IMG/VR virus record: IMGVR_UViG_3300035208_003871
Length of the DNA stretch: 61,733 nucleotides
Source of the DNA: a virus
Taxonomy: Duplodnaviria > Heunggongvirae > Uroviricota > Caudoviricetes
Direction: 5' to 3' (one strand)
In this document: piece after piece, positions 1 to 61,733 of the stretch
Position numbering within the stretch: the stretch's first letter is position 1
Layout of the letters: the number at the start of each line of letters is the position of its first letter
Notes under the pieces: generated by a model
Told to the model about the DNA's origin: nothing
The model's input: the letters and a program-made list of their open reading frames with translations, nothing else
Databases searched by the model: none
Translations under genes and position numbers: made by a program

Positions 1-2
1 AT

Positions 3-413
3 TCAGTACCAGTTAAACCAAAAAAAGTAAAACAAACCAAAAAACGAAAGATTCATGCTATTCAGACAGTTGAACAGGCTACTGCTAACCAAGCTGATGT
101 TATAGTAGAACAACTTCATAATCTCAAGGCAATTCTGAACGAACTGGAGAACCATGCCGATAAACTCACTACTCCTGAAAAAATCATAGGAAGCTATAAT
201 ATCGGAGTGTGTATTGGTATAATAAGTATATCAAGCAACCTAATCGGACTTGAAACCCATGATACAATTAGTACAAGTATTCAGGGGTTTCTTGACCGTA
301 TGAAAGAAGATGATTTTACAGGTTCAGATTGTGAATTCACTCCCGGTATAAGCCCAGAATGTGAAAGTTGCAAATCCAGTACATTATGCCTATTACTGAT
401 CGAACGAGAATAA
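3..413 (+). CDS. Hypothetical protein, 5' partial
   Basis: Frame is open from base 3 into ORF 207..413, so the start lies upstream of the window. Confidence 0.6.
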   Translation, partial: SVPVKPKKVKQTKKRKIHAIQTVEQATANQADVIVEQLHNLKAILNELENHADKLTTPEKIIGSYNIGVCIGIISISSNLIGLETHDTISTSIQGFLDRMKEDDFTGSDCEFTPGISPECESCKSSTLCLLLIERE

Positions 414-420
414 ATGTTAA

Positions 421-951
421 ATGTCATTAAAATCACACCATCAATCTATTTTAGTTGCTCGTAACATCATTAGAGTAACATTTAAAGACCAACTTGGAGA
501 TTATTATAGAATTACTGATACTTATCTTAATCAAATAGTAATAATTAAACCAAATGGATCTGAAGAAATAAACCACAACTGCATGTATGAAAAAGAATAT
601 ACAATTGAGTCAATGGAAAAACTGTATGCACAAGACAAATTAACATACAAAAACTATGATGTTACTCAATCAGTAGGTAACCAACAAAGATCCTATTCAT
701 TCGATGTTACAGAAACTAAACCAATTAGTTTAGTTAATTTAGTTAAAGCAAAACCAATTAATCTGAACGAAACTCTCTTCGATGTATTAGGTAATATGTA
801 TCCACAATCACAAGTAATGGTAGAACATATCAAAAATAAAGAATCTAATGCCATTTATGAAAAGATAAAAGAACTAGCTTGTAATGAAGCAGAAACAGCA
901 ATTAGAAACATGAAACGTAATGAAACTTATAAACAATTAGGTAAGTATTGA
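421..951 (+). CDS. Hypothetical protein
   Basis: 176 aa ORF, co-oriented and tightly packed. Confidence 0.7.
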   Translation: MSLKSHHQSILVARNIIRVTFKDQLGDYYRITDTYLNQIVIIKPNGSEEINHNCMYEKEYTIESMEKLYAQDKLTYKNYDVTQSVGNQQRSYSFDVTETKPISLVNLVKAKPINLNETLFDVLGNMYPQSQVMVEHIKNKESNAIYEKIKELACNEAETAIRNMKRNETYKQLGKY

Positions 952-1130
952 TTAAAATGACCAACGAAATGACCAATGAAATGACCGATAAAACAATCAT
1001 AAAACCGCTATTCATCAAGCTTGCAGAAATACTGTACAAATTATTCTTCTGGTTTATGATATTTTTATTCATATTTGGATTCATAATCTTGACAATCAAC
1101 GAACTTCGCAAATATGGCATTTACACATAA
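948..1130 (+). CDS. Small membrane protein
   Basis: Hydrophobic stretch LFFWFMIFLFIFGFIILTI; N-terminal MTNE repeats. Confidence 0.6.
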   Translation: MIKMTNEMTNEMTDKTIIKPLFIKLAEILYKLFFWFMIFLFIFGFIILTINELRKYGIYT

Positions 1131-1132
1131 GT

Positions 1133-2044
1133 ATGGTGAGTATGATAAGTATGGTGAAACAAACAATTAAAACTAAACCAACTAAAGTAACTAAAATTAA
1201 ATCAGTGAACGAACCAGTAAAAACATGCACTGGTTGTCAGAAAACACTCCCGATATCAAGTTTTTATAAACATAAGAGTATGCCTGATGGCCTCACATAC
1301 ATGTGTAAAGCATGTTATTCTGGAAGATATCATTCCCAAACTATTCCCACAAGAAAAAAATCCAATACACCAAGTATACAAGTTTCACAAATTACCCAAG
1401 TTACTCAAGTTAATCCGATTAAACCGATTAAACCGATTAAACAAAGTAAACAAATTAATATATTTAACTTAACTTCTGATGAATTTAATGAAATTATTCC
1501 AGAAAATGTGCCCTTTACAATCACAGATATCTTAAAACTAACTAATACTGAAGAAAGTGCAACTAACCGATCCAAGGTGCAAACTCGTATCTACACATTA
1601 ATTGAGAATAACATTATCGAACGTGTAGAGCAGCTTCATAATAAAAGCATTGTCTATATGAAAAAGAACACTCAAGTGAAAGATCTTATATTTGAGTCTC
1701 GTACATGTCTCAAGTGTAATGAACCTCTCCATTTAAACGATATAGCAAACAATCCACATACCAAGCTTTGCTCAAAATGCACTACTGCATTAACAAAGAT
1801 TGAAAAATCGATAACAATACCAACTACAACCAGTGAGGATATGGAAAGATTAACTACCTCAATGCGTAATGAAATAGTAGTAATGAATGAGAAACTAAAC
1901 AATTTAAACGAAAACTCAAGATCTCTTCATAATATCGAGGCCGGACTGATGGTTCTCCAAGATCAGATGACTACATTAATCAAGATCTTTGCAATAAACT
2001 GTAAAACATTACCAGACAATATAAATCCAGCATATATTTCATAA
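1133..2044 (+). CDS. Zinc-finger DNA-binding protein with C-terminal coiled coil
   Basis: CTGC...CKAC and CLKC...CSKC motifs; first finger resembles the Zn domain found N-terminal to HNH nucleases. Confidence 0.65.
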   Translation: MVSMISMVKQTIKTKPTKVTKIKSVNEPVKTCTGCQKTLPISSFYKHKSMPDGLTYMCKACYSGRYHSQTIPTRKKSNTPSIQVSQITQVTQVNPIKPIKPIKQSKQINIFNLTSDEFNEIIPENVPFTITDILKLTNTEESATNRSKVQTRIYTLIENNIIERVEQLHNKSIVYMKKNTQVKDLIFESRTCLKCNEPLHLNDIANNPHTKLCSKCTTALTKIEKSITIPTTTSEDMERLTTSMRNEIVVMNEKLNNLNENSRSLHNIEAGLMVLQDQMTTLIKIFAINCKTLPDNINPAYIS

Positions 2045-2085
2045 AAAATCACAATAAAAATTAATAACAAAAATGGTGAATAAAA

Positions 2086-2388
2086 TTGGAAGAAAACATC
2101 AATAAAACTAAATTCTATCCAGTAACTTATAAAGTATTTACCGGATCACGGTTTAAGAAATGTTCAGTTAAAAAGAGGTTTGCAAGTCGAAAAGAAGCTA
2201 AAACCTTCATGTATCATCACAATGTACAAAAATACATTACCAAAAAACTAACAGTATATAAATGTAGATTTTGTGGATTCTATCACATTGGGGGCATTGA
2301 AAACATGATCGCATTCAATAAAGATAGATCCAATGAAGATATCAATGAAGATATCAATGAAGATATTAATGAATCAACCAAAGCTTAA
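2086..2388 (+). CDS. Small Zn-binding phage-type protein
   Basis: VYKCRFCGFYHIG motif; NEDI x3 tail. Confidence 0.6.
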   Translation: MEENINKTKFYPVTYKVFTGSRFKKCSVKKRFASRKEAKTFMYHHNVQKYITKKLTVYKCRFCGFYHIGGIENMIAFNKDRSNEDINEDINEDINESTKA

Positions 2389-2409
2389 GTTTATAAACAA
2401 TAAAGATCA

Positions 2410-2490
2410 TACTTAATGTTGCATCCAGCAACAGAACGGATCACCAGACCAGACAACTAACCATTGTTTGGTTTTCGTTTTGTTCAGACT
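2410..2490 (+). ncRNA. Hairpin small-RNA unit, copy 1 of 5 (TACTTAA...GTTCAGACT family)
   Basis: TACTTAA, 13 nt spacer, outer stem AACAGAACG/CGTTTTGTT, inner stem AGACCAGACAA/TTGTTTGGTTT, ends GTTCAGACT. Confidence 0.6.
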
Positions 2491-2646
2491 ATTTTGTGCG
2501 CCTGACCTGAACCGGCAAGGCATTTTTGAGCGTGTTCAAGGTAACACTGCGCGGTTTACTTTTCATTCTCGTATCCTTGGCGGATTTTCTACCACTATAT
2601 AAACTTATTGGTGTGGTGTGACAAGTAATTAGATGATCTTTTATAG

Positions 2647-2660
2647 TTTTAAGACGAAAT
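2647..2660 (+). promoter_or_regulatory. TTTTAAG(C/A)CGAAGT-type promoter motif
   Basis: TTTTAAGACGAAAT, 27 nt before the ORF start; recurs at seven further sites. Confidence 0.55.
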
Positions 2661-2673
2661 ATTATATAGATAG

Positions 2674-2952
2674 GTGATTAAGATGAACTATGAAAAAGTG
2701 GAAAAGGTGGAATATGAATGTGAATGCATTCGTGAAAAGTTAAAGGAAAAGTGCGAAGAAGCGATGAATATCCTCAGTGACCATTTCGGGTCCGAGGATG
2801 AAGTCGCGGAAGCAATTGACCTTAAACAGAGTATCGATTATTATAAAGACAAGATCGCTGATCTTGTGAAAATCTATGATGATATGATAGACATTGAAGA
2901 GAAAATACCCGCATACTATCCCGAAGCACACGATCTTGCCGGTGATAGATGA
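2674..2952 (+). CDS. Hypothetical protein
   Basis: 92 aa ORF with GGTG SD-like leader. Confidence 0.65.
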   Translation: MIKMNYEKVEKVEYECECIREKLKEKCEEAMNILSDHFGSEDEVAEAIDLKQSIDYYKDKIADLVKIYDDMIDIEEKIPAYYPEAHDLAGDR

Positions 2953-2990
2953 TTGTCGGGAAATGAATATTAGGGCAGTCAGGAAACGCG

Positions 2991-4562
2991 ATGATGAAAA
3001 TGGTGAACAAAAAATTACATGCAAAAGGGAGAACTGAAATTTCAACCGAGGAACTTAATGATGCATTGTCTGATGTAAGCAAAGTGACCGTTACAAAAAT
3101 CAAAAATGATAATAGTAACATCCCGGTTAGTCCAATTAATCCAGTTAAAAAACGGTATCGAACAAGAAATATGTATCTTAACAATTGGGTATCTATAGTT
3201 AATGCAACCTCTGATGAAAACATTATGAAAAGCAATGTCAGTGGTGCATTATCTCCGGAAGAAATTAAACAAGCAATCGAAACGGCTAAAGAGAACCGAT
3301 TTAAAAAGATACAATTTTCGGTAAAAGAACCAGTAGTTAAATACGAAACAGGTGAAAAATTGACAGATAATTTAGAAAATGAAAATGATAATTCGGGTAA
3401 TGTAACACTACCTATGGCAGTAGCTCCATCAGTGGAACCCGATACCACTAAAAAGGTATCTAAACGAAAAAAAGTTGTTCCTCCGGCGGAAGTGCAACAA
3501 GTTGTAGAGGAGGTGAATAAAAGAGAAAAAATTATGGCTAAAGCAGTGAAAGATAACGTCAAGCCAGAAATGAACCTGTTAGCCCAAAAACTGGTTGATA
3601 CAGCAGTTGATTACGTTTTTAATCTACAGCATACTCCAGCAGATCAGAATGAAGTTCTCCAAAAGATTGTGGGGGCAGTTGAGGATGAACTGTTAAAAAA
3701 GTACATCTACATTCCTGAACGGGTTATTTCCATTAAAATCAATGATATTGAAGTAAATCGGACAAGCGAGATCGTTCATGAAAAATTTGAGGACATCTGC
3801 AAGTATACATTATCAGATATTCCTACCTTCCTTGTAGGTAATGCCGGGACAGGTAAAAACTATTTATGTAAACAGATCGCTGATACCCTTAAACTCGATT
3901 TCTATTTCACAAATGCCGTAACAAACGAATATAAAATTACGGGATTTATTGATGCTAACGGAGTCTATCATCGATCACAGTTTCATGATGCATTTACGAA
4001 AGGTGGACTGTTCTTTTTCGATGAAGTTGATGCCTCTATTCCAGAAACGCTTGTATTATTAAATGCAGCAATCGAAAATCGTTACTTTAACTTTCCTACC
4101 GGGAAGGTCGATGCTCATCCTAACTTCCGGGTCATTGCAGCAGGCAACACGTATGGGGGTGGAGCCGATCTTCAATTCGTGGGCCGTTTCCAACTGGATG
4201 CAGCTTCATTAGATCGATTCAGTTTCATTGAAATTGACTATGATGAAAAGATTGAGAATTTCATTGCGAACGGAGACACTGATCTCGTAGATATCATCAG
4301 GTTATTCCGTGGTATCATCAGGGCACTTGGTATCCGTAAAATTGTTTCGTATCGTGCCATTGCCCAGATAGGTAAAATTGTAAGAACTACTGATATCGAC
4401 CACAAAAATGCATTCTTCTATTCGTTAATTAAAGATATGCGTCCTGACGATCTGAATGCAATATTAGCAAAGTATCCTCAGGCTGCCATGAAAACCAACA
4501 AATACATTGGAGATTTGAAAGAAGCCCTTCAAATGGCAGTGGCTATCAAATCCACCCATTAA
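2991..4562 (+). CDS. MoxR/CbbQ/CobS-like AAA+ ATPase with long N-terminal extension
   Basis: Walker A GNAGTGKN, Walker B FFFDEVD, IAAGNT and LDAASLDRF motifs. Confidence 0.85.
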   Translation: MMKMVNKKLHAKGRTEISTEELNDALSDVSKVTVTKIKNDNSNIPVSPINPVKKRYRTRNMYLNNWVSIVNATSDENIMKSNVSGALSPEEIKQAIETAKENRFKKIQFSVKEPVVKYETGEKLTDNLENENDNSGNVTLPMAVAPSVEPDTTKKVSKRKKVVPPAEVQQVVEEVNKREKIMAKAVKDNVKPEMNLLAQKLVDTAVDYVFNLQHTPADQNEVLQKIVGAVEDELLKKYIYIPERVISIKINDIEVNRTSEIVHEKFEDICKYTLSDIPTFLVGNAGTGKNYLCKQIADTLKLDFYFTNAVTNEYKITGFIDANGVYHRSQFHDAFTKGGLFFFDEVDASIPETLVLLNAAIENRYFNFPTGKVDAHPNFRVIAAGNTYGGGADLQFVGRFQLDAASLDRFSFIEIDYDEKIENFIANGDTDLVDIIRLFRGIIRALGIRKIVSYRAIAQIGKIVRTTDIDHKNAFFYSLIKDMRPDDLNAILAKYPQAAMKTNKYIGDLKEALQMAVAIKSTH

Positions 4563-4661
4563 ACCCTTTTATTATGATAACTATAAGTGAAAGAAGATTT
4601 ATTGCTGTAATTTTATTTACTATTATGATTACTGCATTCGTGTGTAAATGGTTGGTGACTT

Positions 4662-5063
4662 ATGGATTATAACTTCACTCGAATGCGATTAAGTTCTGAA
4701 TTAAGTATAGCAGCAGAATGGAAAAAATGGACAAAGGAGATACCATTTGTCAATTGGCCTTCAGAATGGGAAGTTAAAGCAATTCCCCCATTTGGAGGAT
4801 CAATAATCAGGTATCTTGTCAGATTAAAACAATACCCAGATCATGATATATCAATATATTTGGATTGTTATGATGAACTTGGGGTAGTAGGACAACCATA
4901 TTGGGAAATTTATCCCGCTAACGAAGGTGATACATATAGATGTTTAATGAATGATGTTGATGAATTAATTACTGAATTATGGAAAGCATTAATAGCAATT
5001 AATGAATTAAAACCACAAGATTGTTTGCCTGAAGGATATAAACTGTTAGCCGAGGAAGTTTAA
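4662..5063 (+). CDS. Hypothetical protein
   Basis: 133 aa ORF, stop overlaps next start. Confidence 0.7.
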   Translation: MDYNFTRMRLSSELSIAAEWKKWTKEIPFVNWPSEWEVKAIPPFGGSIIRYLVRLKQYPDHDISIYLDCYDELGVVGQPYWEIYPANEGDTYRCLMNDVDELITELWKALIAINELKPQDCLPEGYKLLAEEV

Positions 5064-6025
5064 TGGTTGAATTTCGCAGGGTAAAATATTATGAGAAGCA
5101 GGATGTTGATGGATCGTGGCTACCTGATCAGAAAGGAAGCATTGGGATATTCGAAGATATAAACGAGGTTTGTCACTTTTGTGAAATAAACGAGATTAAT
5201 CATGATGTTTTCGATGAACACTTAGCTTCAGAACGTCAAAGATCACATAATAACAAATGGTCAATGACTCAAAGTTTAAGTGAAGCTATAAGTTTAGCAC
5301 GTGCAGGATGGGATGAAGGATATCAGAAGATGATTGAGGCAGACAAGTATAAAGACATTATCGAACTATTCAAGCCCATGATGGTCAAGCGTAAATTTCT
5401 TCCTATAAATGACGTAGTGGGTCATACACCTGATGTTGCTCGTATGCTGATGAATCATCCTCTCACAATGAACAGTGACATACGAAGCCGTGACAAGCGC
5501 CGTAACATCAACATAGTTATCGATATAACTGCAAGTTCATATGTTCAATCGGATAAAATGCTCGCTCGTGGCGTGTTAATATGCAATCTCATAAACATCA
5601 TCGAAGAGGCCGGTATTAGAGCAACCGTCTACATTGCTATGACCGGAAGTGTCAAGGGTGAAGTGATGGCAACTTTCATCAAAGTTAAGCACACAAGCGA
5701 GGCATTAAACACCAGACGATTAGCATATCCAATTGCTCATCCCTCCATGCTCCGCCGTATATTATTCAGGTTAATCGAAATTAGAGGAACTACTGATGAA
5801 TGGGTGCCCGGTTATGGACGACCACGATCACAAATCGCAACCGATTATCTTAATTACAAATCTGATGATTTCCGAAACGTATTATTTTTCCCAGAAAACT
5901 TAACTTTGGAATTCGATTTAAGTGATCCTCATGCCTATGTCTCGAAGTGCATTGCATATTCACAGAAAGTTTTTGGTGACAATTGCGCGTTCTCCAAGCC
6001 AAAGCAAGAAGAACACAATATCTAA
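5063..6025 (+). CDS. vWA-like (CobT-type) partner of the AAA+ ATPase
   Basis: NIVIDITASSYV MIDAS-like strand, HPSMLRR motif, adjacency to a MoxR-type ATPase. Confidence 0.65.
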   Translation: MVEFRRVKYYEKQDVDGSWLPDQKGSIGIFEDINEVCHFCEINEINHDVFDEHLASERQRSHNNKWSMTQSLSEAISLARAGWDEGYQKMIEADKYKDIIELFKPMMVKRKFLPINDVVGHTPDVARMLMNHPLTMNSDIRSRDKRRNINIVIDITASSYVQSDKMLARGVLICNLINIIEEAGIRATVYIAMTGSVKGEVMATFIKVKHTSEALNTRRLAYPIAHPSMLRRILFRLIEIRGTTDEWVPGYGRPRSQIATDYLNYKSDDFRNVLFFPENLTLEFDLSDPHAYVSKCIAYSQKVFGDNCAFSKPKQEEHNI

Positions 6026-6099
6026 CCCTTTTAGTGCCGAATGACAAGTGTTAAGAGAACCCTTAAGTAATCAGGAGTCTAATATATTATAGGAGATGT

Positions 6100-6288
6100 A
6101 TGACTGATAAAACTAATAAACAAGAGTGTATAACTGATAACATGAGTGAGGAGGATAAAGCGGAATATGAGGAAATGCTCAATTCAATCGCACAATCCTT
6201 TACCGAAGAAGAATTAGCGACCATTAAGGAATTGCTCGACAAACAGAGGTCTAAATTCAAATCGCACGACGCCTCCAAAATAGTCTGA
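6100..6288 (+). CDS. Small hypothetical protein
   Basis: AGGAG SD upstream; stop codon lies inside hairpin-unit copy 2. Confidence 0.6.
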   Translation: MTDKTNKQECITDNMSEEDKAEYEEMLNSIAQSFTEEELATIKELLDKQRSKFKSHDASKIV

Positions 6289-6358
6289 ACAAAACAAAAG
6301 AGAGAAACGTGTTCTCCCTTTCATGGGTACATTTTGTTCTTGGGTGCATCATTAAGTA
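6282..6358 (-). ncRNA. Hairpin small-RNA unit, copy 2 of 5
   Basis: Minus strand: TACTTAA, 13 nt, GAACAAAA/TTTTGTTC outer stem, GAAAGGGAGAA/TTCTCTCTTTT inner stem, ends GTTCAGACT. Confidence 0.6.
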
Positions 6359-6404
6359 TGATCTAAAAGGTAATAAATGTTACTTCTAAAATGGTGAATA
6401 AATT

Positions 6405-7010
6405 ATGTTGATAAGTGAAATATCTGGTATAAATCAGTTGACTGGTGAGCCGTGGAAGGATACTGATAAGCTAATAGATACATTTACAAAAAAGAAAGAT
6501 CTGGATATTTTGAAGTTATTGAAACAATGTATTCCTGATTGTTATTATGGGTATGGCGTGCAGCGTATCATTCGATACATTGAATGTGATCTTGATATCT
6601 GCATCGATGTCAAAACATTAAGTAAACCATTCGATCAGGTTCTTGATACGTGCGATTATAAGAATTATCTTACTGAAAACATTCAGTATGGATGCTTTGA
6701 GTTTAAAGACAGAATATACTTAGTATATCGAAAGGTATCAGATCCAGTAACGAAGATTATTGAGATGGTGAGGTTTTATTCGATTCAGGATTTTATAGAA
6801 GTGACAAAAGGATTTAATGTATCAGTTATTGGAGAAGACGGTTATCATACTTACATCGATCAAGGAGAAGGATGGTATGAGGAAAAATGTGATGGATTGG
6901 GTGGTGAACTAACGGTATTTGACTGCTATACTAAATTCTTTTCATTGATGAAAACTCATTATGTGGTGAGTGATTCAGAATTTGGTATAGAATTAACAAA
7001 GAAAGTATAA
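6405..7010 (+). CDS. Hypothetical protein
   Basis: 201 aa ORF with GGTG leader. Confidence 0.7.
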   Translation: MLISEISGINQLTGEPWKDTDKLIDTFTKKKDLDILKLLKQCIPDCYYGYGVQRIIRYIECDLDICIDVKTLSKPFDQVLDTCDYKNYLTENIQYGCFEFKDRIYLVYRKVSDPVTKIIEMVRFYSIQDFIEVTKGFNVSVIGEDGYHTYIDQGEGWYEEKCDGLGGELTVFDCYTKFFSLMKTHYVVSDSEFGIELTKKV

Positions 7011-7050
7011 TTTTTAATAAAAATTAGTGAATTAAAAACAGGTGGTATAA

Positions 7051-8010
7051 ATGGATAATATTGATGAGATAACAAGGCCGACAAAACTTGATGAATTCAT
7101 TGTTCCTGATGATATCAAGGAAAAAATCAAGGTGCGAATTGCAGCAACGAAGATTAGAGGAAAAGAATTCCCAAACACACTTATTACAGGTGATGCAGGA
7201 ACAGGAAAGACAACCGCAGGTATGATTATTGCCAACGAACTTGGTGTCGATCCGAAGGTTATCCTTGGTCGAAATGTGAAGTGTGCAGATGATATTGCAG
7301 ACGAACTGGTAAATATGAATGATGGATCGATTGTTATATTTGATGAGGTTCATGTCATTCCTAAAAAGTTCTATGAAGTTATGTATTATGCTATGGAGCA
7401 GCGAATGGTGCCCAAAAACATTGAGGGAGTTTCCTTTAATTATCCAATCAACAACATAACATTCATATTAATCACAAATAAGGATGATGATCTTCCTCAG
7501 GCAATGAAGGATCGGTGTGGATTCCGATTGCATTTCTCCGGATATACCGAAGAGCATATTGCACAGATGATCGAAGTTAATTCAAATAAGTTAATCGCCA
7601 GTCATTACAGCAACGTGAAAATCGATTATGAGTCTGCGCTCATGTTTGCAAAAGTTTGCAGAAATACCCCACGTATAGCGAATGCATATCTTGATAGTAT
7701 CATTGATTATGCAATGGTCAATAACATTGATAACATTGATACATCAAGTGTTAGTGAAGTCCTTCAGTTTATGGGCATTGATGAAAACGGACTCGATAAG
7801 GTTGATAGGAAAATTCTCTTAACACTATATAAAGCGAAGAAACTTCCACTCAGTTCAATCACGTTGATGCTGAAAATATCTGAAGACAATTACCTAACCG
7901 AACATGAACCTTATCTAATGAATCGTGGTCTATTGGTTAAAGGAACTGGAGGCCGAAAGCTTTCAGCAGATGGATGGAAGCTCGTAGTATCTGGTAAAGT
8001 CATCGAATAA
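7051..8010 (+). CDS. ruvB: RuvB-like Holliday junction branch-migration ATPase
   Basis: RPTKLDEF start, GDAGTGKTT, FDEVH, DRCG, RNTPRIAN, GIDENGLDKVDRKIL and EPYLMNRGLL...GGR follow the RuvB motif order. Confidence 0.85.
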   Translation: MDNIDEITRPTKLDEFIVPDDIKEKIKVRIAATKIRGKEFPNTLITGDAGTGKTTAGMIIANELGVDPKVILGRNVKCADDIADELVNMNDGSIVIFDEVHVIPKKFYEVMYYAMEQRMVPKNIEGVSFNYPINNITFILITNKDDDLPQAMKDRCGFRLHFSGYTEEHIAQMIEVNSNKLIASHYSNVKIDYESALMFAKVCRNTPRIANAYLDSIIDYAMVNNIDNIDTSSVSEVLQFMGIDENGLDKVDRKILLTLYKAKKLPLSSITLMLKISEDNYLTEHEPYLMNRGLLVKGTGGRKLSADGWKLVVSGKVIE

Positions 8011-8043
8011 TTTATTGGATAATTAATTATTATAGGTAATATT

Positions 8044-8241
8044 ATGGATGATGATTTTCCTAAACATGTTCTCATTGGTATAGATCACAATACCAATAAA
8101 CCATTTATAGCAGGTTGTGGGGATACTGATGATGAAGCGCTTACTGATATTGTAAGGGAGCAGGCATATAATCCAGATAATAGATATAAAATCTACGAAC
8201 TTAAAAATTTTAACAAACGAAAGAATTGGAAACGTAATTAA
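8044..8241 (+). CDS. Hypothetical protein
   Basis: Short ORF in a co-oriented run. Confidence 0.5.
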   Translation: MDDDFPKHVLIGIDHNTNKPFIAGCGDTDDEALTDIVREQAYNPDNRYKIYELKNFNKRKNWKRN

Positions 8242-8278
8242 TTTAGTTAATTTATATTTAATATTAGTATTTATAGAG

Positions 8279-8491
8279 GTGATTCATATCAAGGTAAAGA
8301 AAACAATTACTATGGATGAAGTTACGTGTATACAAAGTAATAAAAAGATGGATTGGATGCTTGTATTCTATATGTTAACAATTAAACATGATATTCCCGA
8401 TGAATCATGGGTGTATATCGAAGGTGGTAATTTTCCCGATATACAGATAGGAAACGAAAAGTTAAATGCTAAATATATCCAATTAGAATAA
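8279..8491 (+). CDS. Hypothetical protein
   Basis: GAGGTG leader, short ORF. Confidence 0.5.
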   Translation: MIHIKVKKTITMDEVTCIQSNKKMDWMLVFYMLTIKHDIPDESWVYIEGGNFPDIQIGNEKLNAKYIQLE

Positions 8492-8500
8492 AGAAGTATT

Positions 8501-8788
8501 ATGTTTGATGCAACTGGATCTACTAAACAAGAATTTGAATCGACATACGAACCGAAGTCAAAACCAAAGAATAAGACAGTGAAAAAAGTTAAACGAATTT
8601 CTATTATCTCTAAGTATAATGGTAAGATGTGTTCATTAACTCCAGAACTTAGGTGTACTGTTGGTATGTGTTCAGTAGCGAAATGTCAGAGGGTTCAGGA
8701 AATTTCAGATATTCGTGATCCATCTACTCAATATACTGGAAGAGATTATGGATCAATTATTGATCGGGTAATTGGAAAGAATAAATAA
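8501..8788 (+). CDS. Hypothetical protein with Cys cluster
   Basis: CSL...CTVGMCSVAKC. Confidence 0.55.
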   Translation: MFDATGSTKQEFESTYEPKSKPKNKTVKKVKRISIISKYNGKMCSLTPELRCTVGMCSVAKCQRVQEISDIRDPSTQYTGRDYGSIIDRVIGKNK

Positions 8789-9008
8789 GTTAAGAGGTGT
8801 TGTTATTTCAAAATTATTTGTAATATCCGAAGAAGATTCTAAAGATATAGTATGTAAAATAACTGATCCTCAAGTTGCCATATCTTTTTTAAATGCACTC
8901 ATTCCGTTAGAAGAATTAATGGGTAACGATATAGAAAAAATTAATGAGTTTTATTATAATTATAATAAGAAGTATCAAACTATTTGTTCTATTGAATGCT
9001 ATAAATGA
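8772..9008 (+). CDS. Hypothetical protein
   Basis: Short ORF in run; start uncertain. Confidence 0.45.
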   Translation: MERINKLRGVVISKLFVISEEDSKDIVCKITDPQVAISFLNALIPLEELMGNDIEKINEFYYNYNKKYQTICSIECYK

Positions 9009-9026
9009 ATGTTATAAATAAGTATC

Positions 9027-9521
9027 ATGATGAGATTATCTGATATTGTTAAGTGTGATTTCATCAATCTCATGGTGATTGGAGATACTGAAGTCTTAAT
9101 TGCTCCGCTTTTATATGATCATATTAACTCAAAAAACAGGGAGTTTGTTCATGTTCCAGAGTATGATAATATTAAAGTGAGTGAACGTGTTAAGATGGGA
9201 TATATTAAAATAAGAGGAGAGGTTGGTTACTTTCGAAATAAGGATGCTCAGTTTATTTCATGGTGTTATGGCGTGCGCTGGTTGCGCGATGATCATCTCC
9301 GCAGATTAAATGTATGTAAATTAAAAGATCTAAACAAAGAGTCTACGATTGAGGTTTTGCAAAAGAAAGAGTTTAAATTGTTATATGAAGATCCTTTTGA
9401 TGAAAATAATGAAAAAATTATAAAAATTATTGATAATCCAGATCTCAATTTTTTAGCAAACCTTTATACGGTTTTAAGCCGAAATACTATTATCGCAATG
9501 GTTGCAGCTGAACCATTGTAA
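9027..9521 (+). CDS. Hypothetical protein
   Basis: 164 aa ORF. Confidence 0.65.
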   Translation: MMRLSDIVKCDFINLMVIGDTEVLIAPLLYDHINSKNREFVHVPEYDNIKVSERVKMGYIKIRGEVGYFRNKDAQFISWCYGVRWLRDDHLRRLNVCKLKDLNKESTIEVLQKKEFKLLYEDPFDENNEKIIKIIDNPDLNFLANLYTVLSRNTIIAMVAAEPL

Positions 9522-9538
9522 AGTTTGATGGTGAACAA

Positions 9539-10441
9539 ATGAAGTATAATCCAGAGATGGCAATTAACAGATACAAAACGTTGGATCAGATTCGTGTGGA
9601 TGCAAAAGGTCTTCATACAGCAGAGATGTTTCCTCTTCAGTTTCGTGACTGGAATCCTACAACTGGAGCGACTGAATCAAGATTCTGGTCAATTAAGAAC
9701 ATGAACACGAAACAGGAGATCTGTCCTGCAACGGGTGATTATAGTCTAATTCAGCATATTGATGCAGTAAACTGGGTACTTGATAGTATTCAGGAAGCTG
9801 GTATTGATGGGCATGGAGTGCTTCGAAATTGGGGAAATCAGTTTAAACTCGAAGTGTTTTTTGACAATTTTCAGTTTCGTGATCCTACCGGTGAAGAGTT
9901 TTTTATTGGATGTTCTCTTGCAAGCTCATACAGTAAACAAGTCGGTTTGTACATCAATCCCTATATTATTCGTGGTGTTTGCTCAAATGGTCAGATATTT
10001 AAAGGAGGTATTGGTAATGTTAATACTATCTATGCACGTCATGTGGGAAACGTCATTGAACGTGTTGGAGCATCATCTATTAAAGAGATGGTAAACAGCA
10101 TTGCCTCAGTTCAAGGCACGATTCTGACCATGATTGATAAAGCAAATAACGATGTTATAACTTTTCAGAAAGTGGAAGATGAGGTATTAACAATTAGTAA
10201 GTTTGTTGGTGGAACTCGACGCGCAAAGGCAATCATTGAAGAGTATAATATTCCATTAACTACAACTCGTCTCGAACTTTATAACATATTTAATGAATAT
10301 GGAACATGGACTGATAAACTCAGTTTTCAGGTTCAGGATGATATTCTCTCTAAATCAGAAGAACTTCTCAGGAAAGGATTAAAGATAGATATAGCTAACG
10401 ATGTGTCAGCAATTGCCGATGCTCTTCCATTAGCAATTTAA
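9539..10441 (+). CDS. DUF932-like phage/plasmid protein
   Basis: YSLIQH near the N-terminus and SSYS...IRGVCSNGQI match the R-x-x-C-x-N-G signature as I recall it. Confidence 0.6.
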   Translation: MKYNPEMAINRYKTLDQIRVDAKGLHTAEMFPLQFRDWNPTTGATESRFWSIKNMNTKQEICPATGDYSLIQHIDAVNWVLDSIQEAGIDGHGVLRNWGNQFKLEVFFDNFQFRDPTGEEFFIGCSLASSYSKQVGLYINPYIIRGVCSNGQIFKGGIGNVNTIYARHVGNVIERVGASSIKEMVNSIASVQGTILTMIDKANNDVITFQKVEDEVLTISKFVGGTRRAKAIIEEYNIPLTTTRLELYNIFNEYGTWTDKLSFQVQDDILSKSEELLRKGLKIDIANDVSAIADALPLAI

Positions 10442-10503
10442 ATTTAATCTTTTCTCGGAAATTACTTAACTTTCTTTATCATTATTCTATTGGTAACAAT
10501 TGT

Positions 10504-10809
10504 ATGAGCGATACATCTACTGAAACTAAAGTTCGTAAGTGTGGATATTGTAGAAAAATACTAGATGATGGCAATCCTAATAATTATTGTGATGAAAATC
10601 ACGAAATGCTAAGGAGGAATAGTAACAAAACATATTATAAGAATCATAAAAGTGATTGCGTGAAACGTAATAAACAATGGAAAAAAGATCATCCTGATGA
10701 AGTAAGTACTTATAATCATGATTATTATGTGAAACATAATTTAAAAGAGAAAGAAAAGGATCGTCTTCCTTATAAAAGAAAATGGCGTAAGAATCATGAT
10801 AAAACATGA
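10504..10809 (+). CDS. Basic protein with CxxC and K/Y/N-rich helical repeats
   Basis: CGYC...YC, YYKNHK and YYVKHN repeats like those of HNH N-termini, but no HNH core. Confidence 0.55.
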   Translation: MSDTSTETKVRKCGYCRKILDDGNPNNYCDENHEMLRRNSNKTYYKNHKSDCVKRNKQWKKDHPDEVSTYNHDYYVKHNLKEKEKDRLPYKRKWRKNHDKT

Positions 10810-10911
10810 AATACATGATAAAACATAACGAAATAGAACTCTGATACTAGTAACCAATAGTCTTTTTTGCTTTCTCATCCAATATAATGTATAATCATTT
10901 AGGTTTACATT

Positions 10912-11103
10912 ATGCCTGACAATCAAATTACACAACATAGTGATATTGAAGACGCTTATTCACCTCTTGATGTTGCAATGATGTATCTTACGCACACTTA
11001 TGGTATAGAAACTATAGTTACTTGGCTTCATGATAATTGTTATGAAGATACATTAAACATGATGAACTTGTTAAATATGTGCGGGGAACATGAAGATTGT
11101 TAA
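10912..11103 (+). CDS. Hypothetical protein
   Basis: Short ORF overlapping the next gene. Confidence 0.5.
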   Translation: MPDNQITQHSDIEDAYSPLDVAMMYLTHTYGIETIVTWLHDNCYEDTLNMMNLLNMCGEHEDC

Positions 11104-11278
11104 ATGGATTCTGGATTTATTTAAACCTTCTTACAAGGTAAGGTGTATTGATTGTGGAAGAATTATCGATGTGAATAAAGAATCTCATTACTGGTGGAAC
11201 GAAAAATCTCCCGGTAGAACCGATGATGAACGAACTTTTGTACAATGTGTTGATTGTGCTATAGATGAGGATAACTAA
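11090..11278 (+). CDS. Small Zn-ribbon protein
   Basis: CIDC...CVDC. Confidence 0.6.
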   Translation: MKIVKWILDLFKPSYKVRCIDCGRIIDVNKESHYWWNEKSPGRTDDERTFVQCVDCAIDEDN

Positions 11279-11296
11279 TAATTAAAGGTTAATTTT

Positions 11297-11509
11297 ATGG
11301 ATATCGATAGGCAAGCAATTGTAGATAAATGTATAGATCTTCCAAATGATCTCGATGGATTAGAGGTAATTTTGAATAATTTAGCAACATTTGCATACAA
11401 AAAAGAACCCATAAATCAAGATGATCTTAATGTAATGTTCTTTTTAATTGGCACCGCATCTGGTAAATTGTGGAATATTAAAGAAAAAGAAAATAAACAA
11501 AAATTATGA
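11297..11509 (+). CDS. Hypothetical protein
   Basis: Stop overlaps next start (ATGA). Confidence 0.55.
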   Translation: MDIDRQAIVDKCIDLPNDLDGLEVILNNLATFAYKKEPINQDDLNVMFFLIGTASGKLWNIKEKENKQKL

Positions 11510-11973
11510 CTAAAGAAGAAGTTGATAGTTACCTTGATAAATTAAAATTTAACGTAGTTACAGGGAAAAATTCTGATCCAGTAAAGGAATTAACAGTTGA
11601 TGAAATAAATGCTTCTGAAGTAGAAGGTGAACGAGTAGATCCATTTATATTGGGTCAGGAAGTTGGAAAGACAATATTATCTGATTTACATGCCGCGCCA
11701 GTTACCCCGGAAGTTACCCCGGAAGTTACCCCGGAAGTTACTATAGTTACCGGGTTTGCAACATTTGATCCCAATTCAAGAGGCAATAATCAAAATGGAA
11801 CTTTTATCGGATCTGAATTTCTGAAAAGTATTGGGTATGATGAAGATGATATAGCGCCGGGTGAATCATTGACCGATTATGCTATACGTATTAAGAAAAA
11901 ACTTGAAGCAGAACGAATGAGAAATCATATGCATGATAATTGTTCTTTTGCAACAGCATCAACGTGGTTCTGA
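11506..11973 (+). CDS. Hypothetical protein with VTPE x3 repeat
   Basis: GTTACCCCGGAA tandem repeat in frame. Confidence 0.65.
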   Translation: MTKEEVDSYLDKLKFNVVTGKNSDPVKELTVDEINASEVEGERVDPFILGQEVGKTILSDLHAAPVTPEVTPEVTPEVTIVTGFATFDPNSRGNNQNGTFIGSEFLKSIGYDEDDIAPGESLTDYAIRIKKKLEAERMRNHMHDNCSFATASTWF

Positions 11974-12251
11974 TAAAAATGGATAAACAGGATGAAAGTG
12001 GTGAAATTGATAGGAAAGCAAAAGAGTTATCGAATGCGTTGTCAAATTACAACAAACCTGTTATAACGCATATACCAATTGATAAATCAGTTGATAAATC
12101 AGAAGCAACGAATCAATCATGGTGTACAAGTTGCGATAATTGTAAATATTCACAGACACGTACAAAAGATTATTGTTATTGTAGGATATTGGGTGGGTTG
12201 ATTAGACGAAACAATAATTTCTGTATAAATCACAGTAGTTATAAAAAGTAA
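11940..12251 (+). CDS. Hypothetical protein with C-terminal Cys cluster
   Basis: CTSCDNC...CYC...FC; true start probably the ATG at 11979. Confidence 0.55.
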   Translation: MFFCNSINVVLIKMDKQDESGEIDRKAKELSNALSNYNKPVITHIPIDKSVDKSEATNQSWCTSCDNCKYSQTRTKDYCYCRILGGLIRRNNNFCINHSSYKK

Positions 12252-12269
12252 GGTAAATTGGAGTAAAAA

Positions 12270-12536
12270 ATGTCAGACTGTAATGGATCAGATGGTTGTA
12301 ATTGTAATGAGGGTTGTGAAGGAAACTGCACCTGTAATGAGGATAAGGAATGGAGCAAAATCTTCTGGGATACTGAATTTGAGGGTGATTGTAGAGAAGG
12401 AATGTATTTTAGATCTATGAAACTCGGTCAGTTTATTAAAGAAACTGAAGAAAAAGGACTCAAAATTGTTGGAATAAAATTCGATGAATCTAATAATTGC
12501 GATTTAATCTTTGTACCTCCTAAGGAAGAAGAATGA
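12270..12536 (+). CDS. Hypothetical protein with Cys-rich N-terminus
   Basis: CNGSDGCNCNEGCEGNCTC; GGAG leader. Confidence 0.6.
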   Translation: MSDCNGSDGCNCNEGCEGNCTCNEDKEWSKIFWDTEFEGDCREGMYFRSMKLGQFIKETEEKGLKIVGIKFDESNNCDLIFVPPKEEE

Positions 12537-12626
12537 TTGAGGTATTGCTTGCTGGATGTATATCTGTAGTAATTATTCCGATAATTTATGCAGTTTCGTG
12601 GAGATTATGGTATAGCGCATTAGGTT

Positions 12627-12905
12627 TTGAAGATGGCAAAAAGAATTAGTGTATTTTATCATTTAATTGTTCATAAGGAAGGAAAAATGTATTATCATAC
12701 TCGTTCTAACAGTATATTTTCAGATGATATTACAAAGGCAAAAGTGTATACTGCCACTGGTCACATGAAAAATGCCATAATCAAGAATTATGCTAACAAC
12801 AAGATATGGAGAACCAATCTTGGTGATTTACCAGTAACTGATTTTAAGGGTCTTATTATTGCATATGCAATCCCAGATCCTGATGATCTTGTAGAATTGT
12901 ACTAA
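12627..12905 (+). CDS. Hypothetical protein
   Basis: 92 aa ORF. Confidence 0.55.
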   Translation: MKMAKRISVFYHLIVHKEGKMYYHTRSNSIFSDDITKAKVYTATGHMKNAIIKNYANNKIWRTNLGDLPVTDFKGLIIAYAIPDPDDLVELY

Positions 12906-12918
12906 AAATATTAAAAAT

Positions 12919-13194
12919 AACCCTTAGGTTACAGGAAAATTTTATGTGAAAATTTATAGGAAAAATTATAGGAAAAATTATGGATGGAAATAAAATTACA
13001 CGGGTAGAAATTGTTTGTAACGATGGTTCAATTATAACGTATGATAAATCTGAGTTTTGTGGTGTAGGGTTTCATGAAGGATGTTTAGTAATTCAGAAAC
13101 ATGATTTTGCTCATCACTTTAAACCCCTTACCAGTATCAGGGATATATTTATGATAATGCCAGATGAATAAATTATAAACCCTTAGGTTACAGG
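12919..13194 (+). repeat. 17 bp direct repeat AACCCTTAGGTTACAGG flanking one small ORF
   Basis: Identical copies at 12919-12935 and 13178-13194. Confidence 0.8.
12980..13171 (+). CDS. Hypothetical protein
   Basis: 63 aa ORF between the direct repeats. Confidence 0.6.
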   Translation: MDGNKITRVEIVCNDGSIITYDKSEFCGVGFHEGCLVIQKHDFAHHFKPLTSIRDIFMIMPDE

Positions 13195-13274
13195 GCAAAT
13201 TTTTTATTAATTTAAATCTTTTTTCATTAACAATTATCTTTATATTCTTTTAGGACGAAGTATATATTGAAACT

Positions 13275-13877
13275 ATGAGAAGACTGCATTACTTAATTGC
13301 TGCAATTTTATTAGTTGTAGTATTTGTATCGATCACTGGTTGTATTGATACTGTTCCGGGAGAGCGTGCTCAAATGCTAAATACTCAGCCAACCGAAACG
13401 ATTAGTCATTCAGTAGAGCGCGACATTTTTATGGGATATCTCAAAGAATGTTCAGATCCAAATAATATCCAGTGGATTTATTGTATGGATTATAATGGTA
13501 ATGTATTGTTTAAATCTCCAGTTAAAGGTAAGACAATTTCAGCAACGAAATCGAGTGAACCATATGAGCGAATTGCTGATGGTTCCAGTGCCGATTATGG
13601 AGAAATAATTGCAGCTAAACAATTTGCAGGTTATATTCCCGGAACTATTCAATTAATGAATCCGAGCGGAATGTTTGGACACGATACGGTTGGAGTAATT
13701 TGGCAGGATCCTCAGGGAAATTACTATGAGTATCACAGTGGTCCATACTTCATATCAAGTGTTCCGTTAAACATTGATGCTCCTACGTATACAACATCAA
13801 TTGATCAGGATGTATATGCGAAGGAAAAGAAGGTTGAATCTGGACAGGCTAATGCATCTGTTATTGATGTATCATGA
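13275..13877 (+). CDS. Putative lipoprotein
   Basis: Basic N-terminus, hydrophobic core, ITGC lipobox-like motif. Confidence 0.7.
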   Translation: MRRLHYLIAAILLVVVFVSITGCIDTVPGERAQMLNTQPTETISHSVERDIFMGYLKECSDPNNIQWIYCMDYNGNVLFKSPVKGKTISATKSSEPYERIADGSSADYGEIIAAKQFAGYIPGTIQLMNPSGMFGHDTVGVIWQDPQGNYYEYHSGPYFISSVPLNIDAPTYTTSIDQDVYAKEKKVESGQANASVIDVS

Positions 13878-14338
13878 AACAAATCCTATTTTTAGCGCTG
13901 ATAGGATTAGTAATCGTATCAACTGGATTGTGTGGATGTCTCGGTTATTTCGAAGGTTATGATAAAAAAGCACAGGAATTTACCAGTGCAAATTATGCCA
14001 TTGATCATTACAAATTTTTTATTGATAAGTATAATACCATTCGTCAGATTGGAGCACAGTTGAGAAATGTTGATGTTAGAATCAAGAAATTTGAAGATAT
14101 GCATCCAAATCCCTCAACATGGACACGAACTGAGAATAACAATTATGCTGATATAGAATTTGTAAAATCAGGGTATGAAGCACAGTACAATTTGTTTGTT
14201 GGTGAATATAACAGTCGGATGCGAGATTTAACCACGAATCAAGTGTGGATGAAACCTCAGAACTTCCCACAGGAACTATCGTTGTACAGCCCCGATAACG
14301 TAATTACCATGGAAAATCCCGAACTTTCATATAGGTAA
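13874..14338 (+). CDS. Putative membrane-anchored helical protein/lipoprotein
   Basis: Signal-like N-terminus ending LCGC; overlaps the upstream gene. Confidence 0.65.
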   Translation: MKQILFLALIGLVIVSTGLCGCLGYFEGYDKKAQEFTSANYAIDHYKFFIDKYNTIRQIGAQLRNVDVRIKKFEDMHPNPSTWTRTENNNYADIEFVKSGYEAQYNLFVGEYNSRMRDLTTNQVWMKPQNFPQELSLYSPDNVITMENPELSYR

Positions 14339-14774
14339 TTGGTTATAAATTGGTTATAAATTGGTTATATTATGGATTTTATACCTTCTTTTTTAATTGG
14401 GTTAGTTAGTGGATTAATCATTGTTCCATTATATGCAAAATATGTTGGAAATAATAGTAATATAGATTACATTATAGGATTGGTTATTGCAATTATTGTA
14501 ACTGAAATTATTGTTTATTACTATTAGCATAACGCAAAGTATATTAAAATGTAGAGACAACATTGTTTGCTCGCGGAAATGAAAAACTTGCTGAATTGGA
14601 TTCCGCGATCCTACTCTCGCATCAACACAGTAATGTTCTACAATAACACATTGAAGGTTTCAATGAGTTTTGTAGAGCATTTATTCTTTTAAAATCTTTT
14701 AAATTATTTACTTTTAATTGATTTTAGGCTATTCGGTTTTTGTTTATATAAGGTTTGCGAAATATTATTATATA

Positions 14775-15293
14775 ATGTCATTACAGGAACTTCGTAATTT
14801 AACTGATGTGCTTCTCGCTAAAGATGAAGAGATCATTCGCATTAAACGAGAATGGGAAGCAACATTTGATAGTGTTCCTGATCTTATTATTATTTTTAAT
14901 AATGATTTGATAATAACAAATGTAAATAAATCGTTTTGTAATGACGTTGGAATTAAGAAGGAAGAGATAATTGGTAAACATTATCAGGATCTTTTTTATA
15001 ACGAATGTTCTGATACTAATGATAATTGTTTTAGATATATAAGTAATTTAACCGGGTGGTATCAAATTGCAGTTAGTAAATTATATGATCATGATAATAA
15101 TGTCATAGGATCTGTTCATATTTTACATGATATTACAAAGCTAAAAGAAGCTGAACTTGAGTTAATAAAAAAGAATGAAGAAATGGAAGAGATGTCAAGG
15201 GATCTTGCTGATAGAATACGTCGAATAGAAAAGTTTCTATGTGAGTTCCGCGCCAAATACGAAAATACAATAAAATATATGGTGGAAGAATGA
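14775..15293 (+). CDS. Stand-alone PAS-domain protein with flanking coiled coils
   Basis: EWEATFDSVPDLIIIFNNDLIITNVNKSF...EEIIGK...IGSVHILHDIT PAS/PAC pattern; ATG 14775 follows a TTTATATAA box; no kinase domain. Confidence 0.8.
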   Translation: MSLQELRNLTDVLLAKDEEIIRIKREWEATFDSVPDLIIIFNNDLIITNVNKSFCNDVGIKKEEIIGKHYQDLFYNECSDTNDNCFRYISNLTGWYQIAVSKLYDHDNNVIGSVHILHDITKLKEAELELIKKNEEMEEMSRDLADRIRRIEKFLCEFRAKYENTIKYMVEE

Positions 15294-15586
15294 CAGTTAC
15301 TAAAGAATCGAATGGAACATCGATTGCGAATCAGTCATGGCGCGATTGGGCACAGATGTGTTTACGAGAACTCGATACAATAGAAAAAAAAATTGACTCT
15401 ATAGAAACTAAGGTTGACTCATTATCGGATACAGTTAATGATATTGTGAAAGAACGAATGCTCGAAGATCATAGACACGATTTAGCTATCCAGAGCTTAG
15501 AGATACGAGTAGGAATGATTGCTGCAGGAGCTGGTATCGCCGTTCCTCTATTGATAGAACTTGTAAAATGGATTATAACAAAGTGA
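15290..15586 (+). CDS. Coiled-coil protein with C-terminal TM helix (holin/XhlA-like architecture)
   Basis: Heptad region followed by IAAGAGIAVPLLIELVKWIITK. Confidence 0.5.
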   Translation: MTVTKESNGTSIANQSWRDWAQMCLRELDTIEKKIDSIETKVDSLSDTVNDIVKERMLEDHRHDLAIQSLEIRVGMIAAGAGIAVPLLIELVKWIITK

Positions 15587-15816
15587 TAATACAGTAACAA
15601 TAAAATAACAAAACTAGTGATAAACAATGGATGATATTAAATTAACAAGAGCCGATTTAATAAAAATTATATTAATTGGTATAATTGGTGGAGTGGTTGG
15701 ATCATTTATTTCTTTATTAATTCGCTATTTAATTAATCTATCGGGAATAATGCCGGGATTTTAAAAGTTCAATATAATACATAAACTTTAATTGTTTTGG
15801 ATACAGACTATTAAGC

Positions 15817-16251
15817 ATGGGTTATAATAAACATGTTCAATGTACAACATGTAATCATCCTCGATCAGAAGAAATAAACAAGGATCTATATGAAAGAAAA
15901 CTAAAGTTAGTTGAAATATGTGAAAAATATGGCAACTATGTTAGTACATGTGCTCTTTCTACTCATCGCTCAAATCACATGAAAAATTATGTTCCTAAAC
16001 AATCTGTTCCTCGGTTAAATGATCAGATAACTCTTGGTGTATTTGGAGATGAACCTATAAAGCAGCGATGTGGCGCGAAAGTAAATGATTGTGTGACTCA
16101 TGTTTCCCGTCCATTACTTAATACACCAAATCCACCCAATATACCTATTTGTGCATCTTCTGAAAAGAAGTCAATCGATGATCTTATAATAGAGACGAAA
16201 GTTAAACAAATAGTATTAATAACTTTAAAAGAACTTGGTATATGTCAGTGA
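15817..16251 (+). CDS. Zn/HTH DNA-binding protein
   Basis: CTTCNHP...ALSTHRSNHM. Confidence 0.55.
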   Translation: MGYNKHVQCTTCNHPRSEEINKDLYERKLKLVEICEKYGNYVSTCALSTHRSNHMKNYVPKQSVPRLNDQITLGVFGDEPIKQRCGAKVNDCVTHVSRPLLNTPNPPNIPICASSEKKSIDDLIIETKVKQIVLITLKELGICQ

Positions 16252-16516
16252 GATTAATATGTCAATATTTAAAAAAATAACAGATTATATAAATCATTTC
16301 TTATTTAAAGATAAGAAAGTTCTTACAATCAGAGTTTACGACAAAACGATATCCATTATGTATTATGATGGTAAAGAAACCAAAGATAATAGAATCATTT
16401 GTAAAAATGTAGGATATAACATAGAAACAAAACAAGATCCTGATAATGAAGATTATCTCATTCACATTGAAATGTATGGAGTCACATCGTCTGAATTACA
16501 GAGGGGTGAATATTGA
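16235..16516 (+). CDS. Hypothetical protein
   Basis: Stop overlaps the methylase start. Confidence 0.55.
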   Translation: MVYVSEINMSIFKKITDYINHFLFKDKKVLTIRVYDKTISIMYYDGKETKDNRIICKNVGYNIETKQDPDNEDYLIHIEMYGVTSSELQRGEY

Positions 16517-17583
16517 ATCTTAATACCATATATTGCGGAGATGCGCTATCCGTCTTAAAAACATTTCCCGATAATAGTATAGATTGTGTAGTTACCTCGC
16601 CTCCATATTATAATTTAAGATCGTATTTACCTGAAGATCATTCTGATAAAGAAAAAGAGATTGGTTTCGGTGGTTCTCCTGAAGAATATGTTGAATCACT
16701 TGTCACTATATTTCAGGAAGTAAAGAGAGTTCTATTACCAATGGGAACTTGTTACTTAAATATTGGAGATTCGTATGCATCGAACGGGATTTACATCGGA
16801 AAGTACAAGGATACTCATCCAGATCACAAAGATCTTCACATGGATCATTCTGAACGATATCCTCAGAAAGTTAAGGGATTTCGCGGAGGAAAGTACAATA
16901 TTAAAAAGAAAGATCTCATGCTTATACCTCATCGAGTAGCAATTGCGTTATGTGATAATGGATGGTATATTCGTTCAGATATAATATATTCGAAAAAAAA
17001 TTCGATGCCATCCAGTGTTAAAGATCGCCCGGTTTCATCAAAAGAGTATGTATTTCTATTAACTAAAACTCCTAATTATTATTGGGATTGGGAATCGATA
17101 TCAACAGAACCGGCAGATTCTACACAGGCGGATAAAAGACCAAAGGGAGTGTTAAGGCAGCGTCAAAATGAAAATTCTAAATATCATGAAAACTGTGATC
17201 CCACTATCGCTGCGCAATTTCGTAAGCAAGATAACGTGGGTAGATCTGATTATACTGGTTTTAATGATCGGTATACCCCTGTTGATAAAGTACGAAGACG
17301 AGATGTTTGGGCACTGACTGTTCCGGGAAGTAAAATAAAACACTTTGCAATGTTTAATCCTCAATTAGTTGATTTATGTATCAGATCTGGTTGCCCGGAA
17401 AATGGTATCGTGTTAGACCCGTTTATGGGAGCTGGAAGTGTTGCATTAGTCTCCAGATCATTAAATCGCAATTACATTGGTATAGAATTGAATCCGGAGT
17501 ATGTGAAAACTGCTGAAGATTATCTTGACAATTGGAGATATGATGTCGATTCTAAAAAAGTTGTTTCATCAAAAAACAAGTAA
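16513..17583 (+). CDS. Orphan N4-cytosine/N6-adenine DNA methyltransferase (beta class)
   Basis: CGDAL, DCVVTSPPY, HFAMF, VLDPFMGAGS, YIGIELNPEY. Confidence 0.92.
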   Translation: MNLNTIYCGDALSVLKTFPDNSIDCVVTSPPYYNLRSYLPEDHSDKEKEIGFGGSPEEYVESLVTIFQEVKRVLLPMGTCYLNIGDSYASNGIYIGKYKDTHPDHKDLHMDHSERYPQKVKGFRGGKYNIKKKDLMLIPHRVAIALCDNGWYIRSDIIYSKKNSMPSSVKDRPVSSKEYVFLLTKTPNYYWDWESISTEPADSTQADKRPKGVLRQRQNENSKYHENCDPTIAAQFRKQDNVGRSDYTGFNDRYTPVDKVRRRDVWALTVPGSKIKHFAMFNPQLVDLCIRSGCPENGIVLDPFMGAGSVALVSRSLNRNYIGIELNPEYVKTAEDYLDNWRYDVDSKKVVSSKNK

Positions 17584-17927
17584 CATAGGTAATAATATGA
17601 AGTATAAAATAACATATGAAGTAATTAGGGAAGTTGATTCTGAAGATCTTTTCCCAAAAGAAATATTAGGTAAAAATTTACTCGAATCTAAAAAGTCAGG
17701 AACCATTCCAAACTGGTTAGTTACCGGCGAAAGTTTGATAAGTATAAAAGTTAAATCTGCAAAGGTTATAAAATAAATGTTGATGAAGTGTGATAAATGC
17801 AATAAAAACATTGAAGTGTTCGATGATGCATATTTCCTGTATAAACGTGCAATAGACCATGAACCGATGTATGGTGGATCGTGGTTACGTGTACATCCAT
17901 TAACTTGTTTTTGTGGAGGAATCTTAC

Positions 17928-18626
17928 ATGACATTTCAGAACATTGAAGTTGTAGCAAAGATTTCACCTTATTTTCCATCCCGGTATGAAGTCCTTCAAA
18001 TTTCTGAAGTTGGTTCATTTATGTGGCAAATGCAGAACTTCACCCCCGATCACGGAACTTCTGATCATGATCTGGTAGTAATTTATCGGGCATCAACCAA
18101 GGACATTCTCAAAGGTCGCACTATTAATCCGACGCTCCCTTGCAAGCATCACATAATGATAGACAATCAAGAATATGATTTTAGTTACCTTGAGATTGGA
18201 CACTTTTGTCATCAGTTGAAAAAAGGCAATGTTAACATGATCTGGGCACTTTTATCACCAATTATAATATATAGGAAACCAGCAGTAACAGTATTGCGTG
18301 ATATTATTCAACAGATTCATACATCTGATATAGTTGCATCTGGTGTTGGTATGACGATTTCCCAATTAAAAGATGCAACAAAACGAGCAGATGTCCGATC
18401 TCCTGAAAAATCATTAAAAACTGCTTATAGAACTTCTCAATTTGTATTTAATCATCTTAATACCAGCAAGTGGCAATTTGATCCGGTTACATGGACCGTT
18501 ACAGAAGCCGATGTGATGGATCTCATTGATAATATTAAAACACTTGAATTAAATGGAAATTACGAACCAATGCCTATTGATTCAATTGAGCAGTGGATTT
18601 ACCAACTTCGCGTAGTTGATATTTAA
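17928..18626 (+). CDS. Pol-beta-superfamily nucleotidyltransferase (RlaP/NrdC.11-like)
   Basis: GSFMW...SDHDL (GS...DxD) and LKKGNVN...ALLSP motifs; lies at the edge of the tRNA region. Confidence 0.7.
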   Translation: MTFQNIEVVAKISPYFPSRYEVLQISEVGSFMWQMQNFTPDHGTSDHDLVVIYRASTKDILKGRTINPTLPCKHHIMIDNQEYDFSYLEIGHFCHQLKKGNVNMIWALLSPIIIYRKPAVTVLRDIIQQIHTSDIVASGVGMTISQLKDATKRADVRSPEKSLKTAYRTSQFVFNHLNTSKWQFDPVTWTVTEADVMDLIDNIKTLELNGNYEPMPIDSIEQWIYQLRVVDI

Positions 18627-18692
18627 TAAACATAACATTTTTTGATTGAAATTAAACAGTAACATTTAACAAGTGGTTGATTTTATCTATTT

Positions 18693-19160
18693 GTGATGAT
18701 CGACATACCCACTGATGTAGATGATAATAATACTAAAGAAATAGAAGCATATTTTAATCTATTTAAAGAAATATTACCAATGGGGAACTGGCGGGTAATA
18801 TTAGAATTGGTAAACTCTCATGATTTATCGCATTATATTAAGTCTCCAGATGCTTATGGTGCATGTAATAAAAATAGAAATACAATGTATGCAACCATTT
18901 ACATTAATGAAGATAAACCACGAGTAGATGAGTATGGAGAGACATGGGAATTCACTTTACTTCATGAAATGCTTCACTTAGTAATTGATGATTTTATGGA
19001 ATATATAGAGATGAAGAGTCCCGAAATACAAGAAGACACTTTCTTTCAGATCAAAAAGGAAAGACTGATCAATTTACTTTCGTATTCATTTTTTGCTGCG
19101 CTAACCACTAACATCAACGAACAAGAAGTTGATTCTTTAGCCGAAGTTAATAGATTTTAA
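18693..19160 (+). CDS. HExxH metallopeptidase-like protein
   Basis: LLHEMLHLV. Confidence 0.65.
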   Translation: MMIDIPTDVDDNNTKEIEAYFNLFKEILPMGNWRVILELVNSHDLSHYIKSPDAYGACNKNRNTMYATIYINEDKPRVDEYGETWEFTLLHEMLHLVIDDFMEYIEMKSPEIQEDTFFQIKKERLINLLSYSFFAALTTNINEQEVDSLAEVNRF

Positions 19161-19236
19161 TGTATGACATCGGCTTAACACCAAAACTTTTTTATACTAT
19201 TTTAGCGCACCTTATAGTGTAACAACACGATACAAT

Positions 19237-19316
19237 GAGTGTATAGTCAATTGGAAACGACAATTGGTTTAGAGCCAATGATTAGTTCTGTTCAGGTTCG
19301 ATTCCTGATACACTCA
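19237..19316 (+). tRNA. tRNA-Leu(TAG)
   Basis: GAGTGTA/TACACTC acceptor, ATTGG-TT TAG AG-CCAAT, TCAGG TTCGATT CCTGA. Confidence 0.85.
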
Positions 19317-19330
19317 TTTAATTGATGTTA

Positions 19331-19440
19331 ACAATAGGTTGGGTTGACAAGGGTTACTTCATAAATCCTGAAAATTTAAACGAGACTGACCTTTCTAAAC
19401 AATTGGTCTTTAACACCTGAGTCAAATGATCTCCTGTTGT
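19331..19440 (+). ncRNA. Y-RNA-like module U1 with Ser(UGA) anticodon-loop mimic
   Basis: ACAATAGG TTGGGTTGACAA GGG TTACTTC ... CCT GAGTC AAAT GATCT CCTGTTGT; internal TAAAT-CCTGAAA-ATTTA. Confidence 0.8.
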
Positions 19441-19502
19441 AAAATCAAGATCGGAAATTGCAAAGTATTGGCAGGGAGGAACTAGACTCCCAAAAATTCA
19501 AA

Positions 19503-19589
19503 GTGTCTATAGGAAAGTGGCTGAATCCGCTAGGCTAAGAACCTAGTACCGTTAGGGTAAACGCACCAGTTCGAATCTGGTTAGGCACA
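19503..19589 (+). tRNA. tRNA-Leu(AAG)
   Basis: GTGTCTA/TAGGCAC, CTAGG-CT AAG AA-CCTAG, long variable arm, TTCGAAT T-loop. Confidence 0.85.
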
Positions 19590-19591
19590 TC

Positions 19592-19734
19592 CCAAGCAGG
19601 TTGGGTTGTTGAGAGTTACTTCAATTGATTTGAAATCGATAGCCGGGAAAGGAGGGATGAAATTATAATGCCCGGATTTGTGACGAAATGTCATATTCCA
19701 CTCCAAAACTCAAAGCAATTGATCTCCTGTTTGG
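19592..19734 (+). ncRNA. Y-RNA-like module U2 with Ser(UGA) anticodon-loop mimic
   Basis: CCAAGCAGG TTGGGTTGTTGA GAG TTACTTC ... CTC AAAGC AATT GATCT CCTGTTTGG; internal ATTGA-TTTGAAA-TCGAT. Confidence 0.8.
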
Positions 19735-19754
19735 AAAGTTAAGTTCAGTTAAAA

Positions 19755-19910
19755 GTTCAGTTAGTGTAAAGGTATCATATTGGCATAAAAAGAAACTCTA
19801 ATCGACTGATCTCCCAATGTTCTTTGTGATGTTTTTTCATTGGGTTGGGTAGATGTGAGATACTTCATATACAGGGGCCGATGATGGTGGTTCGATTCCA
19901 CCACTGAACA
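19755..19910 (+). ncRNA. tRNA-like scaffold carrying permuted Y-like module U3 in place of the anticodon loop
   Basis: GTTCAGT/ACTGAAC, D arm, TTGGC/GCCGA, GGTGG TTCGATT CCACC; 92 nt insert 19785-19876 has the 3' motif strand before the 5' strand. Confidence 0.8.
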
Positions 19911-19912
19911 TT

Positions 19913-19977
19913 TGATAGGTTGGGTAGTAAAGGGTTACTTCAAGGTTTTAGTCCCGATACAGACTGATCTCCTATCA
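19913..19977 (+). ncRNA. Y-RNA-like module U4 (minimal)
   Basis: TGATAGG TTGGGTAGTAAA GGG TTACTTC ... CCC GATAC AGACT GATCT CCTATCA. Confidence 0.8.
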
Positions 19978-20093
19978 GTAAAGTTTCCCAGTATAGCCAT
20001 AGGAAAATCTCAAAAGGATAGTTAAGACCGATTCAATATAGAGATCATTTGCTTTATGCAAAGTGGAGTAGTAAAATACTCCATTTTCATAAT

Positions 20094-20164
20094 GGTAGTT
20101 TAGCATATTGGATATGTACCTGCCTGCAGAGCAGAGGAAGCAAGTTCGACTCTTGCAACTACCT
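20094..20164 (+). tRNA. tRNA-Cys(GCA)
   Basis: GGTAGTT/AACTACC, loop CT GCA GA, U73. Confidence 0.85.
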
Positions 20165-20165
20165 T

Positions 20166-20238
20166 GTGATTGTAGCGTAATGGTTTAGCGTAACTGACTG
20201 TGACTCAGTTGGATTGGGTTCGATTCCCAACTATCACA
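20166..20238 (+). tRNA. tRNA-His(GTG)
   Basis: ACTGA-CT GTG AC-TCAGT, TTGGG TTCGATT CCCAA. Confidence 0.85.
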
Positions 20239-20370
20239 TTTTATGAAGTTTAAAAGTGGTGTAAAATACAACGTCGATTCCAGAGACTGGAAATATGGAT
20301 TTGCAAAAGATTCAAGAGTAGATCTCCATCCAACTAAAATGATCGCGGATACAGGTCGCTATACTCATAG

Positions 20371-20676
20371 ATGGGAAAGATATACGGACACTATATGGTT
20401 GAAAAAATGACAATTTATGAAAATGTATCAGTTTGGATAGATAAACAGGGATTTATCAAAACTCCTGATGGAAAACTTGGTCAGTACACTTACAACATCG
20501 ATCATCTCAATCCAAAAGATAAAGATATGAAAGGTCTTCAGTTTGTCGCAGATAATAACAAAGCGACAATTTATTTAGTTCGTGAATTCATTGCTATAGA
20601 TGCCGATTACCGAGAAGAGCATCCTCGTAAAGTAGATCCGAAAGATTGGTATCTTCTGGAAATAAAACCTCAGTAA
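20371..20676 (+). CDS. Hypothetical protein
   Basis: 101 aa ORF between tRNAs; start uncertain. Confidence 0.6.
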   Translation: MGKIYGHYMVEKMTIYENVSVWIDKQGFIKTPDGKLGQYTYNIDHLNPKDKDMKGLQFVADNNKATIYLVREFIAIDADYREEHPRKVDPKDWYLLEIKPQ

Positions 20677-20685
20677 AATTTTTGA

Positions 20686-20757
20686 GCTCCAGTAGTGTAA
20701 AGGTAATCATCGGTGATTCTCAGTCATTGAATCTGGGTTCAATTCCCAGCTGGAGTA
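20686..20757 (+). tRNA. tRNA-Glu(CTC)
   Basis: GCTCCAG/CTGGAGT archaeal Glu-like acceptor, loop TT CTC AG. Confidence 0.85.
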
Positions 20758-20770
20758 TTTGTGATACATT

Positions 20771-21229
20771 ATGAAACTTTCAGAAGCATTAATCAAACGA
20801 GCAGATCTTCAGAAAAGATATGCTGAACTAAAGAATCGAATTTTGAATAATGTCCAAGTGCAAGAAGGAGACACACCATCCGAAGATCCCGAAGTGTTAA
20901 TTGAAGAAGCATGTAGTGTGTTGTTTGATCTCAAAATGTATATTCAGATGATTAACAAGACCAATTCACGAACAATTATGAATGATGGATCGACTATCAC
21001 AAATGCAATCGCAATGCGGGATGCTCTTAAGTTAAAGCATGAATTATATTCATCAATCGCAAGTTCAGCAACTATAACTCCACGATTCTCACGATCTGAG
21101 ATCAAAGCAACAAGTGTTATTGATGTAAATAAATATCGAACACTTGCAGATGATACCGCAAAATCCTTCAGATTTTTGGATACCGAAATCCAGACAATGA
21201 ATTGGAATACTGAATTAATCGAAAATTAA
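20771..21229 (+). CDS. DIP1984-like (DUF6847) helical protein
   Basis: MKLSEALIKRADLQKR...VQEGDTPSEDP...IQMINKTN...RDAL...IQTMNWNTEL follows the family pattern as I recall it. Confidence 0.75.
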   Translation: MKLSEALIKRADLQKRYAELKNRILNNVQVQEGDTPSEDPEVLIEEACSVLFDLKMYIQMINKTNSRTIMNDGSTITNAIAMRDALKLKHELYSSIASSATITPRFSRSEIKATSVIDVNKYRTLADDTAKSFRFLDTEIQTMNWNTELIEN

Positions 21230-21241
21230 CCAAAATTAAGT

Positions 21242-21431
21242 ACAAGTTTGGTAGTTTGTAACGTAAAGTGATTGCACACAAATATTACAAATGGATATAT
21301 ATGCGAACGAAGGAACCAAGTAGCAAATTTACAAATCAGTTCCATATTGTTACCTGTGTAAAGTGCATCAATTAATGTTATTACCGGTGCTTTAGTTATG
21401 TTACAAACGAGGGTGGGTAAGGGGAACTTGT
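21242..21431 (+). ncRNA. Structured RNA candidate directly 3' of the DIP1984-like gene
   Basis: Nested stems ACAAGTT/AACTTGT, GTTTGTAACGTAA/TTATGTTACAAAC, TGATTGCAC/GTGCATCA, GGAAC/GTTCC. Confidence 0.55.
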
Positions 21432-21433
21432 TA

Positions 21434-21514
21434 AGGAATGTGCCCAAGCTTGGTAAGGGGATCGGCTCAAACCCGATTGTGCAGACCTCAGGGGTTCAAA
21501 TCCCTTCATTCCTA
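21434..21514 (+). tRNA. tRNA-Leu(CAA)
   Basis: AGGAATG/CATTCCT, ATCGG-CT CAA AC-CCGAT, variable arm. Confidence 0.85.
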
Positions 21515-21676
21515 TAAATTGTGAAAATATGATAAGACGATGCATTGTGCAATATGTGAAGAAATGTCCAATTCATCATGAAAATGATGTTAGTTTAGCA
21601 GATTATTGTGCTGATTGCGGATATAACAAAGGTATAAAATCACATTACATTTATTGTTCTTTTGGAGATGAAATAG

Positions 21677-22000
21677 ATGATGTTTAACCACAATGAAATA
21701 TCAGAATATACACACGATGAGACAATGAAGAAGGTAATTCCTTATATTACTTCCGATGTTACAATTGTGAAATTAGAAGTACTTGATTTTCAGGTTAATA
21801 ATACTGCACATTCTATGTCAAAGTTCGGAATTCCTGTTGGTCAATATTTTTATCAGGAAATGGCAATGCACATAGATAATATAGTGTCCAATACTACAGG
21901 TCATATAATGGCGTACTACGGTGGAGATAGAATTCCATCAATTGAGTTATGGGATTACACAAATGTACCGATATGCACCTTTTATTTTGTGGTGGTTTAA
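21677..22000 (+). CDS. Hypothetical protein
   Basis: GGAG leader; abuts the next gene. Confidence 0.6.
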   Translation: MMFNHNEISEYTHDETMKKVIPYITSDVTIVKLEVLDFQVNNTAHSMSKFGIPVGQYFYQEMAMHIDNIVSNTTGHIMAYYGGDRIPSIELWDYTNVPICTFYFVVV

Positions 22001-22987
22001 ATGGTTAAAGTATTTTATCATAATGATCCGGACGGTTGGTGTTCGGCGTATTGGGTTCGTAAACACCTCGAAAGTGAAAAGATTCCATTTGAGGCATCAG
22101 ATTTCATCGAAATGAACTACGATAAATCTTTCCCATGGGACAAAATTAATCACATGGGTGAACAAGTTTTCATGGTTGACTTCTCACTCAATGATCCTGA
22201 AGATATGATCAAACTTTCTAAAATGTGTGATTTTACATGGATCGATCACCATAAAACTGCCATCGATAAAATGGGTGAATTTTGTAATAAATCAGGATGG
22301 GAAGAACCTAAAGGTATTCGTATTGATGGTGTTGCAGCCTGTGCTTTAACATGGGTTTATTTACATGGAATTTCATCTGGAAAGTTCACATTAAAAGATA
22401 TTACAACTGCGCATCCAATAAGAGGCGATGTTGTTACCAGTGAGTATATTACTGTTGATACTAATGAGATTGTAATTAGAAAATATACATGGGAATTTGC
22501 GCCATTATTCACGCAATACATCCACCTATGGGATACTTGGCAATGGAAAAATCATCCGGATGCAATGGAAATTAATGAGTTTATCACTGCGTTAAATGCA
22601 TCAAATACACACCCATTATCTATAAATTGGGACGCTCTTAATGAAAGTCAGGAAGTAATCTGTACACTTGTGCAGTCGGGATCTGATATGATTCGATTTC
22701 GTGATGGATATGCAAAAGGGTTGTGTGATTCTATAGGTAAAGTTATCGAATTTGAAGGGCATCGATGTTTTGTATGTAACATGGGACACTGTAATAGCGA
22801 GTGGTTTAAATCAGTAGATCCTTCAACCTATGATATCATGATGCCATTTTATTACAATGTACAAACAGAGCAGTTTTGCATCAGTCTCTACAGTGATAAA
22901 GTAGACGTTAGTAAAATAGCGGTTAAATACGGTGGAGGAGGACATTGCGGAGCTTCTGGCTTTCAATGTAGAAACTTACCTTTCTGA
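22001..22987 (+). CDS. DHH/DHHA1 phosphoesterase
   Basis: YHNDPDG, VDFS, WIDHH and GGGGHCGASGF motifs. Confidence 0.9.
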   Translation: MVKVFYHNDPDGWCSAYWVRKHLESEKIPFEASDFIEMNYDKSFPWDKINHMGEQVFMVDFSLNDPEDMIKLSKMCDFTWIDHHKTAIDKMGEFCNKSGWEEPKGIRIDGVAACALTWVYLHGISSGKFTLKDITTAHPIRGDVVTSEYITVDTNEIVIRKYTWEFAPLFTQYIHLWDTWQWKNHPDAMEINEFITALNASNTHPLSINWDALNESQEVICTLVQSGSDMIRFRDGYAKGLCDSIGKVIEFEGHRCFVCNMGHCNSEWFKSVDPSTYDIMMPFYYNVQTEQFCISLYSDKVDVSKIAVKYGGGGHCGASGFQCRNLPF

Positions 22988-23219
22988 AATAGAAATATTT
23001 TTACGGTAATTTAATAATGACACGTATAAATGTATGTCCGGAATGCAAAACTGAAGTTAAGGAACCATTTTATGTAAATGTTATACAAGATAAGCGTTTA
23101 CCTAATGATTTTCATTATTTTTATCAATGTCCGAAGTGTAAGCGAGTCTTTGTAGAAGTAAATTAGAATGTAAACCCCAAATTATTTATAATTTGGAAAA
23201 CAACAGTTAATGCACATTT

Positions 23220-23339
23220 GCCAGTTTAGCAGAGTAGGAATGCATCCGGCCTGTATTTCAGATGTTCACAAAAAGTGAACAGATAGTAAAAAGTGAACAG
23301 GATACCGGAAGATCGGGGGAGCATAACCCTCAACTGGCT
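23220..23339 (+). tRNA. tRNA-Thr(TGT) with canonical 37/38 BHB intron (23256-23303), C33
   Basis: TCCGG/CCGGA stem; BHB central helix CCTG/CAGG, 3 nt bulges, TTCA/TGAA intron helix; U73. Confidence 0.85.
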
Positions 23340-23340
23340 C

Positions 23341-23412
23341 TCTGCCTTGGTCTAGCAGCAAGGATGATTGACTTTCTATCAATCTGCGTGGGTGCAATTC
23401 CCGCAGGCAGAA
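23341..23412 (+). tRNA. tRNA-Glu(TTC)
   Basis: TCTGCCT/AGGCAGA, ATTGA-CT TTC TA-TCAAT, T-loop TGCAATT. Confidence 0.8.
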
Positions 23413-23435
23413 TAAACGATATTAAACGATAACTA

Positions 23436-23449
23436 TTTTAAGCCGAAGT
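23436..23449 (+). promoter_or_regulatory. TTTTAAGCCGAAGT promoter motif
   Basis: 28 nt upstream of ATG 23464. Confidence 0.55.
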
Positions 23450-23463
23450 GCGTATATAATTAT

Positions 23464-23664
23464 ATGTCACGACTTGATGCACGTATGCAGATTTTTGCTG
23501 ATAGATTAACTGATTCACTTGGTTTAAAGAAAGGAACTCTTATTAAAGATGAAGATATCCAAAAGATTGCAACTGCAACCATGGGTCAGCAGATAACGAT
23601 TAATAACAAAACGATTGCCATTGCACCGGTTATGATTTTTCAGGCAAACAAAATCATGGAATGA
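23464..23664 (+). CDS. Hypothetical protein
   Basis: Follows the promoter motif. Confidence 0.6.
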   Translation: MSRLDARMQIFADRLTDSLGLKKGTLIKDEDIQKIATATMGQQITINNKTIAIAPVMIFQANKIME

Positions 23665-23749
23665 AATAAAGAACATAAATTTACTAAGTAAATTTAATTA
23701 TACACTTTAAAATAATTTATATATTTATAAAATGAATGTATAAGTTAAC

Positions 23750-24067
23750 ATGTTTCAGTACATTAGATTATTTTTATTCTTACAGTTTCTTGATTTAGTT
23801 ACCACATATGCTGATATCACATATGTTATCGGCACATCTGAAGGAAATACATTATGGTCATATTTACTATCGTATATGCCAATTAATATGTACATTATGA
23901 TGATTATAGGTAAATTTGTAGGAATAGTTATGCTATTAACATGCCTTTATATACTAACTATAATCTCAACAAATAAGATTTACAAAACCCTGAATACAGT
24001 AATATTAGCAATGTGTACATTCGTAGTAATTAATAATATAGCCATATTACTCACATATTTCCAATAA
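23750..24067 (+). CDS. Three-TM membrane protein (DUF5658-like)
   Basis: LQFLDLVTT...EGN...K motif with hydrophobic helices. Confidence 0.6.
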   Translation: MFQYIRLFLFLQFLDLVTTYADITYVIGTSEGNTLWSYLLSYMPINMYIMMIIGKFVGIVMLLTCLYILTIISTNKIYKTLNTVILAMCTFVVINNIAILLTYFQ

Positions 24068-24098
24068 TTTTATATTTAATAACGATTCAACTATTATG

Positions 24099-24172
24099 GG
24101 GCGTTTAGCATAGCTGGTTAATGCACTCGGCTCATACCCGAGAGATCATCGGTTCGAACCCGGTATCGCCCA
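24099..24172 (+). tRNA. tRNA with CAT anticodon (Ile2-like or elongator Met)
   Basis: GGGCG acceptor start, CTCGG-CT CAT AC-CCGAG; body resembles archaeal Ile2. Confidence 0.8.
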
Positions 24173-24173
24173 T

Positions 24174-24262
24174 TCGCCTGTAGCCTATAGGACTAAGGCA
24201 CCTGACTTCTAAGTTTATACGAAGATATCAGGATGAGGCGGGTTCAATTCCCGTCAGGCGAG
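24174..24262 (+). tRNA. tRNA-Arg(TCT) with 15 nt BHB intron (24212-24226)
   Basis: CCTGA/TCAGG stem; central helix CTTC/GAAG with 3 nt bulges. Confidence 0.88.
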
Positions 24263-24264
24263 TA

Positions 24265-24633
24265 ATGCAACAGAAAATTACCGGCAATGTATTAATTGTT
24301 GCTGGACCTCGTAACTTTTTTAATCGCGAAATAATTATTGAGAATTTAATCAATGCAATCTGTGACATTAAACCCACCAAGATTATTACCGGAAATGCAA
24401 CCGGTGTAGATCAAATTACTGCCGAATATTGCCATAGTTTAACCGAAATAGAATTTGAAGTGTTTCCTGCAGATTGGGATAAATATGGTAGATCAGCAGG
24501 CCCTCGTAGAAACTGGACTATGGCACTTGCAGGAACTCACCTACTAGCCTTTACAAATGGATCACCCGGAACAAGTAATATGATTTATTTTGCAAAACGT
24601 CATGATTTGGAAATTATCTTTGTAGATATATAA
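24265..24633 (+). CDS. SLOG-superfamily protein (DUF2493/YspA-like)
   Basis: IVAGPRNF, ITGNATGVD, FPADWDKYGRSAGPRRN, AFTNGSPGTSNMI. Confidence 0.85.
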   Translation: MQQKITGNVLIVAGPRNFFNREIIIENLINAICDIKPTKIITGNATGVDQITAEYCHSLTEIEFEVFPADWDKYGRSAGPRRNWTMALAGTHLLAFTNGSPGTSNMIYFAKRHDLEIIFVDI

Positions 24634-24722
24634 AATAAATTTATATACTTTGCCCGAAAATCTCCATGAAAATTAACTTTTTTAATAATTAACAAATAAT
24701 AGTTAACAAACCTATTATATAG

Positions 24723-24736
24723 TTTTAAGCCGAAGT
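24723..24736 (+). promoter_or_regulatory. TTTTAAGCCGAAGT promoter motif
   Basis: 21 nt before ATG 24744; heads the ligase operon. Confidence 0.55.
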
Positions 24737-24743
24737 ATAATGA

Positions 24744-24902
24744 ATGGGAAGAACGTGGCCAGAAGAAGATAAGAAAACATTAAGTGATCTCTACTTAATA
24801 GATCGGCTATTTGCACCTGAAATTGCATTACGAATGGGTCGCGGTGTCGGAGCAGTTCGTATGAAAATTACAGCAATGAATTTGTCCGGAGGTGGATTAT
24901 GA
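24744..24902 (+). CDS. Small HTH/Myb-like protein (below the ORF track cutoff)
   Basis: MGRTWPEEDKKTL...EIALRMGRGVGAVRMK; stop overlaps the ligase start. Confidence 0.6.
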   Translation: MGRTWPEEDKKTLSDLYLIDRLFAPEIALRMGRGVGAVRMKITAMNLSGGGL

Positions 24903-25789
24903 TTAAAAAACCAATGTTGTCGGTAAATGCAGAATTAGATAAAATAAGATACCCAGTACTTGGCACTCCCAAAATCGATGGAATACGCTGTTTGACTACA
25001 GACTTGGGCGCGGTATCTCGAAATATGAAACCAATCCCAAATGCGCATGTTCGTAATATGTTAAATGATCTTCCGGTTGGTTTGGATGGAGAATTAATAG
25101 TTGATAACAATTTTCATCAAACTTCTTCCGGGATCATGAGCAGGGATGGTGAACCAAAATTCACTTACAAAGTATTTGATTATATCATCGACGGTGATAC
25201 AACAATGCCATATAACGAGCGTATGACCCATCTCTTTGAGTTTGCTATGGAAGTTGAACCAGATCCACATTTAAGTGGGTTCATTCAATGTCTTCTCCCA
25301 ATCGAAATACAGACACAGAGTGAATTGTTTGATTATGAAGGAGTGTGTCATGAACTCGGTTACGAGGGCTGTATGATTCGCAAAGTAGATTCTCCATATA
25401 AATCAGGAAGATCTAGTGTTAAGGAAGGATATTTGTTAAAAATAAAGAGGTTCGAAGATGCAGAAGCAGAAATCATTGGGTTCGAAGAGTTACAACGTAA
25501 TCAAAATGCGGCGAAGCGTGACGTGTTCGGCCACATTGACCGGTCAACTTGCAAGGACGGAATGGTTGCAGGACAAACAATGGGCGCGATTAGGGTGCGC
25601 GATTTAAAAACCGGAGTAGAATTTTCCATCGGATCAGGATTTACTGCATCAGATCGTGAAACAATATGGAGTCATCAGGATTTCTACATTGGCAAAGCCA
25701 TAAGTTATAAATTTCAACCCTGTGGCACTAAGGATGCACCACGATTTCCGATATTCAAAGGATTCCGACATCCCAATGACATATCGTAG
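24899..25789 (+). CDS. lig: Minimal ATP-dependent DNA ligase
   Basis: Motif I KIDGIR, LDGEL, VFD, EGCMIR, LLKIK, C-terminal OB fold with IGSGF and RFPIFKGFR. Confidence 0.9.
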   Translation: MIKKPMLSVNAELDKIRYPVLGTPKIDGIRCLTTDLGAVSRNMKPIPNAHVRNMLNDLPVGLDGELIVDNNFHQTSSGIMSRDGEPKFTYKVFDYIIDGDTTMPYNERMTHLFEFAMEVEPDPHLSGFIQCLLPIEIQTQSELFDYEGVCHELGYEGCMIRKVDSPYKSGRSSVKEGYLLKIKRFEDAEAEIIGFEELQRNQNAAKRDVFGHIDRSTCKDGMVAGQTMGAIRVRDLKTGVEFSIGSGFTASDRETIWSHQDFYIGKAISYKFQPCGTKDAPRFPIFKGFRHPNDIS

Positions 25790-26154
25790 AATTTATTCTC
25801 ACATGCGAGGATTGCATGTAGAAAAACATCACTCTCGTGTTTTTCGTGGTATATACAAGTGGATATTATTATCACGAAGGGTTGCACCAAAACTTGGATG
25901 TAAGTATGATGATATTGGAGAACGTGGTCCCGGACGTAATATTAGAAAATTGCGTCCGTGGCGGATGCAATAATCTATAACTTTATTAACTTTTAAGACG
26001 AAGTGTTAGTATGGAATCAGAAGAAAATATAGAATCTAAAATAGTAGAATTACGAGAATTGCTTCGTGTTCCCGGAACCACACCATGCACAGCACGTAAA
26101 ATCGAAGGTCAAATAGAAATTCTCGAATGGGTAATAAGTAATATTGGTGAATAA

Positions 26155-26772
26155 ATGACAAATCCAGATATTGTTGAAATTGTTGCCATTGTTGATAGTT
26201 CCGGATCTATGCAAAGTATCAAGGGTGCAGCTATTGCGGGATTCAATGCATTACTTTATGATCAACAGACATTAATGAATGCAGCAGATGCTATCTTTAC
26301 ATTAGTATTCTTCAATTCTGTGCATTATATGGTCTATGATGCAGTTGATATTGGGGAAGTGAAACCGCTAACCCCAAACACTTACGAATGCGATGGTAAT
26401 ACTGCCATGTATGATGCAATCGGAGACACTATAACCCGCGTTCATAATAAATTCAAAGACATGCCAGAGGACGAAATACCCGGTACAATTTTATTTGTAA
26501 TTATTACCGATGGTGGTGAAAATGATTCTCACAATTACAAGGGAAGTTTACTAAAAGAAATGATAACGCGACTCAAAAGAGAAGATAACTGGATGTTCAG
26601 TTATCTTTCATCTACTAACAATCCCTATGATGAAGCAGAACAAATAGGTATTCCTAATGAAGATGTTCTAAAGCTAAGAACTGGAGCACAGGGTATGCAG
26701 GAAGGTTACGTAAAAATCAGTACTGCATACTCAAATTACCGGACTGGAAAATCCAAGAAAGTAAACCTTTAA
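26155..26772 (+). CDS. vWA domain protein (TerY-like)
   Basis: VDSSGSM MIDAS, TAMYDAIG, IITDGGEN. Confidence 0.85.
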   Translation: MTNPDIVEIVAIVDSSGSMQSIKGAAIAGFNALLYDQQTLMNAADAIFTLVFFNSVHYMVYDAVDIGEVKPLTPNTYECDGNTAMYDAIGDTITRVHNKFKDMPEDEIPGTILFVIITDGGENDSHNYKGSLLKEMITRLKREDNWMFSYLSSTNNPYDEAEQIGIPNEDVLKLRTGAQGMQEGYVKISTAYSNYRTGKSKKVNL

Positions 26773-26816
26773 AATTATTAGACAACCTTTAAATTTTTGT
26801 AAATCTAATTAAATTT

Positions 26817-26890
26817 ACCCGTATAGTGTATCGGATTAATCATTAGGGATCGCGAATCCCTAGAGCGGGGTTCAACTCCCCGTACGGGTG
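26817..26890 (+). tRNA. tRNA-Arg(GCG), C33
   Basis: ACCCGTA/TACGGGT, AGGGA-TC GCG AA-TCCCT, CGGGG TTCAACT CCCCG. Confidence 0.8.
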
Positions 26891-27171
26891 TCTTTTATGA
26901 TTAGGAAATTGTATTTTCTTTTATTTGGTAGGAATCGGCATCGATGGGTGAAATACTATTACAGATATAAAGACCCAATTCGGAATGGATGGGAGTTGTG
27001 TGAATTATGAATGTTAAACGGCGCGCGTGCTGGCATCTTATTGGTTATTGGTGTGCTCGTTGCAATCGAAAAATCGGGTGCAAGTATTTTAGTGGAACAC
27101 ATCCAAGTCCTAATAAATTCCACACTTGGTAAATAATAAATAATAAATGATAAACAAATACATTTATCTAT

Positions 27172-27185
27172 TTTTAAGCCGAAGT
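27172..27185 (+). promoter_or_regulatory. TTTTAAGCCGAAGT promoter motif
   Basis: Upstream of ORF 27191; 28 nt before ATG 27200. Confidence 0.55.
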
Positions 27186-27190
27186 ATAAT

Positions 27191-27997
27191 GTGATAAATA
27201 TGGTTGATATTGTAGCAGGATGTAAACGAGGATATAATTGGTTCAAGGGAATTCTCAAAGCAGTTTGGGAGTTGTTAAAAAAATTATTTCCCAGACCACG
27301 CAAGAGCAGTGGCAAAAATAGTGGAAAAAATAGTGGAAAAAGTCAGAAAAAGCAAAATTGTGGAGATCAACAAGATGATTCGGGACAAAACGACTCAGGA
27401 GAGGATGGAGATGGCAATCAGGAATGTGACGGAAGCCAGAGCGGAGGCAATAATGGTGACGAGAGCAATGGATCTTGTGACAGTGCTAATAAAGATGCAA
27501 CAGAGGAATCTGAGAATAATGCCGATGTATCCGGCACTTCAACCGAGCGCAGCGATCAAATCAGATCTGCGCAAGATACTGCGCGAGATAAGTTTCACAG
27601 ACGAGTAGAAGAGGCTGAAGAACGAGGAGAATTCGATACCGTAGATACTGAAGAATATGGTGCCATTGAAGATCCCAATTCCAATGAAGAAGCATTTGAA
27701 GAGTCTGAAGAATTAATTGAAGAATCTGATGAATTAGGTAAATCAGGTGAATCAGGAAGTGGTGGCAGCGATGAATTCTATGAACCAACCATAACCGGTA
27801 AAAAACTGAGTATGGTGGAAGCAGCATTAGCAGAAGCATTTACTAATGAGGAAACATCTGATGAGGAAACCGTAATTACAAACGGGACAAGCAGCGGAAG
27901 TGAAGTTGAATTGATTGACACTTCTGAATTACAGAATGCGCGCAGACTCACCGTTATTCCCAATCAAAGACGAGAAACTCGTGCTGTCTACGATTAA
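27191..27997 (+). CDS. Acidic low-complexity protein with amphipathic N-terminus
   Basis: WFKGILKAVWELLKKLF followed by a D/E/S/G/N-rich region; SGKN repeats. Confidence 0.7.
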   Translation: MINMVDIVAGCKRGYNWFKGILKAVWELLKKLFPRPRKSSGKNSGKNSGKSQKKQNCGDQQDDSGQNDSGEDGDGNQECDGSQSGGNNGDESNGSCDSANKDATEESENNADVSGTSTERSDQIRSAQDTARDKFHRRVEEAEERGEFDTVDTEEYGAIEDPNSNEEAFEESEELIEESDELGKSGESGSGGSDEFYEPTITGKKLSMVEAALAEAFTNEETSDEETVITNGTSSGSEVELIDTSELQNARRLTVIPNQRRETRAVYD

Positions 27998-27999
27998 AA

Positions 28000-28203
28000 T
28001 TGATAACCATGGCACAAATTAAAACTTACCCAACTTTAATGGCAGTTATTTCTGCTAATCATTATCAAATATGTAAATGGTATAGATTTCTTCGTTCTCC
28101 CGAAACATCCGAAGAAGTAGATATTAACAATGAAATTTGTGAAAGACTTAAAAAATTTGGTGGTTTTACTCCGGAGATATCTAAATCGATTGGATGGAAA
28201 TAA
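28000..28203 (+). CDS. Conserved phage-type hypothetical protein
   Basis: QICKWYRFLRSP...GGFTPEISKSIGW. Confidence 0.65.
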   Translation: MITMAQIKTYPTLMAVISANHYQICKWYRFLRSPETSEEVDINNEICERLKKFGGFTPEISKSIGWK

Positions 28204-28264
28204 AATACAACCAAATAACGAAAATTTTTAATATTAGGATATCAAACATTATTACGTAACATCT

Positions 28265-28336
28265 GCTTCATTGGGCCAAAAGGTAAGCTTGCTGGTTTGG
28301 GACCAGTAGAAGACGGAGCGTTACCGTCATGAAGCA
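28265..28336 (+). tRNA. tRNA-Pro(TGG), atypical T-loop
   Basis: GCTTCAT/ATGAAGC, GCTGG-TT TGG GA-CCAGT, GACGG AGCGTTA CCGTC. Confidence 0.8.
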
Positions 28337-28337
28337 T

Positions 28338-28606
28338 CCCCACTTCCGAGGTTCTATTGCAGAACGACATGTGGTTTATCGGGTGAAACGGATCGGCCCG
28401 GTACGCTGGATAGCAAGTGTGACACGCAGGTTACCTTCGCCGTAGGAGTGCTATCAGAAGGTGTATACCGTAGCAGTGGCATCGTAAGCCCAAAGACTTG
28501 CTGCATAGGTCGAAGAGTCAGGCCCTTGACGATATACAAAAGTAAATCAACAGAAACTGCCAGCATCCGAGTGTTATTTGAATTTGGGTTCAATTTAACA
28601 CTTTTT
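28338..28606 (+). ncRNA. Large structured, pseudoknotted ncRNA candidate
   Basis: GC-rich non-coding tract with many helices, two H-type pseudoknots and a terminal AGTGTTA/TAACACT hairpin plus T run. Confidence 0.55.
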
Positions 28607-28765
28607 ATTGGTGAAATTATGAGTGATGAATACGAAGAAGATAAATCAAAAGTCAAGAATGAAATGACTGGTAGAATTGAAGATCGTGCTACTGGTAGTG
28701 ACTATGCTGATGGTGGCGCGATGTACAGTAAAGTCTATAAGAAGAAAGATTAACTTCTTCATTTT

Positions 28766-28839
28766 GGAACTGTAGCAAAATTGGGAAGTGCGTACGTTTG
28801 AAGGGCGTAATATTATGAGTTCGAATCTCATCAGTTCCG
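28766..28839 (+). tRNA. tRNA-Phe(GAA)
   Basis: GGAACTG/CAGTTCC, TACGT-TT GAA GG-GCGTA, ATGAG TTCGAAT CTCAT. Confidence 0.78.
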
Positions 28840-28841
28840 TC

Positions 28842-28954
28842 ACTGAAAGGTTGGGTTGATAAGGGTTACTTCGGTATTTATGGTTCGAATCCATGACTCT
28901 CTGATCAGGGAGTATAAAAGACAAAACACCTGAGTCGAAAGATCTCCTTTCGGT
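28842..28954 (+). ncRNA. Y-RNA-like module U5 with YrlA-type T arm and loop-closed acceptor stem
   Basis: Motif strands as in U1; inside TATGG TTCGAAT CCATG then ACTCTCT-GATC-AGGGAGT (7 bp). Confidence 0.82.
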
Positions 28955-28973
28955 TTAAGTTTTTAAAAAAGTT

Positions 28974-29309
28974 TTAATTGATAATGAACATTCCACCATC
29001 GTCATCTTCGTTCATTAAATTCATTAAATTCAGAATTATTTCTTCATATTCTAAATTATTAGAATAACATCCCAAAAAGTACGATAAGTACATCTTTTGC
29101 TGTATAGTTAAATCCTCGATGTATGCTATTTGTGACATTAACTCTAATGGATCAACAACATCAACCGTATGGTATCTTTTACACAAAAATTTACCTAACA
29201 TTACCATTAACTTATTAAAATATACTTCATCTATATCGTAAGGCGTCCCTTTAATTGTAAAAATCTTCGGGGGCTTCTCTTTCTCCATCACTTTGATCAC
29301 CGTCCTCAT
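28974..29309 (-). CDS. Hypothetical protein
   Basis: 111 aa minus-strand ORF. Confidence 0.6.
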   Translation of the reverse strand: MRTVIKVMEKEKPPKIFTIKGTPYDIDEVYFNKLMVMLGKFLCKRYHTVDVVDPLELMSQIAYIEDLTIQQKMYLSYFLGCYSNNLEYEEIILNLMNLMNEDDDGGMFIIN

Positions 29310-29694
29310 TCAATTTTTTATAATGTTTGACCACCGTATCCATATTCCATCGTTTACTTTCTTTATCAATCAACGTGCATTTAACTGAGTCATCTCCAAC
29401 AGTTTGCCACTCAGTACATTTCCATGACATGAAACAAATTAATTGAAAATCATTCATTAATTCCGGAATAAAACCACATAACTCGCTATTTAATATATAC
29501 GGGGAATCCAATAACTTTGAAGTTTCTATTACCTGTCCATAACTTTGCCAGTAAGGGCAACGCATCTCATTTATGCAGCCGTTAACGCATCTAATCGATT
29601 TCGAATGCCCTACGCTATATGGACACACAACATTCATAAACTGCATTGTTTCTTTATCATATATAACATATATAATATTATAAGCTTGAAACAT
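29251..29694 (-). CDS. Hypothetical protein with Cys motifs
   Basis: Minus-strand ORF; start uncertain. Confidence 0.55.
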   Translation of the reverse strand: MFQAYNIIYVIYDKETMQFMNVVCPYSVGHSKSIRCVNGCINEMRCPYWQSYGQVIETSKLLDSPYILNSELCGFIPELMNDFQLICFMSWKCTEWQTVGDDSVKCTLIDKESKRWNMDTVVKHYKKLNEDGDQSDGEREAPEDFYN

Positions 29695-29751
29695 TGCATT
29701 TATAAATTCATAACAGAAAGAATTATATGGTAAAGTAACAAATGTTTAACT

Positions 29752-30348
29752 ATGGTCAATTCAAAGTTGATTGAAATGGTTTGTATCATTGACAAATCAG
29801 GATCGATGAGTCCATTTAAAGGAGATTCTATTGGAAGTTTTAATACGTTTCTTAACGAGCAAAAGAATCTTAAATCTGATATAAACGCACTGTTTACAAT
29901 GGTGCAATTTAATACTGGTTATGATATTGTTCATAATGGTATACCAATCCAAAATGTTCCAGAATTAAATGATGCAACATATTGCTGCGTTGGTTGTACC
30001 GCGTTATATGATGCTGTTGGAAAGGCGATTGATACTATTGGAAACCGATTATCAAACACACACGAAGATCAGCGTCCTTCAAAAGTTATTGTTACTATTT
30101 TAACTGATGGTGAAGAGAACTCATCAATGGAATATAATAGTGAAAAGATTAAAAAGATGATTAAAACCCAAACCGAAGACTTTCAATGGGAATTCATTTA
30201 TTTATCCGCAAGTCCAAATGCATTCAGGGATTCTGCTGCAATGGGGATAAGTGCCCAGCAAACACAAACCGTAAATCTTAGTTCCACAAGAGGAATAAAA
30301 GACAGTTACGCAACAATTAGTTCTTGCTATTCATCATATCGAAATTAG
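29752..30348 (+). CDS. vWA domain protein (TerY-like), paralogue of 26155..26772
   Basis: IDKSGSM, TALYDAVG, ILTDGEENSS. Confidence 0.85.
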   Translation: MVNSKLIEMVCIIDKSGSMSPFKGDSIGSFNTFLNEQKNLKSDINALFTMVQFNTGYDIVHNGIPIQNVPELNDATYCCVGCTALYDAVGKAIDTIGNRLSNTHEDQRPSKVIVTILTDGEENSSMEYNSEKIKKMIKTQTEDFQWEFIYLSASPNAFRDSAAMGISAQQTQTVNLSSTRGIKDSYATISSCYSSYRN

Positions 30349-30458
30349 AATAGATTTATATATTAATATAGTTAAGTTATAACTGGAGCACGTAGTGTGC
30401 CCAAAGTAATGATAATCAGCGAGTCAGACCTTTTGAGGCTGATGACCTGCTCAACTTT

Positions 30459-30546
30459 GAGAATGTGGCTGAGCTTGGCAGAAAGCACCAGACTTAAGAT
30501 CTGGCACCAAAGGGTAAACGCACCGGTTCAAGTCCGGTCATTCTCA
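30459..30546 (+). tRNA. tRNA-Leu(TAA)
   Basis: GAGAATG/CATTCTC, CCAGA-CT TAA GA-TCTGG, variable arm. Confidence 0.88.
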
Positions 30547-30608
30547 TCAATAATGACCATTTTGTTGACGCCAACAAATTGATCTAAAATCCATTAGTTT
30601 TAAAAACT

Positions 30609-30682
30609 GGACGTGTAGCACAACTGGATAGTGCATTCTCCTGATACGGGAAAGATTTGGGGTTCAAATCCTCTCGCGTCCA
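30609..30682 (+). tRNA. tRNA-Ile(GAT)
   Basis: GGACGTG/CGCGTCC, TTCTC-CT GAT AC-GGGAA. Confidence 0.85.
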
Positions 30683-30685
30683 TTT

Positions 30686-30758
30686 GGGTGCGTAGCATAA
30701 TAGATAGTGCATCACCCTTCGAAGGTGAGTGGTAAGGGTGCAACTCCCTTCGTGCCCG
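30686..30758 (+). tRNA. tRNA-Arg(TCG)
   Basis: TCACC-CT TCG AA-GGTGA, T-loop TGCAACT. Confidence 0.82.
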
Positions 30759-30762
30759 TTTT

Positions 30763-30978
30763 ATGTCCAGAACCAAGCGAATCTATAATAAAATACGACG
30801 CAGGATGTATCACGGATATTACTTATTTTATCATCCTTATATAGAATGGTGTTGTGGCAATTGCAGTTCTTGTCGTAAACATAAAATAAAGGAAAATAAA
30901 AAACGCAAAACAAATAAACTTCGCGAATTTCATAAATTATTAATCGATGAAAATGTCCCGTACAGTAAGAACCTATAA
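30763..30978 (+). CDS. Small very basic protein (MSRTKR...)
   Basis: K/R rich; YHPY motif shared with the next ORF. Confidence 0.6.
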   Translation: MSRTKRIYNKIRRRMYHGYYLFYHPYIEWCCGNCSSCRKHKIKENKKRKTNKLREFHKLLIDENVPYSKNL

Positions 30979-31147
30979 CAAACCTTCATTTTACAAAAGA
31001 AATAGAATGTTTGGATATCATCCATATCGTCAATATAACATTTCAAAATTTTGGTTGTCTGATTATGGTGTAACTAAGCGCGGTGAGAGTAAATCCCGAC
31101 GATTACGATATCTTCACCAAATGTTAACTGACATCAATAATCTATAA
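30947..31147 (+). CDS. Small very basic protein (MSRTVR...), tandem paralogue
   Basis: MSRTxRxYNK...YHPY shared with the previous ORF. Confidence 0.6.
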   Translation: MKMSRTVRTYNKPSFYKRNRMFGYHPYRQYNISKFWLSDYGVTKRGESKSRRLRYLHQMLTDINNL

Positions 31148-31153
31148 ATATTT

Positions 31154-31348
31154 TTGCAACTCATATTATTTATGAAACTTATCCAGATACCGGTAATTGT
31201 ATTCTTAATAGCAGCAAGTATGCAGCTTGGAATCATTGTAACAGGACATTCATTAGATCAACTTGGATCTGGCTTGTGGGTTGGTTTAGCAATGCTATGG
31301 GCAATAAATTGCCTAATAATTACCAGACAACTATTATATAATTACTAA
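31154..31348 (+). CDS. Small two-TM membrane protein
   Basis: Two hydrophobic helices. Confidence 0.5.
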   Translation: MQLILFMKLIQIPVIVFLIAASMQLGIIVTGHSLDQLGSGLWVGLAMLWAINCLIITRQLLYNY

Positions 31349-31429
31349 AAACCCTAAATAATTACCATATAATCACTATCAAATAAGTAAATATTTAAGT
31401 ATAAACAAACAATATTGTAGTAGCGAACT

Positions 31430-31502
31430 GGAAGCGTCGTATAACGGTTTATTATCCTGCCCCGTCACGGCAGGGATTCGGGTTCGACTCCCGGCGTTTC
31501 CG
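31430..31502 (+). tRNA. tRNA-Asp(GTC), C33
   Basis: CTGCC-CC GTC AC-GGCAG, G73. Confidence 0.85.
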
Positions 31503-31556
31503 TCTGTCTATAGGGATCGCGATTAAAACAACAGTTCACCTATAGACAATTAAATT

Positions 31557-31642
31557 GCCGTCATATTCAAGTGGTATGGAACTGGTCCTGAAAACCAGCG
31601 CTCTGAAACAGTGGGTCGAAGGTTCAAATCCTTCTGGCGGCG
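31557..31642 (+). tRNA. tRNA-Ser(TGA), C33
   Basis: CTGGT-CC TGA AA-ACCAG, long variable arm, G73. Confidence 0.85.
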
Positions 31643-31648
31643 CTTTCT

Positions 31649-31734
31649 GACATGGTAGGCAAGTAGGTATGCCGCCGATCTGCTAAGTCGGTGCTCTGAA
31701 ATATGGGTCAGGAGTTCAAATCTCCTTCATGTCG
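31649..31734 (+). tRNA. tRNA-Ser(GCT)
   Basis: CCGAT-CT GCT AA-GTCGG, long variable arm, G73. Confidence 0.85.
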
Positions 31735-31742
31735 TACACCAT

Positions 31743-31857
31743 TCCGTGGGTGGTGAAAAAAAAACTAAAACGAGGTGTTTGAAACCCTCAACTCAACCCG
31801 AAGGAAAACAGGTGATTAACGGTGTTAATCAAAACCAAAACTTAAGGATACCACGGA
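31743..31857 (+). ncRNA. Multibranch RNA candidate within the tRNA operon
   Basis: TCCGTGG/CCACGGA closing stem enclosing GAGG/CCTC and TGATTAAC/GTTAATCA hairpins. Confidence 0.45.
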
Positions 31858-31869
31858 TATCCAATAATT

Positions 31870-31942
31870 GGATGAGTAGCAATTGTGGTAAAAGCGAATG
31901 GCTGTTAACCATTTAATGAGGGTTCGACTCCTTCCTCTTCCG
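31870..31942 (+). tRNA. tRNA-Asn(GTT)
   Basis: AATGG-CT GTT AA-CCATT, G73. Confidence 0.82.
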
Positions 31943-31946
31943 CTCA

Positions 31947-32018
31947 CTCAGTTTGGTATATCGGCTGTTGCCCTTGGCTGTAGACCAAGAGAACCCGGTT
32001 CAACTCCGGGAACTGAGA
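31947..32018 (+). tRNA. tRNA-Tyr(GTA), archaeal C1-G72 type
   Basis: CTCAGTT/AACTGAG, CTTGG-CT GTA GA-CCAAG, short variable loop, A73. Confidence 0.85.
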
Positions 32019-32030
32019 TCTCGTAAGTTT

Positions 32031-32102
32031 GCGTTGGTAGTTCAATGGTAGAATGTCTGCCCTCCAAGCAGAATGTTGGGAGTTCGATCCTCCCTCAGCG
32101 CA
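32031..32102 (+). tRNA. tRNA-Gly(TCC), C33
   Basis: GCG start, TCTGC-CC TCC AA-GCAGA. Confidence 0.85.
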
Positions 32103-32163
32103 CTCTCATTTCAATGAACTGCTGAAGGTCGATGCATCCAGTAGAGAAATGAGGAAATCAAGA

Positions 32164-32239
32164 AGCGAGATAGGCTAGCTAGGATCAGGCCGCCGGACCC
32201 ATGATCCGGTATTCTCCAGTTCGAATCTGGATCTCGCTA
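32164..32239 (+). tRNA. Initiator-like tRNA-Met(CAT), C33
   Basis: AGCGAGA/TCTCGCT (A1-U72), CCGGA-CC CAT GA-TCCGG; only two of the three initiator G-C pairs. Confidence 0.75.
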
Positions 32240-32256
32240 TCTCTCCAAAATGAAGA

Positions 32257-32329
32257 ACTGCTATGGGGAAAATGGCAATCCTGTAAGTCTTTGGAACTTA
32301 CGTTCTCGGTTCGAATCCGAGTAGCAGAA
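32257..32329 (+). tRNA. tRNA-Gln(TTG)
   Basis: TAAGT-CT TTG GA-ACTTA, CTCGG TTCGAAT CCGAG; 1-72 mismatch. Confidence 0.78.
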
Positions 32330-32371
32330 TACACGGAAAGTATAAATTGCATAAAAATAAATAATTTAGAA

Positions 32372-32443
32372 AGGATACTGGTTTATCGGTAATAATACAA
32401 GGTTCTGACCCTTGTGAGCGTGGTTCGACTCCACGGTATCCTA
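32372..32443 (+). tRNA. tRNA-Gln(CTG)
   Basis: AGGATAC/GTATCCT, CAAGG-TT CTG AC-CCTTG. Confidence 0.82.
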
Positions 32444-32449
32444 TAAAAG

Positions 32450-32908
32450 TTATATTCTCATTAAAAACTGATCCATTGGATGACCTGTTTCTAACCCTTC
32501 ATATGTATATCCAACATGTATTGGGAATATTGGACTTGTTCTAGAATCCTCACCACCAATTATAAAGTTTTTCCACAAGAATTCATTTGATGAATTTAAC
32601 ATGAAAAACGATCTCATATTTTCTGCCACCCAATGAATATAAATTTCAGCACCAATCGATTCATTAGAACGATCTCCTTTCCAATCAGATCTGCTCTTAA
32701 TAAAATCCCCGATTACTTTTGATTTTTCAACATTTGCAACACCATACGGTTCTTTAAAATAAACTAACATTTGACCATTTTTATCTGTAGTTGTCTGAAA
32801 GTCAATGCGCTCAATTACATCACTAATACTTGGATCAATATCGTCACCTTCATATCTCACAACTTCTTTTTTTGTGTATGTATCAATTAATTTTATCATA
32901 ATAATCAC
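32450..32908 (-). CDS. Hypothetical protein
   Basis: 152 aa minus-strand ORF. Confidence 0.7.
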   Translation of the reverse strand: MIIMIKLIDTYTKKEVVRYEGDDIDPSISDVIERIDFQTTTDKNGQMLVYFKEPYGVANVEKSKVIGDFIKSRSDWKGDRSNESIGAEIYIHWVAENMRSFFMLNSSNEFLWKNFIIGGEDSRTSPIFPIHVGYTYEGLETGHPMDQFLMRI

Positions 32909-32920
32909 CTTACTAAACGA

Positions 32921-33139
32921 TTATTTAAATACTTTGAATTTTTTAAGATATTCGACAATCATCTTGTTATATTGGTTTTCTTTTGGAATAGTAAACGACT
33001 GAAAACTGTCTGCGCCCGCATCCTTGTACGTTATTTTAATTTTCCCATCATCAAATCCCACAAAAGTTACCGTGTATTTTTCCTCTACCATGTAATAATA
33101 TACAACAATACCCGTTAATAATACTAGAGCCAATAGCAA
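32921..33139 (-). CDS. Small membrane-anchored protein
   Basis: N-terminal TM helix. Confidence 0.6.
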   Translation of the reverse strand: MLLALVLLTGIVVYYYMVEEKYTVTFVGFDDGKIKITYKDAGADSFQSFTIPKENQYNKMIVEYLKKFKVFK

Positions 33140-33219
33140 ATAAACTGAAAAAACCGAATAAACCGTGAAATAACCAAAAGGTTAATATATAACCTCGAAC
33201 AATTTATACTAATAATCCC

Positions 33220-33291
33220 GGATCATTGAGGTAATGGGAATCCGACAGTCCTCCAGAGTCTGTAATGTAGGTTCGATTCCTACATGGTCCA
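33220..33291 (+). tRNA. tRNA-Trp(CCA)
   Basis: GGATCAT/ATGGTCC, CAGTC-CT CCA GA-GTCTG (one U-U pair). Confidence 0.75.
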
Positions 33292-33294
33292 TTT

Positions 33295-33369
33295 GGGCAA
33301 GTAGTTCCAATTAGATAGAACGCTGGATTTGCAATTCAGAGGCTCCGGGGGCAGATCCCGGCTTGTCCA
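33295..33369 (+). tRNA. tRNA-Ala(TGC)
   Basis: G3-U70 pair, CTGGA-TT TGC AA-TTCAG, atypical T-loop GGCAGAT. Confidence 0.82.
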
Positions 33370-33422
33370 TAAACATCATACAACATCAAAAATTTAATAT
33401 ACTCTTAAGCCGAAGTATATGT

Positions 33423-33716
33423 ATGATAATGAACTTTGATAATCCTCAGTGGGATGACTTCCTAGACCGGTTATATGGTCCTGAAGGTTGCAACTTCCAG
33501 TATGATGCAGATGGCAAACCTACATGGGTTTGCAAAGCTGGCAATGATAAAACATATGCGACACTTATCCTGCAAGATATGGGATTATCCAAAGAAGAAA
33601 TTATCAAATCATGTGAGTTTTTCGATGAAAACGGAGGACATTGCGATTGCGAAATAATCTGGAATGTTGCAAGACATAATCCAAATTGTTTCGATAATGA
33701 AACCTCTAACGAATAA
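33423..33716 (+). CDS. DUF2695-like protein
   Basis: EFFDENGGHCDCEIIWNV; preceded by TCTTAAGCCGAAGT. Confidence 0.75.
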   Translation: MIMNFDNPQWDDFLDRLYGPEGCNFQYDADGKPTWVCKAGNDKTYATLILQDMGLSKEEIIKSCEFFDENGGHCDCEIIWNVARHNPNCFDNETSNE

Positions 33717-33733
33717 ATTTAAATGAATAAACT

Positions 33734-33805
33734 GGAATCATAATGTAGTGGATTGCATAGTTGGCCCTTAACCAACTTGTGAGGGTTCGAGTCCCTCTGG
33801 TTCCG
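33734..33805 (+). tRNA. tRNA-Lys(CTT), C33
   Basis: GTTGG-CC CTT AA-CCAAC. Confidence 0.82.
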
Positions 33806-33808
33806 TCA

Positions 33809-33881
33809 GGGTTTGTGATGTAACGGCTTTGCATGTCAGACTTTTAATCTGATTGTCAGGGTTCGACCCCCTGCAGACCCG
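33809..33881 (+). tRNA. tRNA-Lys(TTT)
   Basis: GGGTTTG/CAGACCC, TCAGA-CT TTT AA-TCTGA. Confidence 0.88.
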
Positions 33882-33893
33882 CTTTCAATGTGC

Positions 33894-33964
33894 AGAGGAT
33901 TAAGCTAGTGGTAAACTGGAGCGCTTACATCGCTCATTCGTGGGTTCAATTCCCTCATCCTCTA
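33894..33964 (+). tRNA. tRNA-Val(TAC)
   Basis: AGAGGAT/ATCCTCT, GAGCG-CT TAC AT-CGCTC. Confidence 0.82.
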
Positions 33965-33971
33965 TAAAGTT

Positions 33972-34409
33972 ATGTTAAAATTAAAACGATTTCATAAAGC
34001 AACTAAAGATTCTTGGGGAACTAAACCACTTGAATCATTCTCATTAGTTACACTCGATATAAAATTAACGTCCGAAGAATTTGAACTTTTATCATATGGA
34101 AGTATTCCAGAATCAATGGATAATCATTGGTTTGGATATATGGAAAACAACCAATATTATTTGTTTAGATCATGGACTGGTACTGCGACTCATATAATTG
34201 AATTCAATGTGCAATCTAATGGATCTGTTCGTGCAGTAATAGCAATGGTTGTATCATGGTGGAGAAATTTTGATTCAGAACCACCACATATATTTATAGA
34301 AGATCATATAAAATCAGTAATTAATAGAAATAAATATTATAAATTCGGAGCATATGAAAATTATCTTATAAAAGAATTTGGCAAAGATAAAGTAAAAATA
34401 ATTAAATAA
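33972..34409 (+). CDS. Conserved hypothetical protein (MDNHWF...RSWTG type)
   Basis: IPESMDNHWFGY...LFRSWTG; I recall this motif fused to macro or ADP-ribosylhydrolase domains, unverified. Confidence 0.55.
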   Translation: MLKLKRFHKATKDSWGTKPLESFSLVTLDIKLTSEEFELLSYGSIPESMDNHWFGYMENNQYYLFRSWTGTATHIIEFNVQSNGSVRAVIAMVVSWWRNFDSEPPHIFIEDHIKSVINRNKYYKFGAYENYLIKEFGKDKVKIIK

Positions 34410-34459
34410 TTAAATATTTTATATAAACTTTTTTATGTATATAAATCTAATATATATAC

Positions 34460-34720
34460 ATGGTTCAGATAATAACTACTGGTCGGGGATGTCACACTCC
34501 AATAAATTCAGAAATTCAATTTCGATGTTCTATGTGCAGACCGTGGCAAGCAACACTTGATAATAGAATAATGGATAATGCCAGAGCGTGTGCATTAAGT
34601 AGAATTGCAAAAGGAATAGTTTATCAATATCATGAACCCATTTATGAAAGAGATCCTATAACCAAAAAACTATCAATTGTAGATTATAAATTGGTAGAAA
34701 AATATAATAATAAAAGTTAA
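34460..34720 (+). CDS. Hypothetical protein
   Basis: 86 aa ORF after a TATA-rich spacer. Confidence 0.55.
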   Translation: MVQIITTGRGCHTPINSEIQFRCSMCRPWQATLDNRIMDNARACALSRIAKGIVYQYHEPIYERDPITKKLSIVDYKLVEKYNNKS

Positions 34721-34762
34721 CTTTAATCACATTCTTATTCTGGTAAATATCAATTCATTAGT

Positions 34763-35002
34763 ATGGCACTTAAGCGCAATGTTCAGGAAGCTCTCGATGT
34801 TGCATATCAGAGAGCATCAGAAATGATTGAAGAGCAAAATAATCTTAATAACTTAGATAATATAGAAATTCGTATTTATGAAGATACAACACGCATATTT
34901 TTCACATCACTGGAAGAAAATTTCATCGGATCTGGAGTTAAGTCAAGTGAAAAAACTGTAGAAATGACTTATGCTACAAGAGAAGACAGGGAAAACTTCT
35001 AA
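34763..35002 (+). CDS. Hypothetical protein
   Basis: 79 aa ORF. Confidence 0.6.
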   Translation: MALKRNVQEALDVAYQRASEMIEEQNNLNNLDNIEIRIYEDTTRIFFTSLEENFIGSGVKSSEKTVEMTYATREDRENF

Positions 35003-35248
35003 ATTCTATTTTTAAAAATTTTAAGCACTCATCTTACGAATCATTGTGCTGGATAAAGGATGGTGAAAGATGATAGGTGAACAACCTTTGCACATTAACT
35101 GTGCAATACAATATTAGTCAACTAAGTATTTATAGTTAACCTTTTGTTCCGCGCATTTATAAAAGTATTCATTTATTGTATATGTATATTTATATCCATT
35201 AATATTTTATAAAACACTTTATATAATATTAATATATAATGTAAAGAG

Positions 35249-35554
35249 ATGGAAACAGTTGACGATCTAATAAAATACTTCGAGGAAGAAGCCATCAAGA
35301 AAGCAGATAAAGGCTTTCTTTCCGAAAGAATACGCAGATTCGTCAGGGAATACTATTCTGAATATCATGAATCTCCCGTTGTTGTATATGCTCTTTTCAA
35401 TACCTATAAACGAAAATATGGCGAGGAAGTCAAAGATTCGTACTTTCGCGGCGTGATTGAGAAAGCGTGGATTACATACGTTGATGAAAATGGTGTTCAG
35501 TGGGTTAACCTTGACAAGCAGAAAAAATTGAGATTACGAAAACGGAAGGTGTAA
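35249..35554 (+). CDS. Hypothetical protein (possible winged helix)
   Basis: 101 aa ORF heading the replication block. Confidence 0.6.
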
Positions 35555-35555
35555 A

Positions 35556-35747
35556 ATGCCAGAAGTTAAAAAATACAGGAAAAAGCCAGTTGTTATTGAA
35601 GCATATCAAACCGATATTGCAATTTTAATAAATACTCTCGAAGGAACAATGATCGCAAATCCCGGTGATTGGATTATAACCGGTATCAAGGGCGAAAAAT
35701 ATCCCTGTAAATCCGACATCTTCGATGCAACGTATGAAGAAGTTTAA
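35556..35747 (+). CDS. Conserved small phage protein (PGDYG-like)
   Basis: KKPVVIEA...TLEG...[21 protein letters not shown]. Confidence 0.75.
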
Positions 35748-35763
35748 TTCACGGTGATATAAT

Positions 35764-36069
35764 ATGGAAAAATCATTCTCTTCTGATATGTACAAATCCA
35801 AAAAAAATCACGATATTGTTCTTGCTCAAAAATTTGACGAGTTTTATGAACAAAAGTGGTTCGATCATGGTATGTATACTCCATCAGATTTTATAGGTGA
35901 ATTTGGTATTAACCGACATCTTGCGCGTTACTATTTGATGATCATGGTATATGAAAAAAAGCTCTTCCGCGTGAAGTATTCCAATAAAACATTCTATGGA
36001 AAGAGAAAACCCGAATTCGTTGATAAATTTAAGGAATTTGTCTGGATGGGCGTTGAAGTAACCGTATAA
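35764..36069 (+). CDS. Winged-helix-like protein
   Basis: TPSDFIGEFGINRHLARYYLMIMV...LFRV. Confidence 0.55.
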   Translation: MEKSFSSDMYKSKKNHDIVLAQKFDEFYEQKWFDHGMYTPSDFIGEFGINRHLARYYLMIMVYEKKLFRVKYSNKTFYGKRKPEFVDKFKEFVWMGVEVTV

Positions 36070-36195
36070 TGTTAAGCCGAAATAATTAACAAATGAAACA
36101 TTTATAATCAGGCACATACATAGTTGTAATTCACAAAAACACAAACAAAAACTTTAATCAACAAATTTGATTCCTGTGACGGTGGTGATGATAGG

Positions 36196-37428
36196 TTGTC
36201 TCTGATAGTAGATGCTATCGAAATTGAGCAATGGATTAAGAAAGGATTAGAAAAAACTCTTCATACTGAAGGGTTTCCAAGTATCACACCTGAGGATCAC
36301 GATGAGTCTCTTAAACAAAAAGTTAAACAAAATGTTAACTCTAGTGAATTAACTATGACGAGCTACAACTACAAAGAAATTGCGGAAAAGTATAAATCAG
36401 ATGCTGAAACCGTAAAAGAAGCAATCGCTGCACTCGAAAAAGAAATCCGATCTCTCTCACCAAAGGAATCTGATGAAGTTTATCAGTTCCTTGTAATGCA
36501 GGGTATTGGAAACAAACTCATGAAATCTTCACCTTTGGATTTTGCAAAAGAAAATGCAGAAGAATTCAACGGTGTTATTCTCGCCGTTTCCAAAGTTCGT
36601 GATCTCAACGACTACCCAAAAAGACAGGCTTGGAAGCTTCTTCGCGAGAACCAACAGCTTGCACTCTCAAGTGGCAAGATTCGCCTCGAAAAAGATGATA
36701 ATGGCGTCGAACGGAAGATCCCAATTGATATGGAACCAACACTCCGTGACGGAAGTGCAAATCCCAATTATAAACAGCCCATTCCATACAAGCGTGCCCG
36801 TGAACTCTTCATGATCCTGAACGACACTGGAGAACTCGCGCTTGTTCGTATGGATATCGACAACGTAAACATTGGTCAAAAATCCACAATTTACGGCAAA
36901 AAGTCAGCTGTAAAAGACAAACCATACAAATCAGTTATTCGCGGATGGCATGGTGCTTATGAAGAGAGTGGCGCATATAACACTGCATGGCAGCTTGCAG
37001 AAAAACTCTACGATTCATTCTACACAGAGACAAAATTCAAGGATGAAAATGGAAACTACTCGACAGTAGTTCATCAGAAAATCACCGCTGCAGATGTTGC
37101 AAACCTTCCATCATATGGATATTACGTAACTCGTGGTTATGTTGATGGCATTTCCCAGAACAATGATGGTACGAAGACATATCTTACCGTGTCAGACGAT
37201 GATGGTAACAAGGTTCGGTCATCAACCGGTTATGAATCTATCATGGCTGACATTGATAACCTTGCAAATGGCGACGAAGTAATCATCGTGATCGAGCGAA
37301 ATTCCTTCAAGAATAACGAAGGTCAGTATGTTCCCTACAATGTCCTTATGGGAGTTACTAAGAACAACGCAGGAAATACATTCTCCGATGCATTGAAGAG
37401 ACTCAATTCATTGAGAGGTAACAAATAA
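36196..37428 (+). CDS. Hypothetical protein, possibly OB-fold ssDNA-binding
   Basis: 410 aa ORF; position before ATPase, nuclease and polB; beta-rich C-terminus (function is inference). Confidence 0.5.
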   Translation: MSLIVDAIEIEQWIKKGLEKTLHTEGFPSITPEDHDESLKQKVKQNVNSSELTMTSYNYKEIAEKYKSDAETVKEAIAALEKEIRSLSPKESDEVYQFLVMQGIGNKLMKSSPLDFAKENAEEFNGVILAVSKVRDLNDYPKRQAWKLLRENQQLALSSGKIRLEKDDNGVERKIPIDMEPTLRDGSANPNYKQPIPYKRARELFMILNDTGELALVRMDIDNVNIGQKSTIYGKKSAVKDKPYKSVIRGWHGAYEESGAYNTAWQLAEKLYDSFYTETKFKDENGNYSTVVHQKITAADVANLPSYGYYVTRGYVDGISQNNDGTKTYLTVSDDDGNKVRSSTGYESIMADIDNLANGDEVIIVIERNSFKNNEGQYVPYNVLMGVTKNNAGNTFSDALKRLNSLRGNK

Positions 37429-37436
37429 TTTTTTCG

Positions 37437-37661
37437 GTGATGATCATGTCAGAAACAATCAATGAATCAGTTCCTGAAGTATTTACACCTGTAGAAAGTG
37501 TACCAATTGAAAATGTTGTACCACGAGAAGATCCGGTTGTTGTTCCATCAATGACTAAGGAGCAGATTGAGCAGATGCATCAAATCAAGGAAGGATTAAC
37601 AATTGTTATCCTTGTATCTTCATTTGCATTAATCATCACTAAGGTTGCGGGTGTTTGGTAA
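37437..37661 (+). CDS. Small protein with C-terminal TM helix
   Basis: GLTIVILVSSFALIITKVAGVW. Confidence 0.55.
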   Translation: MMIMSETINESVPEVFTPVESVPIENVVPREDPVVVPSMTKEQIEQMHQIKEGLTIVILVSSFALIITKVAGVW

Positions 37662-37960
37662 TGGTAGATAACCAGAAATTCTGTATTACCTGTGCTCATT
37701 ACGTCAGAAAATCTCCATTAGGAAAGTCAAGCTCTGGAGATTGCACACTCGATCCAGCATGGGCAATGGTAAAACTTCCGGTAACACACTGGTGCAGTCA
37801 TTGGATATCTGGCATTCAGCGTTTCTCCAATGAAATTTACAAATCTCCAGATGCAACTGATATACCAGCAGTTATAGTTAAACCGGATACCACAATCCAA
37901 ACCGAGCTCAACACAATAATTGATACAGCAAGCAGCAAAAAATCACCAAAGGTGCGGTAA
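37655..37960 (+). CDS. Small Cys/His metal-binding protein
   Basis: CITCAHY...C...HWCSHW. Confidence 0.6.
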   Translation: MVMVDNQKFCITCAHYVRKSPLGKSSSGDCTLDPAWAMVKLPVTHWCSHWISGIQRFSNEIYKSPDATDIPAVIVKPDTTIQTELNTIIDTASSKKSPKVR

Positions 37961-38793
37961 TGAGTGGCGGTTGGAAGGAAGAAGCAGAAGGTTTGGAAAA
38001 GAAAAAGAAACCCTCTATTTCTAAAACAGATATAATGAATAAGTTTAAACCAGCTACTGAAATTACATCAGTATCATCACTTAAACTTGCATTATATGGA
38101 TTACCAAAAACTGGTAAAACTCATCTTGCCATTACTGCACGCAAACCTGTGTACATCATTGATACTGAAAAATCAAGCAATCTTCTATTACAGATGTTAT
38201 CAGAAGAAGATCGCAAAGACATTCATGTCCTTGATGTTATGGAATATACAGACAAGCGTGATGGAAAGAGTAACCTGAACCTCACAATGTCTCTTGAACT
38301 AATCGAAGATGCAATAGAAGCGCTTCACGACATTGCATTAGTATCACCAGTTAAGGGAACCATTGTATTAGATAGTGCATCCGATCTATGGGATTTTCTG
38401 AAATCATGGCTTAATGAAGATGTTGACGATAAAAAAGTCACCAAAGACGGGCGCATGATGCAGGTAGAATGGTCAAAACCAAATGCTCGCTATACCGAGA
38501 CAATGAGATTACTTATCAAAGCCGGTTGGAATGTCATCTTAACATTCAGAGCAGAAGAAGTCTTTGGATCAAAGGGAGAGCGCCTTGGAGTTTATAAACC
38601 AAAGGGTCAGAAAGATACACTCTTCTGGGTAGATCAAATCGTGGAAATGCAACAAATCGGCAATAATCACATATTAAGATTCCATGGTGGAAGATTTGGA
38701 GATCTCCAAGGATCAGAACTCACAAATCCTGCGTGGAAAGATTTAATCGACTTTTTATCATTGAAATCCGGTGTGAAGTTCGCAGAGAACTAA
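37960..38793 (+). CDS. AAA_24/RecA-like phage recombination ATPase
   Basis: LYGLPKTGKT, IIDTE, IVLDSASD. Confidence 0.8.
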   Translation: MSGGWKEEAEGLEKKKKPSISKTDIMNKFKPATEITSVSSLKLALYGLPKTGKTHLAITARKPVYIIDTEKSSNLLLQMLSEEDRKDIHVLDVMEYTDKRDGKSNLNLTMSLELIEDAIEALHDIALVSPVKGTIVLDSASDLWDFLKSWLNEDVDDKKVTKDGRMMQVEWSKPNARYTETMRLLIKAGWNVILTFRAEEVFGSKGERLGVYKPKGQKDTLFWVDQIVEMQQIGNNHILRFHGGRFGDLQGSELTNPAWKDLIDFLSLKSGVKFAEN

Positions 38794-38819
38794 CACCATT
38801 CTTATTTTTAGGCAACATA

Positions 38820-39611
38820 ATGGATAAAATAAATGAATTAAATGATGAAATACTATATAAAGTAGAAATAGATTGGGATTCTTGTGGCGATTACACCTCA
38901 AAGAGTCGGATTTCCACGTACACCTTTTGCCCGCTCCAATATAAAAAAAAATATGTTGATGGTATAAGAGATACTAGCTTCAATTATGCCATGACTGTAG
39001 GAAGTCGGTTTCACGAATTCGCTGATAACTTTTTTGATTTTGCACCCATTTATCCGAAAGACAAATGGGAAGATTTTATTCATTCGGACTTCAATGATAA
39101 TGAGCGTATTTCTTTATCGTGGTTTATTAATCAGGAGAGAGAACGCCTCGAACTGTTTGATGGAGATATGGATCTCTGGATGCCTATAGTTCGTGAATGT
39201 AAGATTGTAGATCCATTACATAAACTAAGGGGAATCGTTGATCGGGTGGACAAAATCAATGATTTATACATAATCGTTGAATATAAAACATCAAAGAGTA
39301 TTTACAAACCAAGCTTGCAGCGCGAATTTGGATTTTATAAGATACTATTACAAGCTGATCCACGATTTAAAGGTAAGAAATTCCTCGGATGTGTAATTAA
39401 CCCGCGATTAAAACAAATAGAATTTATGAATCCATCACGCGAGTCAACCGTGGAAAAAATGATATTTAACCTACGAGAATCAGTTGCTAATGGCATCTAT
39501 ATTCCAACATGCTCCGGTGCTAAATTTGCCATGTGTGGCCTATGCACTTCCTGTGAGGAAGCTAACTTATATCAAGAGTATAAAAACCTTGGTAATATGC
39601 ATGGCATATAA
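38820..39611 (+). CDS. Cas4/AddB-like PD-(D/E)xK exonuclease with Fe-S Cys
   Basis: FCPLQY, GSRFHE, RGIVDRVD, IVEYKTS, C-terminal C...C..C...C. Confidence 0.85.
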   Translation: MDKINELNDEILYKVEIDWDSCGDYTSKSRISTYTFCPLQYKKKYVDGIRDTSFNYAMTVGSRFHEFADNFFDFAPIYPKDKWEDFIHSDFNDNERISLSWFINQERERLELFDGDMDLWMPIVRECKIVDPLHKLRGIVDRVDKINDLYIIVEYKTSKSIYKPSLQREFGFYKILLQADPRFKGKKFLGCVINPRLKQIEFMNPSRESTVEKMIFNLRESVANGIYIPTCSGAKFAMCGLCTSCEEANLYQEYKNLGNMHGI

Positions 39612-39656
39612 TTATTAAGCATAAGAAATAATTCATATAGAGGGCACACAAACAGA

Positions 39657-40013
39657 ATGACTAACATATCATTGGGAAAACCCGATACGTTATCTCAACC
39701 AGTTGATATAACAAATCGTACTGAAAATTCAGAAAAATCTAAAAAATTTACCATGCTTTTTAATAAAATATCAGGCATCCTAAATTCAAAAGATTTGCAG
39801 TACCGGGAAGACCCAATTTTTGTATTGTCCACTATCGATCTACTCACTCAGATTAAGATCAAGGCGGTTAGAGCAGAACTTACCATATATCCAGATAAAG
39901 CAGAAAAGTTAGAGGATGAATTATTGGATATAATAGTCTACAGTATGTTAACGCTTGATAAAATCTACACTGAACGTAAAGAGATCCCTGAACTTAAGAG
40001 GAACACCGCATGA
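39657..40013 (+). CDS. DUF1599/MazG-like nucleotide-modification-associated helical domain
   Basis: KDLQY...KAVR...EDELLDIIVYS pattern. Confidence 0.55.
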   Translation: MTNISLGKPDTLSQPVDITNRTENSEKSKKFTMLFNKISGILNSKDLQYREDPIFVLSTIDLLTQIKIKAVRAELTIYPDKAEKLEDELLDIIVYSMLTLDKIYTERKEIPELKRNTA

Positions 40014-40300
40014 CTGAAGACCCTATTACAATTAATTTTACATTTGATGAGCTTGCCGGACTATATTTCATTGCAAATGCAGGACTTATATCTGTTATCA
40101 TGAATACTATGACAGAGAAAGTCGAACTCAAAAATCCTGATGAAGATGCAATTCGCTACCGGGAGACTGAAGTTGGTTACCGCGAAAATATTCTGGCATT
40201 CAGAGAAAATGAAAATACAGAATCCGTTCTCGTGAAATTAGATAACATTCGCGAGTGTTTAGCTAAAGCATCTGAAGAATCCAAAAATAAACCACAATAA
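40010..40300 (+). CDS. Hypothetical protein
   Basis: Overlaps the previous stop. Confidence 0.6.
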   Translation: MTEDPITINFTFDELAGLYFIANAGLISVIMNTMTEKVELKNPDEDAIRYRETEVGYRENILAFRENENTESVLVKLDNIRECLAKASEESKNKPQ

Positions 40301-40437
40301 ATTTTAACATAAATTTTAACAATACACCAATCCAACTCAATCCAACCAATAATATAACTATTCTTACCACATCATTTGTTAATTAAAAATAATTAACATT
40401 CACAACCTTTTTCACCTGATGCATCAAATAGTATCCA

Positions 40438-42843
40438 ATGAACAACCCTTCTTCAAATAACTCAGATAACAAAGAAATAGACAAAAATCAGATTTGGATC
40501 TTAGAAGAAGCTTCATATCGTGTAAAACAGGGTCAACCAATCGTGCTTCTTTTCTCTCGTAATTACTGCAACAATAAAGAAACGGTTACTCATGAAATTC
40601 ATGGATTTAGACCATATTTTTATGCACCAATAAACGAAAAACCTGATTTACCTGCCGGTTGCGAATATTCAGAAGAAATTACAAAAGATGCTCTTGGCCG
40701 TGATGTTCGTAAAGTATACACTGATATTCCATCAACAGTACGAAAAGTGCGTGAACAATACAGTTTCACATGCATGGCAGATTATTTATTTGAAAAACGG
40801 TGGATGGCAGATAACAAAGTCTTTTACGCTTATCAATGGGTAAATAATCAAGCTATTCCAGTCGAAATAGAAGATGTAGTAAAACCACGCATCCTCTATG
40901 TAGACATAGAAGTATTATCGCCACAAGGTATATTTCCCGAACCTATAGAATCAAAATTTCCCGTAGTAAGCATTCAGATGCTCGATAGTTACACTAACGA
41001 CATAACTGTATTAACTGCTGGAAATCTCTACGTAGATGGAAAAAAATACAATATACCCCAAACTGATGCTGAAGATCACATCGCATGTAAATCAGAAGAA
41101 GAACTATTCAAAGTATTCCAAGAATACATAAAAATAACAGATCCGGATCTCATCACAATGTGGAACGGGGATAAGTACGATTTACCATACTTAATTAGGC
41201 GGGCCAGCAACCTCAAAATAAGCATCAGTGGATTGGGTAGATTGGGTAGACCAATGGCAATATACGAACCCGGTGATGATAAATTCAATCTTCGTATTCC
41301 CGGACGATCCACTCTCGATATGATGTCTGCATTCAAAGTTTTCTATAAAAAGAAAGCGCAGCGCGAAAGTTACGATTTAAAAACAGTTTCGGCAGATTAT
41401 GGATTCCCATATGCTGATTACGGTTACAAATTGGCAGAAGTTCTCGGTAACAAAGATTATGTAACCTTTCTTCAATACTGCCGTAATGATGTTATAGCAC
41501 TGAAAAACATCGATGATAAAGTTGGATTATTTAACTTTTATGAAACCCTACGCAAAATCGCCGGTTGTAAACTTGATAACACACTCCACAATTCCGTAAT
41601 CATCGAATCCCTGTTAGTAAAATATGATATATTACCAATGCCTACTAAAAATCGAAATCTCGCACCAGTAAACTTCGAGGGAGCACTTGTATTAACACCA
41701 CCTTGTGGTATATTTGAAAATGTCGGCACCGTAGATCTTGCAGCTCTATATCCAACCGTAATGCGTGCATTTCCGGGAAGATGTTGTCCTGATGCTTACA
41801 TGAAAGTTGTAGAAGTTCTCGAACTTGTAGTGGATGAACGTGAACGATATCGGGCAATAAATAAAACGGATGAATCGACAGATCTCACAGAACTTATAGA
41901 ATACATTTACAAAGTTTTAGCAAACAGTTTTTACGGAGCACTTGGTCTTCAATCTTTCAGATTATTCAAAGAATCATGCGCATCATCAGTGTGTGAAATC
42001 GGGCGTGATGTTGATCGATTTGTTCATTCAAAATTGCGTTCGTATGGTAAGTCTGTTTTGTATTCTGACACTGATTCGAGTTTCTTTTCTCAATTAGAGA
42101 CCGTAGAAGAGGGATTGGATATACAAGAAAAGTTGAATAAAGATCTCATTGAATGGGGAGAACAAAAAGGTGCTCGTGTACATTTTTCATTAAAATTCGA
42201 AAAACTCTATGATCGTATATTATTCAAAAAAGACACCGATTATAAAAAGAAGTATTCTTGGGACGACGATGTAGGTAAGAAAAAGAAATACATTGGTAAA
42301 CTAAAGTGGAAAGAAGGTAAGGATGCAGAATACCTGCGAGATCATGGTGAAGAACTCAATTTTATGGGATTAGAGCTTGTCCGATCAGATAACTCGAAAT
42401 TTACTAAACAAATCCTTCGTGAATTCTTCAACATTGTATTAATGGATGGTGATATCGATAAAGCATCGCAGTACATACGTGACTCTTATCAAAAAGCAAA
42501 AACCGGTCAAGTAGATTACCGTGACATTTCTATCCCCAAAGATGTTCGCAAAGTATCAAAAACCGACAATCCATGGAAACGAGGAATAGAAAACACCAAA
42601 AATACATTCAATTACATTATCCCAGACGGAACAAAACCACGTCTTATATTCGTAAAAGATTATCCTTATGAATTCTGCATAGACGATGAAATAGACATTG
42701 GAGAATGGAAAGAAAAAATAGATTGGGATACCATGCTTGATAAAACCGTCACTAAAAAACTTAAAACATATGCTGAATCTGCAGGTATATCATGGGATCG
42801 ATTTGTTCATGGTCAACAAACCATTGATCAATGGTTCAAATAA
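40438..42843 (+). CDS. polB: Family B DNA polymerase with 3'-5' exonuclease
   Basis: VDIEV, WNGDKYD, DLAALYP, KVLANSFYG, YSDTDS, GLELVRSD. Confidence 0.95.
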   Translation: MNNPSSNNSDNKEIDKNQIWILEEASYRVKQGQPIVLLFSRNYCNNKETVTHEIHGFRPYFYAPINEKPDLPAGCEYSEEITKDALGRDVRKVYTDIPSTVRKVREQYSFTCMADYLFEKRWMADNKVFYAYQWVNNQAIPVEIEDVVKPRILYVDIEVLSPQGIFPEPIESKFPVVSIQMLDSYTNDITVLTAGNLYVDGKKYNIPQTDAEDHIACKSEEELFKVFQEYIKITDPDLITMWNGDKYDLPYLIRRASNLKISISGLGRLGRPMAIYEPGDDKFNLRIPGRSTLDMMSAFKVFYKKKAQRESYDLKTVSADYGFPYADYGYKLAEVLGNKDYVTFLQYCRNDVIALKNIDDKVGLFNFYETLRKIAGCKLDNTLHNSVIIESLLVKYDILPMPTKNRNLAPVNFEGALVLTPPCGIFENVGTVDLAALYPTVMRAFPGRCCPDAYMKVVEVLELVVDERERYRAINKTDESTDLTELIEYIYKVLANSFYGALGLQSFRLFKESCASSVCEIGRDVDRFVHSKLRSYGKSVLYSDTDSSFFSQLETVEEGLDIQEKLNKDLIEWGEQKGARVHFSLKFEKLYDRILFKKDTDYKKKYSWDDDVGKKKKYIGKLKWKEGKDAEYLRDHGEELNFMGLELVRSDNSKFTKQILREFFNIVLMDGDIDKASQYIRDSYQKAKTGQVDYRDISIPKDVRKVSKTDNPWKRGIENTKNTFNYIIPDGTKPRLIFVKDYPYEFCIDDEIDIGEWKEKIDWDTMLDKTVTKKLKTYAESAGISWDRFVHGQQTIDQWFK

Positions 42844-42949
42844 AAAAGGGGCGTTCACTTCGTTCACTAAACCCATTAAACCCCTAATAAAATAAATATA
42901 AATTTTTATATCATACATTAAACAAATCTTGATATACAATAAACATCTA

Positions 42950-43027
42950 TACTTAACGTACCCCACAGTAACAAGACTCGCAAGAACAGGAAACCTATTT
43001 CTTCCTGTTTTTTGTTTTGTTCAGACT
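42950..43027 (+). ncRNA. Hairpin small-RNA unit, copy 3 of 5
   Basis: TACTTAA, 13 nt, AACAAGAC/GTTTTGTT, AAGAACAGGAA/TTCCTGTTTTT, GTTCAGACT overlapping the stop of the convergent gene. Confidence 0.6.
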
Positions 43028-43842
43028 GATTTGTCGGTGATGCGCAGTTTGGTATAATATTGATGGTAGTCGGGTGTGCGATCTGGGATTTCGGCCAAAC
43101 TTCTCCCGCGAACAATTAAGTCATCTCTGATTTTGCAAAGCATCTCATATCTAATTTGTATACCAAATTTGAGTCGTATAAATCCGTCATTTTGCTCTTC
43201 GAGTTTTTCTAATAAATCTAACTGAGATTGCGATGCTGTATCACGCTGATTGCACCCTGCTTCTTTTGCAGTTTTTCCAAATATAACTACATTTAACATA
43301 TCCGCTTCTGTAGCATATACCAGCCATTTCATTTCGTCCGGAACATCATATAACAAATGGTCTTTAATCGCGTCAGTCATACCCTTATACTTTAACTTAG
43401 TTGCCTCGCGCCGCGCCCACCATTGCGGAACTTTATAATAATCTAAATGTTTTCCAAATGTCTTGATAACATATCTTTGAAAATCTGAAACTTTTTCACC
43501 CACGGTTGGATCTTCCATGCGAGATGGTGTTATCTTCATTAAGTACATCGTCATACCATCACGAGTTAAACACTTTAGTTTAACTTTACCACTCTTTGAA
43601 GTGGTTGACGTAACGTATACCACTGTAGAAAACTCACTAAATTCATTTTTGCCTCTTGAAAGGATTTTAGATTGGGTATCTTTATTAATTCCAAGTGCTT
43701 TTGAGATATCTGCTACCGGGATAACCCATCCCATATCAGCGGTGCATATGAACCGCACTGGTATATTAAAGACTTCTCCTTCAATCATAAGTGGATCACC
43801 CGTTCTCAATGAGTGATCTTCTGCTCGTGTTATATCGAACAT
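43021..43842 (-). CDS. BRO/Rha-type antirepressor-like DNA-binding protein
   Basis: VADISKALGI N-domain; TDAIKD...EADMLNVVIFG...NQRD C-domain shared with 45784..46503. Confidence 0.7.
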   Translation of the reverse strand: MFDITRAEDHSLRTGDPLMIEGEVFNIPVRFICTADMGWVIPVADISKALGINKDTQSKILSRGKNEFSEFSTVVYVTSTTSKSGKVKLKCLTRDGMTMYLMKITPSRMEDPTVGEKVSDFQRYVIKTFGKHLDYYKVPQWWARREATKLKYKGMTDAIKDHLLYDVPDEMKWLVYATEADMLNVVIFGKTAKEAGCNQRDTASQSQLDLLEKLEEQNDGFIRLKFGIQIRYEMLCKIRDDLIVRGRSLAEIPDRTPDYHQYYTKLRITDKSV

Positions 43843-43911
43843 ATATACATGTAGTTTTATTAGAATAAATGTTCACTTATAGTCCATTACTTAAAATTTA
43901 CAAATGCGAAA

Positions 43912-43920
43912 CTTTTAAAT
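43912..43920 (+). promoter_or_regulatory. TATA-like box upstream of the Y-like RNA/tRNA/Ro60 locus
   Basis: TTTTAAATA about 30 nt before U6. Confidence 0.5.
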
Positions 43921-43941
43921 ACTTGCGCGTTGACCTATTGT

Positions 43942-44023
43942 ATGTCAAAACAGGTTGGGCAGCAAAGGGATACTTCAATGAAAATGAAACAAAGCCCGAT
44001 GCGACTTGATCTCCTGTAGACAT
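43942..44023 (+). ncRNA. Y-RNA-like module U6 with Phe(GAA)-like 7 nt loop
   Basis: ACAGG TTGGGCAGCAAA GGG ATACTTC ... CCC GATGC GACTT GATCT CCTGT; TTCA-ATGAAAA-TGAA. Confidence 0.82.
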
Positions 44024-44030
44024 TAATATT

Positions 44031-44167
44031 GGGATGGTAGCTTAGCCCGGTAGAGCGCATAAATTTCTCTAATCGCTTGACCTCTAATAAGCAATTATTA
44101 GCTGGGTAGATGTGAGTTACTTCGATTTGTAATCGTGAGATCGAGAGTTCGAATCTCTCCCGTCCCG
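44031..44167 (+). tRNA. tRNA-Thr(TGT) interrupted at 28/29 by permuted Y-like module U7 (44060-44122)
   Basis: Removing 63 nt restores CACGA-TT TGT AA-TCGTG in a perfect cloverleaf; insert = 3' motif strand, GCAA tetraloop, 5' motif strand. Confidence 0.85.
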
Positions 44168-44181
44168 TAAATTAAGTCTAC

Positions 44182-44189
44182 TTTTTTTT
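44182..44189 (+). terminator. Oligo-T archaeal terminator candidate
   Basis: T8 tract right after the tRNA and before the Ro60 leader. Confidence 0.5.
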
Positions 44190-44225
44190 GGAGATCTGCC
44201 CGCGACCTGCAGTCAGGAGTGCAGC

Positions 44226-45752
44226 ATGTCAACATTTAACAAGAAGGTTTCTACCTCAAAAAAGTTAGAATCGCACCCAAGTGCAACAAAGAACCACGAG
44301 GACGCACTTGCATTTAAGATGTCACCAAAGCTCGATCTGTACACTAGAGTAGCAACATGTCTCTATGGTCAGGACAAATTTTACGTAACCGGAAAGCAGG
44401 CAGACTCCGAACTTCAGTCAGTTCTGTCAACGGTAATCGCAGAAGATCCAAAGTTTGTTCTTGATCTTGCAAAGTATACCCGCAATAAATTGTACCTCAG
44501 GTCGGTTCCACAGGTGTTACTTGCAGAAGTTTTCAATCAGTCACCCGGAACTGTTGGTGCATACAAGTATGTTCCTGAAGTAGTGAAACGTGCAGATGAA
44601 ATCACCGAGGTGCTCGCTTACCAGTTAAACAGAAATGCTGCAACAGGGACACGTGGTGATGGTCAGAAGAAGATTCCCAAGTCACTACAGAAGGGACTTC
44701 GACTCGCAATGCAGAACTTCGGAGAGTATCACTACGCTAAGTACAACAAAGATGGCGAAGTTACCTTCAAGGACGCAATGACACTCGTGCGACCAAAGCC
44801 AAAAGATTCTGCACAGGCAGCAATCTTCGAAAAACTCGTAAATGGCGAGTCGCTTCCAATCCCGGATACATGGGAGATGATCACCACAATAAAGGGATCA
44901 AACAAAGCAAGTTGGGAAGAGGCCGCAGAAAAGACTCCGTACATGGCTACAATTAGGAATTTAAACAATTTCCTTCGGAATGATATCGGGAACCTCGATG
45001 TTGTAATTGATCGTCTTACCAATGAGGCACAGGTTCTCAAATCAAAACAGCTTCCGTTTAGGTTCTACTCTGCATATCGCGAGATCCAGAACAATGCCAA
45101 GGATAGCAGAACAAATAAGGTTCTTGATGCAATCGACACTGCTATGGAAATCTCAATAAAAAATGTTCCAAATGCAGGTGGAAAAACCGCTGTGCTTGTG
45201 GATCTTTCAGGGTCAATGCAAAGCAAAGTATCTGGAAAATCAACCGTTAGCATGAGAGAAATCGCATCTGTCTTCGGTGCAATATCTTCAAAGGTCTTCG
45301 ATGACTGCGTATTCTACGGATTCGGTGACACTTCCAAGGTAATTCCGCTTTCGAAGAGAAGTTCAATCATCGATAATGTCGAAAAAATCAACCAGACAAA
45401 TGTTGGATGTTCAACAAATGCGCATCTACCAGTCCTTGACATGATAAAAAATGGCACCGATGTAGATCGCATAATCCTGTTCAGTGATATGCAGTGCTAT
45501 AACAGCGGATATAGTGGAACATCCAGCGGATATTCATATGGATACGATGTAACACCAGCATTCTTCGACTACCGCAAGAAAGTAAATCAGAACACAAAAC
45601 TGTATTCCATCGACCTCACCGGATATGGAACTGTCAAGTGGCCCGAAAACACTCGTGGTATCTACACAATCAGTGGATGGAGCAACAGCATCTTCAACTT
45701 CATCGATGCAGTAGAAAAGGGTGAGAAGGATATCCTTTCCCTCATCAATTAA
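44226..45752 (+). CDS. rsr: Ro60/TROVE-domain RNA-binding protein with C-terminal vWA
   Basis: LYLRSVP, KRADEITE, KYNKDG...KDAMTLVRPKP, PDTWE, YMATIRNL, QLPFRFYSAY, VDLSGSM, ILFSDMQ. Confidence 0.93.
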   Translation: MSTFNKKVSTSKKLESHPSATKNHEDALAFKMSPKLDLYTRVATCLYGQDKFYVTGKQADSELQSVLSTVIAEDPKFVLDLAKYTRNKLYLRSVPQVLLAEVFNQSPGTVGAYKYVPEVVKRADEITEVLAYQLNRNAATGTRGDGQKKIPKSLQKGLRLAMQNFGEYHYAKYNKDGEVTFKDAMTLVRPKPKDSAQAAIFEKLVNGESLPIPDTWEMITTIKGSNKASWEEAAEKTPYMATIRNLNNFLRNDIGNLDVVIDRLTNEAQVLKSKQLPFRFYSAYREIQNNAKDSRTNKVLDAIDTAMEISIKNVPNAGGKTAVLVDLSGSMQSKVSGKSTVSMREIASVFGAISSKVFDDCVFYGFGDTSKVIPLSKRSSIIDNVEKINQTNVGCSTNAHLPVLDMIKNGTDVDRIILFSDMQCYNSGYSGTSSGYSYGYDVTPAFFDYRKKVNQNTKLYSIDLTGYGTVKWPENTRGIYTISGWSNSIFNFIDAVEKGEKDILSLIN

Positions 45753-45783
45753 CTTTTTTAACATAATCAACTCATATAATTAT

Positions 45784-46503
45784 ATGAGTGATACATTTCT
45801 CATACCATTTACATTCGATGGTGAACCAATCGATATGGTAATGTTAGATGATTTAACTGTTGGTTTTACTACCCATCATCTTGCAATTGCACTAGATACA
45901 GATGAAAAATACATTAAGCAATTATTGCAGCGGAATCACGAATTATTCGATGATTCTACCTTTCGCTGCAAGATGCATCATTTGGGAGCAATGCGAGTAA
46001 TTACCTGTTTAAAGAAAGATGCGGTCATAACTTTAGTAACACTCCTTGATTATCATAGATATCCGGAAAATAAGAAACAGCGCATAATTTCATTCAGGAA
46101 GTGGTCATCGAAAGTTATTGTTGATGTGATAGAAGGTAAGATTAGTGATGATGTTATCACATGGATTGCTGAGCGAAAAATAGCAAAAATGCTTTATCAC
46201 ACTCTCACTGATGCAGTTAAAGAAAAATGTGTTCCAGAAAATGCAAGTGAAAAAGAGAAACGTATGATTTATGGAAAAGAAGCTAATCTCATTAATTTGG
46301 TTGTATTTGGTAAGAAAGCAAATGGTGTAAATCAGAGAAATACAGCCACATCTGATCAATTAAGGTGTTTGAATAGGTGTCAGGGTGTATTGCCCGGATT
46401 GGTTCTTGCAGACATTCCATACAACAGACGGCTTGAAATTTTGCAGGAAGTTGTCGATAAGATTGTTATTGAATCAATGGATGATCAAAAGCAACTTTCA
46501 TAA
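45784..46503 (+). CDS. Antirepressor-like DNA-binding protein, paralogue of 43021..43842
   Basis: TDAVKE...EANLINLVVFG...NQRN C-domain. Confidence 0.7.
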   Translation: MSDTFLIPFTFDGEPIDMVMLDDLTVGFTTHHLAIALDTDEKYIKQLLQRNHELFDDSTFRCKMHHLGAMRVITCLKKDAVITLVTLLDYHRYPENKKQRIISFRKWSSKVIVDVIEGKISDDVITWIAERKIAKMLYHTLTDAVKEKCVPENASEKEKRMIYGKEANLINLVVFGKKANGVNQRNTATSDQLRCLNRCQGVLPGLVLADIPYNRRLEILQEVVDKIVIESMDDQKQLS

Positions 46504-46638
46504 ACTTTTATGATTAATATATAAGTGAACAGATCCGATTGTTACGAATTGCATTGAAGTGGATCCACACTTCATCGCCACCTATTTTTTAACTAATCCT
46601 CGATAACATTATATAAAGATACAACGCATTTTATACTC

Positions 46639-46848
46639 ATGAGCTCGTTCGACAAGCCAATGGTTACTGATAAAGCCAGAGAAGAAATGCAAAAAAATCA
46701 GGAAAACCCAACTCCCGGTTTTTTTAACAAAGTCAGAGCAGCGGGACGCGACATTGTAGTTAAATGTAAAGCACTCTGCGGATACAAAACCGAAGACACA
46801 ACCGAAGGCGACTGTGGATTCACTACTGGTGATTGTGATGGTAAGTAA
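46639..46848 (+). CDS. Hypothetical protein
   Basis: 69 aa ORF overlapping the next gene. Confidence 0.55.
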   Translation: MSSFDKPMVTDKAREEMQKNQENPTPGFFNKVRAAGRDIVVKCKALCGYKTEDTTEGDCGFTTGDCDGK

Positions 46849-47569
46849 GTTTATACTACTTTCGATTATACTACTCTCAATGATCGCACTCCCGGTAATG
46901 GCAACTGACTCAACCTCACACATAGAAACCAGTGGAACGGCTGGATCAGTCATTTCTTCGGGTGTAAGTGAAGTTGAGGTATCGGTTGGTGGCACTTATA
47001 ACAGTATTAGCTCAAGTAGAAAAATGCTTACCCTTGGTAACACAAAATTTACCACAAATCAGAACAGCACCAGCAAATATCACAACACACTCGATTCAAG
47101 TGATGAAGTGGAATTTGCCGATTTAGCAATCATAACTGATTCATACGGTATGGAAGATGCCAAGGATTCAACCGGTAAGTACAGTTATTTAGCTGACGAT
47201 TCAACATCATCCGAGCAGAAAGTAAATGCCGAGTTTATCCAGATGGGATCAAATGGCGGCAGGTATAAGAGCGCCGGAGTTGTGGACGATGCAAACATTA
47301 CCACAAGCATGAGAGCAGAAGGTAACGCGGGATCAGTAACTGCAAAATACGCCTCGACAACCGCATCAAGTTTGATTGCAGGTAGCACGACTCCCAATTA
47401 CCAGAAGAATGAGTATGGTTCAGTTACATGGCTCAACAAAAATGACACCGGTTACGATGCAGCATTCGATTGGGTTTGGAAAGATTTCAGCGTCCCATTC
47501 GAAATCATTAACAACACCACAAGTGCGAATGTCACTAATGAGAGTGTAAACATCACTCCCGCTTATTAA
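46838..47569 (+). CDS. Secreted S/T-rich beta protein
   Basis: Signal peptide MVSKFILLSIILLSMIALPVMA; several N-x-S/T sequons. Confidence 0.7.
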   Translation: MVSKFILLSIILLSMIALPVMATDSTSHIETSGTAGSVISSGVSEVEVSVGGTYNSISSSRKMLTLGNTKFTTNQNSTSKYHNTLDSSDEVEFADLAIITDSYGMEDAKDSTGKYSYLADDSTSSEQKVNAEFIQMGSNGGRYKSAGVVDDANITTSMRAEGNAGSVTAKYASTTASSLIAGSTTPNYQKNEYGSVTWLNKNDTGYDAAFDWVWKDFSVPFEIINNTTSANVTNESVNITPAY

Positions 47570-47652
47570 TTTTTATACTGATAAATGAGATGTCATTATA
47601 TGTCATCTCAAAAACCTTTACATTTTTATAGATGTAAACCACATTTTATTTC

Positions 47653-47850
47653 ATGTGCAATTCACGCAAATTTACAAATAATATGGCTACGACTCTTGAA
47701 ATGGTGGAAAAAGACAATAAATTCCTCAGAAAAGAAGTGCAGTTATTGCGAGAAGAAATAGATTTATTACGAACAAGAATACCACCCTGTCCTTGCGGAT
47801 TTATTGAAACAAAATATTGCAATATAATATCAGACGACACGGAGGATTAG
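47653..47850 (+). CDS. Small coiled-coil protein with CPC motif
   Basis: Heptads followed by PPCPCG. Confidence 0.55.
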   Translation: MCNSRKFTNNMATTLEMVEKDNKFLRKEVQLLREEIDLLRTRIPPCPCGFIETKYCNIISDDTED

Positions 47851-47873
47851 ATCACATCCCGGCTTAAAAGTTT

Positions 47874-47954
47874 AGTCTAACAAAGAAAAGAAAGAAAGAG
47901 AAAGATTATTTTCTCTTCCTGCTTGTTCTTTGTGTTTGGGTGTGTCGTTAAGTA
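47874..47954 (-). ncRNA. Hairpin small-RNA unit, copy 4 of 5
   Basis: Minus strand: TACTTAA, ACAAAGAA/TTCTTTGT, GGAAGAGAAA/TTTCTCTTTC, ends GTTAGACT. Confidence 0.55.
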
Positions 47955-47999
47955 AAAACTTAACAATATAATATTGACTTTTCAACTATAAAAAAGTTA

Positions 48000-48203
48000 T
48001 TAGTAATGTCTAGATGACAAAATTTGACCGTTTTGAATGGTATAATATGGATTTTTGTCACCAAGTCCCTTGTCGAGAACGATAGTGTAGGTGTTATTTC
48101 CTTCTGCTTCGTTTCTATCAACTTCACCAATGATAAATGCTGCGTCTTCTCTTGATTCTCCAGCAACTAACCAAATACGTCCTTCTTCGTTAATTTTTCT
48201 CAT
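48000..48203 (-). CDS. Hypothetical protein
   Basis: GGAG leader on the minus strand. Confidence 0.55.
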   Translation of the reverse strand: MRKINEEGRIWLVAGESREDAAFIIGEVDRNEAEGNNTYTIVLDKGLGDKNPYYTIQNGQILSSRHY

Positions 48204-48206
48204 AAT

Positions 48207-48452
48207 TTACTCCTTAATGAAAATTCCTTTTAGTGCGGCATAGTGTGCCGATGCTTTCTTTCCTACCTTGATCAGTTCTTCATCAGTGAGGTTTTTGTCA
48301 GCAAATCCGTCTTCAAATGCAGCAAGTCCTTCTAAATAAGGAACTACTACACCTGCGGCTTGTTTTAATCTTACACTTTGGATATATGTTGTGACAATAC
48401 CGATGAGGGCAACCACGGTTGGAATAATTACGTTGAGCTCCATTCCTTCCAT
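48207..48452 (-). CDS. Small membrane protein
   Basis: N-terminal TM helix VIIPTVVALIGIVTTYI. Confidence 0.6.
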   Translation of the reverse strand: MEGMELNVIIPTVVALIGIVTTYIQSVRLKQAAGVVVPYLEGLAAFEDGFADKNLTDEELIKVGKKASAHYAALKGIFIKE

Positions 48453-48534
48453 GTATCTATCTTATATTATTTCCCATTTAATATAATATAAGTTTTATAC
48501 AAAGGTTAATAAAGTAAATTAACAATTATTATAT

Positions 48535-49560
48535 ATGAATCCTTTTGTATCAGTTTGTATATCTACTTTTAATCGATGTGATCAATTGGAAATAGCAGTA
48601 GAATCAATATTGCGACAAGATTATCCACATTTAGAACTTGTAATATATGATAATGCAAGCAGTGATAATACCCCAGAATATCTTACTAAATTATCTGAAA
48701 AATACCCAAATATAAATGCAATATGTAGAAAGGTTCCAAATCGAAATGCAATGCAGACACTGAATCAAACATTCAGGGCATCTCGTGGAGAATACATATT
48801 AGTTTTAGATGATGATGCATATCTCCCAGATACAACAACAATATCAAAATTAGTAATTGCAATGGAAACTCATCCTGACGCGGCAATAGTTGGAGCAAAT
48901 GTTCAGGCAGCTAATGGAGATTGGCAAATGCCTATTCGAACAGTAGACGGTTTATTTGTACCATCGTGGCAAATTGGAAACATGGGAACATTTAAATACT
49001 TTGAATTTCATGGAGCTTGCGCATTATTTAGAAAAAGTTTTGTTCAGGAAATTGGATATTATGATGAAAGTTTCATGATTTACATGAATGAACTCGATCT
49101 CTCCACTCGTGTACTTGCAATGGGATTTAATGTTTATATATGCGCTGATGTAATCGCAATTCATACTGGAGTTGGTGATAAAAATGCATGTACAAAAAAG
49201 GTTTATTATTTCATTAAAAATTACAACACTGTTATAACACGAACATTTACAAGTGTTTATAAACGATTAACGGGAGTTTTGTTACATTCTTTTATGAGTG
49301 GTGGATATTATTTTGAAAGAATAATGATTCATAAAACTTGTAAATCGAGATTTGTTGTATTTAAATTTCTGTATTATTTAACTAAAATACTGTGTATTGG
49401 GATATATAGATCGTTTTTTCCTGATAAGAATTATCGATTTGATATATCATTTCAGCGCATATACGAAAATTCAATGTATAATGGATTTAAGCGATGTGTA
49501 ACTGATAGATTACTTTGGTTCATTAATCGTAAAGATACAACATCAAAGGGTGTACGATGA
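48535..49560 (+). CDS. GT2-family glycosyltransferase
   Basis: VSVCISTFNR, YDNASSD, LVLDDD, YDESFMIYMNELDL. Confidence 0.9.
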   Translation: MNPFVSVCISTFNRCDQLEIAVESILRQDYPHLELVIYDNASSDNTPEYLTKLSEKYPNINAICRKVPNRNAMQTLNQTFRASRGEYILVLDDDAYLPDTTTISKLVIAMETHPDAAIVGANVQAANGDWQMPIRTVDGLFVPSWQIGNMGTFKYFEFHGACALFRKSFVQEIGYYDESFMIYMNELDLSTRVLAMGFNVYICADVIAIHTGVGDKNACTKKVYYFIKNYNTVITRTFTSVYKRLTGVLLHSFMSGGYYFERIMIHKTCKSRFVVFKFLYYLTKILCIGIYRSFFPDKNYRFDISFQRIYENSMYNGFKRCVTDRLLWFINRKDTTSKGVR

Positions 49561-50510
49561 GTGACGCAAAACGAGTCGGTGTGGCTATTTCAACTTGGAA
49601 TCGCGCAGTTGACTTAAAACGATGTCTCACATTATTATACAATCAGAGTTTTCCATTTGACATTTTTGTAGTGGACAATTGTAGTTTAGATTGGACAGAA
49701 GAAGTCTTAAAATCATTTGGTTTACGTAAAGGTATTGAATATTATATAATGCCACATTCAGACTTTAGCGCAATAGAAACCATAAATGTTGCATTGCGAA
49801 ATCTAAACAACGAATACGTAATAATTCTTGACGATGATACATTTCTTACCGATAATAATAGTATAGAGAAAATGGTAAGCACTGCAGATACAGATACAAA
49901 TATAGCAATAGTAGCCTGCAACATTCGTGATAAGTTTGGAAAGATATCATTTATATTAAAGACCCCAATGTTCGATGCGATTGACTACGATCAAGTTACT
50001 AATAAACCAATATTCGACATTGATGATTTTAGTGGCGCATGTGCATTATTCAGGAAATCGTTGGTTGGCCCTGATTACTATGATGAAAGTTTCAAACTTT
50101 ATTGGAACGAACCAGAACTTGCAATACGAATGGCAGCAAAAGGTCATAGAGTAGTTATCAACCAATCAATCGTAGTAACTCATGGAAGTGAAGTTGGTCG
50201 CGAATCCTGTAAATCTTATTATTATGGTTCACGTAATACATTCAGATTAATGACCAAGGTTATGACGCGAAAACAAAGTCTTCTTTATACAGCGGTATTA
50301 GTTCCATTTCATTTCAGACATTACATAAAATTCTATAAAAATAAAAACTTCTTTAAATATCTTCCAAAACTTATATTTTCATATTTACAGGGTTTTTATC
50401 GCTGTATATTTGCTGAAAGAATACAATTTAAAGATCCAGATACTGAACAAAGAGTGCGAGATACATATAACAAATATTATCTAAAAGAAATATTATTTGC
50501 GGTAAGTTAA
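49557..50510 (+). CDS. GT2-family glycosyltransferase, paralogue
   Basis: ISTWNR, VDNCSLD, ILDDD, YDESFKLYWNEPEL. Confidence 0.9.
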   Translation: MSDAKRVGVAISTWNRAVDLKRCLTLLYNQSFPFDIFVVDNCSLDWTEEVLKSFGLRKGIEYYIMPHSDFSAIETINVALRNLNNEYVIILDDDTFLTDNNSIEKMVSTADTDTNIAIVACNIRDKFGKISFILKTPMFDAIDYDQVTNKPIFDIDDFSGACALFRKSLVGPDYYDESFKLYWNEPELAIRMAAKGHRVVINQSIVVTHGSEVGRESCKSYYYGSRNTFRLMTKVMTRKQSLLYTAVLVPFHFRHYIKFYKNKNFFKYLPKLIFSYLQGFYRCIFAERIQFKDPDTEQRVRDTYNKYYLKEILFAVS

Positions 50511-50534
50511 CTAATAAAAATTAACTAATTTATA

Positions 50535-51161
50535 ATGAAAACAAGAATCATTTATTTTATTTACAATTTTTTTTATGAACCAATTTTTAATTTCATTTAT
50601 TTGATCAAGTGGAAAATATATGGAAAAAAGTTGTTCAAAAAAGATGGAAAAAATCATCAAATAATGTATGTTTCTCTCATTCATGGCGGAGGACTAGCGC
50701 GTCATGTATCAGATCTTACTGAAGGTTTGAAAACAAATTACGCAATTTGGATTATAAGAAAGAATAGATGGATATATCATATTAACGGAAGCAATAGATC
50801 GATATTCAGGTATCCTGAAACTATGACATTATCTGAAGTGATAAGTGAAATAAATCCCTCTGTTATCCACATTCATCAATTAAGCGAGACATTATGGGAA
50901 ATTCCACATATACCATTAGATAAGTGTGTCATAACTTTACATGATGTTTATTATGTGTGCCCTCATTATTTCATGACTGAGTGCCTCGGAACAAGATTTT
51001 GTCACCCCTCACTTTGCAGTAAAGAATGGAGGGAACAGATGCATTCCATATTACAACAGTGCAAATGTATTATTGCTCCGTCAACTGCGATAAAAGAAAT
51101 AATATTATTTTACTACCCGGATATTGAAGAAAAAATCATTATTATAGAACATGGAATTTAA
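50535..51161 (+). CDS. GT4-family glycosyltransferase, N-terminal half
   Basis: GGGLARHV, IHIHQL, ITLHDVYYVCP, IIAPSTAIK, IIEHGI. Confidence 0.8.
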   Translation: MKTRIIYFIYNFFYEPIFNFIYLIKWKIYGKKLFKKDGKNHQIMYVSLIHGGGLARHVSDLTEGLKTNYAIWIIRKNRWIYHINGSNRSIFRYPETMTLSEVISEINPSVIHIHQLSETLWEIPHIPLDKCVITLHDVYYVCPHYFMTECLGTRFCHPSLCSKEWREQMHSILQQCKCIIAPSTAIKEIILFYYPDIEEKIIIIEHGI

Positions 51162-51657
51162 AATGTTAAACGTGGCATATGTTGGAGCATTATATCATGC
51201 AAAAGGATCTTATAATTTATTATATTTGATGGAAACAAATAGTCCGGTAAACTGGTTTGTTATAGGATGGATTGCCGAATACAATGATATATTAAAGAAA
51301 GCGACATTATACGGATCTTATAAGTCAAAGAATGAATTGTTTGATATGCTTGATATTTATGCAATCGATTTGGTAATAATGCCAAATGAATGTTATGAAT
51401 CATTTTCGTATATAATGAGTGAAGTATGGGAATATGGTCTACCAATCCTTGGAACGGACAGAGGGGCAGTAAAAAGTCGAATTGAGGAAACCGGTTGTGG
51501 ATGGGTATGCAGTCCTAAAAAAATGAACGAGGCATTAATCTGGTTAAATAATCATCCGGAAGAAATAGATAAAAAATTGATGATTACTCAGTCATATAAT
51601 GTCCCTACAATTTCGGACATGTATATTAAATATGATAAGTTATATAAAGAAATGTAA
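51151..51657 (+). CDS. GT4-family glycosyltransferase, C-terminal half
   Basis: YVGALYHAKG, ECYESFSYIMSEVWEYGLPILGTDRGA. Confidence 0.82.
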   Translation: MEFKMLNVAYVGALYHAKGSYNLLYLMETNSPVNWFVIGWIAEYNDILKKATLYGSYKSKNELFDMLDIYAIDLVIMPNECYESFSYIMSEVWEYGLPILGTDRGAVKSRIEETGCGWVCSPKKMNEALIWLNNHPEEIDKKLMITQSYNVPTISDMYIKYDKLYKEM

Positions 51658-53159
51658 TGATTACTGCATTAGTTGTAATGTTTAATGCTGAACAAATGCT
51701 CGATGAGCATTTAATATCGCTTTGGTTTTGTGATGAAATAATAGCAATAGATCTCGGAAGTTCAGATAATTCAGTTAACATAGCAAAAAAGTATAATTGT
51801 AACATTAAACATCATACATGGGTTCCCATGGGAGAAATGGCATGGACTCATTACATAAATGAAGCTCGGAATGATTGGATTCTTGTTGCCGATCCTGATG
51901 AAATTATAACTCCTAAACTTGCAGAAAAGATAAATGAAACTATAGATACTATACCGGATGACGTTGGTACAATACTTCTTCCATATAGACATCATTTTCT
52001 CGGAAAGCGAATAGAAACTTCAATGTGGGGAGAAATTCATTACATACCAAAATTATTCCACAAAAACCGAGTCGATGTTACATGCACAGTTCATCGTCCA
52101 TTTACTATAAAACAAAATTATAAAAATATAATTCTTAAAATTGAAAATAATGATGATTCGGAAGTTGTTCTCCATTATCCAGCTGAAAATATAGTGTTTA
52201 TGCTAACTAAATTATTCAGGTACTCATTGCTAGAGGGAGAATCGAGATTTAAACACGGTGAAAAATGGACATTTAAAAGTTGTACTCTTGCAATATCTCG
52301 CAGTATTTATTATCATTTTAAACAAACTAATGGAATCCGTAACCCTTCATCAATATTACTTGGAGCAATATTTGTAACTTATGATGCAGTTTCACAATTT
52401 ACACTAATGGTTTACCAACATCATTACAAAAGCAGAAGTTTGGATATATTGCAAATAGAACCAACCAGACGGTGTAATATGAATTGTAAACATTGTAATC
52501 GTAAAGATAATAATGGATACATTTCTATTGAAATATTTGCTAAAATACTGTCACTACACCCTTACGTAAAAACAATAAAAATACAAGGACTTGGAGAACC
52601 GTTATTGCATCCAAATATCGATAAACTAATTCAAATGGCGCGCAATCATGGATCTCGTGTAATGATTATAACAAATGGTTCATTACCGATTCCTGAAGGT
52701 ATAGATGATCTCGTTATATCAATGGAAACAATAGATCCAATTAAATATAAAGAATTACGCGGATACGATATTGGACGAGTATTAACCAATATTGAAGACA
52801 TAAGAACAAAACAAAAAGTCACATTAAATTGTGTACAAACACATCTTACCAATAAAACAGATGTAGAAAATATTAAACGATATGCAAATTTATCAGGTAT
52901 GGATGTGTGGTTAACTCCAATGGAAGTATGGGTAGATCCCTTACATCCTGACTATCAAGGATCACGTGATCATGCGTTACAAGCATGTGATATTCATGGT
53001 ACAATTCCATGTAAAAGACAAAAAACTTGTCAATGGATGAAGAAATCTAAATATTATGATTATCTTGGAAGAGAGCACCCCTGTTGTATCAGAATGACCG
53101 ACGAATACATTCTCAGTTTAGTTGATTTAGAGTTATGTTGTAAAAGGTGTCCTATATGA
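51657..53159 (+). CDS. GT2 glycosyltransferase fused to a radical SAM domain
   Basis: DLGSSD and ADPDE, then CNMNCKHC, GLGEPLLHP, ITNG and C-terminal Cys (SPASM/twitch-like). Confidence 0.85.
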   Translation: MITALVVMFNAEQMLDEHLISLWFCDEIIAIDLGSSDNSVNIAKKYNCNIKHHTWVPMGEMAWTHYINEARNDWILVADPDEIITPKLAEKINETIDTIPDDVGTILLPYRHHFLGKRIETSMWGEIHYIPKLFHKNRVDVTCTVHRPFTIKQNYKNIILKIENNDDSEVVLHYPAENIVFMLTKLFRYSLLEGESRFKHGEKWTFKSCTLAISRSIYYHFKQTNGIRNPSSILLGAIFVTYDAVSQFTLMVYQHHYKSRSLDILQIEPTRRCNMNCKHCNRKDNNGYISIEIFAKILSLHPYVKTIKIQGLGEPLLHPNIDKLIQMARNHGSRVMIITNGSLPIPEGIDDLVISMETIDPIKYKELRGYDIGRVLTNIEDIRTKQKVTLNCVQTHLTNKTDVENIKRYANLSGMDVWLTPMEVWVDPLHPDYQGSRDHALQACDIHGTIPCKRQKTCQWMKKSKYYDYLGREHPCCIRMTDEYILSLVDLELCCKRCPI

Positions 53160-53719
53160 TTATAGATAATAATGTAGAGGGTTTTGTAAGCCCAATAGAA
53201 GGAAGTATATTGCAGATTTTTGCAAGTAAATGCATCACCGGTTGTATTGTAAATATTGGTTGTTATAAAGGAAGATCTCTCAATTACATAATTGATGGAA
53301 AAAAAACCTATAGTAATGATCCATCTACTATTGAACCAACTATATATGCAATAGATATTAAAGTGCAACCAGAAGTTAAATTATTGGAAAATTACGGTGT
53401 AGTTTGTATTGAAGGATCATCATACGATCCAATTATACTTAATAAAATACCAGATAATATCGAATTGGTGTTTATTGATGGAGATCATTCATTTGATGGA
53501 TGTAAAGCAGATCTTGAGAATTATTGGAAGAAACTTATTCCGGGTGGTATTATGATGATTCATGATAGTTATGATACAAATGGAAAAATTTGTGAACCAG
53601 AAGTAGTAAAAGCCACTCGTAAATTTGTCAAACTTCATATGGATGAATTTGTGCCCGATTATTGGTATACTACACCGGTTCATAAAGTTGATAGTACAAT
53701 GGTTCTTCAGAAAAAGTAA
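53147..53719 (+). CDS. Class I SAM-dependent methyltransferase (Methyltransf_24-like)
   Basis: NIGCYKGRS, FIDGDHSF, PGGIMMIHD. Confidence 0.85.
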   Translation: MSYMIIDNNVEGFVSPIEGSILQIFASKCITGCIVNIGCYKGRSLNYIIDGKKTYSNDPSTIEPTIYAIDIKVQPEVKLLENYGVVCIEGSSYDPIILNKIPDNIELVFIDGDHSFDGCKADLENYWKKLIPGGIMMIHDSYDTNGKICEPEVVKATRKFVKLHMDEFVPDYWYTTPVHKVDSTMVLQKK

Positions 53720-53773
53720 TTAAATATACTTATTTATTATATGGTAAATTAGAGAGTATGGATAAGGTGCAAT

Positions 53774-54097
53774 ATGAAAGTTTTAACTATAGGAAAAGGA
53801 CTTATTGGTGATGATGGAAAAGTTGTAACAGGTCAAACAATCAGTTCATTAGATCCGGATAAGATTGTATACACTGGTGGAGTTCCATCAGAAGAAGAAA
53901 TTGTTAAAAAATGGGCAGCAAAAGGAAAGCGCGAGTATGGATCTTCATTTAAAAAAGAACCCATTAAAGAACCTGTTAAAAAAGTAACTGCCAAAGAAAC
54001 TTATGATGACTCTGAACCAACTGTTGATGTAATGTTTCCAGAAGAAAAATCAGATAAATCAAAAAATGTAAACCCATTATTCGTAACATATAAATAA
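53774..54097 (+). CDS. Hypothetical protein
   Basis: 107 aa ORF. Confidence 0.6.
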   Translation: MKVLTIGKGLIGDDGKVVTGQTISSLDPDKIVYTGGVPSEEEIVKKWAAKGKREYGSSFKKEPIKEPVKKVTAKETYDDSEPTVDVMFPEEKSDKSKNVNPLFVTYK

Positions 54098-54261
54098 ATA
54101 CGATAAACCTCCATACTTTTTAATGAACTTATGTGAAAACTGCATTCATGCAGCCCCTTGTAATCTAGAAAAAGGATTCAAGTTTTGCGAAGCCGATAAC
54201 CTCTTTTTAAAAGTATTTCCTGTCGAATGCCATAATTTTGAGTGTATAGATTTGTGATATT

Positions 54262-54918
54262 ATGGAAATTGTAGTTAATACATTAAGTGAATCTTATGCA
54301 TCTGTAATGAAATTCATTATTTGGAATCATTGTGAAGTTACTACTGAAGATAATGAAAAAACTTGGCAAAGCGATCCAATATTAATAACTATTACAAATC
54401 CCACTTCTTCCGATTACATTCATAAAAACTCACCGTATGGAAAACAATTTTATGAACAATACGCATCTGCAATTGTATATGGATATACTGAATCTGATAG
54501 TAAATTTGTTTACGATTATCATTCCAGATTATTTGAATATTATGATTATGATGGTGTAAAAGAATCATCTCGTTGGACAAACCAGATTCAGTACGTGATT
54601 GACAAGTTAAATGAATCAAGAACCACAAGACGCGCTATTGCTATTACATGGAATCCATCAGTTGATACAACAAATAAAGATGTACCCTGTTTACAAAGTA
54701 CTCAGTTCTGGATATTAAATGATTTATTAGAAATGTCTATTCACATTCGAAGCAATGACATGCTCATGGGGTACCCACAAAATATTTATGGGTTTGTTGA
54801 ACTCATGAAGTTTGTTGCAAGTAAAACCGGAGTCAAAATCGGAAAGGTATACTATTACGTCGCAATTCCGCACTGTTATTATATTAGAGACGGTAATTAC
54901 CTGAAACCTTGGATGTAA
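54262..54918 (+). CDS. thyA: Archaeal-type thymidylate synthase
   Basis: TRRAIA, DVPCLQ, RSNDMLMGYPQN, HCY. Confidence 0.88.
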   Translation: MEIVVNTLSESYASVMKFIIWNHCEVTTEDNEKTWQSDPILITITNPTSSDYIHKNSPYGKQFYEQYASAIVYGYTESDSKFVYDYHSRLFEYYDYDGVKESSRWTNQIQYVIDKLNESRTTRRAIAITWNPSVDTTNKDVPCLQSTQFWILNDLLEMSIHIRSNDMLMGYPQNIYGFVELMKFVASKTGVKIGKVYYYVAIPHCYYIRDGNYLKPWM

Positions 54919-54954
54919 AGATATATAACTTAGTTAATCATATAACTAAGTATT

Positions 54955-55176
54955 ATGGTTAAGCGGCCCTGTCATAAGTGTACGAAAAATAAGGTAAAAA
55001 ATAAAGATAAGCCGGTATTTATGGTATATGACCCACGAGTTGGAGCGTATGTGTGTTTAAGTTGTGGAAATGTAAAAACGTGTTTAGGTGAAGATGGACA
55101 AGAAGATAGCGGAACTCGAAGCAAGACTCGTAGAGTGCGACAGAGTGATCGAGAAGATTACAAAGATACGATCTGA
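54955..55176 (+). CDS. Small Zn-ribbon protein
   Basis: CHKC...CLSC. Confidence 0.5.
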   Translation: MVKRPCHKCTKNKVKNKDKPVFMVYDPRVGAYVCLSCGNVKTCLGEDGQEDSGTRSKTRRVRQSDREDYKDTI

Positions 55177-55534
55177 AGTTTATAACGAAGTTAACAAATA
55201 TTTAACAGTTATAGAGCGGCAGCGCGCAAGGTGGGATGGAGATCTTATCACTATTAAACGGGCAAAAGATCTTATGATTTCAGATCAGCGCGGCCAAAAA
55301 GAGTGGCGCGAGCGAGTTTTACTTCGGGACCATTATACTTGTCAAAAGTGTGGATCGATAGATGAGCCAACTTGTCATCATATAATAGCTAAAAGCACGT
55401 GTAATTCTGATAGTTTAAAGTGGAATCCAAGTAATGGAATTGTTTTGTGTAAAGCGTGCCACGATAAATGGCACAGACATCATGATGAAGGTATCTCAAT
55501 ATCAGTGTTTTTAAGATGGTTACAGGAAAAGTAA
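55088..55534 (+). CDS. HNH endonuclease
   Basis: VLLRDHYTCQKC...HHII...NGIVLCKACHDKWH. Confidence 0.88.
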   Translation: MKMDKKIAELEARLVECDRVIEKITKIRSEVYNEVNKYLTVIERQRARWDGDLITIKRAKDLMISDQRGQKEWRERVLLRDHYTCQKCGSIDEPTCHHIIAKSTCNSDSLKWNPSNGIVLCKACHDKWHRHHDEGISISVFLRWLQEK

Positions 55535-55583
55535 ATTCCATTTCTTTTACATTATTCTTTTATATCTTCCAACTGAATTACTA

Positions 55584-56306
55584 TTGATGATAGAACTGTG
55601 CAATATACCGAAAGAAATTTTTAAACCTTTTATTGACACAATCTGCAATTTTAAGAAAGAAGTTGAATTAAACCTCGATCCGGATCTTGGTAATATCACA
55701 CTGCGAACAATGGACACAGCAAAAGTCGCGCTGCTCGAAATGGAATTATTAATAAAACCAAATGAACTTACATCGTTCCAGATACCACTTGGTTCAATTG
55801 AAAAAGCAGTTCCGAAGAAAGATGATGTGAAACTGTATCATAACGGCGCAAATATCACCATTGTTATTGATGGAATGAAATTTAATATTAAAACCCTTGA
55901 TCCTCGAACATCGGGATTAAAACCAGCACCATCTCCAAATGTAACTTATCCAACAGTCGTGAATCTCACAAAAGATAATCTTGAGCAAATTAACTCGTTA
56001 TTTAAAATAGTATCAAATTATACAGATAATGTAATATTCGAAGTTAAAGAAGGACAACTTTCTATAACTGCAAATCTTACAACAGAAGATAATGTGGAAA
56101 AACCAATTGAAGTACCGGTAAATGGTCCTGATTGTAGATCACGAATACCAGCAGAGTATCTCAAAGATACATTTGAAAATTGTAAATTATATGATTCGGC
56201 GGAACTATCAATGGGTACAAATATTCCATTAAAAATCAAATTATCGAGTAATTTTATACAATCAACGATAATGATAGCACCGAGGATTCAGGATGAAGAT
56301 CAATGA
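55584..56306 (+). CDS. pcn: PCNA sliding clamp
   Basis: MDTAKVALLE, GTNIPLKI and IAPRI; 240 aa two-domain size. Confidence 0.85.
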   Translation: MMIELCNIPKEIFKPFIDTICNFKKEVELNLDPDLGNITLRTMDTAKVALLEMELLIKPNELTSFQIPLGSIEKAVPKKDDVKLYHNGANITIVIDGMKFNIKTLDPRTSGLKPAPSPNVTYPTVVNLTKDNLEQINSLFKIVSNYTDNVIFEVKEGQLSITANLTTEDNVEKPIEVPVNGPDCRSRIPAEYLKDTFENCKLYDSAELSMGTNIPLKIKLSSNFIQSTIMIAPRIQDEDQ

Positions 56307-56595
56307 TATTAATGAGATAAATGATATTAACGAGGGTAACATGAAATTACAAATAAATGATGGAAGTTGGATTAACTCGCGCCACGTTAGTGTATATTAC
56401 TTAGATGATTCGGCAAAATGCATTATGTGTACAATGTTAAGTGGAGATAGACAATGTATTATTGATCCTGATAATTCCTCGCTTGCAAATCAGGATTTAT
56501 TAGATAATATGATTCGTATTATATCGGCAAAGGCATTGAATCAATCTTATTTATCACAGTATGAATTATGGAAGGAATTACAGAAGCAGATATAA
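56293..56595 (+). CDS. Hypothetical protein
   Basis: INDINE repeat; start may be 56338. Confidence 0.6.
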   Translation: MKINDINEINDINEGNMKLQINDGSWINSRHVSVYYLDDSAKCIMCTMLSGDRQCIIDPDNSSLANQDLLDNMIRIISAKALNQSYLSQYELWKELQKQI

Positions 56596-56768
56596 AATGT
56601 ATAGAAAACGTAACAGGAAGTTGTTATGATTGCAGATATTTCTGGTTTCATCCACAAAGTTCCTGCCCATTTTGTAAATTTTACATTGCAAGTATAATAA
56701 ATCCTTGGCATTACTGTGAAAAATTTAAACTTATTGTTAACGATAACATTTATTACTAAGTAAAGTTA

Positions 56769-56846
56769 TACTTAATGTACCCCACGGACAATATCACAAG
56801 AAGAATAAATCACACCGATCTATTTCTTCTTTTGTTTGTTCAGGAG
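56769..56846 (+). ncRNA. Hairpin small-RNA unit, copy 5 of 5
   Basis: TACTTAATGTACCCCAC nearly identical to copy 3; ACAAGAAGAA/TTCTTCTTTTGT stem; ends GTTCAGG. Confidence 0.55.
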
Positions 56847-56957
56847 ATTTTGTCATTTTGCAAGTTTCCGTGACTATTTTGAAAGTTTATGAGTTTATTG
56901 CGTTGAGTTATTTGTTTTATATATGTGAAACTCCAATATGTAGAACAGTGATCTGTT

Positions 56958-57254
56958 ATGTACAAGTGTTATAAATGTAAACTTATTATCGATGCTATTT
57001 TTGTAAATGACGATTTGTGCCCGTCATGCGGTGAAAAAATTAAAGTTATGTGCATTAATGATAATGGTAATTGTTCTCACGATGTTGTTGGTGGGTTAAA
57101 GATATGTGAAATATGTGGAGCATTTGTTTGTCCGATTTGTGGATGTCATGATGTAACTCCGATTAGTCGTGTTACTGGATATTATTCTCCAATTAATGCA
57201 TGGTGTACTGGAAAACAGCAAGAACTTAAAGATAGAACAAGATACGTGGTGTAA
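56958..57254 (+). CDS. nrdD: Free-standing NrdD C-terminal Zn/glycyl-radical domain
   Basis: Multiple CxxC motifs then ISRVTGYY...GKQQELKDR glycyl-radical loop. Confidence 0.88.
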   Translation: MYKCYKCKLIIDAIFVNDDLCPSCGEKIKVMCINDNGNCSHDVVGGLKICEICGAFVCPICGCHDVTPISRVTGYYSPINAWCTGKQQELKDRTRYVV

Positions 57255-57256
57255 TT

Positions 57257-57481
57257 ATGGAGATAATTGTTTATTCTCTTGAAATGTGTCCTAATTGTGA
57301 TGATTTTAAAGAAAAGTTAAATAAAAAAGGTTTACATTTTACTGAATTGGATCTTGATAGCGACGATGTGAAAATTAACCTTTTAATTGATTCAGTGACA
57401 TTAGTAGAGGCCCCTATTATAAGAATCGATGGTAAATATATGAATTCACACGAAGCAAGTCGGATGATTGACGCATGTTAA
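57257..57481 (+). CDS. Glutaredoxin/NrdH-like redoxin
   Basis: VYSLEMCPNC...APII. Confidence 0.85.
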   Translation: MEIIVYSLEMCPNCDDFKEKLNKKGLHFTELDLDSDDVKINLLIDSVTLVEAPIIRIDGKYMNSHEASRMIDAC

Positions 57482-59508
57482 GAGTTAGAAAAGATGATGG
57501 TACAATAGAATCATTTAATAAAGATAAAATTATTGAATCCATACGAAAAGAAACCGGATGCACTGGAATAGAAATAGAAGAAATAGTTGATGAAATTTAT
57601 AATATACTTAAAATTTTAAAGATTGATCCAATTACCGGGCCACTTATCAGGGAATTTGTAAACACTAAGTTTTTAGAACACAATATGCCACAATGTCGGA
57701 AAAAATACACGCGAGTTGGTATTCCTATATATGATGCCAGAAAAATTGATATTGGTGGAGGAAAGGGTGACAACGCCAATCTTCAGAATTCTCCAGAAAC
57801 AGCGCATAAAAGAAAAGCTGACTTACTTTCGAAAGAGCAGTATCTTTTAATGTTTTCCGATTACATTTCAGAAGCGCATCTTTGTGGAGATATTCATATT
57901 CACGATCTCGAATACTTTGGTAGTAGAATTTTTTGTCAAGATCACGATTTAAGATATTTTTTTTATTATGGGTTTGTTGGTGATGGAACAGGTGAGCATA
58001 CCAGTTTTGCTGCTCCAGCAATGCGTCCAGAAGTAGCAATATTACATGCAGTTAAGGTGCTTGGTTCTTCTCAAACAAATTGTAGTGGAGGACAGGGATT
58101 TTACAATTTCCTTACGTTTCTTGCACCATTTTTTGAAGGCAAGGATTATACTGTGTACAAACAGTGTATGCAGATGTTTGTGTACGAGATGACACAAATG
58201 CTTGTTGCAAGAGGTGGGCAGGTTGTTTTTTCATCAGTTCAGTTATCTCCCGGAGTTCCCAATCTTTGGAAAGATATTCCGGTTGTTTACAAGGGTAAAA
58301 TTTGGGATGGTAATGAAGCAAAACTTCGAACTTATGGAGACTTTGAAAAAGAAAATCGACTGCTATTCAAGGCCCTTATGGAAGTTATGCTTGAAGGAGA
58401 TTACACCGGTAAGCCATTCTATTTCCCGAAGCCAGAGATTTCAATCGAACCTCAATTCATCGATAAATTAGATGATGATACGTTTTACACATTAGATGGA
58501 TATCCATATCACATTATGGGTATGCCAACATATCGTGAATTATACCTGTTATCATTTGAATTGGCCTCTAAATTTGGAACCCCATACTTTGATAATCAAG
58601 TTCCGCAATATAGAGGATCTGGAAATGGTATTAGTTGCTATCAATGCTGCGCGTACAATTTCAGTTCTAATGAAGTGACAGATACTCGATTTAATGATAA
58701 ACTTCATTTTAAAAATGGTTTACATTTTTCCATGGGATCTTATCAGGTTATGACAATTAATTTTCCGAGAATAGCTTATGAATCCGATGGAGATCCATTT
58801 AAATTTATTGAATTATCTAAGAATAAAATTGATTTATGTTGTGAAGTTTTTAAAATTAAACAAGAAATGTTAAAGAATGTATCATCTCCGTTTTTACAGC
58901 AGATTCATAATGGGTCGCAATTAGTAGATTTTAATTCATTAGTTTATACAATTGGTGTAATTGGAATGAATGAAGTTTGTCAAATTCTTTTTGGAAAGCA
59001 GATTCACGAAGGTAAAGATTCTGTAAAAAACGTGATGAAATTTGTATTAACTTTAAAAAAGTATTGTGCTGAAAAATCCAAAGAACTCGGAATCACAATT
59101 GCATTTGCCAGAACTCCAGCTGAGACTACTGCACAAAGATTTGCAGTTTTGGATTTGTTAACTTATGGAAATGCACATAAAATAGTTAAAGGCGATGTAA
59201 AAGAAGCTATTCGAATTTATGCAGATACCGGATCGAGAGATCTTCCAATATATTACACAAACGGAACACACGTTCCGGTTAATGCTAATGTTTCTATTGC
59301 CGAAAGAGTGGGAATTGAACAGGCATTTTTTCCAATTTTAGATGGTGGAAATATTTGCAATATTTATTTGGGTGAAACTAAACCTGACGCGCGAGGATTA
59401 ATGGACATAACTATGAATATTTGTAAAAATACAAATCTTGGATATTTTACGTTTACTCGTGATTTTACCGTTTGTAATAAATCATTTAGGATGTTTGAAG
59501 ATGATTGA
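57475..59508 (+). CDS. nrdD: Class III anaerobic ribonucleotide reductase catalytic core (ATP cone plus barrel), lacking the glycyl-radical tail
   Basis: N-terminal ATP cone, HIHDLE, CQDHD, SGGQG, QCC, TPAETTA, YYTNGTH; ends at DFTVC without RxxGY. Confidence 0.92.
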   Translation: MLRVRKDDGTIESFNKDKIIESIRKETGCTGIEIEEIVDEIYNILKILKIDPITGPLIREFVNTKFLEHNMPQCRKKYTRVGIPIYDARKIDIGGGKGDNANLQNSPETAHKRKADLLSKEQYLLMFSDYISEAHLCGDIHIHDLEYFGSRIFCQDHDLRYFFYYGFVGDGTGEHTSFAAPAMRPEVAILHAVKVLGSSQTNCSGGQGFYNFLTFLAPFFEGKDYTVYKQCMQMFVYEMTQMLVARGGQVVFSSVQLSPGVPNLWKDIPVVYKGKIWDGNEAKLRTYGDFEKENRLLFKALMEVMLEGDYTGKPFYFPKPEISIEPQFIDKLDDDTFYTLDGYPYHIMGMPTYRELYLLSFELASKFGTPYFDNQVPQYRGSGNGISCYQCCAYNFSSNEVTDTRFNDKLHFKNGLHFSMGSYQVMTINFPRIAYESDGDPFKFIELSKNKIDLCCEVFKIKQEMLKNVSSPFLQQIHNGSQLVDFNSLVYTIGVIGMNEVCQILFGKQIHEGKDSVKNVMKFVLTLKKYCAEKSKELGITIAFARTPAETTAQRFAVLDLLTYGNAHKIVKGDVKEAIRIYADTGSRDLPIYYTNGTHVPVNANVSIAERVGIEQAFFPILDGGNICNIYLGETKPDARGLMDITMNICKNTNLGYFTFTRDFTVCNKSFRMFEDD

Positions 59509-59725
59509 TAAAGAATTAACTGATCTCGTGAATAAATATGGCATAACTGATAGTGGAAAAAGAACACTTCGGATTATTAAATCTCTCGAAAGAAATTTTG
59601 AGAAGTATGGGGCATCTTATTGTCCATGCAAAATAGATAAAATTGAAGATAACATTTGTCAATGTAAAGAGTTTCGGGAAACAGGAAAATGTATTTGTGG
59701 ACTCTATACTTCAGAGATTGAATAA
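59501..59725 (+). CDS. Ferredoxin:thioredoxin (disulfide) reductase catalytic subunit-like
   Basis: YCPC...ICQC...CICGLY. Confidence 0.82.
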   Translation: MIDKELTDLVNKYGITDSGKRTLRIIKSLERNFEKYGASYCPCKIDKIEDNICQCKEFRETGKCICGLYTSEIE

Positions 59726-59741
59726 AATATAGTGTGATTTT

Positions 59742-60008
59742 ATGGACACTGCTACTATTGAAATGATTCTTGTAATCATTTCTCTTATTGGAATGGCGCT
59801 TGTATCTCGTCATGAAAGCAGATTAACTGGATTTTTGGTCTGTTCAATTGGGAATATTGGCTGGATTCTTCACGGGATTAGTATTTCTCATACTCCTTAT
59901 ATTATTTTGTTTCTTGGATATCTTCCATTTAATTTAATTGGACTTCATGACGAATATCATATAAAGAAACGAGTGGATGATTATGCGAAAGAATTTAATC
60001 TTAAGTAA
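59742..60008 (+). CDS. Small membrane protein
   Basis: Three hydrophobic segments. Confidence 0.6.
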   Translation: MDTATIEMILVIISLIGMALVSRHESRLTGFLVCSIGNIGWILHGISISHTPYIILFLGYLPFNLIGLHDEYHIKKRVDDYAKEFNLK

Positions 60009-60040
60009 GATATAAATAGTTAACATTTGCATTAATAATT

Positions 60041-60271
60041 ATGAGTTTTAGTGAATATATGAATCGTGGTAATAGTAATGCTCAAACAGTGAGTATTTCA
60101 TTTTGGCTACCGGTTCAGGTTGCGCTTCTTGTACTTTATTATGGTAATATCGTGCCCAATTTACCATGGTGGTTAGTCTGGCTTCCATCACTGGCATTGT
60201 TACTTGTGATATTTGTTGTGATGATAATTGTAGCAATTGTTTTATTAGTTGCATGGTGGGGAAATCATTAA
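60041..60271 (+). CDS. Small membrane protein
   Basis: LPWWLVWLP motif with TM helices. Confidence 0.6.
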   Translation: MSFSEYMNRGNSNAQTVSISFWLPVQVALLVLYYGNIVPNLPWWLVWLPSLALLLVIFVVMIIVAIVLLVAWWGNH

Positions 60272-60872
60272 CTACTCAGTTATCTACTGCGATTGTCCAT
60301 GGTACTACAAGGATAAAGCTAAGTCAGGAGATCGTGGTGCAGAGTTTCATTATTCATGCATGAAACTTAGTGAACTTTGTGACATGAAAACTTATATTGA
60401 TTCTATTGCAGCACCCGATTCTGTTCTGTTTATGTGGGCTACATCACCGATGCTAAAAGATGCAATGACTGTAATGGAAGCATGGAATTTTAAGTTTAAG
60501 ATTATTGCATTTACTTGGATCAAAACTAATAAAAATCCAGTTAAGAGTTTATTAGTTGGTGAAAATAAATATCTTGTTACTGAAATAGACGATAGAGGAG
60601 ATTTTGAAACTTATGGAGACTTCATGGGAATGGGAAACCACACGCGATCAAACGCAGAATTCGTACTCCTTGGAGTGCGTGGTAAAGGAATTAAGAGAGT
60701 GTCTGCATCTGTTAGATCAACTGTCATCTCACCTCTCCGGGAACATTCACGAAAACCCGATGAAGTTAGAAGACGAATTGAAGATTTGTACGGTGATGTT
60801 CCGCGCATTGAGTTATTTGCGAGAGAACGCGCAATTGGGTGGGATTATTTTGGAGACGAGATAGTATTTTAG
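60249..60872 (+). CDS. MT-A70-family adenine methyltransferase
   Basis: VIYCDCPW (DPPW variant), LFMWAT, FTWIK, TRSNAE, HSRKP, IELFARE. Confidence 0.88.
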   Translation: MHGGEIINYSVIYCDCPWYYKDKAKSGDRGAEFHYSCMKLSELCDMKTYIDSIAAPDSVLFMWATSPMLKDAMTVMEAWNFKFKIIAFTWIKTNKNPVKSLLVGENKYLVTEIDDRGDFETYGDFMGMGNHTRSNAEFVLLGVRGKGIKRVSASVRSTVISPLREHSRKPDEVRRRIEDLYGDVPRIELFARERAIGWDYFGDEIVF

Positions 60873-60893
60873 GGAATGGTGTTTTGGATATAA

Positions 60894-61172
60894 ATGGGAA
60901 AGACCGATCACTTCTCTATGATAACATATGTGACTGATGATGGTTTACATTTAGAAGTGGAGGATGAAACTATAAAAACTGTATACGAAAGCGATGATGG
61001 ATTCTATAAAGTGGATCATTATGTTTATTATCTTTCTCAAAACGATGAACACGTAACAGTTGGTGAAACATATCTTGTTTCCAATAAAGAACAACGACTG
61101 TTTGGTGGATTTCATTCTTGCGCGGATGCAGTTATGTGTATTTTATCAAAAAGGTTATGTGATATATTATGA
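60894..61172 (+). CDS. Hypothetical protein
   Basis: 92 aa ORF. Confidence 0.55.
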   Translation: MGKTDHFSMITYVTDDGLHLEVEDETIKTVYESDDGFYKVDHYVYYLSQNDEHVTVGETYLVSNKEQRLFGGFHSCADAVMCILSKRLCDIL

Positions 61173-61564
61173 CAAAAAGTGTAATGATGTATGCCGGAGA
61201 TCAATATTATGGAGATCAGCCAATTTGTGCTGTGCATAATGTAAAATATTATGGAGAACAATCTCAATGGACAGATTCACGATCTCCATATATGGATCCC
61301 CTTCAACCATTTATATTGGATAGTCAGACATCCGGTTATGCTTTTAAACCTTATCAATATTTCGATACACCGACATTTTTGGGTGGACAAATTGTATATG
61401 AAACTGACGAATGGGAAATATTTAAGATGGTTGCCATCTTAAAAGATGTAATTGATATGTTCGTTGTTGTTAATAAAAATGATAATGCAATAGTGTTTAC
61501 ATCATTAGATTACCCGGAAGCAGAAGCATATATTTACGCGCAGAAAATAAAAGAAATACTATAA
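61169..61564 (+). CDS. Hypothetical protein
   Basis: 131 aa ORF overlapping the previous stop. Confidence 0.6.
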   Translation: MTKSVMMYAGDQYYGDQPICAVHNVKYYGEQSQWTDSRSPYMDPLQPFILDSQTSGYAFKPYQYFDTPTFLGGQIVYETDEWEIFKMVAILKDVIDMFVVVNKNDNAIVFTSLDYPEAEAYIYAQKIKEIL

Positions 61565-61570
61565 ATTATT

Positions 61571-61733
61571 ATGAAAAGAATTGCACAAATCTACGAATTC
61601 AATTCATGTCACAAATGCCCATATGGATCTGGTGGTGAATCATTAGGTAGTCCCATGTATTGCACGTTTTTTGAACCACCAAAACAAATAATGAACTCAA
61701 ACGGACACCCCGTGACAGAAATGGATGAAGATG
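61571..61733 (+). CDS. Hypothetical protein, 3' partial
   Basis: ATG at 61571, open to the window end; CHKC motif. Confidence 0.5.
   Translation, partial: MKRIAQIYEFNSCHKCPYGSGGESLGSPMYCTFFEPPKQIMNSNGHPVTEMDED

What the first reader, a model, noticed from the sequence alone, without database searches (positions are those of the whole stretch)
44031..44167. tRNA-Thr(UGU) split at position 28/29 by a circularly permuted Y-like module
Seen: deleting 44060-44122 gives a perfect cloverleaf (CACGA-TTTGTAA-TCGTG). The 63 nt insert is the family motif in reversed order: the 3' strand, CTAATAA-GCAA-TTATTAG closed by a GNRA tetraloop, then the 5' strand. I could not draw a strict bulge-helix-bulge at these junctions, whereas the two ordinary introns in this window have perfect BHBs. 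Established: YrlA RNAs are permuted tRNA mimics whose ends lie in the Ro stem. Inference: this gene is the complementary permutation, with tRNA ends and a closed Ro stem. It could be (a) an aminoacylatable Ro-tethered tRNA chimera, (b) an unusual intron that releases a circular Y RNA, or (c) an evolutionary intermediate between tRNA and YrlA. A second, conventional Thr(UGU) gene at 23220 would free this copy from decoding.
Basis: partly seen in the sequence, partly recalled or inferred. Interest (0 to 1): 0.88.

Follow-up and report, generated by a model that had tools for sequence, protein, structure and literature searches.

The report
tRNA carrying a built-in Ro60 handle
Just upstream of this archaeal virus's Ro60 gene lies a complete tRNA-Thr-shaped RNA gene with a hairpin-closed Y-RNA-type module inserted in its anticodon stem; related viruses and phages keep the same layout, so it is most likely one Ro60-partner RNA rather than a tRNA with an intron.

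Summary
Removing 44060-44122 leaves a cloverleaf that ARAGORN calls tRNA-Thr(UGU). The 63-nt insert is the window's Y-like module in reversed strand order, closed by a 7-bp/GCAA hairpin. Its junctions have no bulge-helix-bulge, whereas the window's two ordinary introns do.

The gene is not an assembly artefact: an independent landfill run carries it without a difference.

It is not a one-off. All five closest Ro60 homologues (46-77% identity) have the same chimera directly upstream of Ro60. A covariance model also finds it beside Ro60 in distant viruses: Halovirus HGTV-1 (annotated there as "tRNA-Asp + intron"), a Bacteroides crAss-like phage, Xanthomonas phage Alcala and tmRNA-bearing phages.

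Covariation across 18 members supports every helix of both the tRNA and the module. No member has a BHB, and several infect bacteria, so splicing is unlikely.

Best reading (about 0.7): a Y RNA in natural tRNA order, the topological complement of YrlA. It would be processed like a tRNA and would dock Ro60 through the side arm. Anticodon loops look genuine but change identity on a conserved body, which favours display over decoding.

Earlier notes of this scan flagged tRNA-order Y RNAs on other DNA. I found no published description. Ro60 binding, expression and charging are untested.

The parts
43913..43921 (+). candidate archaeal TATA box (TTTTAAATA), about 30 nt before the plain Y-like RNA U6
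   Evidence: Read from the sequence. Similar TTTATATA/TTTATAA boxes stand at the same distance in L001-L004. This is an inference; there is no transcript data.
43950..44017 (+). U6, a plain (non-permuted) Y-like RNA: outer stem ACAGG/CCTGT, 5' strand GTTGGGCAGCAAAGGGATACTTC, 3' strand ..ACTTGATCTCC
   Evidence: Orthologous copies occupy the same position in L001-L005.
44031..44059 (+). 5' part of the tRNA body: acceptor 5' strand 44031-44037, D arm 44040-44056, positions 26-28 at 44057-44059
   Evidence: acceptor and D helices covary.
44060..44066 (+). 5' linker TAAATTT (family consensus (T)AAAAT)
   Evidence: Alignment A3.
44067..44083 (+). First strand of the module, equivalent to the 3' strand of plain Y-like RNAs: CTC-TA-ATC-GCTTG-ACCT
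   Evidence: helices 4-6 covary; the 3'-strand HMM hits this position in relatives.
44084..44101 (+). Closing hairpin CTAATAA-GCAA-TTATTAG; it stands where the free 5'/3' ends of a normal Y RNA would be
   Evidence: L001 has CCAGTTA-GCAA-TAATTGG at the same place. Length and loop vary in other members.
44104..44116 (+). Second strand of the module, equivalent to the Y RNA 5' strand: GGGT-A-GAT-GT-GAG
   Evidence: It resembles the 5' end of M. smegmatis YrlA..UUGGUGAUGUGAGCCG, as given by the T7 primer in PMC4201824.
44117..44122 (+). 3' linker TTACTT, part of the family-wide G(T/A)TACTTC; its TTAC fits the conserved YUAY of YrlA
   Evidence: YUAY is described in PMC4201824.
44123..44137 (+). 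Anticodon hairpin CGA-TTTGTAA-TCG plus TG (positions 42-43); anticodon TGT at 44128-44130
44138..44167 (+). Variable loop, T arm (GAGAG-TTCGAAT-CTCTC), acceptor 3' strand and discriminator G; no encoded CCA
44182..44189 (+). Oligo-T run, a candidate archaeal terminator, 15 nt after the chimera
   Evidence: T-rich runs follow the chimera in L001 and L003-L005. Inference only.
44226..45752 (+). Ro60 orthologue (TROVE + Ro60 vWA domains)
   Evidence: Pfam. PDB sequence search: Thermus phage phiLo Ro60 (9KOP/9L5Y) E 2e-32 over the full length; also Xenopus, human and Deinococcus Ro60.
19755..19910 (+). U3, a second tRNA scaffold with the same permuted module, but with no anticodon hairpin
   Evidence: Model R1, 63.9 bits; sequence.

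Best explanation
44031-44167 encodes a single, unspliced chimeric RNA of about 137 nt (plus CCA). It is a Y RNA built in natural tRNA order.

Inferred biogenesis: it is transcribed together with the plain Y-like RNA U6 from an archaeal promoter and ends at the oligo-T run. RNase P and tRNase Z cut at the tRNA ends, which would also create the 3' end of U6, and CCA is added.

Structure supported by covariation: the RNA folds into a normal tRNA body. The anticodon stem is a three-way junction. Pairs 27-28/42-43 stack on the 29-31/39-41 anticodon hairpin. Between positions 28 and 29, linkers of 7 and 6 nt carry a bulged, hairpin-closed helix of the Y-RNA type.

Inferred function: the Ro60 protein encoded 59 nt downstream docks on that arm. 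The tRNA body and its exposed anticodon loop are then the effector or bait part of the particle. They would link Ro60 to tRNA-recognising factors such as processing or repair enzymes, synthetases, or host tRNA-targeting defence nucleases. They would not serve as a routine decoder.
For: Adjacency. The Ro60 gene starts 59 nt after the chimera.

Conservation near Ro60. All five closest Ro60 homologues (46-77% identity, from five other metagenomes) have plain Y-like RNA(s) followed by the same chimera directly upstream of Ro60. Model R1 finds strong matches (above 55 bits) beside Ro60 in 8 of 14 IMG/VR viral loci with only 32-42% Ro60 identity. It also finds the chimera in Halovirus HGTV-1, Bacteroides phage PhiCrAssBcn24 and Xanthomonas phage Alcala.

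Specificity. In whole-record scans of those three genomes, every match of 119 nt or more lies within 2.9 kb of the Ro60 gene. All other matches are ordinary tRNAs.

Covariation. On 18 members, 93% of cells pair, against 64% in shuffles and 40-47% with slid partners. The covariation score is 0.78 against about 0.12. All nine helices, including the three module helices and both halves of the split anticodon stem, show double changes.

No splice signal. No BHB exists at any junction that would restore a tRNA, while both control introns pass. Three of 18 members give no clean anticodon arm on excision, and in a fourth (U3, which has no anticodon hairpin) the arm obtained is artificial.

Bacterial hosts. 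tmRNA genes lie in L138 and L140, and cultured Bacteroides and Xanthomonas phages carry the chimera.

Not an artefact. An independent landfill contig covers 43600-44457 with 0 differences, and three further DNA runs hold all sampled words.

Precedent. M. smegmatis YrlA is cut by RNase P and receives CCA in vivo. The YUAY motif and a 5' strand ending in GAUGUGAG match this module (PMC4201824).

Display rather than decoding. U7 and L003 share a homologous body and G73 but carry Thr and Asn loops. L004 and L005 have near-identical bodies but different loops. U33 and R37 are kept in 14 of 14 reducible members.
Against: There is no RNA evidence at all: no transcript, no ends, and no proof that the insert is retained.

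Ro60 binding is inferred only from synteny and resemblance. The bacterial GNCGAA(N)G motif is absent, and no Rfam Y-RNA model scores, even at E up to 10.

For the single sequence, the nearest-neighbour MFE fold (-41.7 kcal/mol) is an alternative structure. The proposed fold evaluates at -27.6 kcal/mol.

The alignment used for pair counts was fitted to the model, so the counts lean towards it.

Excision gives a clean tRNA with a realistic anticodon loop in 14 of 18 members, which is what an intron would predict. This window has no canonical tRNA-Thr otherwise.
Confidence: 0.7

Rival explanations
1. It is a real tRNA-Thr(UGU) gene with a non-canonical intron at 28/29. The host or a viral factor excises the insert and ligates the exons to give a decoding tRNA. 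The released insert, linear or circular, is the actual Y RNA that binds Ro60.
For: Precise removal of 63 nt gives a perfect cloverleaf. The same holds for 14 of 18 family members, always at 27/28-28/29, with U33 and a purine at 37. The virus uses BHB splicing elsewhere. No canonical tRNA-Thr is called in the window. The HGTV-1 homologue is annotated as 'tRNA + intron'.
Against: No junction has the BHB geometry: central helix 0-3 of 4 pairs, and once 4 of 4 but with no flanking helices. The same chimera sits in phages of bacteria, which are not known to have a splicing endonuclease. Three members, and also the crAss-like copy with its 9-nt loop, cannot yield a canonical tRNA. Anticodon identity changes on an unchanged body. 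At 63 nt the insert is far too small to be self-splicing.
Confidence: 0.13
2. The tRNA part is only a processing handle. It recruits RNase P and tRNase Z to cut the U6-U7 precursor and define the ends of the Y RNAs, and it has no function of its own in the mature particle.
For: Plain Y-like RNAs in this window begin a few nucleotides after tRNA genes: U1, U2 and U5 after tRNA-Leu, tRNA-Leu and tRNA-Phe, and U4 after U3. U6 ends 7-13 nt before the chimera's 5' end.
Against: A processing handle does not need an anticodon hairpin with U33 and R37 kept in 14 of 14 members, nor a module placed inside the tRNA. Ordinary flanking tRNAs already do that job elsewhere in the window.
Confidence: 0.1
3. 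It is a dead tRNA gene disrupted by insertion of a mobile Y-like element, with no function.
For: tRNA finders do not call the intact gene. The MFE fold is not a cloverleaf.
Against: The architecture is conserved, with compensatory changes in every helix, across Ro60 identities from 32 to 100% and across archaeal and bacterial viruses.
Confidence: 0.03

Closest known systems
YrlA, the bacterial and phage Y RNA of Ro60/Rsr (Chen 2014, PMC4201824; Wang 2018, 10.1101/312249)
   Same: It is encoded beside Ro60. It has a bulged Ro-type helix plus a tRNA-like domain with canonical D/T elbow nucleotides. A YUAY motif follows the Ro 5' strand, and the 5' strand resembles the M. smegmatis YrlA 5' end. 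M. smegmatis YrlA is even opened by RNase P and receives CCA.
   Different: The topology is the complement. Here the RNA ends lie in a 7-bp acceptor stem and the Ro helix is closed by a hairpin. A full anticodon hairpin is present, which YrlA lacks. UUACUUC stands where YrlA has GNCGAA(N)G. No Rfam model detects it.
D. radiodurans Yrn1 and the plain Y-like RNAs of this virus (U1, U2, U4-U6; L004 3688-3800)
   Same: They share the same handle (GGYTGSG..TACTTC / ..ATCTCC). Some carry D, anticodon-like and T hairpins in tRNA order inside the loop.
   Different: In those RNAs the Ro stem takes the place of the acceptor stem and holds the ends, so no RNase P/Z-type ends are expected.
Archaeal tRNA genes with non-canonical BHB introns, including introns that carry a functional small RNA (from my own knowledge, e.g. 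the C/D box RNA in the tRNA-Trp intron of Haloferax)
   Same: An insert at a non-canonical position whose removal restores a tRNA, in an archaeal virus that otherwise uses BHB introns.
   Different: There is no BHB or relaxed BHB at the junctions, and homologues exist in bacteriophages.
Halovirus HGTV-1 gene 136, annotated 'tRNA-Asp (gtc) + Intron' (KC292026 70440-70571)
   Same: It is a homologue (47.9 bits with R1, GCGUUACUUC motif), on the same strand as the TROVE gene 129 and 2.8 kb upstream of it, in a cultivated archaeal virus.
   Different: It is annotated as an intron-bearing tRNA. The anticodon loop AUCUGGA reads Gln(CUG), not Asp. It is further from Ro60 than in this window.
Phage Bas63 gp130, a Ro60-like protein that counters the Ppl defence (PhageMaP preprint, PMC11482910)
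   Same: A Ro60-like phage gene next to 'tRNA' genes, which the authors guess may be Y RNAs. It gives a counter-defence role for a phage Ro60.
   Different: No RNA structure was described there. I did not examine that phage here.

Membership tests
Y RNA / YrlA (Ro60 partner RNAs) | Encoded next to a Ro60/Rsr gene | tested here: met
   59 nt upstream of the TROVE+vWA_Ro60 gene. The same holds in more than 15 related loci.
Y RNA / YrlA (Ro60 partner RNAs) | The Ro-binding stem is formed by the RNA's own 5' and 3' ends | tested here: not met
   The stem is closed by the hairpin at 44084-44101, and the ends lie in the acceptor stem.
Y RNA / YrlA (Ro60 partner RNAs) | Conserved GNCGAA(N0-1)G (bacteria) or GGUCCGA (animals) in the 5' strand | tested here: not met
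   The 5'-strand equivalent is CTGGGTAGATGTGAG-TTACTTC. No GNCGAA occurs outside the T loop (motif from PMC4201824).
Y RNA / YrlA (Ro60 partner RNAs) | tRNA-like D and T arms with the tertiary-pair nucleotides | tested here: met
   U8, A14, G15/C48, GG in the D loop, TTCGAAT T loop and G53-C61 are present. The D and T helices covary.
Y RNA / YrlA (Ro60 partner RNAs) | Detected by the curated Rfam Y-RNA/YrlA models | tested here: not met
   cmscan of 42800-48600 at E up to 10 gives only a sub-threshold tRNA hit. No Y-RNA family is found in 19 related loci.
Y RNA / YrlA (Ro60 partner RNAs) | Physically bound by Ro60 | not testable with these tools
   The complex predictor takes no RNA. This needs EMSA or RIP.
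Archaeal intron-containing tRNA | Bulge-helix-bulge (or relaxed hBH/HBh') at the two junctions | tested here: not met
   U7 scores H 1/4, h 0, h' 0. No family member passes, while both control introns score 4/4 with both flanks.
Archaeal intron-containing tRNA | Excision restores a canonical cloverleaf | tested here: met
   ARAGORN calls tRNA-Thr(tgt) after removal of 44060-44122.
Archaeal intron-containing tRNA | Confined to hosts that have the splicing endonuclease | tested here: not met
   Homologous chimeras occur in Bacteroides and Xanthomonas phages and in tmRNA-bearing phages.
Decoding tRNA-Thr(UGU) | Anticodon identity matches the tRNA body and is stable among orthologues | tested here: not met
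   The orthologous bodies in L003 and L001 carry Asn GUU, and L002 carries Ile GAU. The body is at most 66% identical to any tRNA of the window.
Decoding tRNA-Thr(UGU) | Aminoacylation by ThrRS | not testable with these tools
   The discriminator is G; the window's other Thr-like gene has T. This needs a charging assay.

The most novel reading that the evidence does not exclude
The chimera is a mature, CCA-ended and possibly chargeable tRNA that permanently carries Ro60. Its genuine-looking anticodon loop is the working part. It would act as a bait or decoy for host factors that read anticodon loops, such as tRNA-targeting defence nucleases or modification enzymes. Viruses would re-programme it by swapping the loop on a fixed body (Thr, Asn, Ile, Cys, Gln, His, Gly, Lys among relatives). 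This would make viral Ro60-Y RNPs a programmable counter-defence or tRNA-protection device shared by archaeal viruses and phages.
Probability: 0.25. Interest if true: 0.88.

Novelty: new variant of a known kind. Interest (0 to 1): 0.72.

Why it matters
Y RNAs are known to tether Ro60 to effectors, and YrlA is known as a circularly permuted tRNA mimic with no anticodon loop and usually no free CCA end. This gene, and the family it belongs to, shows the opposite solution: a true tRNA layout with an intact anticodon arm and a Ro-type docking arm grafted into the anticodon stem.

The layout is conserved from archaeal tailed viruses to crAss-like gut phages. That has three consequences:
- It gives candidate RNA partners to the many viral, and perhaps Borg and Asgard-virus, Ro60 genes for which none has been named.
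- It shows that some 'tRNA + intron' or unannotated regions in virus genomes are mis-read.
- It bears on how Y RNAs arose from tRNAs.

It also offers cultivated systems (HGTV-1, crAss001-type phages, Xanthomonas phage Alcala) in which the function of a viral Ro60 particle can be tested directly.

Tried and rejected
- Searching IMG/VR with the single Ro60 protein and with an exact 21-mer of the module found nothing.
- A loose DNA pattern returned 120 loci that were almost all chance hits. Model R1 confirmed none of L007-L126 as a chimera.
- RNA evidence: no RNA holder is listed. The 'RNA-Seq' wastewater runs X5-X7 are probably DNA and hold only short pieces. X5 has a 201-nt contig at 43828-44028 that stops 3 nt before the chimera's 5' end. 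Nothing can be said about expression, ends or splicing.
- The only 'joint' seen (X4, 44058 to 44137, with 15 other letters between) is an unrelated ordinary tRNA of another organism, not a spliced form.
- A generic BHB scan with loose flanks gave many chance hits. Brute-force excision scored by ARAGORN was too permissive. I replaced both with a test restricted to junctions that restore a 5-bp/7-nt anticodon arm.
- The MFE alternative fold pairs tRNA positions 7-14 with UGAGUUAC. Tested on the alignment it gives 69% paired against 68% in shuffles, with no covariation, so I rejected it as the conserved structure.
- U7's tRNA body is not a recent copy of any tRNA in the window (59-66% identity).
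- The two Wolin-lab reviews (PMC10870794, PMC6047535) are not held, so I cannot exclude that they mention tRNA-order variants.
- Complex prediction was not used because it cannot take RNA.

Full report
**What is there.** The window is part of an uncultivated tailed virus of about 154 kb. It has more than 28 tRNA genes, two of them with perfect BHB introns, and archaeal-type TATA boxes.

At 44031-44167 the sequence reads: a 7-bp acceptor stem GGGATGG/CCGTCCC, a normal D arm, G26, then C27-A28. A 63-nt insert follows (44060-44122). After it come CGA-TTTGTAA-TCG-TG, a 5-nt variable loop, a canonical T arm (GAGAG-TTCGAAT-CTCTC) and discriminator G.

ARAGORN and Rfam do not call the intact gene. 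After the insert is removed, ARAGORN calls tRNA-Thr(tgt). The ORF that starts 59 nt downstream (44226-45752) is a Ro60 orthologue. It has TROVE and Ro60-vWA domains. Its best solved relative is the Ro60 of Thermus phage phiLo, E 2e-32 over the full length.

**The insert is the virus's Y-like module turned inside out.** The window has five plain Y-like RNAs (19332-, 19594-, 19913-, 28844-, 43948-). Each has a 5' strand GGTTGGG..(A)AGGG-(T/A)TACTTC and a 3' strand ..(C)TGATCTCC, held by a variable outer stem.

In the insert the order is reversed:
- first CTC-TA-ATC-GCTTG-ACCT, the 3'-strand equivalent;
- then a 7-bp hairpin with a GCAA loop, where the RNA ends would normally be;
- then GGGT-A-GAT-GT-GAG-TTACTT, the 5'-strand equivalent.

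HMMs built from the two strands of the plain copies hit the chimeras of this virus and its relatives in the reversed order. U7's own first strand is too divergent to score. A second tRNA scaffold at 19755-19910 (U3) carries nearly the same module but has no anticodon hairpin.

**It is real DNA and it is conserved.** Four DNA runs from landfill (two studies) and groundwater hold the stretch. An independently assembled contig covers 43600-44457 without a difference.

The five closest Ro60 homologues (77, 72, 63, 47 and 47% identity by alignment, five other metagenomes) all show the same layout: PolB, a promoter, one or two plain Y-like RNAs, the tRNA-module chimera, then Ro60.

A covariance model of the six chimeras (R1) finds further examples:
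- full-length matches of 50-89 bits beside Ro60 genes of only 32-42% identity in IMG/VR (L127, L129, L130, L133, L134, L138 with three in tandem, L139, L140);
- three cultivated viruses: Halovirus HGTV-1 (47.9 bits, the gene annotated 'tRNA-Asp (gtc) + Intron'), Bacteroides phage PhiCrAssBcn24 (53.9 and 33.5 bits, unannotated) and Xanthomonas phage Alcala (33.6 and 28 bits).

Scanning those three whole genomes, every match of 119 nt or more lies within 2.9 kb of the Ro60 gene. All other matches are ordinary tRNAs of 70-84 nt.

**Structure.** On the 18-member alignment, 93% of cells pair. Shuffles give 64% and slid partners give 40-47%. The covariation score is 0.78 against about 0.12. All nine helices carry compensatory double changes: acceptor, D, T, both halves of the split anticodon stem, and the three module helices. 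That alignment was fitted to the model, which inflates the counts somewhat. However, the hand check on the MAFFT alignment of six sequences already showed the same compensations.

RNAfold prefers another fold for the single sequence, at -41.7 kcal/mol against -27.6 for the proposed structure. Its main helix pairs tRNA positions 7-14 with UGAGUUAC. On the alignment that helix is no better than shuffles, 69% against 68%, and does not covary.

The picture is a normal L-shaped tRNA whose anticodon stem is a three-way junction. The 3' strand (39-43) is continuous. The 5' strand is interrupted between 28 and 29 by two conserved single-stranded linkers, (U)AAAAU and UUACUU, which carry the Y-type arm.

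**Intron or not.** On each strand the BHB rule is: 4 nt of central helix, then 2 bulge nt, the cut, then 1 bulge nt. The window's two ordinary introns obey it perfectly: CCTG-TA|T with CAGG-AT|A, and CTTC-TA|A with GAAG-AT|A, each with flanking helices.

For U7 the sites are AGCG-CA|T and TTAC-TT|C, which give one possible pair of four and no flanks. I restricted the test to junctions that restore a 5-bp/7-nt anticodon arm in the correct register. Fourteen of 18 members can be reduced in this way, always at 27/28-28/29, and none has a BHB. Three members give no such arm, and U3, which has no anticodon hairpin, gives only an artificial one.

Several members belong to bacteriophages, whose hosts are not known to have the splicing endonuclease: tmRNA genes lie in L138 and L140, and the hosts of the cultured examples are Bacteroides and Xanthomonas. 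The crAss-like copy has a 9-nt 'anticodon' loop. I therefore rate the intron reading at about 0.13.

**Relation to YrlA.** Wang et al. (10.1101/312249) give the YrlA order as AC-stem 5' strand, T arm, closed acceptor stem-loop, D arm, AC-stem 3' strand. YrlA has no anticodon loop and no CCA end, and 'resembles circularly permuted tRNAs'.

Chen et al. (PMC4201824) report three relevant points:
- M. smegmatis YrlA, which has a 7-bp acceptor stem, is cut by RNase P and gets CCA in vivo;
- a YUAY motif follows the Ro-proximal 5' segment;
- the T7 primer for M. smegmatis YrlA shows a 5' end ..CUUGGUGAUGUGAGCCG.

U7 has ..CUGGGUAGAUGUGAG-UUAC-UUC. This is the un-permuted counterpart of YrlA, with the ends at the acceptor stem and the Ro helix closed.

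From memory only, not tested: human Y1 has GUAGUGAGUUAUCUC at the equivalent place.

**What the tRNA part is for.** The anticodon loops of the reducible members look genuine, with U33 and a purine at 37 in 14 of 14. Their identities are Thr (3 members), Asn (2), Gln (4), Ile, Cys, His, Gly and Lys; the HGTV-1 copy, which is outside this alignment, reads Gln as well.

Identity changes on a conserved body:
- U7 (Thr) and L003 (Asn) share acceptor, D and T arms apart from compensated changes, and share G73;
- L004 and L005 have near-identical bodies but loops TATTTGGAA and TTGCAGA;
- U7's body is not a copy of any tRNA in the window, at most 66% identity.

The plain Y-like RNAs also show anticodon-like hairpins right after TACTTC. 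U1's loop CCTGAAA equals that of the virus's tRNA-Ser(UGA). This pattern fits display of an anticodon arm better than faithful decoding.

Context in the literature:
- a phage Ro60-like protein (Bas63 gp130) counters the Ppl defence, and its authors guess that neighbouring 'tRNA' genes are Y RNAs (PMC11482910);
- the crAss001 TROVE gene is an early gene (PMC8375218);
- Ro60 with a tRNA-like partner has been proposed as an RNA-repair platform in jumbo phages (PMC7824862);
- RNA ligase genes sit beside Ro60 in L002 and L006.

**Novelty.** In the searchable library I found Ro60 genes noted in Asgard viruses, Borgs, jumbo phages and crAss phages, without a partner RNA. I found the HGTV-1 gene described only as an intron-bearing tRNA. 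I found no description of tRNA-order, hairpin-closed Y RNAs. Two key reviews are not held.

Earlier notes of this scan (unpublished AI notes) had already flagged tRNA-order Y RNAs beside Ro60 in a cyanobacterium, in another archaeal virus and in phages. What is particular here is that the anticodon arm is kept rather than replaced, and that it is reprogrammed among relatives.

I class the gene as a new variant of a known kind (Ro60-Y RNA/YrlA systems). Confidence is about 0.7 for the unspliced-chimera reading. Ro60 binding, expression, end processing and charging are all still inferred.

Noticed in passing
window 23220-23340: The second Thr(UGU) gene has a perfect BHB intron (23256-23303). After splicing, however, it has a T loop AGCATAA and C33, and neither ARAGORN nor Rfam calls it. 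No other tRNA-Thr is called in the window.
   Followed up: partly
window 24173-24263: ARAGORN's 'tRNA-Pyl(cta)' is really tRNA-Arg(TCT) with a 15-nt BHB intron (24212-24226). It is not a suppressor.
   Followed up: yes
window 19331-19445, 19592-19740, 19913-19975, 28842-28955: Plain Y-like RNAs start a few nucleotides after tRNA genes or after U3, so tRNase Z or RNase P cuts could define their ends. U1 shows the loop CCTGAAA of the virus's own tRNA-Ser(UGA). U5 carries a T-arm mimic, ATGGTTCGAATCCAT.
   Followed up: partly
L019 10563-10932 (IMGVR_UViG_3300022661_000062): Three tandem tRNAs carry inserts of 40-55 nt that share ACAGCAAG. This is a different insert family, and it matches the 'hairpin + ACAGCAA' RNAs noted earlier in this scan beside Ro60-like genes.
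   Followed up: no
L141 971-1102 (HGTV-1 KC292026 70440-70571): The gene annotated tRNA-Asp(gtc)+Intron is a tRNA-module chimera. Its anticodon loop AUCUGGA reads Gln(CUG), so the annotation is probably wrong.
   Followed up: partly
L142 4440-5110 (Bacteroides phage PhiCrAssBcn24, downstream of the TROVE gene): An unannotated 0.9-kb gap holds two tRNA-module chimeras and at least two further TTACTTC-bearing elements.
   Followed up: partly
L138 614-971 and L140 1-164: tmRNA genes lie within a few kb of the Ro60 gene and the chimera arrays in two large phage contigs.
   Followed up: no
L002 4430-5290 and L006 3318-4004: RNA ligase (PF09414) genes lie next to Ro60. This fits an RNA-repair context.
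   Followed up: no
window 44037-44044 with 44113-44120: tRNA positions 7-14 (GUAGCUUA) are complementary to UGAGUUAC of the module. This drives the MFE fold and is kept in many members through sequence conservation alone. It could be an alternative conformer, but it shows no covariation.
   Followed up: yes
window 43828-44028: A 201-nt contig from a wastewater run labelled 'RNA-Seq' covers the promoter region and U6 and stops 3 nt before the chimera's 5' end. The run is probably DNA, so this is no evidence of processing.
   Followed up: no
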